From positions 1-56,246 of IMG/VR virus record IMGVR_UViG_3300015164_000001: DNA of 56,246 bases. One strand, given 5' to 3'. The notes beneath the pieces are model-generated. The model was not told the DNA's origin. It ran no database searches and worked only from the letters and a program-made list of their open reading frames with translations. This stretch comes from a virus (lineage: Duplodnaviria > Caudoviricetes). Position numbers and translations under genes: made by a program. How positions within the stretch are numbered: the first letter of the stretch is position 1; each line of letters starts with the position of its first letter. Shown here one piece after another: positions 1-56,246 of this stretch.

Positions 1-3
1 GAC

Positions 4-1095
4 GTGGAACCGAACACGATCGCGCAGGCGCAGCAGGCCGCAAGCCTGCCCTTCATCGCCGGTCACGTCGCTCTCATGCCCGATGCTCACATCGGCATGG
101 GCGCGACGATCGGGTCAGTGATCCCGACTCAGGGGGCGATCATCCCGAGCGCGATCGGCGTTGATATCGGCTGCGGCATGATCGCGGTGCAGACGGACCT
201 GCGCGCCGAGCAGATGCCCGACTCACTGGACCGCCTGCTCTCCGAGTTCGGGCGCAGCATCCCCGCGGGCGTGGGGCAGGGGCACGGTACGGCACGTGAC
301 ATCGCAACGCCTGACCACTTCACGCAGAAGCAGCGGGCGACGGCGGAGAACCAGTACGGCTCGCTCGGCTCGGGCAATCACTTTGTGGAGGTCTGTCTCG
401 ACGAGGCCGAGTGCGTATGGGTCGTGCTCCACTCAGGCTCCCGCGGCATTGGCAACCAGCTCGCGAAGCAGCACATCGACGGGGCCAAGGCGCTGATGAA
501 GCGGTACTTCATCACGCTCGAGGATCCCGACCTCGCCTATCTCGTCGAAGGCTCCTACGAGTTCGGTGCCTACATCGCCGACATGCTCTGGGCGCAGGAA
601 TACGCGCTGGGCAACCGCGCCGCGATGATGGATGCCGCGCTCAATCAACTGTTCCGGTTCGTCGGCCACGGCACCGAGACGCTACGGATCAACTGCCATC
701 ACAACTTCACGCAGATGGAAAATCACCATGGGCGGAACGTATGGCTGACGCGCAAGGGTGCGATCAAGGCCGGCGTGGACGACCTTGGCGTCATCCCCGG
801 TTCGATGGGGACTCGCTCCTACATCGTGCGCGGCAAAGGCAACCCCGCCTCATATAACTCGTGCTCGCACGGCGCCGGCCGCCGGATGAGCCGATCGGCG
901 GCGCGCAAGACGCTGACGACGGAATCACTCGTCGAGGCGATGGCGGGCAAGACGTGGAATGCGGACCATGCGAAGGAGTTGCTCGACGAGCACCCGCAGA
1001 GCTACAAGGACATCGACCGCGTGATGGCCGACCAGTCCGACCTCGTGGAGGTGCTGCACACCCTGCGGCAAATCCTCAACTACAAGGGGTCCTGA
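4..1095 (+). CDS. rtcB: RtcB family RNA ligase (may start upstream of the window)
   Basis: Motifs MPDAHIG, GVDIGCG, GSGNHF, HSGSRG, HHN, RKGA, PGSMG, SCSHGAGR, YKDI. Confidence 0.95.
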   Translation: MEPNTIAQAQQAASLPFIAGHVALMPDAHIGMGATIGSVIPTQGAIIPSAIGVDIGCGMIAVQTDLRAEQMPDSLDRLLSEFGRSIPAGVGQGHGTARDIATPDHFTQKQRATAENQYGSLGSGNHFVEVCLDEAECVWVVLHSGSRGIGNQLAKQHIDGAKALMKRYFITLEDPDLAYLVEGSYEFGAYIADMLWAQEYALGNRAAMMDAALNQLFRFVGHGTETLRINCHHNFTQMENHHGRNVWLTRKGAIKAGVDDLGVIPGSMGTRSYIVRGKGNPASYNSCSHGAGRRMSRSAARKTLTTESLVEAMAGKTWNADHAKELLDEHPQSYKDIDRVMADQSDLVEVLHTLRQILNYKGS

Positions 1096-1111
1096 CCACT
1101 AGAGTCGAGCC

Positions 1112-1255
1112 GTTGTCGGACGGAGGCTCTCCCAGGTTGCCGCTGGGGAAAACCCATCCTCGAAAGAGGGTGACGGACATTAGCCAAGGTCGCGAGTACG
1201 CCGGAGGGTGAGCTTAAGAACGAGGCGCCGGTACGCGCCTACTCCGTCCGATGAC
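1112..1255 (+). ncRNA. Putative 144-nt structured RNA downstream of rtcB
   Basis: 1112-1125 pairs with 1242-1255 (14 bp, with GU pairs); internal hairpins including CATCCTC-GAAA-GAGGGTG; TAGAGT -10 box at 1100-1105 puts the predicted start at about 1112. Confidence 0.6.
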
Positions 1256-1279
1256 ACACAAGGTCTACGCTCGCGGCCA

Positions 1280-2380
1280 ATGCCCTGGTCGGTCTTTGAG
1301 AACGCACAGCGCGAGTTCTGTGTCGTCAAGAGTGGGAGCACGACGCCGGTCTCGCCGGGCTCGTGCCACAAGAACAAGCAGGACGCGATCCGCCAGTTGA
1401 AGGCGCTCTATGCGAACGTGCCCGATGCGCAGACCGCGGCGATGAGCGAGGACTGGCCGCTCGATCCGCCGCTGGCATGGTTCACCGAAATGCCGGAGTG
1501 GTTCACCCCCGGCGACAAGGGGACCCTCATTACCGATGGCCCGGAGGCCGGGCGATTCGCTGCGACGGTAGCGCCGCGCGGGCAGTGCATCCTTGATGGC
1601 TCGGGCAAGTGCTGGACCGCGCCCTTCTCGCCGACGAACTACGAAGCGGCGATGCAGGGCGACACGGTGACCGCCGAGGGGTTCCTGATCCACACGGCGA
1701 ATATCGGCGGCGGCATCGGCCATGCCCCGCCGATGGCGAAGATGCGCCAGGCGATCGATCACTACAGCGCCACCATGAGCCAACTTCTCCGGGTGTCTTA
1801 CCAAGATCAGGACTCGCACATCATCGCGTTGGGCGCGGCGTGGCCCGATCTCAGCGACCGCGACATCCGAACGATCCAAGCCTCGGCACTCTCGGGCGAC
1901 TGGCGCTTCCGCCCGGAGCTGGACGCCTACGACCTCGCCGGCGCGCAACTTGTGAGCGTGCCCGGGTTCCCGTTGATGGCCCGCAAGCCCGCCTCGTTCC
2001 AAGCCATGCCCTACGCTGCATCCCTAACCGAAGATCACCCGGCCATCGTTGGTGGCTGGCTCGAGGAGGACACCATGCCCCCGACCCCTGTCATCCCGCT
2101 CAGCCCCGTCGAAGTCGAAGCCCTGCGCGCCATGCTCGCACCCGCGCAGACCGCCGCGTGCTCCTGCGGTGCCCATACGGCCGCCCCGCCGCCCCCCGAC
2201 GGCACCAACGCGCCCCCGATGCCGACGAAGGTCCCGGACGCGGCCGCGGGCCAAGTGTCGGCGGATGACTTCGCCGCGCTGACCGCTCGTGTCGAAGCGC
2301 TCGAAGCCGACGCCATGGACCGCCAGCTCTCGGAGGTCGATGCACAATTCGCTGCTCTCCCGGAGCCTGCAACCGCCTGA
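1280..2380 (+). CDS. Capsid maturation protease-like protein (actinophage type)
   Basis: GHA...HY, LSGDWR and VSVPGFP motifs as in actinophage head protease-like proteins; TACGCT at 1266-1271 suggests a leaderless ATG at 1280. Confidence 0.6.
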   Translation: MPWSVFENAQREFCVVKSGSTTPVSPGSCHKNKQDAIRQLKALYANVPDAQTAAMSEDWPLDPPLAWFTEMPEWFTPGDKGTLITDGPEAGRFAATVAPRGQCILDGSGKCWTAPFSPTNYEAAMQGDTVTAEGFLIHTANIGGGIGHAPPMAKMRQAIDHYSATMSQLLRVSYQDQDSHIIALGAAWPDLSDRDIRTIQASALSGDWRFRPELDAYDLAGAQLVSVPGFPLMARKPASFQAMPYAASLTEDHPAIVGGWLEEDTMPPTPVIPLSPVEVEALRAMLAPAQTAACSCGAHTAAPPPPDGTNAPPMPTKVPDAAAGQVSADDFAALTARVEALEADAMDRQLSEVDAQFAALPEPATA

Positions 2381-2390
2381 CGAATCGCTC

Positions 2391-2441
2391 ACGCGACACG
2401 AACGCCCGACCGGCCCGCCCCGCGTCGGGCGTTCGTCGCGT
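2391..2441 (+). terminator. GC-rich hairpin after the protease gene
   Basis: ACGAACGCCCGAC (2398-2410) pairs with GTCGGGCGTTCGT (2424-2436), extended by ACGCG/CGCGT. Confidence 0.6.
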
Positions 2442-2501
2442 CTAGCCTTCGGTCGCGCCGTGTGGCGCACCATTTCCCGTGATGGGAAGAAGGAGGGCGT
2501 G

Positions 2502-2864
2502 ATGCCCCGAGAGTCAGTAACAGCAGTAGGCGGCAGCGAGTTCAGCATCCACGTCGGGTGGTCGCTGAATGGCTCGGTCCAAGTGGCGACCGAGATGGCC
2601 GATGGCAAGTCGATGTTTTGGCAGCTGCTCGGTAGTGACGCCGAACGGTTGGGGGCCGAAGTCCGCAAGGTCGTGGCCGAGGCCAATGAGCCGGGGCCAA
2701 AGCCGCTGGGGGACAACGCCATCGGCGAGAATGTCCTCAACGCCATCGACGTGATTGCTCCGACATATCGCGGGCTGTGGGCCGATCTCGACAGGGCAGG
2801 GGTGAACCGACTCATCCGCATTCTTCGCAAGGCACGGGATGCCGCCTTCGGGCGCGACGAGTAA
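2502..2864 (+). CDS. Conserved actinophage hypothetical protein
   Basis: AAGGAGG SD before ATG 2502; C-terminal LDRAGVNRLIRILRKARDAAFGRDE. Confidence 0.7.
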   Translation: MPRESVTAVGGSEFSIHVGWSLNGSVQVATEMADGKSMFWQLLGSDAERLGAEVRKVVAEANEPGPKPLGDNAIGENVLNAIDVIAPTYRGLWADLDRAGVNRLIRILRKARDAAFGRDE

Positions 2865-2958
2865 CGTTCGGCAGCGAAGCGGTTGTGTCATGTGGCGACG
2901 CCCCGAGCCGGCCCGTCCTTTGTGCGGGTTGGTCATCGGGGCGTGCGTCGCGTGAACG

Positions 2959-2975
2959 GTCCAACGCGCTAGAGT
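2959..2975 (+). promoter_or_regulatory. 17-bp promoter/operator motif copy 1 (GTCCAACGCGCTAGAGT)
   Basis: Ends in TAGAGT, 7 nt before GTG 2983; one of 8 copies. Confidence 0.75.
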
Positions 2976-2982
2976 CCGTTGC

Positions 2983-4080
2983 GTGAAGGTATTGGTTGTC
3001 CCGAGCGGCAACGATGCCAGCGCGGTCCTTCGGTTGATCTGGCCGGCGAATGGTCTGGCCGAACGAGGCCATGACGTGACCGTGACGGACCTGGGATGGC
3101 GCCTGGAGGTCTACACCGACGACGAGGGCAATCCGGTCGAACTAATGAACCAGCCGCGCTTCGATGTGATGGTCCTGCAACGCATGCAACTAGGGCGTCT
3201 GGTGCAGGCGATCCCGTTGCTGCAACGCGCCGGCGTGGCCGTTGTCGTCGACCTCGATGATGACTTCGAGCAGATCGACCGGAACAACGCGGCCTGGGCC
3301 GGTACCCAACCGCAGAATGATCGCGCTTACAACTATGAGCACCTGAAGCGAGCCTGCGCGACCGCCGATCTCGTCACGACCTCGACGCCGCTGCTGGCTG
3401 AGATCTACGCCAAGCACGGGCGTTCCGTCGTTGTGGCGAACCGCCTGCCGCGCCGGGTGTGCGAGTTCGAGCATGTCGAAGTCGACCCGCCGCGCATTGG
3501 GTGGGCGGGCGATGTCAAGACCCACCCGCGCGACTTACAGGTGACGCGCGGCATTGTGGCCCAGGTGCTCGACAAGACGGGCGCATCCTTTGTGCAGGTC
3601 GGACCGGGAGGCGCGGCGGCGCTTCTCGGGATCAAGCGCAGCGAGAGGCATCCGCACATGCGCGGCACACCGGAATGTTTCCCCGAGGAGATGGCGACGG
3701 GCTTCGTCCCCTTCGAGCAGTGGTACGCGTCGGTCAATGCGAACATCGACATCGGAATCGCACCGCTGGCTCCGACGCGCTTCAACGACTGCAAGAGTGG
3801 TCTGAAATTGCTGGAGCACTCTGCTCTGGGCATTCCCTGCGTGGTGACACCGACGCCCGACAACATGCGGCTCCACGCTCTGGGGATGGGCATCTACGCC
3901 CGCAAGCCGCGGGATTGGGAACGGGAACTGACGAAGCTGGCGACGGATGCCGGCTGGCGAGGGGAAGTCGCGGCCCGATCGAAGGAAGCGGCCCGTTCCG
4001 AGGTCCTCGAAGATCATCTGCATGAGTGGAGCGATGCATGGGAACTAGCGCGCGACCACCATCAGTGGCGTCGTGGATAG
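2983..4080 (+). CDS. Glycosyltransferase (GT-B-like)
   Basis: VVVDLDDD, ADLVTTSTP, IGWAG, DIGIAPL...FNDCKSGLKLLE motifs of phage glycosyltransferases. Confidence 0.85.
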   Translation: MKVLVVPSGNDASAVLRLIWPANGLAERGHDVTVTDLGWRLEVYTDDEGNPVELMNQPRFDVMVLQRMQLGRLVQAIPLLQRAGVAVVVDLDDDFEQIDRNNAAWAGTQPQNDRAYNYEHLKRACATADLVTTSTPLLAEIYAKHGRSVVVANRLPRRVCEFEHVEVDPPRIGWAGDVKTHPRDLQVTRGIVAQVLDKTGASFVQVGPGGAAALLGIKRSERHPHMRGTPECFPEEMATGFVPFEQWYASVNANIDIGIAPLAPTRFNDCKSGLKLLEHSALGIPCVVTPTPDNMRLHALGMGIYARKPRDWERELTKLATDAGWRGEVAARSKEAARSEVLEDHLHEWSDAWELARDHHQWRRG

Positions 4081-4171
4081 CGGGTTCCGCGGCATCCTCT
4101 ATGGCTGCGCCTTCTCCCTGGTGCTCTGGGCTGTGGTGATTGGGCTGCTGCTCATCGGTCTAACGCGCTAG
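4073..4171 (+). CDS. Small membrane peptide (32 aa)
   Basis: MDSGFRGILYGCAFSLVLWAVVIGLLLIGLTR fills the gap; one hydrophobic helix. Confidence 0.45.
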   Translation: MDSGFRGILYGCAFSLVLWAVVIGLLLIGLTR

Positions 4172-4174
4172 AGT
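4158..4174 (+). promoter_or_regulatory. 17-bp motif copy 2 (GTCTAACGCGCTAGAGT)
   Basis: 6 nt before ATG 4181. Confidence 0.75.
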
Positions 4175-4180
4175 CGGGGC

Positions 4181-4444
4181 ATGACAGAGACAACCGACGA
4201 GAACCGCGACCCGCCCGACTTCACGGAGTTGCAGATCATCGAAGGGCTGCAACTGCTGCTGGACATGGGGCTTCTTCATCAGGCCCGGCTGAATCCCGAG
4301 ACGAAGGAACGACCATGGGAACTGCGCTACGGCTCGCTCGATGCGGAGGGCGTCATGTACGAGATCCACTTCACGCGCGATGAGGCGGTCGCGTTCCTCG
4401 TTGGCACGCAGATCGCGCTGACGGATGTAATTGTCAATGCCTGA
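4181..4444 (+). CDS. Hypothetical protein
   Basis: Leaderless ATG after the motif; overlaps the next gene. Confidence 0.65.
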   Translation: MTETTDENRDPPDFTELQIIEGLQLLLDMGLLHQARLNPETKERPWELRYGSLDAEGVMYEIHFTRDEAVAFLVGTQIALTDVIVNA

Positions 4445-5177
4445 CGCGTCCGTATGTGTGGTCTCGACAGCGCGCGAGTACAAGAACACGGGCGCCGGGG
4501 ACACCAGCCCGGCGATCCTGTCGTGGCTCACCTGGGGCGAGCGGTGGCGTGATGCCGGCCACCGCTTCTTCGCTGCGATCCAGCGCGACACCTACCACGA
4601 TGACGCCATGGAGGGGCTCGGCGAGATCGTGCGCTCGGTCGGCGGCACGGTGTGGGAGTTCCGCATTGACGAGGGGCTGAGCGAGATCAACAACAGCGCG
4701 CGGCTCGCGGGAATCACGATGGGCCGCAATCTGGCCCACGAGTTCGCGCAGCGCGACCCATCCATCACCCATCTCCTGTTCGTCGACAGCGACGTGACGC
4801 CGCCGGCGGACGCGGTGGAGCGGCTACTAGAGGTCTACGAGCGCTTCCCCGAGCATTCCCTCGTCGGCGGTGACATCACGATCTATGGATTGCATGGCGA
4901 AGCAGTGAAGGGCGCACCGAAGGCGTGGAACCTGCAAGAGCACTGGGTGAGCGCGGGCCTTCTCATGATGAGGCGTGATGCCTTCACGAAGCTGCGATGG
5001 CGATGGGACCTGATGTCGGGGATCACAGATGACCCCTTGATGGCCATGGACGCCGAGGCCATGGGCTTTGGAACGACGCTCTGTCGTCACTCCGTTGTCG
5101 GCCAGCACTTCCCGGCGAACCGACTGCCAGCCTTCGACCAGCGCGGTCACGATCTGTCCCTGTCGAAAGAGGTTTGA
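4437..5177 (+). CDS. Glycosyltransferase family 2-like (GT-A)
   Basis: GRNLA...THLLFVDSDV DxD motif; LLMMRRDAF; TDDP. Confidence 0.75.
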   Translation: MPDASVCVVSTAREYKNTGAGDTSPAILSWLTWGERWRDAGHRFFAAIQRDTYHDDAMEGLGEIVRSVGGTVWEFRIDEGLSEINNSARLAGITMGRNLAHEFAQRDPSITHLLFVDSDVTPPADAVERLLEVYERFPEHSLVGGDITIYGLHGEAVKGAPKAWNLQEHWVSAGLLMMRRDAFTKLRWRWDLMSGITDDPLMAMDAEAMGFGTTLCRHSVVGQHFPANRLPAFDQRGHDLSLSKEV

Positions 5178-5764
5178 GCCGGATGGCCTATCGCGAACGA
5201 CTGCGGGAGATGCCGACGTCCGAAGAGCTGGCGACGATGTACCGATCGCCGCACGACCACCGCCTCTACGGCGACGGCCACAGCCTGCGGGTCCATGCGA
5301 CGATCGGCGTGGCGAAGTGGCTCGCAGCCTCCCGCAATGCGCGGACGCTCGCCGATCTGTCGTGTGGCAACGCCGAGATCGCCCGCGCGGTCTCGCTGAT
5401 GGGAATGGCGATTCCGGTCCTCGGTGACTTCGCGCCGGGGTTTCAGTTGACGGGGCCGATCGAAGAGACCATCGAGGCGATCCACCCCGTCGACCTGTTC
5501 ATCTGCTCGGAGACCGTGGAGCACCTCGACGACCCCGACGCGGTGCTCGCCCGCATCCGCACGAAGGCGCGCCTGCTCATCCTGACGACGCCGATCGGTG
5601 AAGGCCCGGGCGGCAACCCCGAACACATCTGGGGCTGGTCACAGGAGGCGGTGGGCGAGATGCTGGCGGCGGCGGGTTGGACGACGTTGGCACGCGCCGA
5701 CCTGCAGATATCGAGTGTCGGTCCGATCGAAGGATATAATTACATGGTTTGGGCGTGCTGCTGA
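5174..5764 (+). CDS. Class I SAM-dependent methyltransferase
   Basis: DLSCGNA motif I; DLFICSETVEHLDDP; LILTTP. Confidence 0.8.
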   Translation: MSRMAYRERLREMPTSEELATMYRSPHDHRLYGDGHSLRVHATIGVAKWLAASRNARTLADLSCGNAEIARAVSLMGMAIPVLGDFAPGFQLTGPIEETIEAIHPVDLFICSETVEHLDDPDAVLARIRTKARLLILTTPIGEGPGGNPEHIWGWSQEAVGEMLAAAGWTTLARADLQISSVGPIEGYNYMVWACC

Positions 5765-6261
5765 TGGCTGCTGCTGACCATCCGTATTACAAGCGGTGGG
5801 CGGGCATGGTTGGTCGATGCCACAATCCCAACGATCAGGAATACCACCGCTATGGCGCTCGCGGCATCACGGTCGTGACCGAATGGCGCGAGTCGGCGAC
5901 GTTCCTGGCCTATCTTGATGCCGAGCTGGGACCTTGCCCGACAGGCTGGTCCCTCGACCGCATCGACACAAACGGCAACTACGAGCCTGGCAACATTCGC
6001 TGGGCGTCTGCGGCTACTCAGCGACGCAACCAGCGTCGGGTCGAAGACCTGACCGACAAGACCGTTGGCCGTTGGACTGTGCTCGGTCGCGATCCGGATC
6101 GGTGGAGCTATTGGCTCTGCCGTTGTAATTGCGGAATCGCACGATCTGTCAGAGGCGTGAACCTCATGCGTGCCTATCGTGGGTTCCAGGGCCGAGGTCG
6201 CAGCACGTCATGCGGATGCGCTAAGCGCGAGCATCCCAACTGGAAGAAAGCGGCGTCGTGA
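5764..6261 (+). CDS. HNH-type homing endonuclease-like protein
   Basis: W..M..RC...YGARGI, SLDRIDTNGNYEPGNIRWA, WLCRCNCG...SCGC. Confidence 0.8.
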   Translation: MAAADHPYYKRWAGMVGRCHNPNDQEYHRYGARGITVVTEWRESATFLAYLDAELGPCPTGWSLDRIDTNGNYEPGNIRWASAATQRRNQRRVEDLTDKTVGRWTVLGRDPDRWSYWLCRCNCGIARSVRGVNLMRAYRGFQGRGRSTSCGCAKREHPNWKKAAS

Positions 6262-6956
6262 TCCTCATTGCGACCACGCTGACGACATTCGCGATGGCTG
6301 GAGAGGAAACTTGGGCCTCGTGGCTTCGCAACGCGGAGGCGATGCGGGAGAGCCACCCCGAGGGCGTCTCGTTCTTCGCCGCCATCGAGACCGATGCCCG
6401 CGGGCTGGAACCGTTCAAGCCGCTGCTGGCGCGGCTGGCCGAACTCGGCGGTGAGTGGTGGGAGTACCGCCTGGATGACCGCCGCACCAGCATCGGCACC
6501 TTGTCGAGGTTGCGCCATATCGTCTGCGGGCAGAATCTGTGCACGGACTTCGCGGTGGCGGCCGGCGCGTCGCATCTGCTCTTCCTGGCCGCGGATCTCG
6601 AACCCCCGCCCGACGCCATCCCCAAGCTCCTCGAACTGCAATGGCCCATCGTCGGCGGCGAGGTCACGACATACTGCCTCAGCGGCAAGCCGGTCGAGGG
6701 CTACGCCTTCCCGGTCGAGGCGCACATGGCCACCGCCGCGTTCGTGATGATGGAGCGGGCGGTGTTCAATCAACTCCGCTGGCGGTGGGATCGCGAGGCC
6801 GGGATGTCCGACGATCCGTGTCTGCACCATGACGCGCTGACGCTGCTCGGCATCGAGACCTACGTGCGCAAGGACTGCATCGGCATTCACCATCCGACGA
6901 GCATCGGGGCCATCGAGACGAGATTCCCCGGTCGTGACATGACGGTCTACCGATGA
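6258..6956 (+). CDS. Glycosyltransferase family 2-like, paralog of 4437..5177
   Basis: Shares FFAAI, WE(Y/F)R.D, HLLF..D..PP.DA...LLE, VGG, LRWRWD, DDP with the upstream GT. Confidence 0.75.
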   Translation: MILIATTLTTFAMAGEETWASWLRNAEAMRESHPEGVSFFAAIETDARGLEPFKPLLARLAELGGEWWEYRLDDRRTSIGTLSRLRHIVCGQNLCTDFAVAAGASHLLFLAADLEPPPDAIPKLLELQWPIVGGEVTTYCLSGKPVEGYAFPVEAHMATAAFVMMERAVFNQLRWRWDREAGMSDDPCLHHDALTLLGIETYVRKDCIGIHHPTSIGAIETRFPGRDMTVYR

Positions 6957-7840
6957 GGACCGCGCTCGTGACCGGGCACCGTGGCTTCGTCGGGACGCAC
7001 ATCGCTCAGCGGCTGGCCGACGACGGCTGGATGGTGACGGGATGTGACATCGCCGACCACCCGCGCTATCGGCGCGACTGCCGTGACCTCTTCGCCACCG
7101 ACGACACGGTGTGGGATCTCGTCGTTCATGCGGCGGCCATCGTGGGTGGACGCCTGACGATCAGCAACGACCCGCTGGCGATCGCGGTGGACCTTGAGAT
7201 CGACGCCGCGATGTTCCGATGGGCAGTCCGCACGAAGCAGAAGCGCGTCGTCTACTTCTCGTCGAGCGCGGCCTACCCGACTCGCATGCAGGAAGGATCG
7301 TCGCCAAGGCCCCTGGCCGAGACTGATATGGATGTCGTCGACGGGCTCCTCGGCGTTCCAGACGCCGTCTATGGCTGGTCGAAGGTGACGGGTGAGCTGC
7401 TGGCGGCCTGCGCGGAGGCCGAGGGTGTGCCGGTCCACGTCTTCCGCCCATTCTCCGGCTATGGCCCCGGCCAGTCTCTCGACTACCCGTTCCCCACCTA
7501 TATCGAGCGGGCGCAGCGCGCATCGCCCGACTTCCATGTGTGGGGCGACGGGCGCCAAGTCCGAGACTTCGTGCATATCGACGATGTCGTCGGCTGCGTC
7601 ATGGCAGCGATCGATCAGGACTTCCGGGCGCCGCTGAACATCGGCACGGGCCGGCCGACGAACTTCAACCAGCTCGCCAAGATGTGCATGGCCGAGGCGG
7701 GCTACAGCGCCCCGATCTTCCACGACACGACGAAGCCGACGGGGCCGAGCTACCGGGTGGCTGACGTGACCCGGATGCTGTCGGTGTATGCCCCGAAGGT
7801 GTCGCTCGAGGAAGGCATCCGGCGCGCCCTGGCGTCCTGA
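6953..7840 (+). CDS. NAD-dependent nucleotide-sugar epimerase/dehydratase
   Basis: TGHRGFVG, SSSAAY, YGWSK, GDGRQVRDFVHIDD, NIGTG. Confidence 0.92.
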   Translation: MRTALVTGHRGFVGTHIAQRLADDGWMVTGCDIADHPRYRRDCRDLFATDDTVWDLVVHAAAIVGGRLTISNDPLAIAVDLEIDAAMFRWAVRTKQKRVVYFSSSAAYPTRMQEGSSPRPLAETDMDVVDGLLGVPDAVYGWSKVTGELLAACAEAEGVPVHVFRPFSGYGPGQSLDYPFPTYIERAQRASPDFHVWGDGRQVRDFVHIDDVVGCVMAAIDQDFRAPLNIGTGRPTNFNQLAKMCMAEAGYSAPIFHDTTKPTGPSYRVADVTRMLSVYAPKVSLEEGIRRALAS

Positions 7841-7970
7841 TTTGACAACAGGGCCACGCGTCGTGTCTACAATCTGATCTAGCGCAGCGACCGTGAACGG
7901 TCGGCCGGTCCCGCCTTGAGCGGCTCGGGCAGCGATGTGAGTACACCCATCCTGCAAGGAGAGTCCCGCA

Positions 7971-9851
7971 ATGGACCGCATCACCGACCTGTTCTACGTA
8001 GTCCTCGAAGTCCTCGGCCGCCAGATCGCCCTATTCTCCGACGGCACCATCCTCCCGATGGTCCGCGGTGCCGAGGGCGAGACCGACGCCATCGCGGTCC
8101 CCGACGACCTCGGCGAGATGGACGAAGCCACGGCGCGCGACCTGCATACCAAGCTCGAGGAGCAGTTCCAAGCCAAGCGCAAGGACGCCGCCACCAAGGA
8201 GCAGGTCGAGGAACTTCGCCAGATCCGCGCCACCCAGGCCCGTCTCGCCGAGCGCGTGACGGCCATCGGCGCCGAGCAGGCCGAGATCGCCCAGGGCCTC
8301 TCGGAGATCGACGCACCATCCACCCTGCCCGAGATCACCGCCCCCGCGGCAGAGACCACGCCCGCAGGTGAGAACGGCACCGGCAACACCCCCGTTGCCA
8401 CGACTGTCCCGGCCGCGCCGGCCCAGGCGGCGAGCACGACTGCTCCGGTCACCGCCGGCATCGGCGTCCCGAACATCGGCGGCACCCAGTCCCCGGCCGT
8501 GCAGACCGCCGCGGCCACCGCTGCTCGGCCCCGCGTGTCCTACGTGGCCGCCGCCGGCCAGACCGACATCCAGGCGAACGCTCCCGTCGACTTCGAGCAG
8601 ATCGGCCTCATGATCGACCAGGCCAAGGGCCTCGACGGCTCCGCCGGCCCGGTCATGGCCCATGTCGCCAGCCTCCCCGGCTTCATGACGAACCCGGACT
8701 TCGCCGCGCTCGGCCTCTCCCGCGATGACGGGATAACCGCTACGGACCGCAAGATTGCTGACGCGGTCCTCGACTGGAAGATACGCACCGGCCGCGCCAA
8801 GCCATCCCAACTCGCGCAGGCCGGTCGCACCGCCGCCATCTGCGACCCGCTCGACATCATCCGCGAGATCCCCAACTGCGCGATGCAGGATGACCCGCTC
8901 GGCGACTCGCTCCCCCAGCGCCCCGCCGGCCGCCTCGGCTTCCAATTTACCCAGGCCATCTCGATCTCGGCTGTGTCCGCCGGCGCGACTGCGGGCTGGG
9001 GCGACACGCTCCAGTCCTTCGTCGACCCGGCGACCGTCTCGACGTGGAAGCCCTGCGTGGACATCGCGTGCCCGACGCCGCAGTCCATCCGCGCCGATGA
9101 GGTCGTGGCCTGCGCCCGCTTCGACGTGACCACGGAGATGTCCAACCCCGAGCGGGTGCAGGACGTGCTCGCCAAGCTGGCCGCCCTCCGGGTCCGCCTC
9201 CGCACGCAGAACCTCTTGCAGAAGATGGACGCCCTGTCGAGCCGCTACACCTTCGACACCGCCTTTGCCTATGGCGCCTTCCCCGGCATGGTGGAAGCAT
9301 CGATGTCGGTCATTGCCCGGGCCATCTACGCCGAGCGGCTCGATCCGGGCGACTATCAGTGCTATCTCCCGCCCGGGCTCCTGGAGACGATCGCCACCGA
9401 CCTCGCGGGTCGCGCCTTCAACACCGACGATCCCGCCGGCGAGCAGGAAGCACTCGAAGACGTGCGCAAGGAGGTCGAGAACGCCATCGGCATGAAGACC
9501 ATCCGCCTGTGGGACGTGGTGGCCGACTCCGGCGCGACGACCTCGCCGTTCGCCGCGCTCAACCCCCCGGGCTCCGGTGCCATCGCGCTGCCGTCCCTCG
9601 GTGGGGACGTGGCGAACCAGATCTTCCAGGTCCGCTTCATCGCCCCGGAGGCTGCGCTCTTCTTCTCCACCGGCGAGGAAAAGACGGGCTTGGAGTCGAG
9701 CCCCGAGCTCATGCGGCAGAACAAAGTCCAATTTTTCAGCCGCGAATGGGTAGGCTTGGCGAAGCACGGATGTCATCCGTGGTTCACCGTTGCGATGGAG
9801 CTGGACGGCAACGGCGCCCGGACCGGATTCAACACGCCGATCGTCGTATAG
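7971..9851 (+). CDS. Major capsid (hexamer) protein with N-terminal scaffold-like region
   Basis: 626 aa; coiled-coil and Ala/Pro N-terminus; AAICDP, D.LP...A.R.G, KPCVDIACP, NPE, F..E...LAKHGC as in cluster-B-like actinophage capsids. Confidence 0.75.
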   Translation: MDRITDLFYVVLEVLGRQIALFSDGTILPMVRGAEGETDAIAVPDDLGEMDEATARDLHTKLEEQFQAKRKDAATKEQVEELRQIRATQARLAERVTAIGAEQAEIAQGLSEIDAPSTLPEITAPAAETTPAGENGTGNTPVATTVPAAPAQAASTTAPVTAGIGVPNIGGTQSPAVQTAAATAARPRVSYVAAAGQTDIQANAPVDFEQIGLMIDQAKGLDGSAGPVMAHVASLPGFMTNPDFAALGLSRDDGITATDRKIADAVLDWKIRTGRAKPSQLAQAGRTAAICDPLDIIREIPNCAMQDDPLGDSLPQRPAGRLGFQFTQAISISAVSAGATAGWGDTLQSFVDPATVSTWKPCVDIACPTPQSIRADEVVACARFDVTTEMSNPERVQDVLAKLAALRVRLRTQNLLQKMDALSSRYTFDTAFAYGAFPGMVEASMSVIARAIYAERLDPGDYQCYLPPGLLETIATDLAGRAFNTDDPAGEQEALEDVRKEVENAIGMKTIRLWDVVADSGATTSPFAALNPPGSGAIALPSLGGDVANQIFQVRFIAPEAALFFSTGEEKTGLESSPELMRQNKVQFFSREWVGLAKHGCHPWFTVAMELDGNGARTGFNTPIVV

Positions 9852-9865
9852 GCCCTCTGGATGAT

Positions 9866-9897
9866 GAGCGGATCGGGCCCGGCCTCCCGATCCGCTC
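9866..9897 (+). terminator. 12-bp hairpin between the two capsid genes
   Basis: GAGCGGATCGGG-8 nt loop-CCCGATCCGCTC. Confidence 0.6.
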
Positions 9898-9914
9898 TCA
9901 ATCCCTGAGAGGGG

Positions 9915-10877
9915 GTGGCCGACATTCCAGGAAATCCTGTCGAAGGTATCCGACCAGTAGCGCCGCGCCCCTCGCTCATCACGAGCTGCCGCAAGCTCTC
10001 CGACGCGGGTATCGATTACAAGCCCACGCTCGACGAGTACGGCATCCCGTCATCGCCGGGTTGGCAGCAGGGGATCACCTTCCGCGATACCTCGCTGATG
10101 GCCTCGGGCATCTGGCCCTATTCGCCGGGAAATGCCCACGCGGACAAGGTGGCGGCCGTACAGGCCACGGTGGCGGTGTTCATGCCATTCCAGATCTACC
10201 TGCCGGTGGCCTGTGATGACCTGACCTTCGCCCGCGACGCGGCACTCGTGGCCGAGGCGGAGAGCAACGCCGAAGCGGGGACGGCGTGGAACCTCGCCCG
10301 TGAACTGTGGACGGGCGCCACGGTCAACTCCGTGGTGGTCAACAATCCCTCGCTGCAGAACCCCTTCCCCGGCCCCGTAGGCGGTCCGGTGGGAGCGTTC
10401 CCGGCCGCCAACGTCATCGCCGGGCCTATCGACCCCGTAGTGGCCATGGGCAACCTCCTACAGGCATACGAGGACGCGACACAGCAGGGCGGGGCGATGT
10501 TCCATGTCCCCGCGATCGCGATTCCGTACCTGATGGCCGAGAAGGTCGTCGGCCAGGAGGGCGACCTCTACCGCGGCCCCGGCGGCTCGATCGTCGTGCC
10601 CGGTCCGGGCTACCCGACCACGGGCCCCACCGGCCCCAAGACGGCCGCGACGCCGACCGGAGTGGTCGCGGGGGCCAACCAGGCCTGGATGTACGTGACC
10701 GGCCCGGTCGAATACGACCTGACGCCGATCGTCATTCGCCCCGAGGCGCAGGAGATGCGGTTCTTCGATCCCCGCACGAACCTCTGGCGGGTGTGGGCCG
10801 AGCGCCAAGCCATCTACCGCTTCGATCCGACCAGTGTCTTCGCCGAGCTGATCACAGTTCCGCAGACGGGGATCTAG
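9915..10877 (+). CDS. Capsid pentamer/minor capsid protein
   Basis: W..GI.F, PF.IY...C, G..H, VPGPGYP, WMYVTGPV, N....AER motifs; follows the major capsid gene. Confidence 0.7.
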   Translation: MADIPGNPVEGIRPVAPRPSLITSCRKLSDAGIDYKPTLDEYGIPSSPGWQQGITFRDTSLMASGIWPYSPGNAHADKVAAVQATVAVFMPFQIYLPVACDDLTFARDAALVAEAESNAEAGTAWNLARELWTGATVNSVVVNNPSLQNPFPGPVGGPVGAFPAANVIAGPIDPVVAMGNLLQAYEDATQQGGAMFHVPAIAIPYLMAEKVVGQEGDLYRGPGGSIVVPGPGYPTTGPTGPKTAATPTGVVAGANQAWMYVTGPVEYDLTPIVIRPEAQEMRFFDPRTNLWRVWAERQAIYRFDPTSVFAELITVPQTGI

Positions 10878-11072
10878 GTGCGTGCGATGCCATTGGCAAG
10901 ATCTGCGGCCGAGCCTTTGAGGCGATGCAGTCCCGCCCGTGCGGCAGGAACCGATGGCGCCACCGCAGTGGGCCGACCGTCCACCCACCACGCCCTACCC
11001 GATGCCCGGCCAGGCCCCGCCGCCCGAACGACCGCAACCACCCGAACACGAACGACCCGAGGGAGCTAACCC

Positions 11073-11744
11073 ATGCAAGTCGACTGCCCGGTATCCATCC
11101 AAGCGTGCCGACTGCGCGTGGCACGCCTCGATCCGACCACTCGCGCGCCCGTGTCGGGCGCGACCTCGGGCTACGTCACCAACGCGTTCACCGAGGTCCG
11201 GTTCGCGCCCGAGCTGGAGACCGGCACGGTCATCGAGGTCAAGTCGGGCTGCGGCGACCTGCACAACCCCTACCGCGATCCCGACACCATCAAGCGCCTG
11301 GCGATCACAGTCATCCTCGAAGCGCCCGACCCCGAACTGCACGAGTTGTTCACCGGCTCGGGCCTGGTCACGGCGACGGGTAATACCATCGGCATGACGG
11401 GCCAGCGATTCGGCTCCCAACCCAACCACGTCTCCCTCGAAGTGTGGTCCAAGGCTGTCGTCAACGGGACGCAGGACTCGACCCTCATCGGCCTCACGCC
11501 ACTGCCGTGGCTGCACTGGGCCTTCACCGATGTGCAGTTGCAGATGGGGGAGAAGCTGCTCGACAACGGCCAGGTCCTCAACTCCTTCACGGGGTTCGGC
11601 GTCGAGAACCCTGCATGGGACGACGGGCCCTTCGGCGACTGGCCCGCGAGTGCATCTCCGCTGCTCGCATCGTGGGGCGTGTTCCGCGATGCGAACATCC
11701 CGGCGAGTGCATGTGGGTACCAAAACGTGCCTGTGTTCGTTTAG
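11073..11744 (+). CDS. Major tail (tube) protein
   Basis: RVARLD, K.GCG, PDPEL, SLEVWSKA, N..W..GPF motifs. Confidence 0.75.
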   Translation: MQVDCPVSIQACRLRVARLDPTTRAPVSGATSGYVTNAFTEVRFAPELETGTVIEVKSGCGDLHNPYRDPDTIKRLAITVILEAPDPELHELFTGSGLVTATGNTIGMTGQRFGSQPNHVSLEVWSKAVVNGTQDSTLIGLTPLPWLHWAFTDVQLQMGEKLLDNGQVLNSFTGFGVENPAWDDGPFGDWPASASPLLASWGVFRDANIPASACGYQNVPVFV

Positions 11745-11756
11745 CCGCGGCCATCA

Positions 11757-12509
11757 ATGCAGACCGACTGCCCGGTGTCGATCCAGGCGTGCGCGCTGCG
11801 CGTCACGCGGCTTGATCCGATCACCCGGCGCCCGGTCGACGGCAGCGACGCGGCCTACATCACCAACGCGTTCACGGAGTTCCGCTTCAGCCCCGAGACC
11901 GACCCCGGAACGCTGATCGAGACGCGGACCTCCTGCGGCGACCTCCGGCGCTACCGCGATCCGGAGACGGTGAAGGGATTATCGGTAGCGCTCATCACCG
12001 AAGGCCCCGACCCCGAATTGCACGAGCTGCTGGTGGGCGCATCACTCATCGCGTCGGCCGGCGCGACCATCGGCATGAACGGCCAGCGCTTCGGTGCGGT
12101 GCCCAATCACGTCTCACTCGAAGTGTGGTCCAAGGCGGTCGTTGGGGGACGGCAGGCGAGCGTTCTGCCATGGCTCCATTGGGCGTTCCCTGACGTGGTG
12201 GTCCAGATCGGTGAGCGTCTCTTGGACAACGGGCAAGCATTACAGCCCTTCACCGGCTTCGCCATCGAGAATCCCCTCTGGGGCCAGGGTGCCTTCAACG
12301 ACTGGCCGCCAGGAGGGACGCCGCTGCTCTCGGCGTGGGGCGTCACGCGGTCGGCCACGCTACCCACGAGCACCTGCGGCTACGTCAGCGTGACGAACGC
12401 CTCGGGCCTCGACGGCGGCGTGGTGCCCGCGGCCTACATCCGCACCGTTGACGCCGGCGCGCCGACCACGACCACATTTGCTACGAAGTACGACGGAGGT
12501 TCGCCATGA
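11757..12509 (+). CDS. Second major tail protein paralog with C-terminal DGG extension
   Basis: Collinear with 11073..11744; extra tail LDGG...DAGAP...YDGGSP. Confidence 0.75.
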   Translation: MQTDCPVSIQACALRVTRLDPITRRPVDGSDAAYITNAFTEFRFSPETDPGTLIETRTSCGDLRRYRDPETVKGLSVALITEGPDPELHELLVGASLIASAGATIGMNGQRFGAVPNHVSLEVWSKAVVGGRQASVLPWLHWAFPDVVVQIGERLLDNGQALQPFTGFAIENPLWGQGAFNDWPPGGTPLLSAWGVTRSATLPTSTCGYVSVTNASGLDGGVVPAAYIRTVDAGAPTTTTFATKYDGGSP

Positions 12510-14074
12510 CGGCCGGCCCTGATCTGATCCAATTGCGACGAGGGACCAACGCTCAGTGGGCGGCGGCGAATCCCGTGCTCGCCGCGGGGGAGAAGGGGGT
12601 CACTCTCGACGCGCCGCTGATCGAGAAGACCGGCGATGGGGTGACCGCGTGGAGCGCGTTGCCGGTTACGGGAACGGCGACGTTTGAGGCAGGTATCGGG
12701 ACGGTCCTTTACGTTGATCCAGCGGGCAGCGATGCCAACTCGGGAAAGATTCAGGCGTTACCGAAGCAGACCATCGCAGCGGCTATCGCCGCCTTAGCGG
12801 GTGGGGTTGGAGAGATTCGCCTAACTCCCAACGCCAGTTTCACACCGGCAGCCGGGATCACCTTTGACGTGGCGAAGGTGCGGATCGTCGGAAAGAAGAA
12901 CGTCCTTGATTTCTCTGCCCTGGTGGAGGGGACGGCGGTAGCTCTCACAAGTTCTGCCAATGCTGGTGGCGCTTCCTACAACCTGCGGTCGGCTGGTCCG
13001 CCTCTACGGGGCGTGGAGATAATCGGCTCTAGCCGAACCAATGCAGTTACGGGCCTATCCGTTGCCGCTGGTGCTGGCAACGAACTAGCCCACATCAAGG
13101 TCACCGACGATGTGGTCGTGCATGGATTCGGCACCGGGTTATCGCTCGGTTCCAACGCCCACAACCTTGAGTTCGGAATCAGTATCTACTCATGCGGTCA
13201 CGACATTGACGACGCGGCTGCCGTTGCCAACGCTGGCGAGCGGATCGTGTTTGTGGGTGGGGCGTTCTTCAACTCTCTGCTCGTCGGTTACTTCCGCAAC
13301 GGGTCGGCCGATTATGTCTTTCTCGGGTCGTCGTTTGACTACAACGTGGCCATATTCGATATCAATGGCCCGCCCGTCACTTGTTCGGGATGCCACACCG
13401 AAGGGAATGACGCCAACTACGGGGCTAACTACCCCTTCGTGATCGCAGGCACAGGCAGCCTCGCCTACGAGGGCGGCATTATCACCGGCCCCGTCAATAA
13501 CATTCCCGCCTATGTGAACTGCACGGGCGCGAGTGCTCGGGCCTCATTTGTAGACATTCGGCTAAATTGGGCCAACGCTTCGGCCGCACCGTTCTCTGTC
13601 GGAACGGGCGCTTGTATGAAGTCCACCGTTCAAACGCTTCGGCCTTTCGCTAAGAACACAGCGACAGCGGACACGGTGTTGCCGACAGCGGTGGTAACGA
13701 CTGTCGCCCTCGGCAACACGATCATCGACACCGAAAAGTTCTACGCAGCGGGTCAACCGAACCGACTCACGGCGCCCGCTCCAGGCTTCTACGAAGTGAA
13801 GCTCAGTTGCACCATGACCAACGCAGCAGGTGGCACCGTGCGTCAAATATGGGGCGCTATCAACGGGAGCGATGCGGCAAGGGTCGGGCAACTGCAAACC
13901 TTCCCGACAGCGGCTGGCGACTTCACCTACCGAGCGAGCGAGGTTGTGTACCTCAACACGGGGGACTATGTAGAACTTCACGTTTTTCACGACCAAGGCG
14001 GCAACCTTGCCGCCAAAGGGACTGGCGGCGGGGTCAACTGTCCTCCCGCTATCTCACTGTTGAGGGTTTCGTGA
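12506..14074 (+). CDS. Tail fibre/spike, putative beta-helical depolymerase
   Basis: N-terminal IQLRRGTNAQWAAANPVLAAGEKG module, LYVDPAGSDANSG, G/N/S-rich beta-helix-like body, C-terminal YLNTGDYVEL beta-sandwich. Confidence 0.7.
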   Translation: MTAGPDLIQLRRGTNAQWAAANPVLAAGEKGVTLDAPLIEKTGDGVTAWSALPVTGTATFEAGIGTVLYVDPAGSDANSGKIQALPKQTIAAAIAALAGGVGEIRLTPNASFTPAAGITFDVAKVRIVGKKNVLDFSALVEGTAVALTSSANAGGASYNLRSAGPPLRGVEIIGSSRTNAVTGLSVAAGAGNELAHIKVTDDVVVHGFGTGLSLGSNAHNLEFGISIYSCGHDIDDAAAVANAGERIVFVGGAFFNSLLVGYFRNGSADYVFLGSSFDYNVAIFDINGPPVTCSGCHTEGNDANYGANYPFVIAGTGSLAYEGGIITGPVNNIPAYVNCTGASARASFVDIRLNWANASAAPFSVGTGACMKSTVQTLRPFAKNTATADTVLPTAVVTTVALGNTIIDTEKFYAAGQPNRLTAPAPGFYEVKLSCTMTNAAGGTVRQIWGAINGSDAARVGQLQTFPTAAGDFTYRASEVVYLNTGDYVELHVFHDQGGNLAAKGTGGGVNCPPAISLLRVS

Positions 14075-14076
14075 CC

Positions 14077-14271
14077 ATGAATAAGCGAGACGCTCTGGCG
14101 AAGGCGATGGCTGAAGCGATCACATGGTCGTGCATCGACATTCAAAACGGCGATGTCGAGGGAACTTGGCTGATGACGTTGACGGAGTTGGCCCAGGAGA
14201 TGCTCGACACCTTCCACGAAAAGGTATGCGTGAAGGAAACGAAGTGTTGTTGCGGCAAGGCCGACGAATGA
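14077..14271 (+). CDS. Hypothetical protein
   Basis: Fills the gap after the fibre gene. Confidence 0.45.
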   Translation: MNKRDALAKAMAEAITWSCIDIQNGDVEGTWLMTLTELAQEMLDTFHEKVCVKETKCCCGKADE

Positions 14272-14404
14272 CTCGGCACAAACTGATGGTTCAGCCTGAC
14301 GCCGTTGTCACACCCCGCACGTACCTTCTGGTCGACAACTGAAACGGCCCCCGCCAGCGTTGGAGCGCTGACGAGGACCTCGACCACAGGAGAGTTGACC
14401 TCCA

Positions 14405-15346
14405 ATGGACCGTGCCTCTGACCGTACTGTCGCCCTCGTCCCGATCGTCGTATCCCCGGGCGAGCGACGTTCGTCGTCGTCGTATCAACTCGCCAAGCTC
14501 GGCTGGCTGAGCCAGTTCTCGGCCACCACCCGCGAGACGTATGAAGTCAAGATGCGGATCTGGGAACGCTGGTGCACGGCGCACGCCCTCGATCCGCTCG
14601 GCGCCACCCGCGCCGTCATCCAGACCTTCGGTGTCGACCTCGAGCAACGGGGCCTCATGCCGGCCACGCGCGCGAGCTATCTCTGCACCCTGAAGTCGTT
14701 CTATGGCTGGTGTGAGGAGGAGGAGGTCATCGACCGCAACCCGGCGAGTCGCGTTCGGCTACCGACGATCGAGGACCACGTCCAGCGCCCCTACCTCGAC
14801 CGGCCCGAAGCCGCCCGGTTCCTGGCCGCCGCCCAGGTGACTCGGATCGACCTGCGCCTGCGTGACCATGCCCTTGCTTGTATCCTCGTCCTGAATGGTT
14901 TGCGGGTGTCGGGGCTGTGCGACCTCAACATCGAGACAATGAACCACGAACGCGGCCACCAGACGATCGTCGTCACGACCAAGGGCAGCCGAATCCAGAC
15001 GATCCCGATGGCTCCAATGACGTACTGGGCGCTGATGGCCTACATCGGCGAACGCACGCACGGCCCGGTATTCCTCGGCGCCAACGGCAAACGCATCACC
15101 CGCGAGACGGTCCGTCACCGCGTGCAGGCGATCACGCGCAAGGCCGGCATCAACAAACGCCTATCGCCGCACTCTTGTCGGAGGTCGTTCGTGACCGGGG
15201 CCCTCGACGCCGGCGTGCCACTGCGCGATGTCCAGGCCGCGGCGATGCACAAATCGGCGGCGACCACGGAAACCTATGACCAAGGGCGCAAGTCGCTGGA
15301 TGCTCACCCGACCTACGTGCTCGGCGGTCACTTCTCCGGCGGCTGA
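14405..15346 (+). CDS. Tyrosine recombinase/integrase (XerD-like)
   Basis: GLRVS (R), KG, HSCRR (HxxR), H, ETY (Y); N-terminal SAM-like domain with LKSFY and NPA. Confidence 0.92.
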   Translation: MDRASDRTVALVPIVVSPGERRSSSSYQLAKLGWLSQFSATTRETYEVKMRIWERWCTAHALDPLGATRAVIQTFGVDLEQRGLMPATRASYLCTLKSFYGWCEEEEVIDRNPASRVRLPTIEDHVQRPYLDRPEAARFLAAAQVTRIDLRLRDHALACILVLNGLRVSGLCDLNIETMNHERGHQTIVVTTKGSRIQTIPMAPMTYWALMAYIGERTHGPVFLGANGKRITRETVRHRVQAITRKAGINKRLSPHSCRRSFVTGALDAGVPLRDVQAAAMHKSAATTETYDQGRKSLDAHPTYVLGGHFSGG

Positions 15347-15389
15347 TCCGCGCTCTACACTCTGAGCACCTGAAGGAAAGGTAATTCCC

Positions 15390-15995
15390 ATGGCCGCTCT
15401 GACCCCCGCTGACGGGAACAAGATCCTCGATGCCGAACTGCGCGCCGTCGCCTACACGGGGCCAGCATCGTTGTTCGCCGGGCTCCACATCGGGGACCCA
15501 GGAACGACGGGCGCGAATGAGATCACGGGGGGCTCCTACGTGCGCCAAGCGGTGGCATTCGGCGCTTCGGCCGGTGAAGCATCGGCATCGTCGAATGCCC
15601 AGACCTTCAACGGGATGCCCGCGACCCCGGTCACAACGCTCGCCGCGCCGGTGACCGCCATCGCGACAACGATCACCACGACGAGCGCGGTGGGCTTCCC
15701 CGTCGCCGGTCAGTACAAGATCATCGTCGACACCGGGGTGAACCTCGAAAAGATGCTCGTCACAGGCGGGTTCGGTACGACGACGCTGACCGTCACACGC
15801 GGCATCGACGGCACCGCAGCCGTTACGCACCTGCTCGGCGTAGCCGTGGCCGGGACGGTCTGCTTCCTGTCGCTGTGGGATGCGAACGCCGCGGGTGCGG
15901 TGCACTGGGCCGGACCGGCAACCCCGGCAACGGCATACGGCGCGGGAGACACGGCTTCTCTCCCCATTGGGGCTGTAGTAGCCACGATCGTCTAA
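15390..15995 (+). CDS. Virion structural protein
   Basis: GLHIGDPG..GANE..GGSY.RQ...F motif with an inserted TLT.TRG.DGT module; GGAAAGG SD. Confidence 0.7.
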   Translation: MAALTPADGNKILDAELRAVAYTGPASLFAGLHIGDPGTTGANEITGGSYVRQAVAFGASAGEASASSNAQTFNGMPATPVTTLAAPVTAIATTITTTSAVGFPVAGQYKIIVDTGVNLEKMLVTGGFGTTTLTVTRGIDGTAAVTHLLGVAVAGTVCFLSLWDANAAGAVHWAGPATPATAYGAGDTASLPIGAVVATIV

Positions 15996-16011
15996 GCGCG
16001 GCTGGCCCAAG

Positions 16012-17163
16012 ATGGCTACGTCATCGCTGAAGGTCACCACCGCTCTCGCAACGGTCGGTCTCGCCCGTCGCCCCGGATCCATGGCCTCGGTCGAGACGAT
16101 CACGACGACGCTGGCGGGGTCGAGTCTCGCCCGGATGCGCGCGCCACTGACCGCCTCGCCCGGGGCGCAGGTGACACTCAGCGCCGCCGGGCTGAAGCGC
16201 ACCCAGATTCTCGGTGCGCCGCCGTCCACCGTCACAGCGCTGTCCACCGCGGGCCTCACGCGGATCGTGGCTCCATTGACAGCGCAGTTGCACAGCGCGA
16301 TGCCTCTCGCCGGAGTGGGGCTGACACAGCGTCACATTGAGGCCGGCGCGCTGTCCACGACGACCGTTCTCCAGGCGGCTACCCTCCGACGAGTCGGGCC
16401 GCTCGCGTCCGCTCCGTTGGCGACCGTCACGAATCTCGCCGCAGTCGGGCTCGCGCACTCCGAGGCGCCCGAGAACGCGGCTCTCGGGATCACGACGGCA
16501 CTGAGTGCGATCGGGCTCGTCCGCATCGCCGCGCCTGAAGCATCGGCTCTCGCGGCTCAACCCCGGCTCGCGGCGCTCGGGCAGTTCCGCAGCCCCCCGC
16601 CGTTGTCTCCGGCACTGAAGACCACGATGGCGCTCGGCGGCGTTGGCATGACGCGCGGCCTGCAAAAGTCAGCCGCACTACCTGTCGCGCTGAACCTGGT
16701 CGCCACCGGCCTCGGGCGCGTCGTTGCTCCACTTACCGCATCGGTCCGCTCCACCATGACCCTGACGGCCACCGGCCTCTCGGACACACCGAGCACCAGT
16801 GGTGTGCTGCATATTTCCGCGCTCCTTACTGCGACGAGCCTTGCCCGACTTCCGGCCGCGGCCCTCGCCAGTCTCACGACCCATCTCTCACTAGCCACCA
16901 GCGGCCTGGTCCGGTCGCCACCGCCTTTGCACGTGCAGACGGCCTCCGTCGTTGCCCGACTGCAAATCACGGCTCACTTCTTCCACCGCGAGTGCGGCAC
17001 GCTGAGCGTCATCGAGACCAGCGGCACGGCTTCGGGCTCGCAACGGGTCGGTGCCGCGACCGCGGATCAGCGCTCGGGAGCCGTGACCACCGACGAGCGC
17101 TCAGGGGGAGTGGCCGTGCTCATGCGCTCGGGCGCGGTCACGGTAGTACCGTCGTGTCCGTGA
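16012..17163 (+). CDS. Repetitive A/T/S/L-rich virion fibre protein
   Basis: About 14 degenerate ~22-aa repeats of pattern T.L...GL.R. Confidence 0.65.
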   Translation: MATSSLKVTTALATVGLARRPGSMASVETITTTLAGSSLARMRAPLTASPGAQVTLSAAGLKRTQILGAPPSTVTALSTAGLTRIVAPLTAQLHSAMPLAGVGLTQRHIEAGALSTTTVLQAATLRRVGPLASAPLATVTNLAAVGLAHSEAPENAALGITTALSAIGLVRIAAPEASALAAQPRLAALGQFRSPPPLSPALKTTMALGGVGMTRGLQKSAALPVALNLVATGLGRVVAPLTASVRSTMTLTATGLSDTPSTSGVLHISALLTATSLARLPAAALASLTTHLSLATSGLVRSPPPLHVQTASVVARLQITAHFFHRECGTLSVIETSGTASGSQRVGAATADQRSGAVTTDERSGGVAVLMRSGAVTVVPSCP

Positions 17164-17441
17164 ACACGTGGGGTGCCGGAGCCACCGTCTGCATCGACTA
17201 TTCCGTGAAGGATTGCAATGGCGCCTTGACCAACCCCGTCAGCCAGACATTCACCATTCGCAAACCCGACGGGACCACGGCCGTCATCGTCCCAGTGAAC
17301 ACCGGGCTCGGCGCCTACTCGGCCCAGATCGAGACCGCGCCCGGTCAGGAAGGGCAGTGGTGGTGGAGTCTGGTCACCGAGGACCCGGACACGACCGACG
17401 ACGATTCATTCGTGGTAACGCGTCACGCGGCGATGGTCTGA
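17160..17441 (+). CDS. Small virion protein (Ig-like)
   Basis: FTIRKPDGT...G.Y...GQWWW motif. Confidence 0.6.
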   Translation: MNTWGAGATVCIDYSVKDCNGALTNPVSQTFTIRKPDGTTAVIVPVNTGLGAYSAQIETAPGQEGQWWWSLVTEDPDTTDDDSFVVTRHAAMV

Positions 17442-17442
17442 T

Positions 17443-18243
17443 ATGGCCGTCATCTTCGGCCCCGACCCGGTGCCCACGGACTGCGCGTCGTGGGTCAGAC
17501 CCGAGACTCTCGGGTTTCTCGAACTCGTGGACGATGTGGGCCACCATGTCGACCTCACCTTGGTGTGCTGTGCGGCGGCCAAGGTGCTGCATGAATTGAG
17601 CGGTCGTCAGTTCGGCATCGAGAAGGTCCTGGGCGCGCGCCCGGTCCGTATCAGTGACGGCTGCGGGTGCGGAGGCGTATACGCCGCGGGGTACTCGGGG
17701 TGGTTCGGCGGCGGGCTGTGGAACGGATGGATGGGCGGGGGCTGCGGATGCGGGGACGCGCGCGCCTTCGTGATACCGGGTCCGGTGGTGCGCTCCATCG
17801 ACGCCATCACCATCGACGGCGCGGTGCTCGCATCTTCGGCCTACGTCCTTTACCGCGACAATCTTCTCGAGCGGATCGACGGGCGATCATGGCCCTATTG
17901 CTGCCAAGTCTTGAGCACGCCCGCGGGTCAGCCAGGCTCGTGGTCGATCGACCTGACGTGGGGCGTCGACGTGCCCGCGGACGGGAAGGTCGCGGCGATC
18001 GAGCTCGCGGCCCACATCGCCAACGCGCTGACGGGCGGCGACTGCCAACTGAACGACCGCGTCACGCAGGTCATTCGCTCGGGCGTGTCGATGACCCTGC
18101 TCGACCCGGCGATGTTCCTCAACGGCGGCAAGACCGGGCTCTACCTCTGTGATCTGTTCCTGTCGGCGGAGAACCCCTACGGCCACCGCTCGCGGCCTTC
18201 CGTGAGCCATCCGCTGCTCAGCCGCCTCGCCGTCCCCCGGTGA
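17443..18243 (+). CDS. Head-to-tail adaptor
   Basis: LSGRQFG, L.R.DG..WP.CQ, C.L..RVT...R.GVS, TGL..CDLF....NP. Confidence 0.8.
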   Translation: MAVIFGPDPVPTDCASWVRPETLGFLELVDDVGHHVDLTLVCCAAAKVLHELSGRQFGIEKVLGARPVRISDGCGCGGVYAAGYSGWFGGGLWNGWMGGGCGCGDARAFVIPGPVVRSIDAITIDGAVLASSAYVLYRDNLLERIDGRSWPYCCQVLSTPAGQPGSWSIDLTWGVDVPADGKVAAIELAAHIANALTGGDCQLNDRVTQVIRSGVSMTLLDPAMFLNGGKTGLYLCDLFLSAENPYGHRSRPSVSHPLLSRLAVPR

Positions 18244-18701
18244 CCAACCGCATCGAGACCGAGGGCGAGCACATCCTGAGCGTGTGCATCGCGGCCATGA
18301 CCGCGGCGGGGGTGGACCTGCCCAAGCGCCAGTACTTCTCGCCCTGCCCGCCCATCGCCGAATGCGACCAGCTCGTCGTGTGGTTGTCGCGGATCTTCTT
18401 CGGCTCCCCCGGCGCCGAGCAGGCCGCATCTGCTCACCTGCAAGGGCCGCGCTCGTGCGAGTTCGGAGTCGTCGTGTACCAATGCCTTCCGACGCCAACC
18501 GCTCAGGGTCGTCCGCCATCCGGATCGGCATGGGGGAAGGCGGCCATGCTCCTCACTGACCAAACCGCGGCGCTGTACCTCGGGCTCATGGCCGATGTGG
18601 TGGCGCGCGGGTGTCGGGAGTACGCGGTGGGCGTCCTGACGACGCTGGCCGATGAAGGCGGGCTCGGCGGATTCGCCACGGTCTACCAATCCGCGCTCTG
18701 A
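18240..18701 (+). CDS. Tail terminator/completion protein
   Basis: Position after the adaptor; LP.RQY, CDQL.V, EGG.GG. Confidence 0.6.
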   Translation: MTNRIETEGEHILSVCIAAMTAAGVDLPKRQYFSPCPPIAECDQLVVWLSRIFFGSPGAEQAASAHLQGPRSCEFGVVVYQCLPTPTAQGRPPSGSAWGKAAMLLTDQTAALYLGLMADVVARGCREYAVGVLTTLADEGGLGGFATVYQSAL

Positions 18702-18723
18702 GCGGCGTTGTACGCTCGCCCCT

Positions 18724-19131
18724 GTGGCGAAGGTGACGATCAACAAGGGCGCGCTGAACCAGGTCCTCTACGGCTCGGGCGGGCCGGTCTATCGCCACAT
18801 CGCCGAGAGCGGCCTCCGCGTGCAGCAGGAGGCGCGACGACTGGTGTCGGGGCCGCTGCTCAACGTCCGCACCGGACGGGGCCGAGCGGGCATCGTGAGC
18901 CGTATGGGCGTCAACGGGCGCGGCCCGGTGGCGACCATCTCCACGTCGCCGGAGACGGGCTACATGGCCGCGCTGCACGAGGGGACCCGGCCCCACATCA
19001 TCACCCCGAAGAACGCCCGGGTGCTGGCCTTTAAGGTCGGCGGGAAGCAAGTCTTCGCGCAGATCGCTCACCATCCGGGCACAACCCCGCGGCGCTTCCT
19101 GTTGGAAGCGGCCAAGATCCTACGGAGGTAA
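18724..19131 (+). CDS. Neck protein (HK97 gp10-like)
   Basis: RTGR...I, HEGTRPH.I.P, HPGT.P..FL; TACGCT at 18711 with leaderless GTG. Confidence 0.75.
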   Translation: MAKVTINKGALNQVLYGSGGPVYRHIAESGLRVQQEARRLVSGPLLNVRTGRGRAGIVSRMGVNGRGPVATISTSPETGYMAALHEGTRPHIITPKNARVLAFKVGGKQVFAQIAHHPGTTPRRFLLEAAKILRR

Positions 19132-19135
19132 TCGC

Positions 19136-19546
19136 TTGCCCAAGTTCCACATCGACCTGTCGGACGGCAGCCCGAACCCCAATGACCCGATCGAGGTGGA
19201 GTTCGACGACTCCACCTTCATCTGCCAGGACCGCCAACCGGCGGTAGCCATCGCGGACTACACCATCATCCCGGCCAAGACCGCGGCCACCATCGCCTTC
19301 ATCCGCCGCTGCATCCGCCCAGAGGACACCGAGCGTTTCGACGCGCTGCTGGCCGACAAGGACCGCGTGGTCGAGGCCGAACATCTCGATCAGGTAATGG
19401 GCTGGCTCTTGGAGACGTATACCAACCGCCCTACCGTGCGGCCCTCGGACTCATCCGATGGGTCGCCGAAGAGTGGGAGTTCCTCCGGGGACACTTCGAC
19501 CTCGAAGGTATCGACCCCAGTGCGCTTGATGGCCGAAGGCTCCTGA
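19136..19546 (+). CDS. Tail assembly chaperone (G)
   Basis: Precedes the tape measure gene; Y.NRPT followed by a Ser-rich tail. Confidence 0.75.
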   Translation: MPKFHIDLSDGSPNPNDPIEVEFDDSTFICQDRQPAVAIADYTIIPAKTAATIAFIRRCIRPEDTERFDALLADKDRVVEAEHLDQVMGWLLETYTNRPTVRPSDSSDGSPKSGSSSGDTSTSKVSTPVRLMAEGS

Positions 19547-19734
19547 ACATCTCCTACGCCCTACTCACGCGCAACATGACACCCGCGGAGCGGTACGCGC
19601 TCGACGAGCGGCTCGCGGCAGAACCGACGCCGCCCAAGTTCGGGGCGGATTGGGGCGCGAACGACGACGCGCAGGCGGGCCAGGACGCGGCCCTAGCCAT
19701 GCTCGGTATCTCGCTCGAGGAACTTCCCGCATGA
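19429..19734 (+). CDS. Tail assembly chaperone T portion (-1 frameshift product)
   Basis: Open -1 frame from CGCCCTAC (19427) reading PYRAALGLIRWVAEEW...ELPA; its TGA overlaps the tape measure ATG. Confidence 0.7.
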   Translation, partial: PYRAALGLIRWVAEEWEFLRGHFDLEGIDPSALDGRRLLNISYALLTRNMTPAERYALDERLAAEPTPPKFGADWGANDDAQAGQDAALAMLGISLEELPA

Positions 19735-21689
19735 CGATCGTGGGCGTCGTCGAGCTCCAGGTCCAGGCGATCACCGAGCAACTGGAGAAGGAACTCACAT
19801 CCAAGCTCAAGAGCGCGGCGGCGAAGGCCGAGAGCGTGGCGAAGATCAAGCCGCAGGTGGAGACCAAAGAGGCCGAGGGCGCGTTCGCCAAGTTCGGCTC
19901 GTTCATCCAGGGTCATCTCAGCTCTTTCGCCGGCAAGTCCAACGTTGCATCCCAGGCATTGGGCGAATTGGAGAAGGCGGGAATCGGCGCAGGAGCCGCT
20001 ATCGGCGCATCGTTCGGTGGGGTGGCGCTCGCCGCGGTGGCGAAGTTCGCCGAGGTCGGGATCAAGAACTTCCTCGACCTGACAGGCGAGATTCGCCGGT
20101 TCAAGACGGTGACCGGCTCGACGGCGGAGACGGCATCGTCGTTCGTGGTCGCGCTGCACGACCTTGGCGTGGAACCCGACGCGGTGGCGAAGGGGTTCTT
20201 CAAGCTGTCCAAGGAGATCGCCGCGGGCAAGGGAACGCTGGCCGACTTCGGGATCGAGACCGCCCGCAACAAGGACGGCAACATCGATCTCACCAAGACG
20301 TTCCTGAACATCGCCGATGCGGTCCACAAGGAATCCGACGCCACGGTGCGCAACGAGATCGTCTTCAAGGCGTTTGGCCGCGCCGGCCTTGGGTTGCTGC
20401 CCATCCTGTCCAAGGGCTCGGAGGAACTCGGAAAGTATCTGAAGCTCGCGCAGGAGCGTCACGAGTTGTTCAGCGACAAGGACCTCAAGACAGCGCGCGA
20501 CTTTGGGATCACCCAGCGCGAATTGAAGGGCTCGGTCGAAGCTCTGTCCATCGCCTTCGCCAAAGACCTGGTGCCGACCCTGGCGAAGGTGCTCGGTGGC
20601 GTGACTGTGGTGATCGACAAGGCCAACGACCTCACGTCGGCGGTCGGCGGTCTCTCCGGTGTGTTCAAGGTCGTCGCCTTCGCGGCCACGAGCGGGTTCT
20701 CTTCTGCGCTGGAGAAACTGGGCAAATCCCACGCCGATACACAGAAGCGGGCGGCCGAGTTGGACAGCCAACTCAAGGAGGAACGCCAGACGCTGGAGGA
20801 GGGGACCAAGGCGGCGGCGGACAACGCCAAGGCCATCGACGACATCCAGAACGCCCAGGTGGCGCTCATCGACACCCAGTTCCGCTATGAGCGCGCTCAG
20901 CGTGGACTACAGAAGGCCACCGAGGCGGTAGCCACGGCCACCAAGGACGCCCTGACGGCAATCCATGACCACGGCATCGCATCCACCGAGGCCCACGACG
21001 CCGACGTGAAGCTCAAGGATGCGCAATTGGGCGTGACCGAATCCGCGGTCGCCCAGGCCAAAGCGGCGGCGGATCTCAAGGTGGAACAGGACGCGGCGAA
21101 CGGGATCATCGACGACGCTGCCACGAAGAACAAGCTCCTGAAAGATGAGCTCCTGAAGTTGGCGGGCACCCTTGCTCCCAATGATCCCCTACGGGCGCGC
21201 ATCCTCGGATTCGCGAACGAGATCAAAGACGCCACGGCGAACCGGGATATCTCCATCACCATCGCCGATGAGGAGGCGCGCAGCCAGTTCAATCGCCTGG
21301 AGCACGACATCAAACAGCCGATCTCGGTGCCGATCGAGTTCTCGATCAGACAGATAGCCGAAGTCAGCCAAGCGTTCCTGGCGAACCATCCCGAGTTCGT
21401 CCGTAGGGCCGAAGGCGGAGACGTGCGCAAGGGTCAGCCGGTGATCGTCGGCGAGAAGCGCCCTGAGTTGTTCATCCCCGACTCGAATGGGCGCATCATT
21501 CCCTCGGTGCCGACCGGGACCAACAGCGGCACGCCACTATCGCCCACCATCACCATCAATGCCTCCTTCGGACCGGGGACCAACGCCGATGACTTCTGGC
21601 GAGAGATGGAGAACATCGCCGAGGGACGGGTGCAGGCCTTCGCGCAGAAGGTGACCGCGGGACGCCTCGCCGGAGTGGGGACGCGATGA
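19731..21689 (+). CDS. Tape measure protein
   Basis: Long Ala/Lys-rich helical ORF after the chaperones; C-terminal GG.V..GQP.IVGEKRPELF.P. Confidence 0.9.
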   Translation: MTIVGVVELQVQAITEQLEKELTSKLKSAAAKAESVAKIKPQVETKEAEGAFAKFGSFIQGHLSSFAGKSNVASQALGELEKAGIGAGAAIGASFGGVALAAVAKFAEVGIKNFLDLTGEIRRFKTVTGSTAETASSFVVALHDLGVEPDAVAKGFFKLSKEIAAGKGTLADFGIETARNKDGNIDLTKTFLNIADAVHKESDATVRNEIVFKAFGRAGLGLLPILSKGSEELGKYLKLAQERHELFSDKDLKTARDFGITQRELKGSVEALSIAFAKDLVPTLAKVLGGVTVVIDKANDLTSAVGGLSGVFKVVAFAATSGFSSALEKLGKSHADTQKRAAELDSQLKEERQTLEEGTKAAADNAKAIDDIQNAQVALIDTQFRYERAQRGLQKATEAVATATKDALTAIHDHGIASTEAHDADVKLKDAQLGVTESAVAQAKAAADLKVEQDAANGIIDDAATKNKLLKDELLKLAGTLAPNDPLRARILGFANEIKDATANRDISITIADEEARSQFNRLEHDIKQPISVPIEFSIRQIAEVSQAFLANHPEFVRRAEGGDVRKGQPVIVGEKRPELFIPDSNGRIIPSVPTGTNSGTPLSPTITINASFGPGTNADDFWREMENIAEGRVQAFAQKVTAGRLAGVGTR

Positions 21690-23569
21690 CCCTTCACCTG
21701 TTGCGACCAACCGGGTCGACCGGCCTCGTCGGCTGGACGTTGGTGGGTGCGGCTAACGCTGTCGCTGCATTGAGTGACGCCTCCGACGCGTCCTACGTCA
21801 GCGCCGGTGTCGGTGCCCAGAGCTATCTGACGATCGCACTGGAGGATGCAACGGACGGGATGATCCCGCCCTCCGCGCAGGTCCGGTTCGTGCTGGAGCG
21901 GTATCGGATCAGGCGCGCTGCAGGCGGGACGGTTCTAGGCGGGTCCCTGCGACTCGGTACTTCGCTTGTCCCATCCGCCGTCATCCCGGTCACAGCAGCC
22001 TTCGTCACTTACGCGGGTTCGGCAGCATTGTCGGCTGCTCCCGATGGTGGGGCGTGGTCCAACCGCCACGACGGCACCTACAGCGGCAACGGCGTAATCA
22101 ATGCCTTGGAGGCGCTGCTAGTTCGCGATCCGAACGCCTTGGACGCGCAATTCGCAGAGGTAGACCTCGTGGTGTCGGTGAACGAGGCGCCGAACAGCAC
22201 CCGGGCTCCTGCCGATGTGGTGACCACGAGCGGCTCGTTGAACATTACGAGTGCACGCGAGGCCGCCTTCCGTGCTGATGACGTGGGGAAGCCGATCACT
22301 GGAGTAGGAATCCCTGCTGGATCGACGATCGCCACCGTCACGCCCGCGTCTGATCCATCGCGGGCATCTTCTGCCACTCTCTCGGCTGGTCACGCAGCAA
22401 CCGCATCGGGCACGATCACCGCCACCATTGGCGTCCTGACCTGGATCACCGGCCCGGCTGATCCGGACACGACCACCAGTCGCCCGACCGTCTCGTGGAC
22501 ATATACCGACCCTGAGGGAGATATTCAGGAGCGATACCGGGTCAAGATATTCTCCGCCGCCCAGTACAACGCACCCGGGTTTCTGCCATGGGGTTCCACC
22601 AGTGCGACCGGGGTCAGCACGCCGGCATCGGCATCGACGTGGGACTCGGGCGAGGTGCTGAGCGCGGCGACCTCGGCTGTGGTCGGGGTCGATCTGACGA
22701 ACGGTGTGACCTATCGGGCATATGTAGCCGTGGCCGACGCCGGGAGCGGGGGGCGCTACAACGTCAGCCCCGACTACGCCACTGCATCGTTGCAGACCTA
22801 TCAGCAGTTCACGATGGCACTGACGCCACCGCCCAATCCCACCCTCATCGCCGCTCCCGACACCGCCAACGCGCGGGTGGTGCTGACGATCACGGCTGGG
22901 GCCGGGAATCCGACGACCGAATACTTCATCGTGGAGCGCAGTGACGACGGCGGAATGACCTGGGTTTATGTTCGGGGCGGCAAGATGCTGACCAACCCGG
23001 CATCCGGAACCGCGCCGCAGACCCTCTACGACTACGAAGCACCGCGCGATACCTCCCTCCTCTACCGCGCCCGCTCGGTCGACACCGGGACGGGACAGGT
23101 TGTCGCCTCGGGCGAAACCCAGGCCGGACCCCTCACCCTCAGTCCGAGCACCGACTCCTCGGCGTGCGTGTCCTGGCTCAAGTCGGCCAGCAACCCGGCG
23201 CTGACCATGGTCGTCATTCACGCCGATACCCGCTTCGAGAGCCGATCATCGGAGAACTCCACGGCCTATGAGACCGAAGGCCGGGCCGATCCCATCATCC
23301 ACGCCGGGACGGTGCGGAGCGAGAGCTTCAACGCTCTCTCGTTCAAGTTCGACACCGATGCCCAATGGCACGCCTTCGAGGCCCTGCGCGCGTTGAAAGA
23401 ACCGCTCCTGTTCCAAACGGCCTTCGGCGACAACGGACTGGAGCAGTATTGGGTCAGGCTCGGACCGGACCGCTCGGTGATCCGCATGTCGTCGAATCGG
23501 ATGCACAACTCACAGGACCGCCAAGTCACCGTGCCCGCCCGCGAGGTCCGTCGCCCGACGGTGACCTAG
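21686..23569 (+). CDS. Minor tail protein
   Basis: Follows tape measure; FN3-like segments, DYEAP motif. Confidence 0.75.
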   Translation: MTLHLLRPTGSTGLVGWTLVGAANAVAALSDASDASYVSAGVGAQSYLTIALEDATDGMIPPSAQVRFVLERYRIRRAAGGTVLGGSLRLGTSLVPSAVIPVTAAFVTYAGSAALSAAPDGGAWSNRHDGTYSGNGVINALEALLVRDPNALDAQFAEVDLVVSVNEAPNSTRAPADVVTTSGSLNITSAREAAFRADDVGKPITGVGIPAGSTIATVTPASDPSRASSATLSAGHAATASGTITATIGVLTWITGPADPDTTTSRPTVSWTYTDPEGDIQERYRVKIFSAAQYNAPGFLPWGSTSATGVSTPASASTWDSGEVLSAATSAVVGVDLTNGVTYRAYVAVADAGSGGRYNVSPDYATASLQTYQQFTMALTPPPNPTLIAAPDTANARVVLTITAGAGNPTTEYFIVERSDDGGMTWVYVRGGKMLTNPASGTAPQTLYDYEAPRDTSLLYRARSVDTGTGQVVASGETQAGPLTLSPSTDSSACVSWLKSASNPALTMVVIHADTRFESRSSENSTAYETEGRADPIIHAGTVRSESFNALSFKFDTDAQWHAFEALRALKEPLLFQTAFGDNGLEQYWVRLGPDRSVIRMSSNRMHNSQDRQVTVPAREVRRPTVT

Positions 23570-24691
23570 TTGCAATCCCGTAGTACGACCTTCGATCGCG
23601 CTGTCGTGGACGGCGGGCGGCCGTTGGTGACCATCGACGTCTACCGCAACAACCTGGCGGTGGTGCTCAACCTCCCCTTCGTCGGTGATCCCACAATCCA
23701 GGTCGACTCGACGGCCGCCATCCGGCGCTCGGGCACCTTCACCATCGCGGACGAGGACGGGACGCTGACGCCCAAGATGGCATCCGATCACCTCTCCCCG
23801 TTCGGCTCCGAGTTGCGCATCCGCTCGGGCTGGACCTACTCGGACGGAACCACCGAGCAGATCCCCGTCGCAGTCCTGCGGGTCACCGCGGCGGAGACTG
23901 CCGATGTCGGCTCGATCACCCTGACCGCTCAGGACCGCGCCACGGTCGTCACCGAGGCACGCTTCGAGGTCCCGTGGGTCGTGGCCGCGGGCACTGCTCT
24001 CGATGCCGCCATCTACGCCATCGTGGCCCGCACCTTCCCCGGCGTGACGTTCACCGCGGATTCGTCCGCAGCTGGGATCGCCGTCCCCCTGACCGTGTAC
24101 GAAGAGGGTGACCGCAGCGGCAATCCGTGGCAGAACTGTCAGGACCTCGCCGCCGCCTACGGCTATGAGACGTTCTTCGCTCCGGACGGGTCCCTCGTCC
24201 TACGGGTGGTCCCGAACCCACTGACATCGCCCTCCGCGTGGGACTACTCCCCTGGCGCGGATGCGCTCCTCATCGCGGCGGCGAATCAGATGTCGTCCCA
24301 GTCGGCGCGCAACGTGGCGATCGCCATCGGCGAGGGTCCGAACATCGCGGTCCCCATCCGTTCGTCTCGAGAGATCACAGACCCCGCCAGCCCGCTCTAC
24401 CCGCCGTCCTTCGGCTACCGCTCGCCCGTGTTCTTCGCCTCCCCCCTGCTCGACACCCAGGCCAAATGCGATCAGGCGGCTACGTCCCTCCTGCAACGCC
24501 ACGCCGGGGGATCGGAGCTGCTCGGCTTCACCGCCGCGCCCCATGTCGCCCATGACGCGGGGGACGTGGTGCGGGTGGCCGATCCAGTCCTGGCCGGCGG
24601 CGAGGCGTTCGTGGTTCTGCGCTCCTTCGCCATGCCCATCACGTCGCGCGGCGCCGTCACTTACGCGACCAACGCCCGGAGGACCTCGTGA
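23570..24691 (+). CDS. Minor tail/baseplate hub protein (DUF5047-like)
   Basis: VD....IRRSGT, L.PFG.ELRI, F..DG, H.DAGDVV. Confidence 0.75.
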   Translation: MQSRSTTFDRAVVDGGRPLVTIDVYRNNLAVVLNLPFVGDPTIQVDSTAAIRRSGTFTIADEDGTLTPKMASDHLSPFGSELRIRSGWTYSDGTTEQIPVAVLRVTAAETADVGSITLTAQDRATVVTEARFEVPWVVAAGTALDAAIYAIVARTFPGVTFTADSSAAGIAVPLTVYEEGDRSGNPWQNCQDLAAAYGYETFFAPDGSLVLRVVPNPLTSPSAWDYSPGADALLIAAANQMSSQSARNVAIAIGEGPNIAVPIRSSREITDPASPLYPPSFGYRSPVFFASPLLDTQAKCDQAATSLLQRHAGGSELLGFTAAPHVAHDAGDVVRVADPVLAGGEAFVVLRSFAMPITSRGAVTYATNARRTS

Positions 24692-25326
24692 GCGACCTCG
24701 GGGATTTCCTGGCATCGGAGCAGAACCCGAGCGCACCGAGCGTGGCTCGGCGCTTCGGCACGGTGAGCGCGGTCAACGCGGGGCCGCCACAGACGGTAGA
24801 TGTGGTGCTGGCGCTGTCGGGGATAACTCTGCCCGCCGTAGCAATCCTCTCGTCCTACGCGCCGGTGGCGGGGGATGCGGTGGTGGTGGACTTCGTGGAG
24901 AACAAGCCCCTGGCCATCGGCGCGGTCGGCGCAGGGCGAGTGGGCACGCTCGGCTATGCCCAAGTCACCGCCAACCAAGGCGGCATTAGCACTGCGACCG
25001 ATCTGACCGGACTGTTCGTCGCCGTAACCGTGACAGCCGGTCGCCGTATTCGGATCTCGGCCTCCGGCTTGACCGACCGCACGGTCGCTAACGGCACGAA
25101 CAGCTTGCTGATCCAAGAGGGCGCAACTCAACTCCAGGAAATCAACACCCAGCCGCTTTACGGAAACGCCGCTCAGCATTATGGCGCCGTCATCCTCACT
25201 CCGACTGGTGGCGCGCACACCTACAAACTGGCGTTGTTTCGGGTTACCGGCACGGGAACTATCAGCTTGCAAGCGGCCGCGACCTTTCCCGCTTTCATTC
25301 TGGTGGAGGATGTGGGAACCGCCTGA
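24688..25326 (+). CDS. Minor tail protein
   Basis: SY.PV.GD.V N-terminal module; C-terminal ILVEDVG. Confidence 0.7.
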   Translation: MSDLGDFLASEQNPSAPSVARRFGTVSAVNAGPPQTVDVVLALSGITLPAVAILSSYAPVAGDAVVVDFVENKPLAIGAVGAGRVGTLGYAQVTANQGGISTATDLTGLFVAVTVTAGRRIRISASGLTDRTVANGTNSLLIQEGATQLQEINTQPLYGNAAQHYGAVILTPTGGAHTYKLALFRVTGTGTISLQAAATFPAFILVEDVGTA

Positions 25327-25373
25327 GCCGCGGTGGCGGAGAGGCCAACCCGCTGGCGCGGTACGGTGACCGG

Positions 25374-25662
25374 GTGGGCTATTACCTCCTGGACCATCCC
25401 AACCCGCACGCGCCGAAAAAGCCGGACGGGCAGTACTGGGGATATCCGCTCCGCCAGGGGACCGTGCTTGCTATCACCATTCACATAACCGCATCGATCC
25501 AAAGGTTTCTCTCAGCAGGGCGTCGGCGCCCCAAGAGCGAACGACATCAACACTCACACGCACAACTACACCACGTCTACCGATGCGACCAGTGCAGGCT
25601 CCTCTGGCACCGGCGCCAACATGCCCCCGTATCTCGCGCTGCTCCAGATAATCAAGATCTGA
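25374..25662 (+). pseudogene. Chimeric remnant: amidase-like lysin N-terminus joined to a tail-fibre C-terminus
   Basis: MGYYLLDHPNP...ITIHITAS, then in another frame ...HTHNYT...GANMPPYLALLQIIKI-stop at 25662. Confidence 0.6.
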
Positions 25663-25686
25663 GTGCGCAGCGGTTACTCTGCCGCT

Positions 25687-25806
25687 ATGAGCGAAACCAG
25701 CGAACCCGCACCCGAAGAGACGACAGAAGAGGCGGCACCCGTCGAAGAGGTCGATACGCCGGAACCGGACGAAGCCGAGGCTGACTCCGCACCTGATCCC
25801 GAGTAG
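25687..25806 (+). CDS. Small acidic protein (39 aa)
   Basis: TACTCT at 25675, 6 nt before ATG; E/P/D-rich. Confidence 0.5.
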   Translation: MSETSEPAPEETTEEAAPVEEVDTPEPDEAEADSAPDPE

Positions 25807-25809
25807 CTC

Positions 25810-26688
25810 GTGACGCTCCGCGGGCTCGACTACAGCAACGGGCGACCGCGCGCCTCGGCGGTCAAGGCGGCGGGATTCGCAGCGGTGCTCAGGTACCTCT
25901 CCCACACGCCCTACAAGAATCTGACCCTGGCCGAGGCGGGTGACATGATCGCCAACGGCGTTGACGTTGTTGCCGTTTGGGAGACCGTCGCGGACCGCGC
26001 GCTGGCGGGAGCAACCGCGGGCAGCGACGACGGCAAGGCAGCAAAGCGCCAATACGAGACGTGTGGCGCGCCCGCCGAGGCCGCGATCTTCTACGCCGTC
26101 GACTTCGACGCGCAGCCGTCGCAATTCGCTGCCATCCAGCGATATCAGGACGCGTTCTTCGCGGCCATCGCCCCGCATCCGGGCGGCGTCTACGGCTCCT
26201 ACGCCGTCGTCGAGCACTTCGTCGGCACCGGAGCGACCTACGCGTGGCAGACGGTGGCCTGGTCCCACGGCAAGCGCAGCCCGAAGGCGCACATCTTCCA
26301 GATGACCGGCTACGTCACCGTCGACGGCGTGACGTGTGACCGCAACGAACTGACCGCCCCCTATGGCGGCTGGGCCGGAGTCGCGCCCCCGCCGCCTGCC
26401 CCGCCCGCCCCTGTCCACATGACCATCCAAGGAGTCCCTATGGGCCGCATCACGATCACGATCCCGACCGACGCCGTGGGCGATGGCGATGCCTTCATCT
26501 CCGCGGCCGACAAGTTCGGCGCCATCAGCGGCGCAGGCGTACATGACAAATACGACCCCGCCACCCACGACCCGGACTCGATCGTGGTCCCGATCGGGGC
26601 GCGTGACGACGGAGATCACTTCACGGCGGTGATCGCCCACGGCCCGCCCAACGCGCAGGTGACCACCTGGGCGCTCGTGGCGGACTGA
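25810..26688 (+). CDS. Endolysin, DUF1906/GH25-like glycoside hydrolase
   Basis: GLDYS, VLRYLS, IFYAVDFD, GVYG, WQTVAWS, CDRN; Pro-rich linker. Confidence 0.85.
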   Translation: MTLRGLDYSNGRPRASAVKAAGFAAVLRYLSHTPYKNLTLAEAGDMIANGVDVVAVWETVADRALAGATAGSDDGKAAKRQYETCGAPAEAAIFYAVDFDAQPSQFAAIQRYQDAFFAAIAPHPGGVYGSYAVVEHFVGTGATYAWQTVAWSHGKRSPKAHIFQMTGYVTVDGVTCDRNELTAPYGGWAGVAPPPPAPPAPVHMTIQGVPMGRITITIPTDAVGDGDAFISAADKFGAISGAGVHDKYDPATHDPDSIVVPIGARDDGDHFTAVIAHGPPNAQVTTWALVAD

Positions 26689-27077
26689 TGTGGGCTGTCA
26701 TCACGCTGACCACCACCCAGGCATGGGTCGGTCTCATAGCCACCGTCTGCGGCATCCTCGCGTTTCTGGGTAAGAGTGTCGTCGGGAGATTCATGATCCG
26801 CCAACTCATCACCGACCCGATCAACGACAGCCTCGACAAGAAGCTCTACCCACTCGTACAGGCCACCGTGGCGGCCCAAGGCGCGGCGGAAGCGGCCAAG
26901 CGGGCATCGGCGGCCGCGCAGGACGCGGCAGCGGAGACACACCGGGGCATCGCCAACCTCGACGTGCGGATTGCCCGCCTCGAAGCCGACTCCATGCCCG
27001 ATAATGGAGGCTCGACGCGTGACCTGCTCGAACGAATCGCCGCGTCTGTAGGCGCCGACCCGAAGCCCTCGAACTAA
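26688..27077 (+). CDS. Membrane protein in lysis cassette
   Basis: N-terminal TM helix, coiled coil, NGGS.RD motif. Confidence 0.7.
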   Translation: MWAVITLTTTQAWVGLIATVCGILAFLGKSVVGRFMIRQLITDPINDSLDKKLYPLVQATVAAQGAAEAAKRASAAAQDAAAETHRGIANLDVRIARLEADSMPDNGGSTRDLLERIAASVGADPKPSN

Positions 27078-27090
27078 GGAGTCCTCCTAA

Positions 27091-27243
27091 ATGTCCCAAC
27101 TCCGCCTCGTCCTCGCCATTCTCGCCATCCTCTGTGGGCTCGGCGTTCTTTTCGTTGCGTTGAAGACCAACGACGTGAAAGTTCTCGCGGTCGGGCTCAT
27201 CCTGGCCGCGGTAGCGATCATCGTGGACCGCTCCGCTCCGTGA
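27091..27243 (+). CDS. Small two-TM membrane protein
   Basis: TAAGGAG SD; MSQLRLVLAILAILCGLGVLFVAL... Confidence 0.6.
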   Translation: MSQLRLVLAILAILCGLGVLFVALKTNDVKVLAVGLILAAVAIIVDRSAP

Positions 27244-27716
27244 CCCAACGGCCGCGCTCCCGCCACGTCATCGCGGCCGGCGCGTTCGTTGTCGCCTCCT
27301 CCGTTGGTGCAGCCGCGGTCTCCATGCATCACGGGCCGGCGCCGGTGCTCGCCACCATCCCCGGCGCGCTGAATCCCGACGTGACCCAGAGCAATGTGGG
27401 CGTGACCATCTGCGTCCCGAACTGGACCGCATCGGTCCGCCCATCATCGGGCTACACGTCCTCGCTCAAACAGCAGCAGATGGCCGACCTCGGCTACCGC
27501 GACCGCGACCCGAGTCATTTTGAGGAGGATCATCTCGTCCCGCTCGGTGCTGGCGGCCAGCCGACCGCGCCATCGAATCTGTGGCCCCAACCACGAGGTC
27601 AGGCCAAGCGCGACGACCCGCTCGAGACCAAGATCCAGCGGGCCATCTGCGCCGGCCAGATCACCTTGGCGGAGGGCCAGCGCCAGATCACCGACTACAA
27701 ACGCCGTAACGGATAA
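27240..27716 (+). CDS. Exported HNH-like protein
   Basis: Signal-like N-terminus; TIC, EEDHLVPLGAGG...NLWPQ, C.G.I.L..GQ..I. Confidence 0.7.
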   Translation: MTQRPRSRHVIAAGAFVVASSVGAAAVSMHHGPAPVLATIPGALNPDVTQSNVGVTICVPNWTASVRPSSGYTSSLKQQQMADLGYRDRDPSHFEEDHLVPLGAGGQPTAPSNLWPQPRGQAKRDDPLETKIQRAICAGQITLAEGQRQITDYKRRNG

Positions 27717-27728
27717 GGAGCCCCAGCC

Positions 27729-27983
27729 ATGAGCACCAAGCCCGCATCCCTCCTCGCGACCGAGCCCGTCGCCATCATCGGCGCACTCATGGCGTTTCTG
27801 CAGTCGGCGTTCGTCGTGGTGTCCGTGTTCAATATCGTGACCCTCGACGGCCAACAGCAGGCGGCCGTCCAAGGGCTCCTGACGACGGGCCTCGGGCTGA
27901 TCGGCGCGTTCTACGCTCGGGGCAAGTCCGTGTCGCGGGCCACCCTCGACCAGCTCGGCAATGGGGCACCACCCGCGCCGTAG
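27729..27983 (+). CDS. Holin
   Basis: EPV, two TM helices, R..V C-terminus typical of actinophage holins. Confidence 0.7.
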   Translation: MSTKPASLLATEPVAIIGALMAFLQSAFVVVSVFNIVTLDGQQQAAVQGLLTTGLGLIGAFYARGKSVSRATLDQLGNGAPPAP

Positions 27984-27990
27984 GAGGTCC

Positions 27991-28020
27991 TTGACCCTCG
28001 CTAGTCCAGCGCGCTAGAGT
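27991..28020 (+). promoter_or_regulatory. SigA-like promoter with 17-bp motif copy 3
   Basis: TTGACC-N18-TAGAGT, 7 nt before ATG 28028. Confidence 0.85.
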
Positions 28021-28027
28021 GGCGCCT

Positions 28028-28225
28028 ATGACAACGACCAGCATCCCTTACGAGGACCTCGCCCAGTTCCAACGGGCGCCCGAGGACCAGCCCGTCCACT
28101 TCGAGTGCGTCCGCTGCCAGGACGGCATAGCCCGCGAGGACGCCGCGCAAGGCTCCGATGGCGTCCTGTGCCCGCGGTGCGCCGAGCACGAGATCCGCGC
28201 CGGTGGACGCGTGTCGTTCCGATGA
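28028..28225 (+). CDS. Small CxxC zinc-ribbon protein
   Basis: CVRC...CPRC; leaderless start. Confidence 0.6.
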   Translation: MTTTSIPYEDLAQFQRAPEDQPVHFECVRCQDGIAREDAAQGSDGVLCPRCAEHEIRAGGRVSFR

Positions 28226-28602
28226 CCGCCGTCCCCGGAAGCATCGAGAAGGTCGTCGAGGACGCCGTTCGCGCCCAGGTGCAGCAGATGATCGTGACCT
28301 CGCTGGAGTCGGTCGACGGGCTGACCGCTCGCATTGTCGCCGGAGCGATGCAGGCAAAGGTCAAGGATGGCTACCACGAGACGGTGTTCATCGAGAAGAT
28401 ATGCCGCGAGGCCGTGCAAGAGGCGGCACAGACCGCGGTGAAAGAGTGGATCGTCGAACAACGCCCGATGCTCATGGCCGAGATCAAGCGTCAGTTGTCT
28501 GCTCAGAAGGCCGGAGTCGCACAGGCGCTCGTCGAATCGCTGGCGAAGTCTGCAGCGAACGCGTACACATTCAAGGTCGAGATCGGCAAGGCCGAGTCAT
28601 GA
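28222..28602 (+). CDS. Hypothetical helical protein
   Basis: ATGA overlap; coding-like composition. Confidence 0.65.
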   Translation: MTAVPGSIEKVVEDAVRAQVQQMIVTSLESVDGLTARIVAGAMQAKVKDGYHETVFIEKICREAVQEAAQTAVKEWIVEQRPMLMAEIKRQLSAQKAGVAQALVESLAKSAANAYTFKVEIGKAES

Positions 28603-28660
28603 CGCGGCGAGTGTTCAAGTACCCATTGCTACTAAGGACGTGGGCAAGCCGCGCGAGCCG

Positions 28661-28750
28661 ATGAAAGGTTCGACCGCCGCGGTTGTCGCGCTTGTGTCCC
28701 TCGCTCAGATCGCGGGCGTCCTATTCATCGGAACGGGGCACCTGCGATGA
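28661..28750 (+). CDS. Small hydrophobic peptide
   Basis: ATGA overlaps on both sides. Confidence 0.4.
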   Translation: MKGSTAAVVALVSLAQIAGVLFIGTGHLR

Positions 28751-28914
28751 CCGTCGCCCTGCCCGCCGTCATCATCGCCCTCATCGGCTTCACCGGAGGA
28801 TGGGTGGCCCACGCCATGCACATGGCGCGCCTCCGCGAGCAACGGCGCTACCCGCGCCACACCTACCCGCGCAGCGTCCCGCCGACGCGCAAAAGAATGG
28901 ATCGGATCAACTGA
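28747..28914 (+). CDS. Small membrane protein
   Basis: N-terminal TM, basic tail; overlapping start/stop. Confidence 0.5.
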   Translation: MTVALPAVIIALIGFTGGWVAHAMHMARLREQRRYPRHTYPRSVPPTRKRMDRIN

Positions 28915-29141
28915 TGGGACAAGCCCTCTCTGTCATAGCCTCCGGCCTCTTCGCGGTCATCATCGCCGCTGTGGTCTTCGCGCTGTACTTCCTGCCCACC
29001 ATCGTCGCGGTCGCGACCAAGAGCCGTCACTCCGCGGCGGTGTTCGTCATCGACCTGTTCTTCGGCTGGACCTTTATCGGGTGGGTCGTCGCGCTGGCGA
29101 TGGGCGTCAGTGGTCAGCCCGTTCGCCCCGATCAGCGATGA
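28914..29141 (+). CDS. Superinfection immunity protein (T4 Imm-like)
   Basis: LYFLPTIVA...DLFFGWTFIGWVVAL signature. Confidence 0.85.
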   Translation: MGQALSVIASGLFAVIIAAVVFALYFLPTIVAVATKSRHSAAVFVIDLFFGWTFIGWVVALAMGVSGQPVRPDQR

Positions 29142-29452
29142 CCGACAGTCACGCTGGCGCGATTCCGCACGAGTTCCATGACGCCTTCTGTTGGCTGCAG
29201 AACGAGGCATTCTGCGCGTGTGACCGCGCCCGTGGTCACTTCGGGCCGCACTCGTGGGAACTGCCCGTGGACACGCAGGTGTGGGTCAAGCGCGAGCTTT
29301 ACGAGGCTGTGTGGCAGGCGTGGGAACTGGCACGCGACGGGCTGACAATCATTGCCCAAGAGGGATCAGCCCTCGCTCGGCAGGAGCGACAACTGGCGGG
29401 CGTCATCCTCAGATCAGCCGGTTTGGCGATCCCTGAACGGCGGCCGTCTTGA
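29138..29452 (+). CDS. Hypothetical protein
   Basis: ATGA overlap; C...GH.GPH motif. Confidence 0.55.
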   Translation: MTDSHAGAIPHEFHDAFCWLQNEAFCACDRARGHFGPHSWELPVDTQVWVKRELYEAVWQAWELARDGLTIIAQEGSALARQERQLAGVILRSAGLAIPERRPS

Positions 29453-30042
29453 CGCTGTTCGACGAGCCCGAACTGCCCCCTCACCTGAGAGCCGGGGATG
29501 GGCCGGACCCGGAGGCCGAGGCCGTCATCTCCGCTCTGGCGCGGGTATTCGGGCGCCAGCCGTGGCGGATCGGAGGCGAGCGCGAGGCGGAATGGTGCGC
29601 CAACCGCTGGGCCGCGGCCAAGGCGACGATCGACGCCATCGACGCCCATGCCGACGAGTACGCGCAGCGCATCGAGGAATGGCGCAAGGCCCGCACCGCC
29701 GAGGCCGAGCGGACGGTCGCGTGGGCCTCGGCGCATCTCACGCGGTGGCTGGAGCGCGAGCACGAGGCCGACCCAAAAGTCCTGTCCCGCAAGCTGCCAT
29801 CGGCCACCGTCGCCTCCAAAGCCGGCGGGGAGCGATGGGAGATACACCCCGACCTGTTCATCCCTTGGGCTCTAGTGAACGGCCGGACCGATCTGCTCAA
29901 GATCACGCCCGCACTCAACGAAGCGAAGAAGGCGCTGGAGCGCAAGGACGACCAGGCCATCGACCCGGACACGTCCGAGCTGATTCCTGGCGTGATCGTG
30001 GAGGATTCGCCTCGCTCCTTCCGCGTGGACCCGGCCCGATGA
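29449..30042 (+). CDS. Mu Gam-like host-nuclease inhibitor
   Basis: Coiled coil then KLPSATV, D.DT.E.IPGV.V...F.V. Confidence 0.65.
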   Translation: MTLFDEPELPPHLRAGDGPDPEAEAVISALARVFGRQPWRIGGEREAEWCANRWAAAKATIDAIDAHADEYAQRIEEWRKARTAEAERTVAWASAHLTRWLEREHEADPKVLSRKLPSATVASKAGGERWEIHPDLFIPWALVNGRTDLLKITPALNEAKKALERKDDQAIDPDTSELIPGVIVEDSPRSFRVDPAR

Positions 30043-30049
30043 GCGATCT

Positions 30050-30241
30050 ATGGTCCATCAACTGATCGAGCACAAGGGACTCGGCTCTAACGGTGGCGCG
30101 CCCTACCTGCTGTCGGCACGGTGCGGTCAAACGGAGCGCCGAGTTTCTCTGAACGTGCCGTTCCCCGAGTCCTTCACTGGCTGGAGCAGTCGAGTCACCT
30201 GCGATGCCTGCCGCAGACGCGACGTAGCCCTCGCTTCCTGA
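30050..30241 (+). CDS. Small Zn-finger-like protein, copy 1
   Basis: H...C...TCxxC; many synonymous differences from the paralog at 38405. Confidence 0.75.
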   Translation: MVHQLIEHKGLGSNGGAPYLLSARCGQTERRVSLNVPFPESFTGWSSRVTCDACRRRDVALAS

Positions 30242-30604
30242 GTGTCAGGAGGAGGGCTACGCTGTCTCGCAGTGCGACGAGAAACCCACCGTATCAACGA
30301 ACGCTGACTGACCGGGCAGTGCCCGACGACATCAGCCCGATCCACTGCTGAGTGGGTGGGATCACCCGTTATCGAACCTGTGGTCTGCTGAACGGAGACA
30401 CCGCTATTCCCGGCCGAGAACGCTGGCAAGGAGCGAAGTCCGTCGGCCCGGTGTGAACCGGCAGGCGCGTTTCTGACACGAAAGTCAGGGAGGGTGGCGG
30501 TCGCTAATCCATAACGCTGCCGTTGGTTGCAGGCTTCGGGACCTTTCATTGCTGACTACGGCTTCGGCTTTGCCATTCGCTTCCCTGATCACAGGCGAAT
30601 GGGG
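30223..30604 (+). ncRNA. Large structured RNA, copy 1
   Basis: No conserved long ORF; covarying stems versus copy 2; GNRA and cUUCGg tetraloops. Confidence 0.7.
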
Positions 30605-30642
30605 GATGAGACGCGGGGTGGGGGAACTGGTCCCGATAGTCC

Positions 30643-30672
30643 TTGCGTCGCTCTAGTCCAGCGCGCTAGAGT
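30643..30672 (+). promoter_or_regulatory. Promoter with 17-bp motif copy 4
   Basis: TTGCGT-N18-TAGAGT, 6 nt before ATG 30679. Confidence 0.8.
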
Positions 30673-30678
30673 GATCGC

Positions 30679-30900
30679 ATGACAATGACCCGCAGAGAAG
30701 AGCCCACGCAACAGCCCGAGCGCGCCATCGTCGGGCACTGCCCCGAGTGCGCGCGGGTGGTCATCCTGTGCAACAACCACGAGTCATGGCCCCTCGTCGT
30801 CTGCCATTGCGGATGGGAGGGCGGGACCGATGGCATCGTGAACCGCGTCCGGGTCGAGAACGGCGGCCGCATCGTCGACCAGCAGCACTCCGACTTCTGA
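30679..30900 (+). CDS. Small Cys-rich protein
   Basis: CPEC...CHCG; leaderless. Confidence 0.6.
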   Translation: MTMTRREEPTQQPERAIVGHCPECARVVILCNNHESWPLVVCHCGWEGGTDGIVNRVRVENGGRIVDQQHSDF

Positions 30901-31076
30901 TGAGTGTCGCCCCGACTTTCCACGACGCCGCCAAGCGCTCCGTCGTCACCCTGCCCGACCATCGCACCGCGCGCCTCGTGTTCGTGGCTCGCAAGGGGAA
31001 CACGGCGCGCGTGCAACTGGAGAGCGGCGCCTTCCTCAGCGTCAAGGCCGACTCTCTCAAGGTGGAGGAATCGTGA
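30900..31076 (+). CDS. Hypothetical protein
   Basis: TGATG overlap. Confidence 0.55.
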   Translation: MSVAPTFHDAAKRSVVTLPDHRTARLVFVARKGNTARVQLESGAFLSVKADSLKVEES

Positions 31077-31288
31077 CGACCTATGTGCTGGTCGAAGTCG
31101 GATGCATCGAGTGCGGGGATGACACGCTCGTCCGTGCGCTGACCGACGAGCTGCCCGCCGATGCGCTTGTCGTCCATCCCGGTGACAGCGTGGAACTGAC
31201 CTACCACGCCTCGCTGATCGCGATCCCCGTCACACCCGAGGCGCAAAATCCGAGCATGGCCCCTTCCCCGAAAGAGAGCACCCAATGA
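31073..31288 (+). CDS. Hypothetical protein
   Basis: GGAGG SD; GCIECG. Confidence 0.6.
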   Translation: MTTYVLVEVGCIECGDDTLVRALTDELPADALVVHPGDSVELTYHASLIAIPVTPEAQNPSMAPSPKESTQ

Positions 31289-32193
31289 CCGCCACCGAGA
31301 TCGCCACCATGGATGGGGCACCGCTGCCCGTCACCCGTTCCACGATGCCCGTCCGCCAGTCGCCCGCCGCCCTGGCCGAGCAGGCCCAGGAGATCCGCGA
31401 GGTCATGCGCGCCGTGCTCGTGGAGAACACCGACTACGGCGTGATCCCCGGGACCAACAAGCCATCGCTCTACAAGAGCGGGGCGGAATGGCTGCTCAAG
31501 TGGGGCGGCTTCGGGCATCGTCTCGAGCCGGTCGAGGTCGAGCGCGACGCCGACGGGCGCAAGTACGGCGTGACCTATCGCTGCACCGTGACCCTGCTGT
31601 CGGATCCGAGCGCCATCGTCTCAACTTGCGACGGATACGCAGGGATGGACGAAGATCGGTTCTGCCAGTCCGTCGAGGAACTCATGGCGAAGGAGAAGGC
31701 CAACGCCACGAAGTACAAGCGCGCGGCGGCCGAGTGGAAGTGGGCCGCGCCCTACCGAGCGCCGTGGAACTCCGTGCTCAAGATGGCGGAGAAGCGCGCT
31801 CTGGTGGGAGCCACGTTGCAGGCCTGCGCCGCCTCCGGGCTCTTCACGCAGGACATGGAGGATCATGCGCCGGCCGGCGTCCGTGAGCCAACCGAGCCTA
31901 CGGACTGGTTCGTCGCCAACGGGTGGGACGATGGAGACGCCGAGGAGGACGCCCACCACCGGGCCCTGATGGCCCGCCACAAGGCCCTGAGTGAGACGCC
32001 TCGGGCCGACTTCGATGGATGGGCCGCGGCCAACGGCATCGACCTGAAGAAGGCCCTCAAGCGCGAGCAGTGGGAGCAGGCGACGACCTACATTGACGCT
32101 CTCGCCGGCCAAGCCGTGGAGGACGCCACCGGCGACGAGACCACAGTCGAGAGCGGCAACGGGAGAGGGGAAGAGCCCGAACCCCGCCCTTGA
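31285..32193 (+). CDS. Putative recombination (strand-annealing-like) protein
   Basis: DYGVIPGT.KPSL.K.GAE and N..LKMAEKRALV...SGLFTQDMED motifs; located near Gam-like gene. Confidence 0.6.
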   Translation: MTATEIATMDGAPLPVTRSTMPVRQSPAALAEQAQEIREVMRAVLVENTDYGVIPGTNKPSLYKSGAEWLLKWGGFGHRLEPVEVERDADGRKYGVTYRCTVTLLSDPSAIVSTCDGYAGMDEDRFCQSVEELMAKEKANATKYKRAAAEWKWAAPYRAPWNSVLKMAEKRALVGATLQACAASGLFTQDMEDHAPAGVREPTEPTDWFVANGWDDGDAEEDAHHRALMARHKALSETPRADFDGWAAANGIDLKKALKREQWEQATTYIDALAGQAVEDATGDETTVESGNGRGEEPEPRP

Positions 32194-32819
32194 TCGGGGC
32201 CAGTGAGGCGGATCCGCCGCCGCCTCCTGGCCCCGAACCCCCGAAGGTCGAGCAGCTCGTCGAGAACCTCGAAACCGCCGCCGCCGCGGCCAAGGAAGCC
32301 CGCGAGGCTCAGATTCGCCCTGAGACGCCCCAGGAGCCGAGCGCGCCAACCACCGCGCCCGAGGCCCCCGAGAGCCACAGCGGCGAAATCCCGGCCCGAT
32401 CCGAGGCGAATCGCTGCGCCTGCGGTGACACTGGTTCGATCAAGGGCGAGCGATGCCCGTTCTGTGAGATGCCCCCTTGTCGCTTCTGCGGCTCCGTCGA
32501 CGAGCCGCGGGCATGGTGCGGATCCGAGCTCGGCATGGCCGACGACATCGCCGACCCCCGCGCCGAGTGCGTCGACGAGAAGGCGTGCGCGGTGCGGGAT
32601 GCCATCGCCTCCGCCCCCGACGGCGAGTACACGCCGGCACCGAGCGATGACCCGACATCGGCACCCGAGGCCTGCCCGCTCTGCCATAGCTCACGCGCCA
32701 CGCTGGTGTTCGTCCCGCCGACCCACCTCGAGGATTCCGGCCAGTGGCGTTGCCAGAACGGGTCCGCCTGTAAAAGCCGCCAACAGTTGGCCCAGGCGCG
32801 GGAATCATTGGGCGAATGA
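32190..32819 (+). CDS. Cys-rich hypothetical protein
   Basis: Several CxxC pairs. Confidence 0.55.
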   Translation: MIGASEADPPPPPGPEPPKVEQLVENLETAAAAAKEAREAQIRPETPQEPSAPTTAPEAPESHSGEIPARSEANRCACGDTGSIKGERCPFCEMPPCRFCGSVDEPRAWCGSELGMADDIADPRAECVDEKACAVRDAIASAPDGEYTPAPSDDPTSAPEACPLCHSSRATLVFVPPTHLEDSGQWRCQNGSACKSRQQLAQARESLGE

Positions 32820-33064
32820 GAGAGCGGCCCACCTGGATGATCTATGGAAACTGCGTGGGTCTCGCCCCGGCCACGTTCTACCCATCGCCGCACGACCTGA
32901 CCGGCGAACTCATGGCGAAGGCGATCTGCGCCGAGTGCCCGGTTCTGTCTCCGTGCCGAACGTACGCCCTAGACAACGACGAATCGGGCGTTTGGGGGAT
33001 GACGAGCGAGGCGGAGCGGCGCGCGATGACGAAGCGGACTAAGAAGCTCCTGCGGGCACAGTGA
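32816..33064 (+). CDS. whiB: WhiB family transcription factor
   Basis: C...AK.IC..CPV...C...GVWG..SE.ERR. Confidence 0.92.
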   Translation: MRERPTWMIYGNCVGLAPATFYPSPHDLTGELMAKAICAECPVLSPCRTYALDNDESGVWGMTSEAERRAMTKRTKKLLRAQ

Positions 33065-33231
33065 GCGCCGAGCCCGTCTCGAAGTTCGCTCTGATGAACC
33101 AGGGCTGGCCGATGCCGGCGCAGCACGGCACCCGTTCGCGGTATCGCAAGGGCTGCAAGTGCGACTGGTGCCGCGAGGCCGAGGCGACCTACCGGGCCCG
33201 CTATCGCGAGCGGCTGGCCCGCTCGAAGTAA
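33061..33231 (+). CDS. Small Zn-binding protein
   Basis: HGT..RY..GCKC..CR.A motif common next to phage WhiB. Confidence 0.65.
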   Translation: MSAEPVSKFALMNQGWPMPAQHGTRSRYRKGCKCDWCREAEATYRARYRERLARSK

Positions 33232-33404
33232 TCCCACAGGCTGAGCCACCCGTCCGCGCACTAGTCGCGGTAGCGTGCTCGCGTACACCTTCGGGACGCG
33301 AGACACGCCAGCCGCTCGACTGGCTGGCGTGCTCTAGATCGGTCCCGGCTCAGGAGGGGATCTCAGATCATGGTCAGGAATGTAGCAAAGGCCAGTGACA
33401 AGCC

Positions 33405-34157
33405 GTGAGCGCGGAAGCGACTGGATGGGTCTACCGCCATTCGCCATTCAGGGGAGCCGTGTTCGCGGTTCACCACGCCATCGCCGATTCAGTGAACGAC
33501 CAGCACGACAACGAGTTCTGGATGGCCGTTGGTCGCCTGGCTGAGAAGTGTCGGTTGACCCGGCGCACGGCAGGTCTGGCTATGGCGACTCTGGTTGCAG
33601 AGGGGTACGTAGATATCACGGACGGTGATCCTGTAAATGCCGCGCGACCAGTCCGGTATCGCTTCCTATTCCCCGAGTCGCCAGTGGTGTTCGAGGGAAG
33701 GCGGGTGCGTGATCCACGCAACCTGGTGCGCAGCAATCACGCACCAGGTGCGCAATCCACGACACCGGAGGTGCGAACTGACAACGCACCCATAGAACCC
33801 AATAGAGAACCCAAGCTAAAAACCCAAGCAGAGAATGGTCAGTTCGATGCCTTCTGGATGGCCTATCCGCGCAAGGTCGCGAAAGGCGATGCGCGAAAGG
33901 CGTACGCCAAAGCCATCCAAACCGCCGACCCCGAGATAATCACTCTCGGTGCTCATCGCTTGGCGAACGATCCGAACCGCGTGGACAAGTTCACACCGCA
34001 TCCGGCGACGTGGCTGAACGGCGAACGATGGAATGACCCGCCGTTGCCGTCGACGCTGAGCCCCGTCCGCTCGGGGCCTTCACAGAACGGCATCACTGGA
34101 GCGGGCCCACGCACGATCACCGTCACGCGCCCAGCGAAACGAGATCCCCGTGGATGA
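33405..34157 (+). CDS. Replication initiator (winged HTH)
   Basis: N-terminal HTH; FDAFW.AYPRKV.K..A; PHPATWLNGERW. Confidence 0.85.
   Translation: MSAEATGWVYRHSPFRGAVFAVHHAIADSVNDQHDNEFWMAVGRLAEKCRLTRRTAGLAMATLVAEGYVDITDGDPVNAARPVRYRFLFPESPVVFEGRRVRDPRNLVRSNHAPGAQSTTPEVRTDNAPIEPNREPKLKTQAENGQFDAFWMAYPRKVAKGDARKAYAKAIQTADPEIITLGAHRLANDPNRVDKFTPHPATWLNGERWNDPPLPSTLSPVRSGPSQNGITGAGPRTITVTRPAKRDPRG
33704..33827. repeat. Iteron-like origin of replication inside the initiator gene
   Basis: Four GGTGCG...CGCACC-like palindromic units (33704, 33725, 33747, 33770) then three AACCCAA repeats in an A-rich tract. Confidence 0.7.
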
Positions 34158-34803
34158 TGAACCCCGCAAGGTCGACGCCGGCCCGCTCACCGCCCGATTG
34201 GAAGCGGTGCAAGCCAAGGCCCGCGAACGGGGGTACGCCGAGCCCGAGCCGGTGAGGATGTACCAGCCCACACCGGAGGATCAGGAGCGGACGCGCTGGC
34301 AACGATGGGCGCCGCAGAAGTTCCACGCGGCGGAGTTGGGCACGCTCGATCCGGACGGGCGCGCCATCGCCGATGACTGGCTGGCCGATCCGACCGTGAA
34401 CCTGATCCTCTCCGGCCCCGTGGGAGTGGGAAAGACCCATCTGGCCTTCGCCATCTGTCGCAAGCTGCTCACCGTCGTAGGGCGGGTGTCGTGGTGGCCG
34501 ACGGTGGAGTTGCTCGATGCTCTCCGACCAAGCGATGACGGCGCGGTCGACATGCGTGGCCTAGTCGAAGAACGGGTGCTGATGCTCGACGACCTCGGCG
34601 GGGAACGGGCGAGCGACTGGACGCGCGAGCGGCTCTACTCGCTCATCAATCGTCGCTGGATGGAGGAACGCCCACTCATCGTCACCGTCAACACCGACAC
34701 GGCCGGCTTGGTGGAGGCGATCGGCGAACGGTCCGTAGACCGGCTGCTCGACGGCGCGGTATCAGTCAGGCTCGCAGGCGCAAGTCGAAGGGAGCGGGCA
34801 TGA
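34150..34803 (+). CDS. DnaC/IstB-like ATPase (helicase loader)
   Basis: Walker A GPVGVGKT, Walker B LMLDDLG, R..DRL. Confidence 0.9.
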   Translation: MDDEPRKVDAGPLTARLEAVQAKARERGYAEPEPVRMYQPTPEDQERTRWQRWAPQKFHAAELGTLDPDGRAIADDWLADPTVNLILSGPVGVGKTHLAFAICRKLLTVVGRVSWWPTVELLDALRPSDDGAVDMRGLVEERVLMLDDLGGERASDWTRERLYSLINRRWMEERPLIVTVNTDTAGLVEAIGERSVDRLLDGAVSVRLAGASRRERA

Positions 34804-35063
34804 GCGGGAAAGACGCCGCGGTAGAGGCCCTGGTGGAATCGGCCGCGATCGCGTCGGCGGACTGTGCAGATTGGCAAGGCACGCCGTCGATCCTGCTTGC
34901 CAAGGCTCTGGTCCTTGCTACTCGCCAGAACTTGGAACGGGCCGCCATGCCAGACATGGACCCGGAGGACCAGTTGTGGGCTCTGGCACAACTTGAGGAC
35001 GTACCGAAGGCGGCGGCTGGGATGGTGGTGAATCTCCATCGTCCGTCGCCAGAACCGCGCTAG
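34800..35063 (+). CDS. Hypothetical protein
   Basis: ATGA overlap. Confidence 0.5.
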   Translation: MSGKDAAVEALVESAAIASADCADWQGTPSILLAKALVLATRQNLERAAMPDMDPEDQLWALAQLEDVPKAAAGMVVNLHRPSPEPR

Positions 35064-35079
35064 TCCAATGCGCTAGAGT
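35063..35079 (+). promoter_or_regulatory. 17-bp motif copy 5 (GTCCAATGCGCTAGAGT)
   Basis: 7 nt before ATG 35087. Confidence 0.75.
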
Positions 35080-35086
35080 GCCCGCA

Positions 35087-35620
35087 ATGACCGCGACCAT
35101 CGTCGGACTGGACCTCAGCCTCACGGGCACGGGTATCGCCACCGAGGACGGCGAACAACTCGCCGCATTCCCGAAGCTGCGGGGTCTGGAGCGCATCGTC
35201 TCCATCCGTGACGCCGTGCTCAAGGAGACGAGTAACGCCGACCTCGTGGTCATCGAGGACTACGCCTTCTCGCGCGCCGCCAGCCATGCTCACGAGCTGG
35301 GCGAGCTAGGTGGCGTGGTCAAGGTGGCGCTGCGCGAGGAAGGCATAGCCGTGGTGCTCGTCGGCCCGAGCGCCCTCAAGAAGTGGGCGACTGGCAAGGG
35401 AAACGCGACGAAGCCCGACATGCGCATGGCGCGGCTCAAGCGCACCGGCGTCGACGAGCGCGACGACAACAAGAACGATGCGTGGTGGCTCCGCCAGCTC
35501 GCGCTCTACGCGTACGGCGACGAGTCACTCCACCTGCCCGCATTGCAAGCCGCGGTGGCCGGCGCGCTGACGTGGCCGCAACTGCGCCCGCTCGACGATC
35601 CACCCGCCCGAACCGACTGA
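35087..35620 (+). CDS. RuvC-like Holliday junction resolvase
   Basis: GLDLSLTGTG, VVIE, LKKWATGKGNA.K, DD...DA. Confidence 0.88.
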   Translation: MTATIVGLDLSLTGTGIATEDGEQLAAFPKLRGLERIVSIRDAVLKETSNADLVVIEDYAFSRAASHAHELGELGGVVKVALREEGIAVVLVGPSALKKWATGKGNATKPDMRMARLKRTGVDERDDNKNDAWWLRQLALYAYGDESLHLPALQAAVAGALTWPQLRPLDDPPARTD

Positions 35621-35634
35621 GAGAGAGAACCCCA

Positions 35635-35967
35635 ATGGCTGACAAGCTCACACGCTTCGAAGGACAACCCGTGAAGGCCGCGCGCCTGAAGGTGAATGGG
35701 CTCTCGTCCTCGATCGACGAAGCACTCCACGTCGGCGACATCGGCTATGCCGTCATCGAGTACGAGCTCGGCGAAGTGGGCCATGTCAACGACGACAAGA
35801 TCGGGCTCATCCGCGTGCACAAGGCGAACCTCATCCGCCACGCCTCGATGGAAGGCCCGGACGCCCGCTTCATCCTCGACGCCGCGGACGAAGCCCAGCG
35901 GCTGGCCGAGGAAGCGGCGAGCGGCATCTCCCGGTTGCCCCTAGAACCGGACGCGGCGGCTCAATGA
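35635..35967 (+). CDS. Hypothetical protein
   Basis: ATG after purine-rich tract; coding-like composition. Confidence 0.6.
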   Translation: MADKLTRFEGQPVKAARLKVNGLSSSIDEALHVGDIGYAVIEYELGEVGHVNDDKIGLIRVHKANLIRHASMEGPDARFILDAADEAQRLAEEAASGISRLPLEPDAAAQ

Positions 35968-36233
35968 CCCCGCGGCGCTATCGCAAGAAGCCAGTTGTCA
36001 TTGAGGCCATCCAGTTCGACGGCAATTTCGATGAGGTCGAAGCATTCGTTGGCGGCGACGCAGAGTTTCGTGACGGCCAGCTTGTGATCGCCACGCTGGA
36101 AGGAGCGATGCGGGCTGATCCGCACGACTGGATCATCCGCGGCGTCAAAGGCGAGTTCTACCCGTGCAAGCCCGACATCTTCGCCGCTACCTACGAAGCG
36201 GTCAACGCTCTCGGAGCGGTGGTGGAATCGTGA
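35964..36233 (+). CDS. Conserved phage protein
   Basis: YRKKPVVIEAIQF...TLEG...GEFYPCKPDIF. Confidence 0.8.
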   Translation: MTPRRYRKKPVVIEAIQFDGNFDEVEAFVGGDAEFRDGQLVIATLEGAMRADPHDWIIRGVKGEFYPCKPDIFAATYEAVNALGAVVES

Positions 36234-36457
36234 CCCCCAAGCAGGCCGAACGCGCCCTGGTGGCCATCGGCAAGCGCCTCCAGGCCAACAAGGACGACGA
36301 AGCGCGGCTCTTGACCGAGGTCGAGGACACGGTGTACGAGGCCCGAGCGGCCGGCGTGGAGTGGGCCGCGATCCCCGGCCTGTTGGGCAAGTCGCGCTCG
36401 GGGTGCCTGGCCTACTACGCGCGGGCCAAGGCGCGGCGGGAAGCGGCTACGGCGTGA
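36230..36457 (+). CDS. Small HTH-like protein
   Basis: AR.AG..W..I...LG.SR pattern. Confidence 0.55.
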   Translation: MTPKQAERALVAIGKRLQANKDDEARLLTEVEDTVYEARAAGVEWAAIPGLLGKSRSGCLAYYARAKARREAATA

Positions 36458-37729
36458 AGCTGACTGAAGGGTCGCTCTGTACGGGATACAACGGCCTGGG
36501 TCTCGCGGTGGAGTCGGTGCTCGGGACCGAGCTCGCGTGGTATTCCGAGCTCGATCCGCACGCGTGCAAAGTGCTCAAGACGCATTACCCCGACGTGGCG
36601 AACCTCGGCGACCTGACCGCGCTCGACTGGGAAGGCGTGCCGCGAGTGGACGTGATCACCGCTGGCTATCCGTGCCAGCCGTTTCAGCCACGCCGGCCAG
36701 CGCAAAGGAACCGACGATGAGCGCCACCTCTGGCCCCACATCGCCGTCGCCTTGGGGGTACTTCGACCCTCGCTTGTCGTGCTCGAAAATGTCGCTGGAC
36801 ATCTTTCCCTCGGATTCGATGTCGTCCTCTCCGACCTTGCCGCCTTGGGGTATGTGGGACGGTACGGCGTTGTACGCGCTTCCGATGTCGGCGCGTGCCA
36901 TCAGCGCGCCCGACTCTTCGTTGTTGCCAAGTCCAACGACCAGCGATGCGAAGGGGCCATCTCCGAACCACGGCGGGACGACCGCCGAAGCCATCCGCGA
37001 CCTCCTGCCGACACCATCGGCGGGGAACTTCAACGACGGGGAATCGGTGGAGTCATGGACCGAGCGCCGGGACAAGCTGGCGGCGACTCATCAGAACGGG
37101 AACGGGATGGGGACACCGCTGTCGATAGCGGTGCGGACCTTGCCGACGCCGACCGTGGGCGACGCGAAGAACGCTCGGAACTCGACCGCCACTCGCCACA
37201 GGACACCGCCGACAGGAATCCATGCGGGCGACACGCTGACGGACGCCCTGGTGCCTCTGCTGCCGACGCCACGAGCGGCCCGGGGTTCATCATCGACCGA
37301 GACGGTGAACCTGCTCCCAACTCCGAGACGGGGGGGGGACGGAGGGACTGCGGAGCACTCGGACCTGTCGGGAGTGATCAAGATGCTTCCGACCCCGATG
37401 GCGAGACTCGGGGACAACCGTGGAGCGCAGGCGAAGCGGTACAAGAACCCGGAGCGGTCGAACGATCTGGACGACGCGATCGCGTGGATTGGGGAGACTA
37501 CGGCCCCGCCATCGAGCGACACGCTGCCGTCCTCGGACGGGATGCTCCCGTTCCAACCGATGATCGTGGACGTCTTGCTCCCCGATTCGTGGAGTGGATG
37601 ATGATGCTCCCCGAGGGCTGGGTGACCGACGTGGTGACCCGCCGACCGGCTGCACTCAAATGCCTCGGCAACGGCGTGGTGCCGCTCCAGGCGGCGGCGG
37701 CGCTGCGGGAGCTACTGCTCGCTCCTTGA
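36454..37729 (+). CDS. C5-cytosine DNA methyltransferase with a +1 frameshift at 36682-36685
   Basis: SLCTGYNG and GYPCQPF in one frame; ERHLWP, ENV, H.R.RLF, EWMM.LP, LGNGVVP in the +1 frame. Confidence 0.8.
36717..37601 (+). CDS. Overlapping alternative-frame ORF with six LP(T/S)P repeats (putative target-recognition subunit)
   Basis: AAGGA SD before ATG 36717; TLP.WG motif and LP(T/S)P repeats. Confidence 0.6.
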   Translation: MSATSGPTSPSPWGYFDPRLSCSKMSLDIFPSDSMSSSPTLPPWGMWDGTALYALPMSARAISAPDSSLLPSPTTSDAKGPSPNHGGTTAEAIRDLLPTPSAGNFNDGESVESWTERRDKLAATHQNGNGMGTPLSIAVRTLPTPTVGDAKNARNSTATRHRTPPTGIHAGDTLTDALVPLLPTPRAARGSSSTETVNLLPTPRRGGDGGTAEHSDLSGVIKMLPTPMARLGDNRGAQAKRYKNPERSNDLDDAIAWIGETTAPPSSDTLPSSDGMLPFQPMIVDVLLPDSWSG

Positions 37730-37755
37730 CCGCCGTCAGTCCAACGCGCTAGAGT
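37726..37755 (+). promoter_or_regulatory. SigA-like promoter with 17-bp motif copy 6
   Basis: TTGACC-N18-TAGAGT, 7 nt before ATG 37763. Confidence 0.85.
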
Positions 37756-37762
37756 TGCCAGC

Positions 37763-38038
37763 ATGACAACGACCCAAGCGCCTGACACCTTCCGCGACGT
37801 GATCAAGGCCACCGACCGTGGCGGCTATCTAGTTCGGAGCGCCTCCCGTCGGCTGCTCTGGTGGATGGTGTCCACCGAGGACGGCAAGGCCACCTGCGGC
37901 TGCGAGTTCGGCCAGACCATCACCGCCGTGTCGCAGAGAGCCTGTCGCCATCAGCGTCGCGTGCTGGCCTTCGTCAACGACGAGAACGCCCGCATGGCTC
38001 GCCCCGTCATGGCCCCGAACTACGCGGCCTTCGAGTGA
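37763..38038 (+). CDS. SWIM zinc-finger protein
   Basis: CxC...CxH. Confidence 0.7.
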   Translation: MTTTQAPDTFRDVIKATDRGGYLVRSASRRLLWWMVSTEDGKATCGCEFGQTITAVSQRACRHQRRVLAFVNDENARMARPVMAPNYAAFE

Positions 38039-38403
38039 AGATCAGCCTCACCCGCCGCGCCGCCGCGCCGTTGACCTTCGAGGGGGAGCTGCTCGCCGAA
38101 GTGTCGAGCGACGATGGCGCGAAGGACCGCTTCACCGTCGTCGCCATCTTCCGCCGCACCGATGAGACCGAGGGATGGGTGCTTCACACGCGCGGCGTCT
38201 CGCGCCTGAGCGACGAGTTGGAACTGTCCGATGCCGTGACCTGCGTGCTCGCCGAGGACGTGGTGCGCGCCCTGATGAAGTCGGACTCCTCGAGCGGGAC
38301 GAGGCGGTACTACATGACGGAACTCGGATTGGAACTGCTGGCCGAAGCGGCCGAGGTCGACGAGCGGCTCGCGGTGCTGGCCGAGGTCGAGGACCTGGTG
38401 TGA
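38035..38403 (+). CDS. Hypothetical protein
   Basis: GTGA overlap; FEGELLA.VSS...R motif. Confidence 0.65.
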   Translation: MKISLTRRAAAPLTFEGELLAEVSSDDGAKDRFTVVAIFRRTDETEGWVLHTRGVSRLSDELELSDAVTCVLAEDVVRALMKSDSSSGTRRYYMTELGLELLAEAAEVDERLAVLAEVEDLV

Positions 38404-38404
38404 T

Positions 38405-38605
38405 GTGGCATCCGTTGTGCACCAACTGATCGAGCACAAGGGCGAAGGGGCGAACGGCAACGCGCCATACCGACTGTCGGCGCGCTGCGGTCATAGCGAG
38501 CAACGCCGGACGCTCGCTGAGTCGTTCCCCGAGTCCTTCACCGGGTGGGCATCGCGAGTGACCTGCGAAACCTGTCTCAAGCGCGACGTAGCCCCCGCAT
38601 CCTGA
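38405..38605 (+). CDS. Small Zn-finger-like protein, copy 2
   Basis: Paralog of 30050..30241 (HQLIEHKG, LSARCG, FPESFTGW, RVTC..C). Confidence 0.75.
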   Translation: MASVVHQLIEHKGEGANGNAPYRLSARCGHSEQRRTLAESFPESFTGWASRVTCETCLKRDVAPAS

Positions 38606-38972
38606 TCGGCAGGAAGGAGGGCTACGCTGGCTCGCATGGGACGAGAGGCTCACGATACATCGGGCGACTGACGCGCCGGGCAGTGCCCGATGACATCAGC
38701 CCAACTCACCGCGTAGAGGGTGGGATCACCTGATATCGAAACCTGTGGTCTGCTGCGATTCGGGACACCGCTATTCCTGGCCGTGAACGCCAGCAAGGAG
38801 CGAAGCCGAGCCAGCCCAGCGCAAGCTGGCGGGCGCGTACCTGACACGAAAGTCAGGGAGGGTGGCGGTCGCTAATCCATAACGCGGCCGTTGGTTGCAG
38901 GCTTCGGGACCTTTCATTGCTGACTACGGCTTCGGCTTTGCCATTCGCTTCCCTGATCACAGGCGAATGGGG
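38588..38972 (+). ncRNA. Large structured RNA, copy 2
   Basis: Homologous to copy 1 with compensatory changes. Confidence 0.7.
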
Positions 38973-39004
38973 CAAGGGCGCGGGCGTTGTGTAAGGCTCG
39001 CGGG

Positions 39005-39496
39005 ATGGCCTCGAAGTGGGTGGCCGCGCTGGTGCTCGTTTCGCTGGGGATGGCGGGATGCGGCAGGACCCACGGCGCGCGCCCGGACACGATCTGGACC
39101 CGCTCAGTCCCGCCGCCCGCCGCGGTCAACGACTACGACCAGCGAGGATTCGACCTAGAACTCGCTCTCCGCTCGCTGGCGGCCCGCGACGCCCTGATAC
39201 CGCGCTCGGGCCATCCGAACGCACCACGGGCAACCAGGGGCACTCCACGGAGCCGAATCGGTGGGGATGTGCTGAGTCGCATCGCCCAATGCGAGAGCCA
39301 CGGCAATCCGACGGACGTGAACCGCACGAGCGGCGCCGGTGGGATTTATCAGTACTTGCCGTCGACGTGGAACAACTACGCGGGCTTCGCCCGAGCGCAG
39401 GACGCCCCGCCCGAAGTACAGGAGGCACGGGCCCGCGCCGACCTCGCCCGCATCGGGACGCGCCCATGGGCCTCGTCGCGGCATTGTTGGGGCTAG
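39005..39496 (+). CDS. Rpf-like transglycosylase, possible lipoprotein
   Basis: IAQCESHGN...GIYQY..STW...A..APPEVQ...PW; signal peptide ending MAGC. Confidence 0.85.
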   Translation: MASKWVAALVLVSLGMAGCGRTHGARPDTIWTRSVPPPAAVNDYDQRGFDLELALRSLAARDALIPRSGHPNAPRATRGTPRSRIGGDVLSRIAQCESHGNPTDVNRTSGAGGIYQYLPSTWNNYAGFARAQDAPPEVQEARARADLARIGTRPWASSRHCWG

Positions 39497-39505
39497 TCGG
39501 GAGCG

Positions 39506-39522
39506 GTCCAACGCGCTAGAGT
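39506..39522 (+). promoter_or_regulatory. 17-bp motif copy 7
   Basis: 7 nt before ATG 39530, which opens a 9-codon minigene. Confidence 0.75.
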
Positions 39523-39558
39523 GGACCGCATGACACTGACCCGAACCAAGGCCCGCTG

Positions 39559-39723
39559 ATGGGCCGCCGCCCGCGCTTCAAAGTTCACTTCGCGATGGCC
39601 GACGACCTGCGCACCGCGTGTCAGGAGACGCTCAACGACGTGGCGCGCTCGACTCGCAAAGTGCAGGAGACGACCTGCGCTCGCTGTTTGGCTCACGACC
39701 TCGTGAAACTGGCGGCGCGCTGA
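39559..39723 (+). CDS. Small H/C-rich protein
   Basis: VH...TAC...TCARC; TGATG overlaps. Confidence 0.6.
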   Translation: MGRRPRFKVHFAMADDLRTACQETLNDVARSTRKVQETTCARCLAHDLVKLAAR

Positions 39724-39941
39724 TGGCCTCCAGCCTCCAGTACGGCGACACCTGCGGCGAGGGAACGCCGTATGGCTGCGGGCGCGGCATCCCGGACGGC
39801 GAGCGCGCCCACATCGTCGTCAACGGCCGCAAGCCCATCCGCGCCGGCGAGTCACCGCACGTCCTCTTCCATTTGGACTGCTGCGTCTGCTCGACGCATC
39901 CCGAGCGGGTCGAGCCGTGGAAGGCCAAGGTCAACGCGTGA
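39723..39941 (+). CDS. Small Cys-rich protein
   Basis: TGATG overlap. Confidence 0.5.
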   Translation: MASSLQYGDTCGEGTPYGCGRGIPDGERAHIVVNGRKPIRAGESPHVLFHLDCCVCSTHPERVEPWKAKVNA

Positions 39942-40193
39942 CAACGCCCAAGCGGAGCCTTTTGTGTCACGTCCGATGAAGCTCAAACGAGGGATGAAGC
40001 AGCCCCCTAACCCACCTGCATCAGCAGGGAGCGTGCCGCAACCTCCGCCGCCGCCGCTTGGCTCGGGCGATAGGGATGCCCGCTGTGTCTGTGGACACAT
40101 GGGAATGCACCATCGCGCGCTACATCTCGGAAATCGCATTTGCGGTTTGGGGTCATGTCCTTGTGCTGTGTTCCGAACCAGTGGAGGAAGCTC

Positions 40194-40418
40194 GTGAGCG
40201 ACGAGTCCTATTCGTTCTCGATCGGTGGACTGTATGACAGCCCAGTCGAGAATCCCGACCGCCCGAACCGAATGTTCATGCGCCTCGCTCGCAGTTTGCA
40301 TAACGAGTTATGCGATCACCAGGAGAGGTGCGGATGGTACGCCGAAGGTCGGGAGAATTGGGAGGGTATCTGTCATATCCGTTGGTACGACATCGCCGAA
40401 CGGATATATCCATCGTGA
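40194..40418 (+). CDS. Hypothetical protein
   Basis: GGAGG SD; LH..LC.H...CGW. Confidence 0.55.
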   Translation: MSDESYSFSIGGLYDSPVENPDRPNRMFMRLARSLHNELCDHQERCGWYAEGRENWEGICHIRWYDIAERIYPS

Positions 40419-40561
40419 GCATCCGCCCGATCTTCGCTTGGTACGACCTGTGGGTGGGTGTATTCGTCGATCGTCCGAAGCGGCGGATCTACATCTTCCC
40501 GATCCCTTGTGTCGGGCTAGTGCTCACCTGGAGGTCGCAGTCGCTTGAGTGGCGGCCTTGA
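40415..40561 (+). CDS. Small conserved phage protein
   Basis: FAWYDLWVG.F.D.....YI.P.PC.G motif. Confidence 0.6.
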   Translation: MSIRPIFAWYDLWVGVFVDRPKRRIYIFPIPCVGLVLTWRSQSLEWRP

Positions 40562-40794
40562 GTGGCGGCCACGAGTCCGGTCGAGGGCATCGGCGTGGTC
40601 GAAGCGATGACGCCGCCCGCTCGCGTACTTCCGCCGTTCGATTACCTCACCGGGCTGGCGTCAACCAAACGGATCTGCGGTGAGCCGCTCGTCGTTGCCT
40701 CGGGTGCCGAGGGCGTGGTTCTCAGATCGTCATCGGTCTACGTCTGCACGAAGCCGGACCCGTGCCCATTGCATCCACGAAAGGGAGAACGACG

Positions 40795-41067
40795 ATGGCC
40801 TATCCAGTGACCGAAACATGCCACGACTGCGGGGTCGAGTATCCGTACCCCGTCAGCCACCATCACGTCGACGAGGAGTGCCAAGCCAATCAAAAGGCAG
40901 ATCGGTCGGAGCTGCTTGCCACCCTAGGCATCGACTTCGACGCCACCGAGGCTGAGGTGCTCGAAGAAATACGTAACAACATCTTTCGTGGACCGCTGTC
41001 AACGCTAGGGGCTAAGGGCGCAGGCGAGATCGCTAACGCCGTCTGGCGTAAGGCGTTGGAGGGGTGA
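40795..41067 (+). CDS. Hypothetical protein
   Basis: GGGAG SD; CHDC. Confidence 0.55.
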   Translation: MAYPVTETCHDCGVEYPYPVSHHHVDEECQANQKADRSELLATLGIDFDATEAEVLEEIRNNIFRGPLSTLGAKGAGEIANAVWRKALEG

Positions 41068-41627
41068 CGGGCTACGGCAAAGATGTTGGCGCGGTAGAGG
41101 CGGTATCGCTGCACTGGCGACTGCTCCTAACTCGCGTGCCCTACTACTGGAGGCACCGCCGGTGGATCGGCCTGGCGCGGTCGGTGCTCTGGTTCGTCCT
41201 CGGTCACTGTGGCGAAGACTGCATGGAGTGCGGAAGTCGCTACCGGCTCTGGTGGTCGCCGCAGCCGTTGTGGAACGAACTCATGCCCTCTACCGGAGGG
41301 CTGCTGTGTCTGGATTGCTTTGACGCCAAGGCCAAGGCAAAAGGCATTCTCGTCCACTGGTCGCCAATTGTCGTCAGCCGCAACAAAGTGCCAACAACGA
41401 ATCATTGGTCCGATCCGGTGCGAGATCGGCTGCTGGTCGGGGACCTAGATCCTGACTCGTACGAGCGCGGTCCGGCTCCTATCTGGCAGACGGTCGGTGA
41501 CGCGCTCGGTTGGGATCTGCCGTCCTACTATTACGACGGCGCGTTCCCGCGTAGCGAACGAATCTGTTCTGAGCCTTCCATCGTCGAGCAAAATGCGATG
41601 GGCGTGCGAACGGGCACGCCGTGGTAG
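41064..41627 (+). CDS. Hypothetical Zn-ribbon protein
   Basis: GGAGG SD; CMECG...LW...G.LC..CF. Confidence 0.6.
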   Translation: MTGYGKDVGAVEAVSLHWRLLLTRVPYYWRHRRWIGLARSVLWFVLGHCGEDCMECGSRYRLWWSPQPLWNELMPSTGGLLCLDCFDAKAKAKGILVHWSPIVVSRNKVPTTNHWSDPVRDRLLVGDLDPDSYERGPAPIWQTVGDALGWDLPSYYYDGAFPRSERICSEPSIVEQNAMGVRTGTPW

Positions 41628-41647
41628 GCACAAACCGAGGCGCAGCC

Positions 41648-41911
41648 ATGAGCGCCCGCTACGTCGAGCATGGTCCGCTCTCATATCAGCAGCACACCGA
41701 CTGGCGATGCTCCACGGCGGCATGGCGGCGAGGGAAGTGGCGGCCTGTCGTAAGCGTTCGCTTCGGCCGCGCTGCCAAGCCGGCGATCGGCATCTTCCTC
41801 GACAGGGACGAGGAAGGGACGTGGATGCTCGCCATCGCAGGGATCGTGTTCGATGTGATGGCCCAACTGACGGGACCGTGGCAAGTGACACACACCGAGG
41901 CGCAGCCATGA
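41648..41911 (+). CDS. Cassette ORF 1 (ends VTHTEAQP)
   Basis: Starts and ends in junction repeats. Confidence 0.65.
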   Translation: MSARYVEHGPLSYQQHTDWRCSTAAWRRGKWRPVVSVRFGRAAKPAIGIFLDRDEEGTWMLAIAGIVFDVMAQLTGPWQVTHTEAQP

Positions 41912-42114
41912 GCATGAACGACGGGCGCACCAGGCCGCGATCGGCAGAACTCGACGCGGTAGGGGCTGAGTTGCTCAACCTACGAGCGGAGAACGAACGT
42001 CTGCTTTTTCTGCTCGACGAGGCGCATGGCGTCGTAACTGGCTGTCGGGAGTGGCGCTGCGGTTGCAAGAGCGAGGCGCTGTTCTACCTGGCACAAACCG
42101 CGGCGCAGCCATGA
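41908..42114 (+). CDS. Cassette ORF 2 (ends AQTAAQP)
   Basis: Starts and ends in junction repeats. Confidence 0.65.
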   Translation: MSMNDGRTRPRSAELDAVGAELLNLRAENERLLFLLDEAHGVVTGCREWRCGCKSEALFYLAQTAAQP

Positions 42115-42386
42115 AGTGTCGATGCGTCTGGCATGGCGTCAATTGCAAAAAGGACGCTACCCAAGAGGACGGACTGTGTGACTGGTGCGGTGAGCGTCGA
42201 GTCGATGACTTGAAGAACAACCCGTTCGCCATGTGGAGTATGCACGGCGAGTTTCTTGGCCTCGGTGGCGGCACCGCTACCGGCTACAACCACCAAGCCG
42301 GTTGGGACTCAATCCCTGACAGCGTTCGGCCAACGGCCTGCTGGATGGAACAGAAGCAAGTGACGCACACCGAGGCGCAGCCATGA
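42111..42386 (+). CDS. Cassette ORF 3, Cys-rich (ends VTHTEAQP)
   Basis: Starts and ends in junction repeats. Confidence 0.65.
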   Translation: MKCRCVWHGVNCKKDATQEDGLCDWCGERRVDDLKNNPFAMWSMHGEFLGLGGGTATGYNHQAGWDSIPDSVRPTACWMEQKQVTHTEAQP

Positions 42387-42649
42387 GCGACTTCTACAGC
42401 ACTGAGGCGCGGGAGAACACGCTGAAGGCTCTTGACGACGCTGCCGAACTCCGCTCGCCCGATCTCGTGGTCGGCTTGCAGCGCGAGCGAGTGCCGATAA
42501 TGACCTACGCCGACGCTTACTACTGGTCGTGCCGGGTGTGCGGCTGGCTAGGAACGGGCCTCGGATCAATCGACTCAGCACAGGCCGAGGGCGCCACACA
42601 TTGGCGCGGCGAGCACGCACGCGAGTTCGACATCGAGGCGCAGCCATGA
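42383..42649 (+). CDS. Cassette ORF 4 (ends IEAQP)
   Basis: C..CGW...H motif; junction repeats. Confidence 0.65.
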   Translation: MSDFYSTEARENTLKALDDAAELRSPDLVVGLQRERVPIMTYADAYYWSCRVCGWLGTGLGSIDSAQAEGATHWRGEHAREFDIEAQP

Positions 42650-42882
42650 GCGCCTACACGCCGCCGGACCTGCATCCTGGGCGGTGTCTGAATCACCGCA
42701 TGGTGGGGACCGAAGTGCTGCGTTGTATCGACTACGAGAACGCCGAGCATGTCTGCCACTTCATCGTGCCGACACACACGATAACGAGCGGGCATCTTGG
42801 TCCTTCGACCATCTACTACAAGCGCCCAGCCGAGCCGTGGGTCAAGCCTGGCGACCTGACACAAACCGAGGCGCAGCCATGA
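42646..42882 (+). CDS. Cassette ORF 5 (ends LTQTEAQP)
   Basis: Starts and ends in junction repeats. Confidence 0.65.
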   Translation: MSAYTPPDLHPGRCLNHRMVGTEVLRCIDYENAEHVCHFIVPTHTITSGHLGPSTIYYKRPAEPWVKPGDLTQTEAQP

Positions 42883-43166
42883 GCGCCTATCCCGCTGACG
42901 AGGACTTCGTGGTCGACATCGGCGACCGCCACTTCCTGATGGAGTGGGGAACGTCTGATCCACCGTTCGAGGTTGTCGGCTACCTGTGGCACCACGACGG
43001 GCCGACGCCACGGTGCAGGTCGTGGGGTTGGTTCGGGCGCAAGGACGGCAAAGAGTCGGGGCATCGCATTGTGTCGCACGACCCGCTCACCGTCGAAGGC
43101 TCGCTGATCTGCGAGGACTGTGGCGACCACGGATTCATTCGCGAAGGGCGATGGGTGAAGGCATGA
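42879..43166 (+). CDS. Cassette ORF 6, Zn-binding-like
   Basis: PLTV..SL.C..CG.HGFIR.GRW motif. Confidence 0.7.
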   Translation: MSAYPADEDFVVDIGDRHFLMEWGTSDPPFEVVGYLWHHDGPTPRCRSWGWFGRKDGKESGHRIVSHDPLTVEGSLICEDCGDHGFIREGRWVKA

Positions 43167-43351
43167 GCCGAGTGTCCGCGCTACGAGAGCAGGCCCGTGA
43201 GGCCGCCAAGCAACGCTATCTAGCGCCTCCGTGGCAAGAACTGGCGAGTGAAAGTGCCGATGCCGCCAGCGACGTGTGGCAGCCCGAGGTCGAACGCCTG
43301 CGTGCGGCGCTGGCATCGAAAGTGACACAAACCGAGGCGAGTGCGGAATGA
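43163..43351 (+). CDS. Cassette ORF 7 (ends VTQTEASAE)
   Basis: Shares ADAASDVWQPEVERLRA with 49248..49757. Confidence 0.6.
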   Translation: MSRVSALREQAREAAKQRYLAPPWQELASESADAASDVWQPEVERLRAALASKVTQTEASAE

Positions 43352-43569
43352 CCGTCGACCCCGAAGTCACGGACCACCGCCTGCGCACCCCGCCGAGCCT
43401 GACCGACCGAGACAAGGCGGTCGGACTCCGTTGCCCGTCGCGCTCCCCCGCGCTTGGTCTGCCCTGCGCCCGCGTGCCGCACCTGGCCGAGGAGCACCAC
43501 GTCGGCGCGATCGCGGATCAGAGGACTACGCCGCCGACGCTGCTGTGGTATCGGTGGTCCGATGGCTGA
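43348..43569 (+). CDS. Hypothetical protein
   Basis: ATGA overlap. Confidence 0.5.
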   Translation: MTVDPEVTDHRLRTPPSLTDRDKAVGLRCPSRSPALGLPCARVPHLAEEHHVGAIADQRTTPPTLLWYRWSDG

Positions 43570-43807
43570 CGAGGGCGATGCCGAGGCCATCCTGAATGCT
43601 CTACGGGGACGACCGAGGCGCCTGCCGTGGGCCACTTACAGCGGTAACGGCTATCGGCGTGTCGATCGGGGCGCCATCGCATCAAACGAGGTTGCTAGAG
43701 CACGGGGCCGCGCGCTGTCCCGCTTGAAGGCTGCTCATCCCGACGAGTTCGAGCGGTACTACATCGACGAGCAGTGGAAGATCGCTGCCACGGATGCGTC
43801 AGCATGA
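43562..43807 (+). CDS. Hypothetical protein
   Basis: RAR.RAL.RL...H.DEF..YY motif. Confidence 0.6.
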   Translation: MADEGDAEAILNALRGRPRRLPWATYSGNGYRRVDRGAIASNEVARARGRALSRLKAAHPDEFERYYIDEQWKIAATDASA

Positions 43808-44172
43808 TCCGCCGCCGTAAGCCCCTCGCGCGCACCGCCCTGAAGCGCACGCGAAGGACGCGCATCGCGCCAGTCAGTGCCAAGCGCGCGGCACTGGCCG
43901 ACGAACGGCGCGCCTTCGTGGCCGAGATCCTGCACAAGCGCGCCTGGTGCGAAGCCTGCCTGGCGCTGTCGGGCCATGACCGCGTGGTGAACATCCGCCA
44001 TGCCGTCGACGTGCATGAACGCTGGACCCGCGCGCAAGGCGGGCCGATCGTCCCGAGCCAAGGACTGACGCCGGAGATGGTCGTCGCCGTCTGTCGTCAG
44101 TGCCACGATTACATCCACGACCACCCCGCCGCGGCCATCCAGCTCGGTTTGTTGCGCGGCGTCCTCGGATGA
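43804..44172 (+). CDS. HNH-like nuclease
   Basis: CEAC, DVHE...R.QGG, VCRQCHDYIH.HP..A...GLL. Confidence 0.7.
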   Translation: MIRRRKPLARTALKRTRRTRIAPVSAKRAALADERRAFVAEILHKRAWCEACLALSGHDRVVNIRHAVDVHERWTRAQGGPIVPSQGLTPEMVVAVCRQCHDYIHDHPAAAIQLGLLRGVLG

Positions 44173-44531
44173 TGACCACCTGCCCCCATGGCGACCCGAC
44201 GTGCCCGTGTCCCGACTTCGTTGAGGGCCGGTACGACCCATGTCACTACGAAGGCGCGGACGCGATGGAGTGCCCGACGATCCCGAACATGACGGCGATC
44301 GGAGCCTGGGCGCACTGCCACGTCGAGGGGTGCTCATGGCGAGCCAGCGTCAGAGGCGGTCGCACCATCGGCGAGTGTGGCCTGATAAAGCTCGGGCTAC
44401 CGCCTGCGATGGTGACACCTGATGGCGAACGGGTTTGGTCGATGACCCAGGCGCGGCCGGGACTGATCGGGTGGGCGTGTGGATGGTTGCGGACGCCGCT
44501 GAACGTTGGATGGCGGGAGGTACCTGAGTGA
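44169..44531 (+). CDS. Cys-rich hypothetical protein
   Basis: CPH.DP.CPC.D...CHYE. Confidence 0.55.
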   Translation: MMTTCPHGDPTCPCPDFVEGRYDPCHYEGADAMECPTIPNMTAIGAWAHCHVEGCSWRASVRGGRTIGECGLIKLGLPPAMVTPDGERVWSMTQARPGLIGWACGWLRTPLNVGWREVPE

Positions 44532-44688
44532 CCATCCCCAAGCGCTGCGAGAAATGCCGTCGCCGGCTGTTCGACGGCGAGTACCACATCTGTGAGCGCG
44601 AGGACGCCCCGAAGCCCAAGCCACCGCGCAAGAACACCACGGGTGAGCTACGCCCTCGCCGGCCCCTGAGCGCTCAGTGGATCGACGA

Positions 44689-45969
44689 ATGAGCTACGCC
44701 GGGAGTGCCATCGTCATCCGCGGCAACGCCTCCTGCCTGCCACTACCGGACGCGTCGATAGACATGATTTGCACCTCGCCTCCATATTTCGCCCTGCGTA
44801 GCTATCGCGACGGCGACGAGCACTACGACGGCCAGGTCGGCTCCGAGGCCACACCACAGGCGTTCCTCGAGGCACTGTGGGCCTGCACTGCGGAATGGTG
44901 GCGCGTGCTCAAGCCGACCGGGTCGCTGTGGGTCAATCTCGGCGACAAGTACGCGGGGAGCGGTGGCCACAACAACTCAGGGATCAGCGACAAGAGCACG
45001 CTGCGAGGGAATGGACACGTCGGCGGCGTAGGCGAGGCGGGCCCGACCAAGATCAAGTCGACGCTGCGCTCGGCTCCTGACCGCTACAACCAGGAGAGCG
45101 ACGGCATCCGCCCGAAGTCGCTCATGGGCCTGCCGTGGCGCTACGCCATCGGGTGCATCGACCGCGGGTGGATACTGCGACGCGACCTCGTGTGGAGCAA
45201 GCCCAACGGATTACCGGAGAGCGTCACCGACCGCTGCCGCTCGAGCCACGAGTACTGGTTTCATCTCACGAAGCAGGGGCGCTACTTCGCGGCGATGGAT
45301 GAGCTGCGGGAGGAACTAGCACCCAAGACGCTGACTCATCGCGGTGGCGGCGAATCATGGGGCAACGAATCGAACCCGGACAACAACTGGGGCGACGCCA
45401 AGGTTCGCACGCCTGACGCTAGGGGCAAGCTCCCCGGCTCGGTGTGGACGATCCCGATGGAGCCGCTGACGATCTCCGACGACGTGCGGGCGCACTACAA
45501 CCTGCCCGACCACTTCGCCGCCTTTCCTCAGGAGTGGCCGCGGCGGCTGATCCTCGGGTGGTCGCCGTCGGGCATCTGCGTCGAGTGTGGCGAGGGGCGG
45601 CGGCCGGTGGCATCGAAGGAGCTTGTCGGCGGGTCGCCAAAGGGCGAGCGGGACTACCGACGGCTTGCCAATGGGAGCAACGGCGGCGTGGAACGTCCGC
45701 TGCCTGGCGGAAGCAACGAGGTCACCATCACCGGCTACGCCTGCGCGTGTCCGACGCCGGACGCACCGAGCCGCCCAGCGGTCATCCTCGACCCCTTCGG
45801 CGGCACGGGCACTACCGCGGGCGTAGCGCGCACGCTCGGGCGCATCGGCATCTCCGTGGACCTGAGCATGGACTACTGCCGCCTCGCGAAGTGGAGGATC
45901 TTCCGCTCGGGCCACTTCGCCAAGACCGAGACCCGCACCCACGCCGACCGCGCGCAGGTGCTCTTCTAG
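44689..45969 (+). CDS. N4-C/N6-A DNA methyltransferase (beta class)
   Basis: TSPPY, NLGD, W.KPN..PESVTDR, HFAAFP, LDPFGGTGTT. Confidence 0.92.
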   Translation: MSYAGSAIVIRGNASCLPLPDASIDMICTSPPYFALRSYRDGDEHYDGQVGSEATPQAFLEALWACTAEWWRVLKPTGSLWVNLGDKYAGSGGHNNSGISDKSTLRGNGHVGGVGEAGPTKIKSTLRSAPDRYNQESDGIRPKSLMGLPWRYAIGCIDRGWILRRDLVWSKPNGLPESVTDRCRSSHEYWFHLTKQGRYFAAMDELREELAPKTLTHRGGGESWGNESNPDNNWGDAKVRTPDARGKLPGSVWTIPMEPLTISDDVRAHYNLPDHFAAFPQEWPRRLILGWSPSGICVECGEGRRPVASKELVGGSPKGERDYRRLANGSNGGVERPLPGGSNEVTITGYACACPTPDAPSRPAVILDPFGGTGTTAGVARTLGRIGISVDLSMDYCRLAKWRIFRSGHFAKTETRTHADRAQVLF

Positions 45970-46082
45970 CTCTGAACCACCGAAGACGAGCGGCGGGAGC
46001 GCCCCGCCCGACCCCCAGCCGATCACGCCCATGAAACGGCTCTCTGCAACGCGCGCAACGGTGACGCATACTCTGTAGTCCG

Positions 46083-46559
46083 ATGCCCCAACGCGCGTTC
46101 TACAGCGATGAGCAACGTGCCGAAGCGTTGCGGCTCTACGAAGAGGTAGGCCCAGCCGAAGCCTCCCGCCGCTGCGGTGTCCCGAATGCGACCATCCGGT
46201 CATGGGCGAGCCGCGCCGGCCTTGGCAACAGTGGTGAACCGAAAACCCTCCCCGCTCGCCAGCGTGCTTTGGAGCGATGGGAGACGAGACGGCTGACCGC
46301 GGCCGACGAGTTCGGGGACGCGGCGGCGCAGATGCGCGAGCACGCGCTCAAGGCGGCCAAGGCCAAGGATGAGAAGATGCTTCGGGCCTCGGCGGTGGCC
46401 GCCGGGATCTTCACTGACAAGGCTCAGCTCCTGAGCGGCAACCCGACGGAACGACTGGACTGGGCCAAGCAGGCGACGAGCGACGAGCGAGCCCAACGCC
46501 TCGCCGGCCTGGTGGATGAACTGGCAAAGCGGCGGGAGGCCAAAGCCGCCGAGCAGTGA
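46083..46559 (+). CDS. Terminase small subunit (HTH)
   Basis: N-terminal HTH, GI..DK..LL.G.PT; directly upstream of the large subunit; TACTCT at 46069. Confidence 0.75.
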   Translation: MPQRAFYSDEQRAEALRLYEEVGPAEASRRCGVPNATIRSWASRAGLGNSGEPKTLPARQRALERWETRRLTAADEFGDAAAQMREHALKAAKAKDEKMLRASAVAAGIFTDKAQLLSGNPTERLDWAKQATSDERAQRLAGLVDELAKRREAKAAEQ

Positions 46560-47929
46560 CCACCGCGGAAGCCCTGGCCGCGCTCCTGCCTTATGCCACC
46601 CCCGACGAACTGAACGAACTGGACCTGCTTGTTGCCTTGGCCGAGGAGGACCGGCGCCGAGCCGAGTCCGAAGCCCCCGAGCGCGGACGATGGGAACCCC
46701 TGCCCCATCAGATTCCACCCGAAGGCGACTGGCGCTACTGGATGCTCCTCGCCGGCCGTGGCTCGGGCAAAACCGACGCCTGCGCGGCGTACTTCGACGA
46801 CTACCTGAGCACCCACCCCGGCGAGCGCGGGCGCATCATCGCTCCGACGATCGGTGACGCGCGAGAGGCGTGCGTGGAAGGGCCATCGGGCATCCTGGCC
46901 CACAATCGGTCTGTCCAGTTCAATCGGTCATGGGGAGAGCTCACCTGGCCCAACGGTGCCCGGGCCCGGATCTTCGGCGCCTTCACGCCGAACGACGTAG
47001 AGCGTCTGCGCGCTGGCGGCAATGCGAACCTCGACTGGTACGAGGAACTGGCGGCTTGGCGGCAGATGGAGGATGCATGGCGACAAGCCGACCTCGGATT
47101 GCGCCTCGGCTGGCGACCGCATGGGGTCATCTCGACCACGCCCAAGCCGCGCCCGCTCATCCGTCGCCTGGTGGAGCAGTTCGCCAATGGTGATCCCCTG
47201 GTGGCGATCACGAAGGCGGCGACCTACGACAACCCCCATCTGGATGCCTCGGTGCGCGAGCGGTTCCGCCAGCAGTACGAGGGGACGCGCCTCGGGCGCC
47301 AGGAGTTGGACGCCGAGATCCTCGAGGACGTAGAAGGCGCTCTGTGGTCATGGGAGATGCTCGAAAAGCCGGGCGCGCGCATCCTGCCAGGGGAGGCACC
47401 GGGAATGCGGCGGGTGGTCGTGGCCGTCGACCCGTCCTGGGGCACGACGCACGACGAGTGCGGGATCGTCGTCGCGGGTGTGGGCTTCGACGGTCGTGGC
47501 TATGTGCTGGACGACCGCTCAGCGCGCACGACACCATCGGCCTGGGGCGCCATTGTGAAGGACGCTTATCACCATTGGGAGGCCGATCGCATCCTGGCCG
47601 AGGTCAACTTCCAAGCCGAGCAGGTGCGTCTCGTCATGCAAACGACCGACCCCCATCTGCCCTATCAGGAGCTACGGGTGAGCCGCTCCAAGGTGCTCCG
47701 GGCCGAGCCCGTTGTCGCGCTCTACGAGCAAGGGCGCGTGAGTCACGTCGGGCGCTTCGCCGGCCTGGAGCAGCAGATGACGGAATGGGTGCCCGGAGAG
47801 TCCGACATCTCGCCGGACCGCGTCGACGCGCTGGTGTTCGCCCTCTCCGCGCTCATGCTCGACGCAGGTGGGCCGGGCGGATCGGCGGCGGACTATCTCG
47901 CCAACGCGGCTTCGTGGAGGCGGCGCTGA
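46556..47929 (+). CDS. Terminase large subunit
   Basis: AGRGSGKT, YEELAAW, STTPKP, RQEL, VAVDP, SPDRVDA. Confidence 0.95.
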   Translation: MTTAEALAALLPYATPDELNELDLLVALAEEDRRRAESEAPERGRWEPLPHQIPPEGDWRYWMLLAGRGSGKTDACAAYFDDYLSTHPGERGRIIAPTIGDAREACVEGPSGILAHNRSVQFNRSWGELTWPNGARARIFGAFTPNDVERLRAGGNANLDWYEELAAWRQMEDAWRQADLGLRLGWRPHGVISTTPKPRPLIRRLVEQFANGDPLVAITKAATYDNPHLDASVRERFRQQYEGTRLGRQELDAEILEDVEGALWSWEMLEKPGARILPGEAPGMRRVVVAVDPSWGTTHDECGIVVAGVGFDGRGYVLDDRSARTTPSAWGAIVKDAYHHWEADRILAEVNFQAEQVRLVMQTTDPHLPYQELRVSRSKVLRAEPVVALYEQGRVSHVGRFAGLEQQMTEWVPGESDISPDRVDALVFALSALMLDAGGPGGSAADYLANAASWRRR

Positions 47930-47992
47930 AGGCGGGTAGAGTGAGGCTACGGCTGAAGGTCCGGCCGAGTACCCAACACGAACGGAGAAGTC

Positions 47993-48319
47993 ATGTCCGA
48001 AACACCCCGCTCCATCTCGCCCGCCCTGACGGTGGACGCGCCGAAGTCCCTCGTGGATCACCTAGCCGAGGCCCGCGGTGATCTGAATGTGGCATGGCTC
48101 GCGCTGTCGACGGTGCGCTACATGCTCGATCCTGAGGGCATCCCGGTGGCCGATGGTGTAGTGCCCGATCCCCACACTGTGGCGCAGCTCGCATCCGACA
48201 TTGCCGCGCGATCGCGCGCTTTGGTTGAGCTGGCCTGCACCTGCCGCGGCCTGCTGGGCGAGTTCTACCCCGATGCGGTCCCGCAATCCTCCGAATGGCC
48301 GGACGCGGCGGTAGTCTGA
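47993..48319 (+). CDS. Hypothetical protein
   Basis: GGAG SD. Confidence 0.55.
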   Translation: MSETPRSISPALTVDAPKSLVDHLAEARGDLNVAWLALSTVRYMLDPEGIPVADGVVPDPHTVAQLASDIAARSRALVELACTCRGLLGEFYPDAVPQSSEWPDAAVV

Positions 48320-48388
48320 GGCCACAACGAAATGTGCTCCCGCCTCGGGGTGAACCGAGCGGGAGCGTGACCGGAAGGGTTGGTTCCG

Positions 48389-49027
48389 ATGGCTCGAAAG
48401 ACTACCCGTGCAGAATCCGAATTGCGCGATGAGTTGGCGAATATGGCTGACGCCGCTGATTGGACCGTCACCAAGGAATATCGTCTGACTCTTGCTGACA
48501 AGAGGGAATGGGGCCGAGTCGACCTGCTGCTGGAGAGAGACGGGCGAACGGTCGTGGTGGAGTGCAAGCGTGGAATCCATCGTCTGCGCGAACTGCGTCA
48601 AGCGCTGGAGCAAGTATCGGGTTATGGCCGATGGATGCACGCCGACGAGACGTGGTTGATATGCGACGCCACTGGCTTTGCATCCGGGTTCATGTTGGAG
48701 GGGATCTACAACGTCCGACTCGGCACGCCGCGCGACTTCATTGCTTGGACCGGAATGGAATTAGACGCGCCGGCGCCACCTGAGCCAGAGATGATGAAGG
48801 TCTACATCTGGACCATTGCAGCGAATGGTGCCGACTCCTTCGCTATTCGCCGCCTCATGGATACTCTGCATGAAGGGCTGTTGTTCGTCGAGGGGGCTCG
48901 TGAATGGCACCTGGACTACGAGTTGCCATGGGCCTACGAACGCAAACTGAGGCGATGGGGCGCCGTTGTTACAGAGATAGAAGTTGCGCAGGGATCCTAC
49001 GATCCGAATTATCGGATGTGGCCGTGA
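48389..49027 (+). CDS. PD-(D/E)xK nuclease-like protein
   Basis: EY...GRVDLL...VVECK...Q..GY; lower GC. Confidence 0.7.
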   Translation: MARKTTRAESELRDELANMADAADWTVTKEYRLTLADKREWGRVDLLLERDGRTVVVECKRGIHRLRELRQALEQVSGYGRWMHADETWLICDATGFASGFMLEGIYNVRLGTPRDFIAWTGMELDAPAPPEPEMMKVYIWTIAANGADSFAIRRLMDTLHEGLLFVEGAREWHLDYELPWAYERKLRRWGAVVTEIEVAQGSYDPNYRMWP

Positions 49028-49224
49028 CCCGACCATGGAATTGGAAGACACGAGTCATCCATCCCCCCGCCCCGAGGCCCGCGGGCAAGGCCGACTGCCC
49101 CGGCTGCCGCGCGCTGGTCGATGAGATCGGGCGTTATCGCCCAGGCTTCTGTGGGCCAGATTGTGCGGTCAAGGCGGCGCGCGATGCCTGGATCAAGAGC
49201 AGCGGATGACCGCGACTTCGCCGA

Positions 49225-49241
49225 GTCCAACGCGCTAGAGT
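49225..49241 (+). promoter_or_regulatory. 17-bp motif copy 8
   Basis: 6 nt before ATG 49248. Confidence 0.75.
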
Positions 49242-49247
49242 CGGCGC

Positions 49248-49757
49248 ATGACAACGACCCCCGAACTACGAGAGCAGGCCCGCCAAGCCTCATCGCGTTG
49301 GCTGCGCTCTAGTCCGCCCGAGCCAGCGTGGAAGGCGAAGAACAGCGCTGCACTCGCCGACGAAGCCATCGACGCCATCACGGGACGCATAGCCGACGCC
49401 GCATCGGACGTGTGGCAGCCCGAGGTCGAGCGCCTGCGGGCCGAGAACGAACGGCTCGACGCCGCCATGGCAGATCGACGCTATGCGACCGTCTATGAGC
49501 GCACTGCGTGGATGCATGACACAGGCGAGCACAAGGACAGCGAGTTTCCCTACGGCTATTGCCCACGCTGCGAGGTAGAGCATCCCGAAGGGCTGGTTGC
49601 CCAACTGCGGGCCAGAGCGATCCCCGCCGAGGACGCGGCGCTGGTGGCGAAGCATCTGCGGTTCACCGCTGGTCTGATGGGGCGCAACGTCGAGACTGAG
49701 CGCCGTCGCCTGCTGGCGATTGCCGAGCAACTGACGAAGGGGAGCACCGATGCCTGA
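49248..49757 (+). CDS. Hypothetical coiled-coil protein
   Basis: Leaderless; partial paralog of 43163..43351. Confidence 0.65.
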   Translation: MTTTPELREQARQASSRWLRSSPPEPAWKAKNSAALADEAIDAITGRIADAASDVWQPEVERLRAENERLDAAMADRRYATVYERTAWMHDTGEHKDSEFPYGYCPRCEVEHPEGLVAQLRARAIPAEDAALVAKHLRFTAGLMGRNVETERRRLLAIAEQLTKGSTDA

Positions 49758-50031
49758 GCAGCCAACACTCCACGACGCCATCGCCGCAGCACCGTGTATC
49801 CATGCCGCCGTTTATCAAGGCAGTTTCACGCGGCGTGACGGTTCTTATTCAACTGAGTACGAAGACAAAGGCTGTGCAGCCGGTGGTCGCAAGTTGCGCC
49901 AACATCCTGAGTGCGTTACCGCCGCCGTCATCGCTTGGCTGGACGAGCAGAAGTTATGGGATTGCGTCGATCGGAACTGTTCCGGGCGCACCATCGCCAC
50001 CTTGAAGCAACGAGCAGGAGGCGAGTCGTGA
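49750..50031 (+). CDS. Hypothetical protein
   Basis: GGGGAG SD. Confidence 0.55.
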   Translation: MPEQPTLHDAIAAAPCIHAAVYQGSFTRRDGSYSTEYEDKGCAAGGRKLRQHPECVTAAVIAWLDEQKLWDCVDRNCSGRTIATLKQRAGGES

Positions 50032-50291
50032 CCAGCGACGACACGGCATTGGTAGCGCGAGCGTTGCGCTTCGCAGCAGGGAACGTGCATTTCGGCTCTT
50101 GGGTTCAAGCTCAGGCAGTGACCGACCTAGCCCGCCAACTGGAATCCGGCGAGGTCGTGCTGATGCGGGCGCTGGACTTTGCGGCGATCCGTGAGGAAGT
50201 CCGTCAAGTGACGAACCGAACATTTCATGCCGAGACAGTTGCTGCTACTTCGAATGTGTGGCAAAAGGCGATCGAGAAGGCGATGCAGTGA
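50028..50291 (+). CDS. Hypothetical protein
   Basis: AGGAGG SD; GTGA overlap. Confidence 0.55.
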   Translation: MTSDDTALVARALRFAAGNVHFGSWVQAQAVTDLARQLESGEVVLMRALDFAAIREEVRQVTNRTFHAETVAATSNVWQKAIEKAMQ

Positions 50292-50512
50292 GCACTGGGG
50301 CCGTAGAGGAGCACGCCCATGCATGGCAGGCGCATGGACTCGTGCGGGAGCGCGCGGAGCAATGCTCGCCCTGCTCAAGGTTGGATGATGTGCTCTATAA
50401 CGCCGTGTTTGCCGTCCAGTCCTGCGCTTGCGGGAAGGTCAAGCGGACCCACGTCGCCAACGAGAATATGCGTCGTCGTGGCGATGATCTACGGAAGGCA
50501 GCGCGGCGATGA
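50288..50512 (+). CDS. Hypothetical protein
   Basis: GTGA overlap. Confidence 0.5.
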   Translation: MSTGAVEEHAHAWQAHGLVRERAEQCSPCSRLDDVLYNAVFAVQSCACGKVKRTHVANENMRRRGDDLRKAARR

Positions 50513-50865
50513 CCGGTTCCGCATTTCTCGTACTCGCGACCATCGCCCTCGCGTCTTATCGCGTGCAGCGCTTCATCACCGCCGACTCCCTGACCGATCC
50601 GCTACGTGCCTGGCTTTGGAACCGCGCGTTCACCGAGGGGGGCTACGACGCGCAGGCCGACCGCATGACGATCGTGAAGCGGTCGCGGGCATGGTGGTAT
50701 CCCTACGAACTGCTGCGGTGCTCCTGGTGCTCCGGCGTGTGGACGAGCGCCGCGGGATTCGCGCTCTGGACCTGGGCGCCGTGGTCGTGGCTCTGGCATC
50801 CTGCCGTGATGATCGCAGCCGTCTCAGGGATTCAAGGATTCATCGGATCGAGAAAGGACGCGTGA
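50509..50865 (+). CDS. DUF1360-like membrane protein
   Basis: YRV.RFIT.D....PLR, LL.C.WC.GVW. Confidence 0.75.
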   Translation: MTGSAFLVLATIALASYRVQRFITADSLTDPLRAWLWNRAFTEGGYDAQADRMTIVKRSRAWWYPYELLRCSWCSGVWTSAAGFALWTWAPWSWLWHPAVMIAAVSGIQGFIGSRKDA

Positions 50866-51479
50866 TGGAAGAGATCGTCGAACGCCTCTGGCGGAAGATT
50901 GCCGCGGCCGGATGGATGATCGACGTGCTGCTGGTCACCGCTACGCCCGAAGAGAATCCAGAGCATTCCGGGATGTTCTGCGTCCGCATCGGCCAGAACC
51001 AGGGCTACGGATGGACGGCTCCGAGGAACGGCCAGAGCATCTATCGCCCGACTCTCGTGGACGCCATGACCGAGGCTGACGGATTCGTGGAGGTATGGCT
51101 GAGGCCGTGGGCGTTCGACACCGATCGCCCCACTGACGCGCGGGACGTGGACATCTTCACCGCGGATGAGGACCAGATCTGGCTGGGCCGGATGTCGTAT
51201 CGCGAAGTCGCCCAGCGTGTGGTGGACGATCACAACGCATCGCTTGAGGGAGGGGACCACCGCGAGCAAGCCGACACCATGGCCGCGCGAGGGTTGCTGT
51301 CGCCTGAGCAGGCAAGCGAAGGGATCACGGCCGAGCGCGTGCAGGTCGGGTGGGTCCGCTTCGACGGCGACGAGTTCCACGACTTCCGCTACTTCAGTCC
51401 CGACGATCGACACCGTTCGGTCATCATCGCCGCGCTGAACGGCCTCCCCGTCTACGTCGACCGAACGGAGGGCATGTGA
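50865..51479 (+). CDS. Hypothetical protein
   Basis: AAAGGA SD; ATG overlapping the upstream stop. Confidence 0.55.
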   Translation: MEEIVERLWRKIAAAGWMIDVLLVTATPEENPEHSGMFCVRIGQNQGYGWTAPRNGQSIYRPTLVDAMTEADGFVEVWLRPWAFDTDRPTDARDVDIFTADEDQIWLGRMSYREVAQRVVDDHNASLEGGDHREQADTMAARGLLSPEQASEGITAERVQVGWVRFDGDEFHDFRYFSPDDRHRSVIIAALNGLPVYVDRTEGM

Positions 51480-51646
51480 TGGCAAGGTTCAGGATCACGC
51501 CGCTAGCTGGCGAGCCCTTCGTTGTGGAGGCCGACAGCGCGGGTGAGGCGAGGCGAAAGGGCCATGAGCAGATGCGCGGCGAGAAGCGGAGCGGGACCGT
51601 CATCTGGCGTTGCGACGAACTGACCCGGACAGGAGAATCCGCATGA
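51479..51646 (+). CDS. Small hypothetical protein
   Basis: GGAGG SD; V.A.SAGEAR motif. Confidence 0.55.
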   Translation: MARFRITPLAGEPFVVEADSAGEARRKGHEQMRGEKRSGTVIWRCDELTRTGESA

Positions 51647-51852
51647 AGCGCGCCGTGCAAGCCGTGACCCTCCTCGCCATCGCGCTCTGGCTGGCCTGCT
51701 TCGCCTCCGCGCAGTTCGCCATATGGAACACCGCGCGGCGCGGGGACTGGACTATCGAGTTCTGGACGTTCGGCGGCTTCGCGGCAGCGTTGTCGTTGCT
51801 CGCGTGGGCCGGCTGGGCGCTGCTTCCGCCTCCGGAGCCGCCCGCGTCCTGA
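51643..51852 (+). CDS. Small membrane protein
   Basis: AGGAG SD; two hydrophobic helices. Confidence 0.55.
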   Translation: MKRAVQAVTLLAIALWLACFASAQFAIWNTARRGDWTIEFWTFGGFAAALSLLAWAGWALLPPPEPPAS

Positions 51853-51927
51853 CCCCTCGGCGCGTCAGGCGTTACGCTCGCGCTCATCGCCTACTGGTCC
51901 AAGCCGCGCCCGCGCCCGAACCCCAAC

Positions 51928-53490
51928 GTGCCGCGCGTACTCAACGCGCAACCTCAGGCGCAGACAGCGGCGGTGAGGGTCGCTGGTCAAAAGTGGAGCC
52001 ACGTTGCTGCTCGGACTCATCAGGCGTGGCAGGACCGGGCAGACTTCTTCAGCGACAATCTCGGACTAGTCCGCTTCAGCAATGGGCTCCTGGCCCAGGC
52101 CGGCGCCCGGTGCATCCTCACCGTGGAGAAGCTCGTCGATCCCATCGGCGACATATGGGAGCCGATCGACGAACGGTTGGACCGCGTGCCGGCGGAGGTC
52201 CTGCGTCAATATAAGGGGAAGTACCACGAGACGCCCGGCGACCTCGTGGCCGCGCAGATCTGGCATTACAAGAGCAGAGGTTCGGCGTGGCTCACCGTCG
52301 CGGCCGACCCCGATGGCGGCCTCGACTGGGGCATCCGATCGGATCGAGCGATGGACTTCCGCACCCACGACGTGAGGGTCATGGATCTTCCGGGTGGCTC
52401 GATCGCAGACGGGACCGCCTTTATCCTCCCTCGAGAGCAGGTTGTGCGCCTATGGCAGCCGGACCCGACGTGGCCCCTGTATGCGACGAGCCACATGAAG
52501 GGAGTTATCGCGGACTGTGAGCGGTACTGGGCGCTGGCCCGACGCATCCGCCGCGAGGCCGAATCGGTACTCATGAACGGACTGCTGTTCACGCCGGACT
52601 ACGCGCATCCACCCCGCCGCACCAGCGGTGACCTTTCGCCTGACGATCAGCTTTCCAAGTTCGACGAGGACCTGTACCGCATCGCCGAGATGGCCTGGCA
52701 CGACGACGACTCCGTAGCGGCTATCGCGCCTCTGAGCGTTCACTACGGCTCGCCGAACAACTCGCGCGACCCGATGGCCCCGACCTACGTCTACCCCGGC
52801 CGGGTACTCGATCCCAACGGCATCAAGTACCGCGAGGAGGCGGCGGAGAACATCGCCCGCGGGCTCGACCTGCCGACGCAGTTGGCCATTGGTGGCGCGG
52901 GGATGACCAAGCAGGGGGCGGGCGGGCATTGGGCAAGCTGGCTTCTCGAAGAGAGCTTCGTCAAGACGGCCATCAGCCCGACGATGGACAAGGTGACCCA
53001 CGCCGATCTCACCGCCGCCATGTTCCGCCCGACGCTGCGCAAGCTGGCCGAGCAGGGCGCTTGGAACGGCAACGAGAACCTCTACCGCGTGGGCTATGAC
53101 CCGACGCCGATCATCGTGCATCCCGACCGGGGCGCGACGGCGATCACGATGTACGGCGCCGGGCTCCTGCGGTCGCTGCCTGTCCTCGAGGCCAACGGCT
53201 TCAATCCCTCCGACGCCCCCTCGGCGGAGGAACTGGCCCAGATCATCGAATCACTGCGCGGCATCCACGGTCGCCAGGCGGAGCCGATCACGCTCACTAC
53301 GGGCCCGCTCGGACTGGCCCAGGACCAGGGGATTTCGGGACCGGGCGCGCAAGGGCTGACGGCCGTGGGGCCGAGCAATGTGCGCGAACTGCCGCCGGGC
53401 TCGCCGACCATGGCCGCGCTGTCCTCCGCCTTGACGCCTCACGCGACCGAGGTAGAAGCATGGCTCGACGACGCGTGGGTGCCCGTCTAG
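51928..53490 (+). CDS. Portal protein
   Basis: WQ..A, R.W.P.P, R.EA...IA.GLD.P, HW.SW...E...K..I.P as in cluster-B-like portals. Confidence 0.8.
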   Translation: MPRVLNAQPQAQTAAVRVAGQKWSHVAARTHQAWQDRADFFSDNLGLVRFSNGLLAQAGARCILTVEKLVDPIGDIWEPIDERLDRVPAEVLRQYKGKYHETPGDLVAAQIWHYKSRGSAWLTVAADPDGGLDWGIRSDRAMDFRTHDVRVMDLPGGSIADGTAFILPREQVVRLWQPDPTWPLYATSHMKGVIADCERYWALARRIRREAESVLMNGLLFTPDYAHPPRRTSGDLSPDDQLSKFDEDLYRIAEMAWHDDDSVAAIAPLSVHYGSPNNSRDPMAPTYVYPGRVLDPNGIKYREEAAENIARGLDLPTQLAIGGAGMTKQGAGGHWASWLLEESFVKTAISPTMDKVTHADLTAAMFRPTLRKLAEQGAWNGNENLYRVGYDPTPIIVHPDRGATAITMYGAGLLRSLPVLEANGFNPSDAPSAEELAQIIESLRGIHGRQAEPITLTTGPLGLAQDQGISGPGAQGLTAVGPSNVRELPPGSPTMAALSSALTPHATEVEAWLDDAWVPV

Positions 53491-53571
53491 GGGCTAGTCT
53501 CTAGAGCGGTCGGCCTGGCGTACGCCCGTCGCATCCATGTCGAGTAGGAAGTCAACGACAAGGAGATAGCG

Positions 53572-53898
53572 ATGATTCGTGCCAAGTTCTTTATCCGAAC
53601 GACTTCGGCCTACGCCGTGGGCAATGGGTCCGTGGAGTTGATACCGGCCACCCGCGGTGCTGAGAACGCGCAATGGGCTGCAGCCACGCCCTCGGGCAAG
53701 ATCGAGATGACGATCAATAACCCTCCGGCTTTCCAGTGGTTCGTGGATCGCCTCGGCCGCGAGGTCTACATCGACATCACCGAGGCCGATGACTTCACCG
53801 ATCCCAAGACGCACGACTTCGTGCTCTTCGAGCAGGAAGGGCACTACAACAGCGGCCGGTGCCTGCACTGTTCGATGGACGAGGCGGCGCACGCGTGA
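53572..53898 (+). CDS. Conserved phage protein
   Basis: RAKF...EN..W..ATPSG.I.M.I.NP; AAGGAG SD. Confidence 0.7.
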   Translation: MIRAKFFIRTTSAYAVGNGSVELIPATRGAENAQWAAATPSGKIEMTINNPPAFQWFVDRLGREVYIDITEADDFTDPKTHDFVLFEQEGHYNSGRCLHCSMDEAAHA

Positions 53899-54098
53899 CG
53901 GAGGATCGCACGCCGTCGCGCCTGCGGCCACGTCGAGAGCGGGCTGTGGCGAGCGGCTTCAACTGGCTCCCGCCAGAGCAGGTGCCCGGCGCCATCTTGC
54001 CTGCGTCAGTGCAGCGGGAGTTGCAGGAGAAGCTCCGTCGTTTCACCGAGCACAACCAGCGTGCGCGCGTGGAAGGAGCGTCCTATGTCATCTACTGA
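53895..54098 (+). CDS. Hypothetical protein
   Basis: GTGA overlap. Confidence 0.45.
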   Translation: MTEDRTPSRLRPRRERAVASGFNWLPPEQVPGAILPASVQRELQEKLRRFTEHNQRARVEGASYVIY

Positions 54099-54372
54099 CC
54101 GAGGATGGGAGTGCCCCGTCTGCCATGCGTGCTACGCGCCACACATCGCACGGTGCGTCGACTGCCCGCCAGCGAAGCCGCTGCGCGAGCGGGTCAGCTA
54201 TCCGGGGATCCGATTCCCCAAGCCGGACGAGACACCGCCAGAAGTGGTACGGAACCTCGTGCTTCAGCAACAGATCAAGCAACGACGGGCAGACATGGGC
54301 TTCCACCAGCGGCTCAACCACCGGATGCACGTCGATAGGTCCGTTCTTGACCGGCTAGCCACACAGGACTGA
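54085..54372 (+). CDS. Small Zn-ribbon protein
   Basis: GWECPVC...YAP....C..C; AAGGAG SD. Confidence 0.6.
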   Translation: MSSTDRGWECPVCHACYAPHIARCVDCPPAKPLRERVSYPGIRFPKPDETPPEVVRNLVLQQQIKQRRADMGFHQRLNHRMHVDRSVLDRLATQD

Positions 54373-54581
54373 TGCCCGCGTCGCGCTGGACATGGCGACC
54401 GCGGGCTGAACTGTGGGACGACCGCATCGCTCACATCGAACTCGACGCCGATGCTTTCGACACACCGGACGGTGACAACGACGACGTGGCACGGCTCGTG
54501 CTGACGGCGCCGCGCGATCGCTGTCGCCTGCCGTGCGATTCGCTCAAGGTGCACGAGATAGACCCCGGAGCCCGGCTCTAG
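54372..54581 (+). CDS. Hypothetical protein
   Basis: TGATG overlap. Confidence 0.45.
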   Translation: MPASRWTWRPRAELWDDRIAHIELDADAFDTPDGDNDDVARLVLTAPRDRCRLPCDSLKVHEIDPGARL

Positions 54582-54598
54582 GCGTACGCTCGCAGTCA

Positions 54599-54970
54599 AT
54601 GCCTGAACTGGTCTATGGCTTTGACATCGACGGGACCATTACCGCCGCGCCCGAGGCCATGCGCGAACTGATGGCGGCGCTCATCGAAGCGGGGCACCAT
54701 GTGGCCGTGCTCACCGGCAGCATGGGGCACGTCGGCCCCGACACTGACCACCGGGACAAGCGCACCACGCAGTTAGAGGCGCTGGGCATCCACGGAGGGA
54801 CGCACTACGACTCGCTGTCGTGCTATGGCGATGGACCAGACGCGGTAGCGAAGGAGAAGGCCGCGGAGGCCGGACGAACGGGGATGGCGATGATGTTCGA
54901 GGACTCACTGCAATACGCGCTCCATATCGCCGCGCATTGTCCCGTGATGGTGATGTATCCCCGTGGCTGA
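54599..54970 (+). CDS. HAD-superfamily phosphatase (PNK 3'-phosphatase-like)
   Basis: FDIDGT motif I, LTG motif II, K, FEDS; TACGCT at 54585. Confidence 0.75.
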   Translation: MPELVYGFDIDGTITAAPEAMRELMAALIEAGHHVAVLTGSMGHVGPDTDHRDKRTTQLEALGIHGGTHYDSLSCYGDGPDAVAKEKAAEAGRTGMAMMFEDSLQYALHIAAHCPVMVMYPRG

Positions 54971-56246
54971 GTCGATCAGCATCCCGAGCGCCGTCGCGGC
55001 CACGGTCACCGCGGCCCTGACCGCGCGCCACGAACGCCAAGGCATTGCCGGGATGACCCGCACTGCCGCCCTGACTGCGGTGGAGTTGGCCCAGTCCCCG
55101 ATCACCTCGCCCGAGGTCGTGCGCCGCGTGGCCGACTGGCACGCGCGCCACCCCGACGCCATCGCCCCCGATGGCCGCTCGACATTGCTCGGAGGGGTGT
55201 GGGGCGGACGCGCGGGACGGGATTGGGCGATGGAGATGGCGGGGCGGATGGCTGCGGTCGCGCCGGCGAAGCCCGACGCACCGATAGCCTCTGGGCTCGC
55301 AATCGTGGCCGCCGACACGGGGCGCGTGCTCCTGCTGCAACGGGCGCTCGATCCGACCGACCCCGCCAGCGGCAAGTGGGAGTTCCCGGGCGGGCATGTA
55401 GACCCCGGTGAGGGCGCGCTAGAGGCCGCCCAGCGCGAGTTCGCCGAGGAGGTCGGCAAGCCGCCACCGGGCAAACTGGCGGGCGACTGGTTCAGCCCGA
55501 ACGGCGTCTATCACGGCTTCATCTTCGTGGCGCCGACCGAGGCCGAGGTCGACTGCAACATCGACCACGAGGACCGCCACGTCCTGAACCCCGACGACCC
55601 GGACGGCGACTGCATCGAGGTCGTGGCGTGGTGGGCGGTGGATGATGCGCGCGACAACCCCGTCATGCGCGCCGAGATGAGCAGCACGCCATGGGATCAA
55701 CTGAAGGCGGTCGGCGATGCGAAGGTGGCATCGCTGCCGGCGACCTCGACCTGCGAATACTGCTCGCAGCCCGCGACCAAGGCTCTACTTCACGCTGAGG
55801 GTATGGCGTATGTCCCCGTCTGCGATGCACACGAGGCGAAGGGCAAGGCGGCCATCGGTGCCGACGAGTTGTCGGGCACGCGGCCGTTCACCGGCGCCGT
55901 ATCCGAGCCGCTGGACATCATTCGCACGATCCCCGGCAACCAGAAGCGCCCGAAGCTCCAGCGCCTCTCCAAGCGCCTGAACCGCATCGATGCCGACCTG
56001 CGATCCAAGCTCCGCGCCGGCGCCGAGGTGGCCATGGCCGACGGACTACGGCGAGCGGGGGTGAAGGTAACCCAACGGGCCCAGAAGCGGTCCAAGGCCG
56101 TGCAGGCGAGCGTGGGCGCGTGCGACGGCCACTACCCGCCCGGAGTCCTAGCCGCGGCGGGGATCACCGAGCAGGAAGCCCTGGCCTACGCGTTCGACAC
56201 CTACGGCGAGAAGGCGGACCGCTGGATCACCGCGGCGAACGGCCAG
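54963..56246 (+). CDS. Nudix-domain MuF/minor-head-like protein (runs off the window; missing from the ORF track)
   Basis: Open from GTG 54963 to the end; complete Nudix box GHVDPGEGALEAAQREFAEEVG; WGG.AG..WA N-terminal module; downstream of portal. Confidence 0.8.
   Translation, partial: MAESISIPSAVAATVTAALTARHERQGIAGMTRTAALTAVELAQSPITSPEVVRRVADWHARHPDAIAPDGRSTLLGGVWGGRAGRDWAMEMAGRMAAVAPAKPDAPIASGLAIVAADTGRVLLLQRALDPTDPASGKWEFPGGHVDPGEGALEAAQREFAEEVGKPPPGKLAGDWFSPNGVYHGFIFVAPTEAEVDCNIDHEDRHVLNPDDPDGDCIEVVAWWAVDDARDNPVMRAEMSSTPWDQLKAVGDAKVASLPATSTCEYCSQPATKALLHAEGMAYVPVCDAHEAKGKAAIGADELSGTRPFTGAVSEPLDIIRTIPGNQKRPKLQRLSKRLNRIDADLRSKLRAGAEVAMADGLRRAGVKVTQRAQKRSKAVQASVGACDGHYPPGVLAAAGITEQEALAYAFDTYGEKADRWITAANGQ

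Follow-up and report, generated by a model that had tools for sequence, protein, structure and literature searches.

Integron attC/IntI arrays consist of rows of promoter-less, co-oriented and unrelated small genes split by a repeated element, and the attC site itself, 55-141 nt long, is an imperfect palindrome able to fold in single-stranded form. Elements of other kinds are described in phages. In Cluster K mycobacteriophages, the start-associated sequences (SAS) reported by Pope et al. (2011; PMC3203893) are short asymmetric repeats with a Shine-Dalgarno core before an ATG, which lie in one orientation, among non-structural genes and before genes of different families, and which hold conserved positions unexplained by rRNA pairing. 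As described there, they number 11-19 copies across the right arm, the non-structural half, are mostly intergenic and are shared in conserved form by related phages. In T4-type phages, the PeSL cassettes reported by Arbiol et al. (2010; PMC2839356) are expression signals repeated between ORFan genes that are small and non-essential. Each PeSL is a unit of a sigma-70-like promoter plus terminator stem-loop, transcriptional in function and intergenic in position, and recombination between copies reshuffles or removes genes, mini-circles and exchange having been shown in that study. The linkers of modular theory, as cited in PMC3029335, are short stretches of homology at gene boundaries through which homologous recombination between mosaic modules could be guided, and according to the same source such boundary sequences are unfindable at most mosaic boundaries. 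Translational coupling at ATGA overlaps has likewise been documented (Huber et al. 2019; PMC6728339).

In the window, by which the whole analysed stretch of 56,246 nucleotides is meant, six or seven unrelated small genes of a soil phage are joined by one short stretch of DNA, here called the linker. The genes are the following.

41064..41627, + strand: gene g0, 187 aa, Cys-rich, no family, adjoining the array upstream
41648..41911, + strand: gene A, 87 aa, the conserved part of its family ending at TGPW
41908..42114, + strand: gene B, 68 aa, no family found
42111..42386, + strand: gene C, 91 aa, Cys-rich family, 38 homologues
42383..42649, + strand: gene D, 88 aa, 2 homologues
42646..42882, + strand: gene E, 78 aa, no family, no isolate-phage match
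42879..43166, + strand: gene F, 95 aa, related to DUF6527, no linker after it
43163..43351, + strand: gene G, 62 aa, its C-terminus VTQTEASAE formed by the left half of the linker

GC3 exceeded GC2 in all 10 called frames. Each linker copy comprises the final 7-9 codons of the gene before it, a ribosome-binding site and an ATGA stop/start overlap, with the variations given below.

41622..41655, + strand: copy 1, before gene A; TAG of g0 at 41625-41627, after which the frame continues AQTEAQP-stop
41882..41914, + strand: copy 2, A/B junction; tail VTHTEAQP, GAGG, ATGA at 41908-41911
42085..42116, + strand: copy 3, B/C junction; tail LAQTAAQP, GCGG replacing GAGG, ATGA at 42111-42114
42357..42390, + strand: copy 4, C/D junction; identical to copy 2 at 32 of 33 nt
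42621..42653, + strand: copy 5, D/E junction; right half intact, left half divergent, tail FDIEAQP
42854..42886, + strand: copy 6, E/F junction; tail LTQTEAQP
43320..43351, + strand: partial copy 7, G/H junction; left half retained as far as GAGGCG, right half an unrelated 12 nt ending in ATGA

The original prediction described six near-complete copies and one partial copy of a repeat joining small ORFs, spaced about 200-270 bp apart. Both statements were confirmed: the copies occupy consecutive gene junctions at 41622-43351 on the + strand, and the ATG codons at 41648, 41908, 42111, 42383, 42646 and 42879 are separated by 260, 203, 272, 263 and 233 bp. The copies are 25-33 nt long and near-identical in six cases, the seventh being a left half that precedes the ATG at 43348. 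A search with a 25-mer, permitting up to 3 mismatches, returned five + strand matches (41630, 41890, 42365, 42628 and 42861), while none of 100 shuffles contained any match. With the 15-mer core GAGGCGCAGCCATGA and up to 2 mismatches, seven matches were obtained against 0.31 expected, the array accounting for six (42100 among them) and position 27718 for the other; this count was reached in 0 of 100 shuffles. The partial seventh copy was listed at 43306-43350 by a repeat search of the window. An nhmmer profile built from the six copies and run on the 56-kb contig recovered all six at E <= 6.3e-8 and the left half of copy 7 (43320-43339) at E 0.024; no further copy was found in the rest of the contig, where the next match had an E value of 0.36. 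The repeat is absent from the F/G junction (43163), and the other ATGA and GTGA junctions of the contig hold sequences unlike the linker. A left-only copy (copy 7) and a right-only copy (copy 5) are both present in the array.

In the full copies, all on the + strand, GAGG stands 7 nt before the ATG (-12 to -9), with GCGG in its place in copy 3; the arrangement GAGG-7 nt-ATGA is in register at six junctions, and every start is an ATG. It had been proposed that a copy supplies the C-terminus of the upstream gene, its TGA and the next ATG, which holds for five of the six full copies and fails for copy 1, where a TAG 21 nt ahead of the ATG closes the upstream gene and AQTEAQP-stop follows in the same frame. 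At the A/B, B/C, C/D, D/E and E/F junctions, the ATGA overlap with the Shine-Dalgarno site inside the upstream gene displays the anatomy of termination-reinitiation, as in the pairs described in PMC6728339. In the latter, ordinary gene pairs each possess their own junction, whereas in the array a single junction sequence recurs between unrelated genes. Of the automatic coupling that was predicted, the ATGA overlap and the GAGG site provided by the linker are directly visible, and from them we infer the coupling itself.

Signals for transcription were located by scanning, and the nearest upstream promoter-like site is as follows.

39512..39522, + strand: promoter-like motif CGCGCTAGAGT, nearest upstream copy, from a motif scan

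The next copy of CGCGCTAGAGT after 39522 lies at 49231, with none between, which leaves the array without a promoter-like site of its own. Within 41627-43351 the scan found no promoter-like or terminator-like site on the + strand. The only two matches nearby are to consensus on the - strand: a promoter-like site (41394-41367) a short way before the array, and a terminator-like stem (42888-42869) that falls on linker copy 6, the scan totals for the region being at shuffle level. The linker copies share no stem-loop: their consensus fold reached -1.5 kcal/mol with 3 pairs, 0 of them covarying, and single-copy folds were no better than shuffles (z from -1.31 to +1.18), so that a common RNA hairpin in the linker was rejected. 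Rfam families and tRNAs were searched for and none were found. Because the array appears to lack a promoter of its own, translational coupling is, judging from the sequence, the most likely function of the linker.

Comparison with the phage repeats introduced above demonstrates both likeness and difference. As with PeSLs, repeated expression signals lie between small genes; unlike PeSLs, the linker lacks a promoter, a terminator and a stem-loop, and is a translational signal that overlaps the coding sequence. The likeness to SAS extends to the short asymmetric form, the Shine-Dalgarno core before an ATG, the single orientation, the placement among non-structural genes of different families and the conserved positions that rRNA pairing does not explain. 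In contrast to SAS, the linker occurs in six or seven copies at consecutive junctions within 1.7 kb, is coding, gives the upstream protein its tail and carries the ATGA overlap; an inverted repeat like the ESAS of PMC3203893 is absent here. The SAS consensus GGGATAGGAGCCC, with up to 2 deviations, gave 2 matches in the sequence, both on the - strand, against 1.65 expected, and was equalled in 48 of 100 shuffles; membership of SAS by sequence was rejected, since the consensus matches at chance level. Relative to the linkers of modular theory, with which it shares a short homology at gene boundaries, the present sequence differs in occurring seven in a row within one genome and in doubling as a translation signal. 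The linker is best placed, as a new form, among the start-associated or boundary-linker sequences already known, and a literature search found no earlier description of coding junction repeats in phages.

The bodies of the joined genes are unrelated, as had been claimed: with the tails removed, the best BLASTP E value was at least 0.07 in 44 of 45 protein pairs. The sole scoring pair, F against g0, had an E value of 0.005 in the set of 10 sequences and was treated as weak, and paralogy of the gene bodies was rejected. Among 21 + 21 pairs of flanks beyond the linker, none were similar (lowest p 0.10), and a longer duplication between the 3' ends of g0 and A was not significant after the linker was excluded. 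The tail encoded by the linker is present in none of the 4 aligned homologues of gene A, and VTHTEAQP, the tail of C, in none of 25 aligned homologues; one of the two homologues of D has no such tail and the other ends in SEATP, of which EATP is similar. Gene F retains the conserved C-terminus of its own family. No relative of g0 was found in IMG/VR, and none of gene B among the 243 fetched loci, the sole set searched for it. Of the array genes, F alone is present in 80 of the 243 other loci and C alone in 3, while 0 loci contain two of them, and where homologues of C and F occur in other contigs, no other array gene lies within the fetched 4-kb flanks. Since homologues of A and C have no tail, and those of C and F are found alone, the array genes look individually acquired. 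The tail, absent from the homologues of A and C and from one of the two of D, accordingly belongs to the local linker and is foreign to these proteins.

Outside the window, the repeat was sought in other genomes and was found singly; neither a second array nor a close relative of the phage was recovered. Megablast of 41000-44000 against isolate phages gave no match, nor did tblastn of E, C and F against the same set, and the large terminase had a best identity of 52% in IMG/VR (13 loci) and 45.8% in isolates. A linker 17-mer was found in 14 viral stretches, and a 20-mer in 8 metagenome and 11 genome stretches, each with a single copy; no other contig with two copies was found in IMG/VR, JGI metagenomes or GTDB genomes. 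Five contigs with homologues of C or F contained 0-1 loose linker matches. Of 150 matches to the 15-mer core elsewhere, 121 are flanked on both sides by an open frame of at least 40 codons, compared with 16% for ATGA sites as a whole. In 97 unbiased loci, 0 of the 21 GAGG-N7-ATGA candidates use the spacer of the linker, and a general preference for the spacer CNCAGCC was rejected on this basis. The window was the only one of 244 sources (2.1 Mb) with at least three like junctions.

Several readings other than copied junction DNA must be weighed against these results. The C-terminal peptide (V)T(H/Q)TEAQP might itself be selected, as a common tag for degradation, targeting or packaging. Five consecutive proteins do end in EAQP or AAQP, and three genes of an unrelated contig (L015), itself unmatched among isolate phages, have the same EAQP ending, with codons that vary synonymously between GCG and GCC. 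Nevertheless such a tag is very improbable, as copy 1 is perfectly retained although it lies behind a stop codon, differences between copies nearly all change the residue (H/Q, T/A, E/A, V/L) with one silent, the homologues of A and C are without the tail, and only one of the two homologues of D is similar. A purely translational or regulatory start-associated sequence deserves more weight, though it is still rather unlikely. Here a host or phage factor, protein or RNA, would conserve the 25 nt for co-regulation, and recombination would not be involved. The Shine-Dalgarno core just before the ATG, the one orientation, the non-structural genes and the positions unable to pair with rRNA are all as in SAS (PMC3203893), the same 15-mer acts as a junction in many unrelated contigs, and a sequence-specific factor could equally maintain the identity of the copies. 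On the other side, the copies are limited to adjacent junctions within 1.7 kb and are not spread across the early genes, the half copies 7 and 5 still stand at working junctions, no candidate factor is known, and the other ATGA and GTGA junctions of the contig use other sequences.

Two further readings treat the copies as DNA sites for a protein. The original prediction compared the repeat with tyrosine-recombinase sites and integrons, possibly served by the recombinase at 14405 or by an annealing-like protein at 31285; in an integron-like system the repeat would be the core site at which the integrase at 14405, or another enzyme, captures and excises single genes. The only tyrosine recombinase of the contig is this one:

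14405-15346: tyrosine recombinase, XerC/D-like best, 137 bits

The small genes of the array are indeed unrelated, co-oriented and without promoters, copies 2 and 4 coincide with contig breaks, and the inverted pair GGCGC-AGCCATGA-GCGCC around 8 bp was confirmed in copies 1, 5 and 6 and is limited to them. However, the arms are 5 bp long, the right arm is absent in four of the seven copies and corresponds to codons 2-3 of the next gene, and there is no common structure and no fold that beats shuffles. The recombinase lies 27 kb away and scores 38.3 bits against the TIGR02249 integron-integrase cut-off of 265; no IntI-type integrase was found beside the array. With the arms complete in 3 of 7 copies, no shared structure and an XerC/D-like integrase 27 kb off, the recombinase-site reading fails. 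The repeat is also coding and, at 25-33 nt per unit, far below the length of attC, and it forms no attC-like folded site. The annealing label for 31285 was rejected for want of any Pfam, NCBIfam or PDB match: its only PHROG match is a family of unknown function, and an Atlas hint of Rad52-like character is weak and below the reliability bar. No annealing protein emerged from these searches. An integron-like system is accordingly regarded as highly improbable. The same holds for stoperator-like sites, at which a phage repressor would block read-through into terminase and structural genes in the lysogen. Stoperators of Cluster A phages occur throughout the genome and are related to the early-promoter operator. 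In keeping with stoperators, mentioned in PMC3203893, the integrase marks the phage as temperate, and the copies, asymmetric and all pointing one way, lie at gene boundaries with the HNH, methylase and terminase genes downstream. Yet no copy lies at any of 9 promoter-like sites or elsewhere in the contig, and a DNA roadblock would not need the exact stop/start register seen at every copy.

The preferred reading, to which we assign a probability of roughly 0.55, is that of an expression linker that couples unrelated genes and was copied by junction recombination or gene conversion. The linker encodes a tail of 7-9 residues and carries GAGG 7 nt before the ATG and the ATGA overlap, at which a ribosome ending one gene would start the next by termination-reinitiation, such that six or seven unrelated small genes may be translated in a row. 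The array would sit deep within a long operon of a temperate actinobacterial phage. Genes could be inserted, lost or exchanged at an existing junction through short-homology recombination, or the junctions could alternatively be homogenised by gene conversion; in either case all products of recombination would retain frame and coupling. We infer a recombinational origin of the copies, together with the coupling, and propose that their near-identity arose through copying of the junction DNA itself. Copying is favoured over convergence since none of the 21 candidate junctions uses the spacer and only the window holds at least three like junctions.

A bolder form of the copied-linker reading is held tentatively: the linker may be an active cassette-exchange seam, with crossovers inside the 25-33 nt and a form in the source soil in which A is joined to D. 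Either recombination functions encoded by the phage itself or an enzyme so far unrecognised might drive the crossovers. In an independent assembly of the likely source run, contigs end at linker copies 2 and 4, and simulation agrees with a form that joins A directly to D; this is a weak hint. The depth of the contig carrying B and C is 7.8, not below its flanks (8.7 and 7.18), and no recombinant joint between linker copies is listed among the assembled contigs of the run, possibly the source. Runs X2 and X3 of the same study contain next to nothing of the stretch. If the linker is such a seam, every product of exchange would automatically be in frame and translationally coupled. Overall, it looks like a standard expression linker and a possible recombination seam, and not like an integron-like cassette system.

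For annotation, the array is a warning that a common C-terminal motif can be a by-product of the start signal of the next gene and not a feature of the protein. It further offers a counterpart from nature to the standard junctions of synthetic operons. Finally, the array touches the old dispute on phage mosaicism, in which homologous exchange at short linkers is set against random illegitimate joins sorted by selection, and in which linkers are rarely found at mosaic boundaries according to the introduction of PMC3029335. With seven linkers in a row and a role in translation, the linker model becomes directly testable on one small array.

The linker, a repeat of 25-33 nt at the junctions of a series of small genes, is a real and unusual feature of this contig. 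The 25-mer of the original prediction matches five times at ≤3 mismatches and is absent from 100 shuffles, while its inner 15-mer core matches seven times at ≤2 mismatches against 0.31 expected, six of these matches lying inside the array. Searching the contig with a profile made from the full or near-complete copies recovers all six of them (E ≤ 6.3e-8) and, at 43320-43339, one half (the left) of a seventh (E 0.024); the best remaining match has E 0.36, and the repeat is therefore limited to 41622-43351. The genes that it separates are as follows.

Consecutive small genes of the array
41648-41911, gene A
41908-42114, gene B
42111-42386, gene C
42383-42649, gene D
42646-42882, gene E
42879-43166, gene F
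43163-43351, gene G
43348-43569, gene H

Full copies are in the register (G/C)TG-ACA-CA(A/C)-ACC-GAG-GCG-CAG-CCA-TGA, in which the ATG of the next gene overlaps the linker TGA (ATGA) and GAGG stands 7 nt ahead of that ATG. Copy 5, at the D/E junction, comprises the right half of the repeat only, copy 7 (G/H) the left half only, and the F/G junction is without any repeat. Each copy had been described as supplying the upstream C-terminus and stop, a Shine-Dalgarno motif and the next start, which holds for five of the six full copies but not for copy 1. There, the upstream 187-aa gene (g0, 41064-41627) has already ended with a TAG that precedes the ATG by 21 nt, and the same frame continues to AQTEAQP-stop (41625-41651). 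It looks as if g0 once finished in the linker tail and later gained a stop seven codons earlier.

The genes joined in this way have unrelated bodies, as had been proposed: 44 of 45 protein pairs, stripped of the linker-encoded tail, gave a best BLASTP E of at least 0.07, and the exception (F with g0; E 0.005, 35% over 63 residues) is regarded as weak. Third-position G+C exceeded second-position G+C in all ten called frames. Outside the linker, no DNA similarity was detected in 21 upstream and 21 downstream pairs (300 shuffles; lowest p 0.10 and 0.11), and the edges of the repeat are therefore sharp. Homologues were found for four genes, C (38), F (20), D (2) and A (6). The conserved block of the gene C family stops at ...RPTACWME, and VTHTEAQP occurs in none of the 25 homologues aligned from the 38. 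Similarly, the gene A block stops at TGPW, with the tail in 0/4 aligned homologues; the other two of the six matches, proteins of 851 and 1017 residues matching in multiple stretches, were excluded. Of the two gene D homologues, one lacks the tail, and the last residues of the other are SEATP, which may be related to the linker. The C-terminus of gene F is its family's own GDHGFIR-x-G/S/N/M-R/K-W motif, conserved in 13/13 aligned homologues, and F is precisely the gene with no linker after it. Taken together, the C-termini of these homologues indicate that the tail is DNA inserted between genes, not a part of the proteins. Genes C and F both encode widely distributed small phage proteins to which no function is assigned: the unnamed, Cys-rich family of C is marked by an invariant TQED..CDWCG motif, and that of F is related to DUF6527 and counts 109 relatives among viral contigs.

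The window, an entire IMG/VR virus record of 56,246 bases, is linear, with a G+C of 65.8% and an estimated completeness of 74%. Some of its other genes are listed below.

Genes outside the array
14405-15346, tyrosine integrase
32816-33064, WhiB-family transcription factor (PF02467, E 2.9e-16)
44677-45969, N6/N4 methylase
46556-47929, large terminase

PHROG matches add a Gam-like protein, a replication initiator, a DnaC-like loader, a RuvC-like resolvase, a second methyltransferase and an HNH endonuclease. WhiB proteins are not known outside Actinobacteria and their phages, and the WhiB gene supports an actinobacterial host. Among isolate phages, the nearest terminase belongs to Streptomyces phage mu1/6 (45.8% identity). 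Given these two observations, the window is read as a temperate phage with an actinobacterial host. Related terminases in IMG/VR, from 13 loci, reach at most 52% identity; no close relative was present in the isolate-phage or IMG/VR comparisons, and megablast against isolate phages gave no match to the array region. Just upstream of the integrase, a 522-aa protein (12506-14074) carries an Mtd_N domain (major tropism determinant N-terminal, E 6.4e-9) and is probably a receptor-binding tail protein.

When 14 proteins of 40762-44692 were compared with 243 other loci by tblastn, F alone was found in 80 and C alone in 3, and none held two array genes; judged by these loci, the array is a one-off gene combination. 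In three loci with C homologues (L166-L168) the neighbours differ and the junction sequences vary, and in each of five whole contigs that encode a C or F homologue the core has at most one loose match. With one position left free, the 15-mer is found in more than 116 unrelated viral contigs among the matches listed. Of 150 core matches in the fetched loci as a whole, 121 are flanked on both sides by open frames of at least 40 codons, compared with 1742/11016 (16%) of all ATGA sites, suggesting that the core, wherever present, usually acts as a stop/start junction. In a set of 97 loci (738 kb) chosen without regard to the motif, the commonest position of GAGG was at 7-nt spacing, with 21 candidates; the linker spacer appeared in 0/21, which rules out a general preference for it. 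At least three mutually similar ATGA/GTGA junctions (≤3 mismatches over 18 nt upstream) were found in the window alone among 244 sources (2.1 Mb), and the remaining overlapping junctions of the contig have different sequences. Convergence on a good ribosome-binding site as the cause of six near-identical copies is rejected: given the rarity of like junctions and the lack of a spacer preference, the copies would need DNA copying or a sequence-specific function.

Related arrangements were observed in several places. An unrelated viral contig (L015, 4058-4850) contains five ATGA junctions in succession. At three of the five, all within 500 bases, the upstream gene finishes in EAQP-stop with GAGGC(G/C)CAGCCATGA, and a methylase-like gene starts shortly downstream; this can be taken as a looser, independent instance of like junctions in series. 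In the window, the start at 27729 (27697-27732) is preceded by GGAGCCCCAGCCATGA and the upstream gene stops 12 nt earlier, so that one use of the CAGCCATGA context lies beyond the array, at a start that no upstream gene overlaps. Two distant terminase relatives each carry a fourfold motif upstream of terminase, TCGGTCGCCCGA in L027 (1125-2707) and TGGTAGCCATGG in L033 (372-4767).

A site-specific cassette system, in which the linker core would be a recombinase site, is very improbable. Its inverted 5-bp arms do exist, and three of the seven copies have the right arm, which corresponds to codons 2-3 of the gene that follows. No common fold of the seven copies was obtained (consensus -1.5 kcal/mol, 3 pairs, no covariation); copies folded singly gave z-scores of -1.31 to +1.18, with a hairpin in copies 1, 5 and 6 only and a weaker one in copy 4. 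The integrase at 14405, proposed to serve such sites, is XerC/D-like, lies 27 kb from the array and scores 38.3 bits against an integron-integrase model with a cut-off of 265 bits. The annealing-like protein at 31285, the other suggested partner, has a function-unknown family as its sole PHROG match, no Pfam, NCBIfam or PDB match, and a Rad52-like Atlas hint below the reliability bar.

Traces of exchange between copies were sought in Logan contigs. The stretch is present in one run only, possibly the contig's own source and not independent of the window; contigs of that run show 0-1 differences from it, and no joints are listed among them. Their ends coincide with copies 2 and 4: the first contig ends at 41913, the second covers 41884-42365, and the third, which has one difference near its start, begins at 42359 (41884 + 475). 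No 30-mer is repeated in the region, so one-piece assembly is expected at k = 31, which we take to be the Logan setting. Among simulated variants, the three ends were best fitted by adding a form in which the left part of copy 2 continues into the right part of copy 4, gene A being joined to gene D. This fit needs the B-C contig to have lost its 30-nt terminal overlap, and depths of 8.7, 7.8 and 7.18 display no dip across B-C. A hint of an A-to-D form in the source run is therefore all that the simulation offers.

Transcription signals place the linker in context. The motif CGCGCTAGAGT occurs nine times, on the + strand only, a count reached by 0/100 shuffles.

Copies of CGCGCTAGAGT
2965, 4164, 28010, 30662, 35069, 37745, 39512, 49231 and 55415, + strand

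An ATGAC start follows TAGAGT by 6-7 nt in seven of the nine copies, the pattern expected of leaderless-transcript promoters, and a TTGAC-like -35 element accompanies three; the copies look like promoters of leaderless transcripts marking operon starts. None lies between 39522 and 49231, and a consensus scan of the array found neither a promoter nor a terminator on the + strand; thus its genes would lie some 2 kb from the start of a long transcript, with the linker as their sole own signal. An ATGA overlap with an upstream Shine-Dalgarno motif is the documented setting of termination-reinitiation (PMC6728339), and we infer that the linker couples translation.

The reading that we prefer, at a probability of roughly 0.55, is a repeated translational-coupling linker whose copies were made by recombination at gene junctions. 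The main rival, a purely regulatory motif resembling the start-associated sequence (SAS), is unlikely though well ahead of the cassette system. The SAS of Cluster K mycobacteriophages (PMC3203893) is nearest to the linker in function and position, while the PeSL regulatory cassettes of T4-type phages (PMC2839356) and the boundary linkers of modular theory (PMC3029335) are nearest in proposed evolutionary role. Unlike all three, the present linker is coding, includes a stop/start overlap, leaves a tail on each upstream protein and occupies consecutive junctions. Under the coupling reading, it would act as a stop/start unit that couples the translation of successive genes, and its copies would have arisen through recombination where those genes meet.
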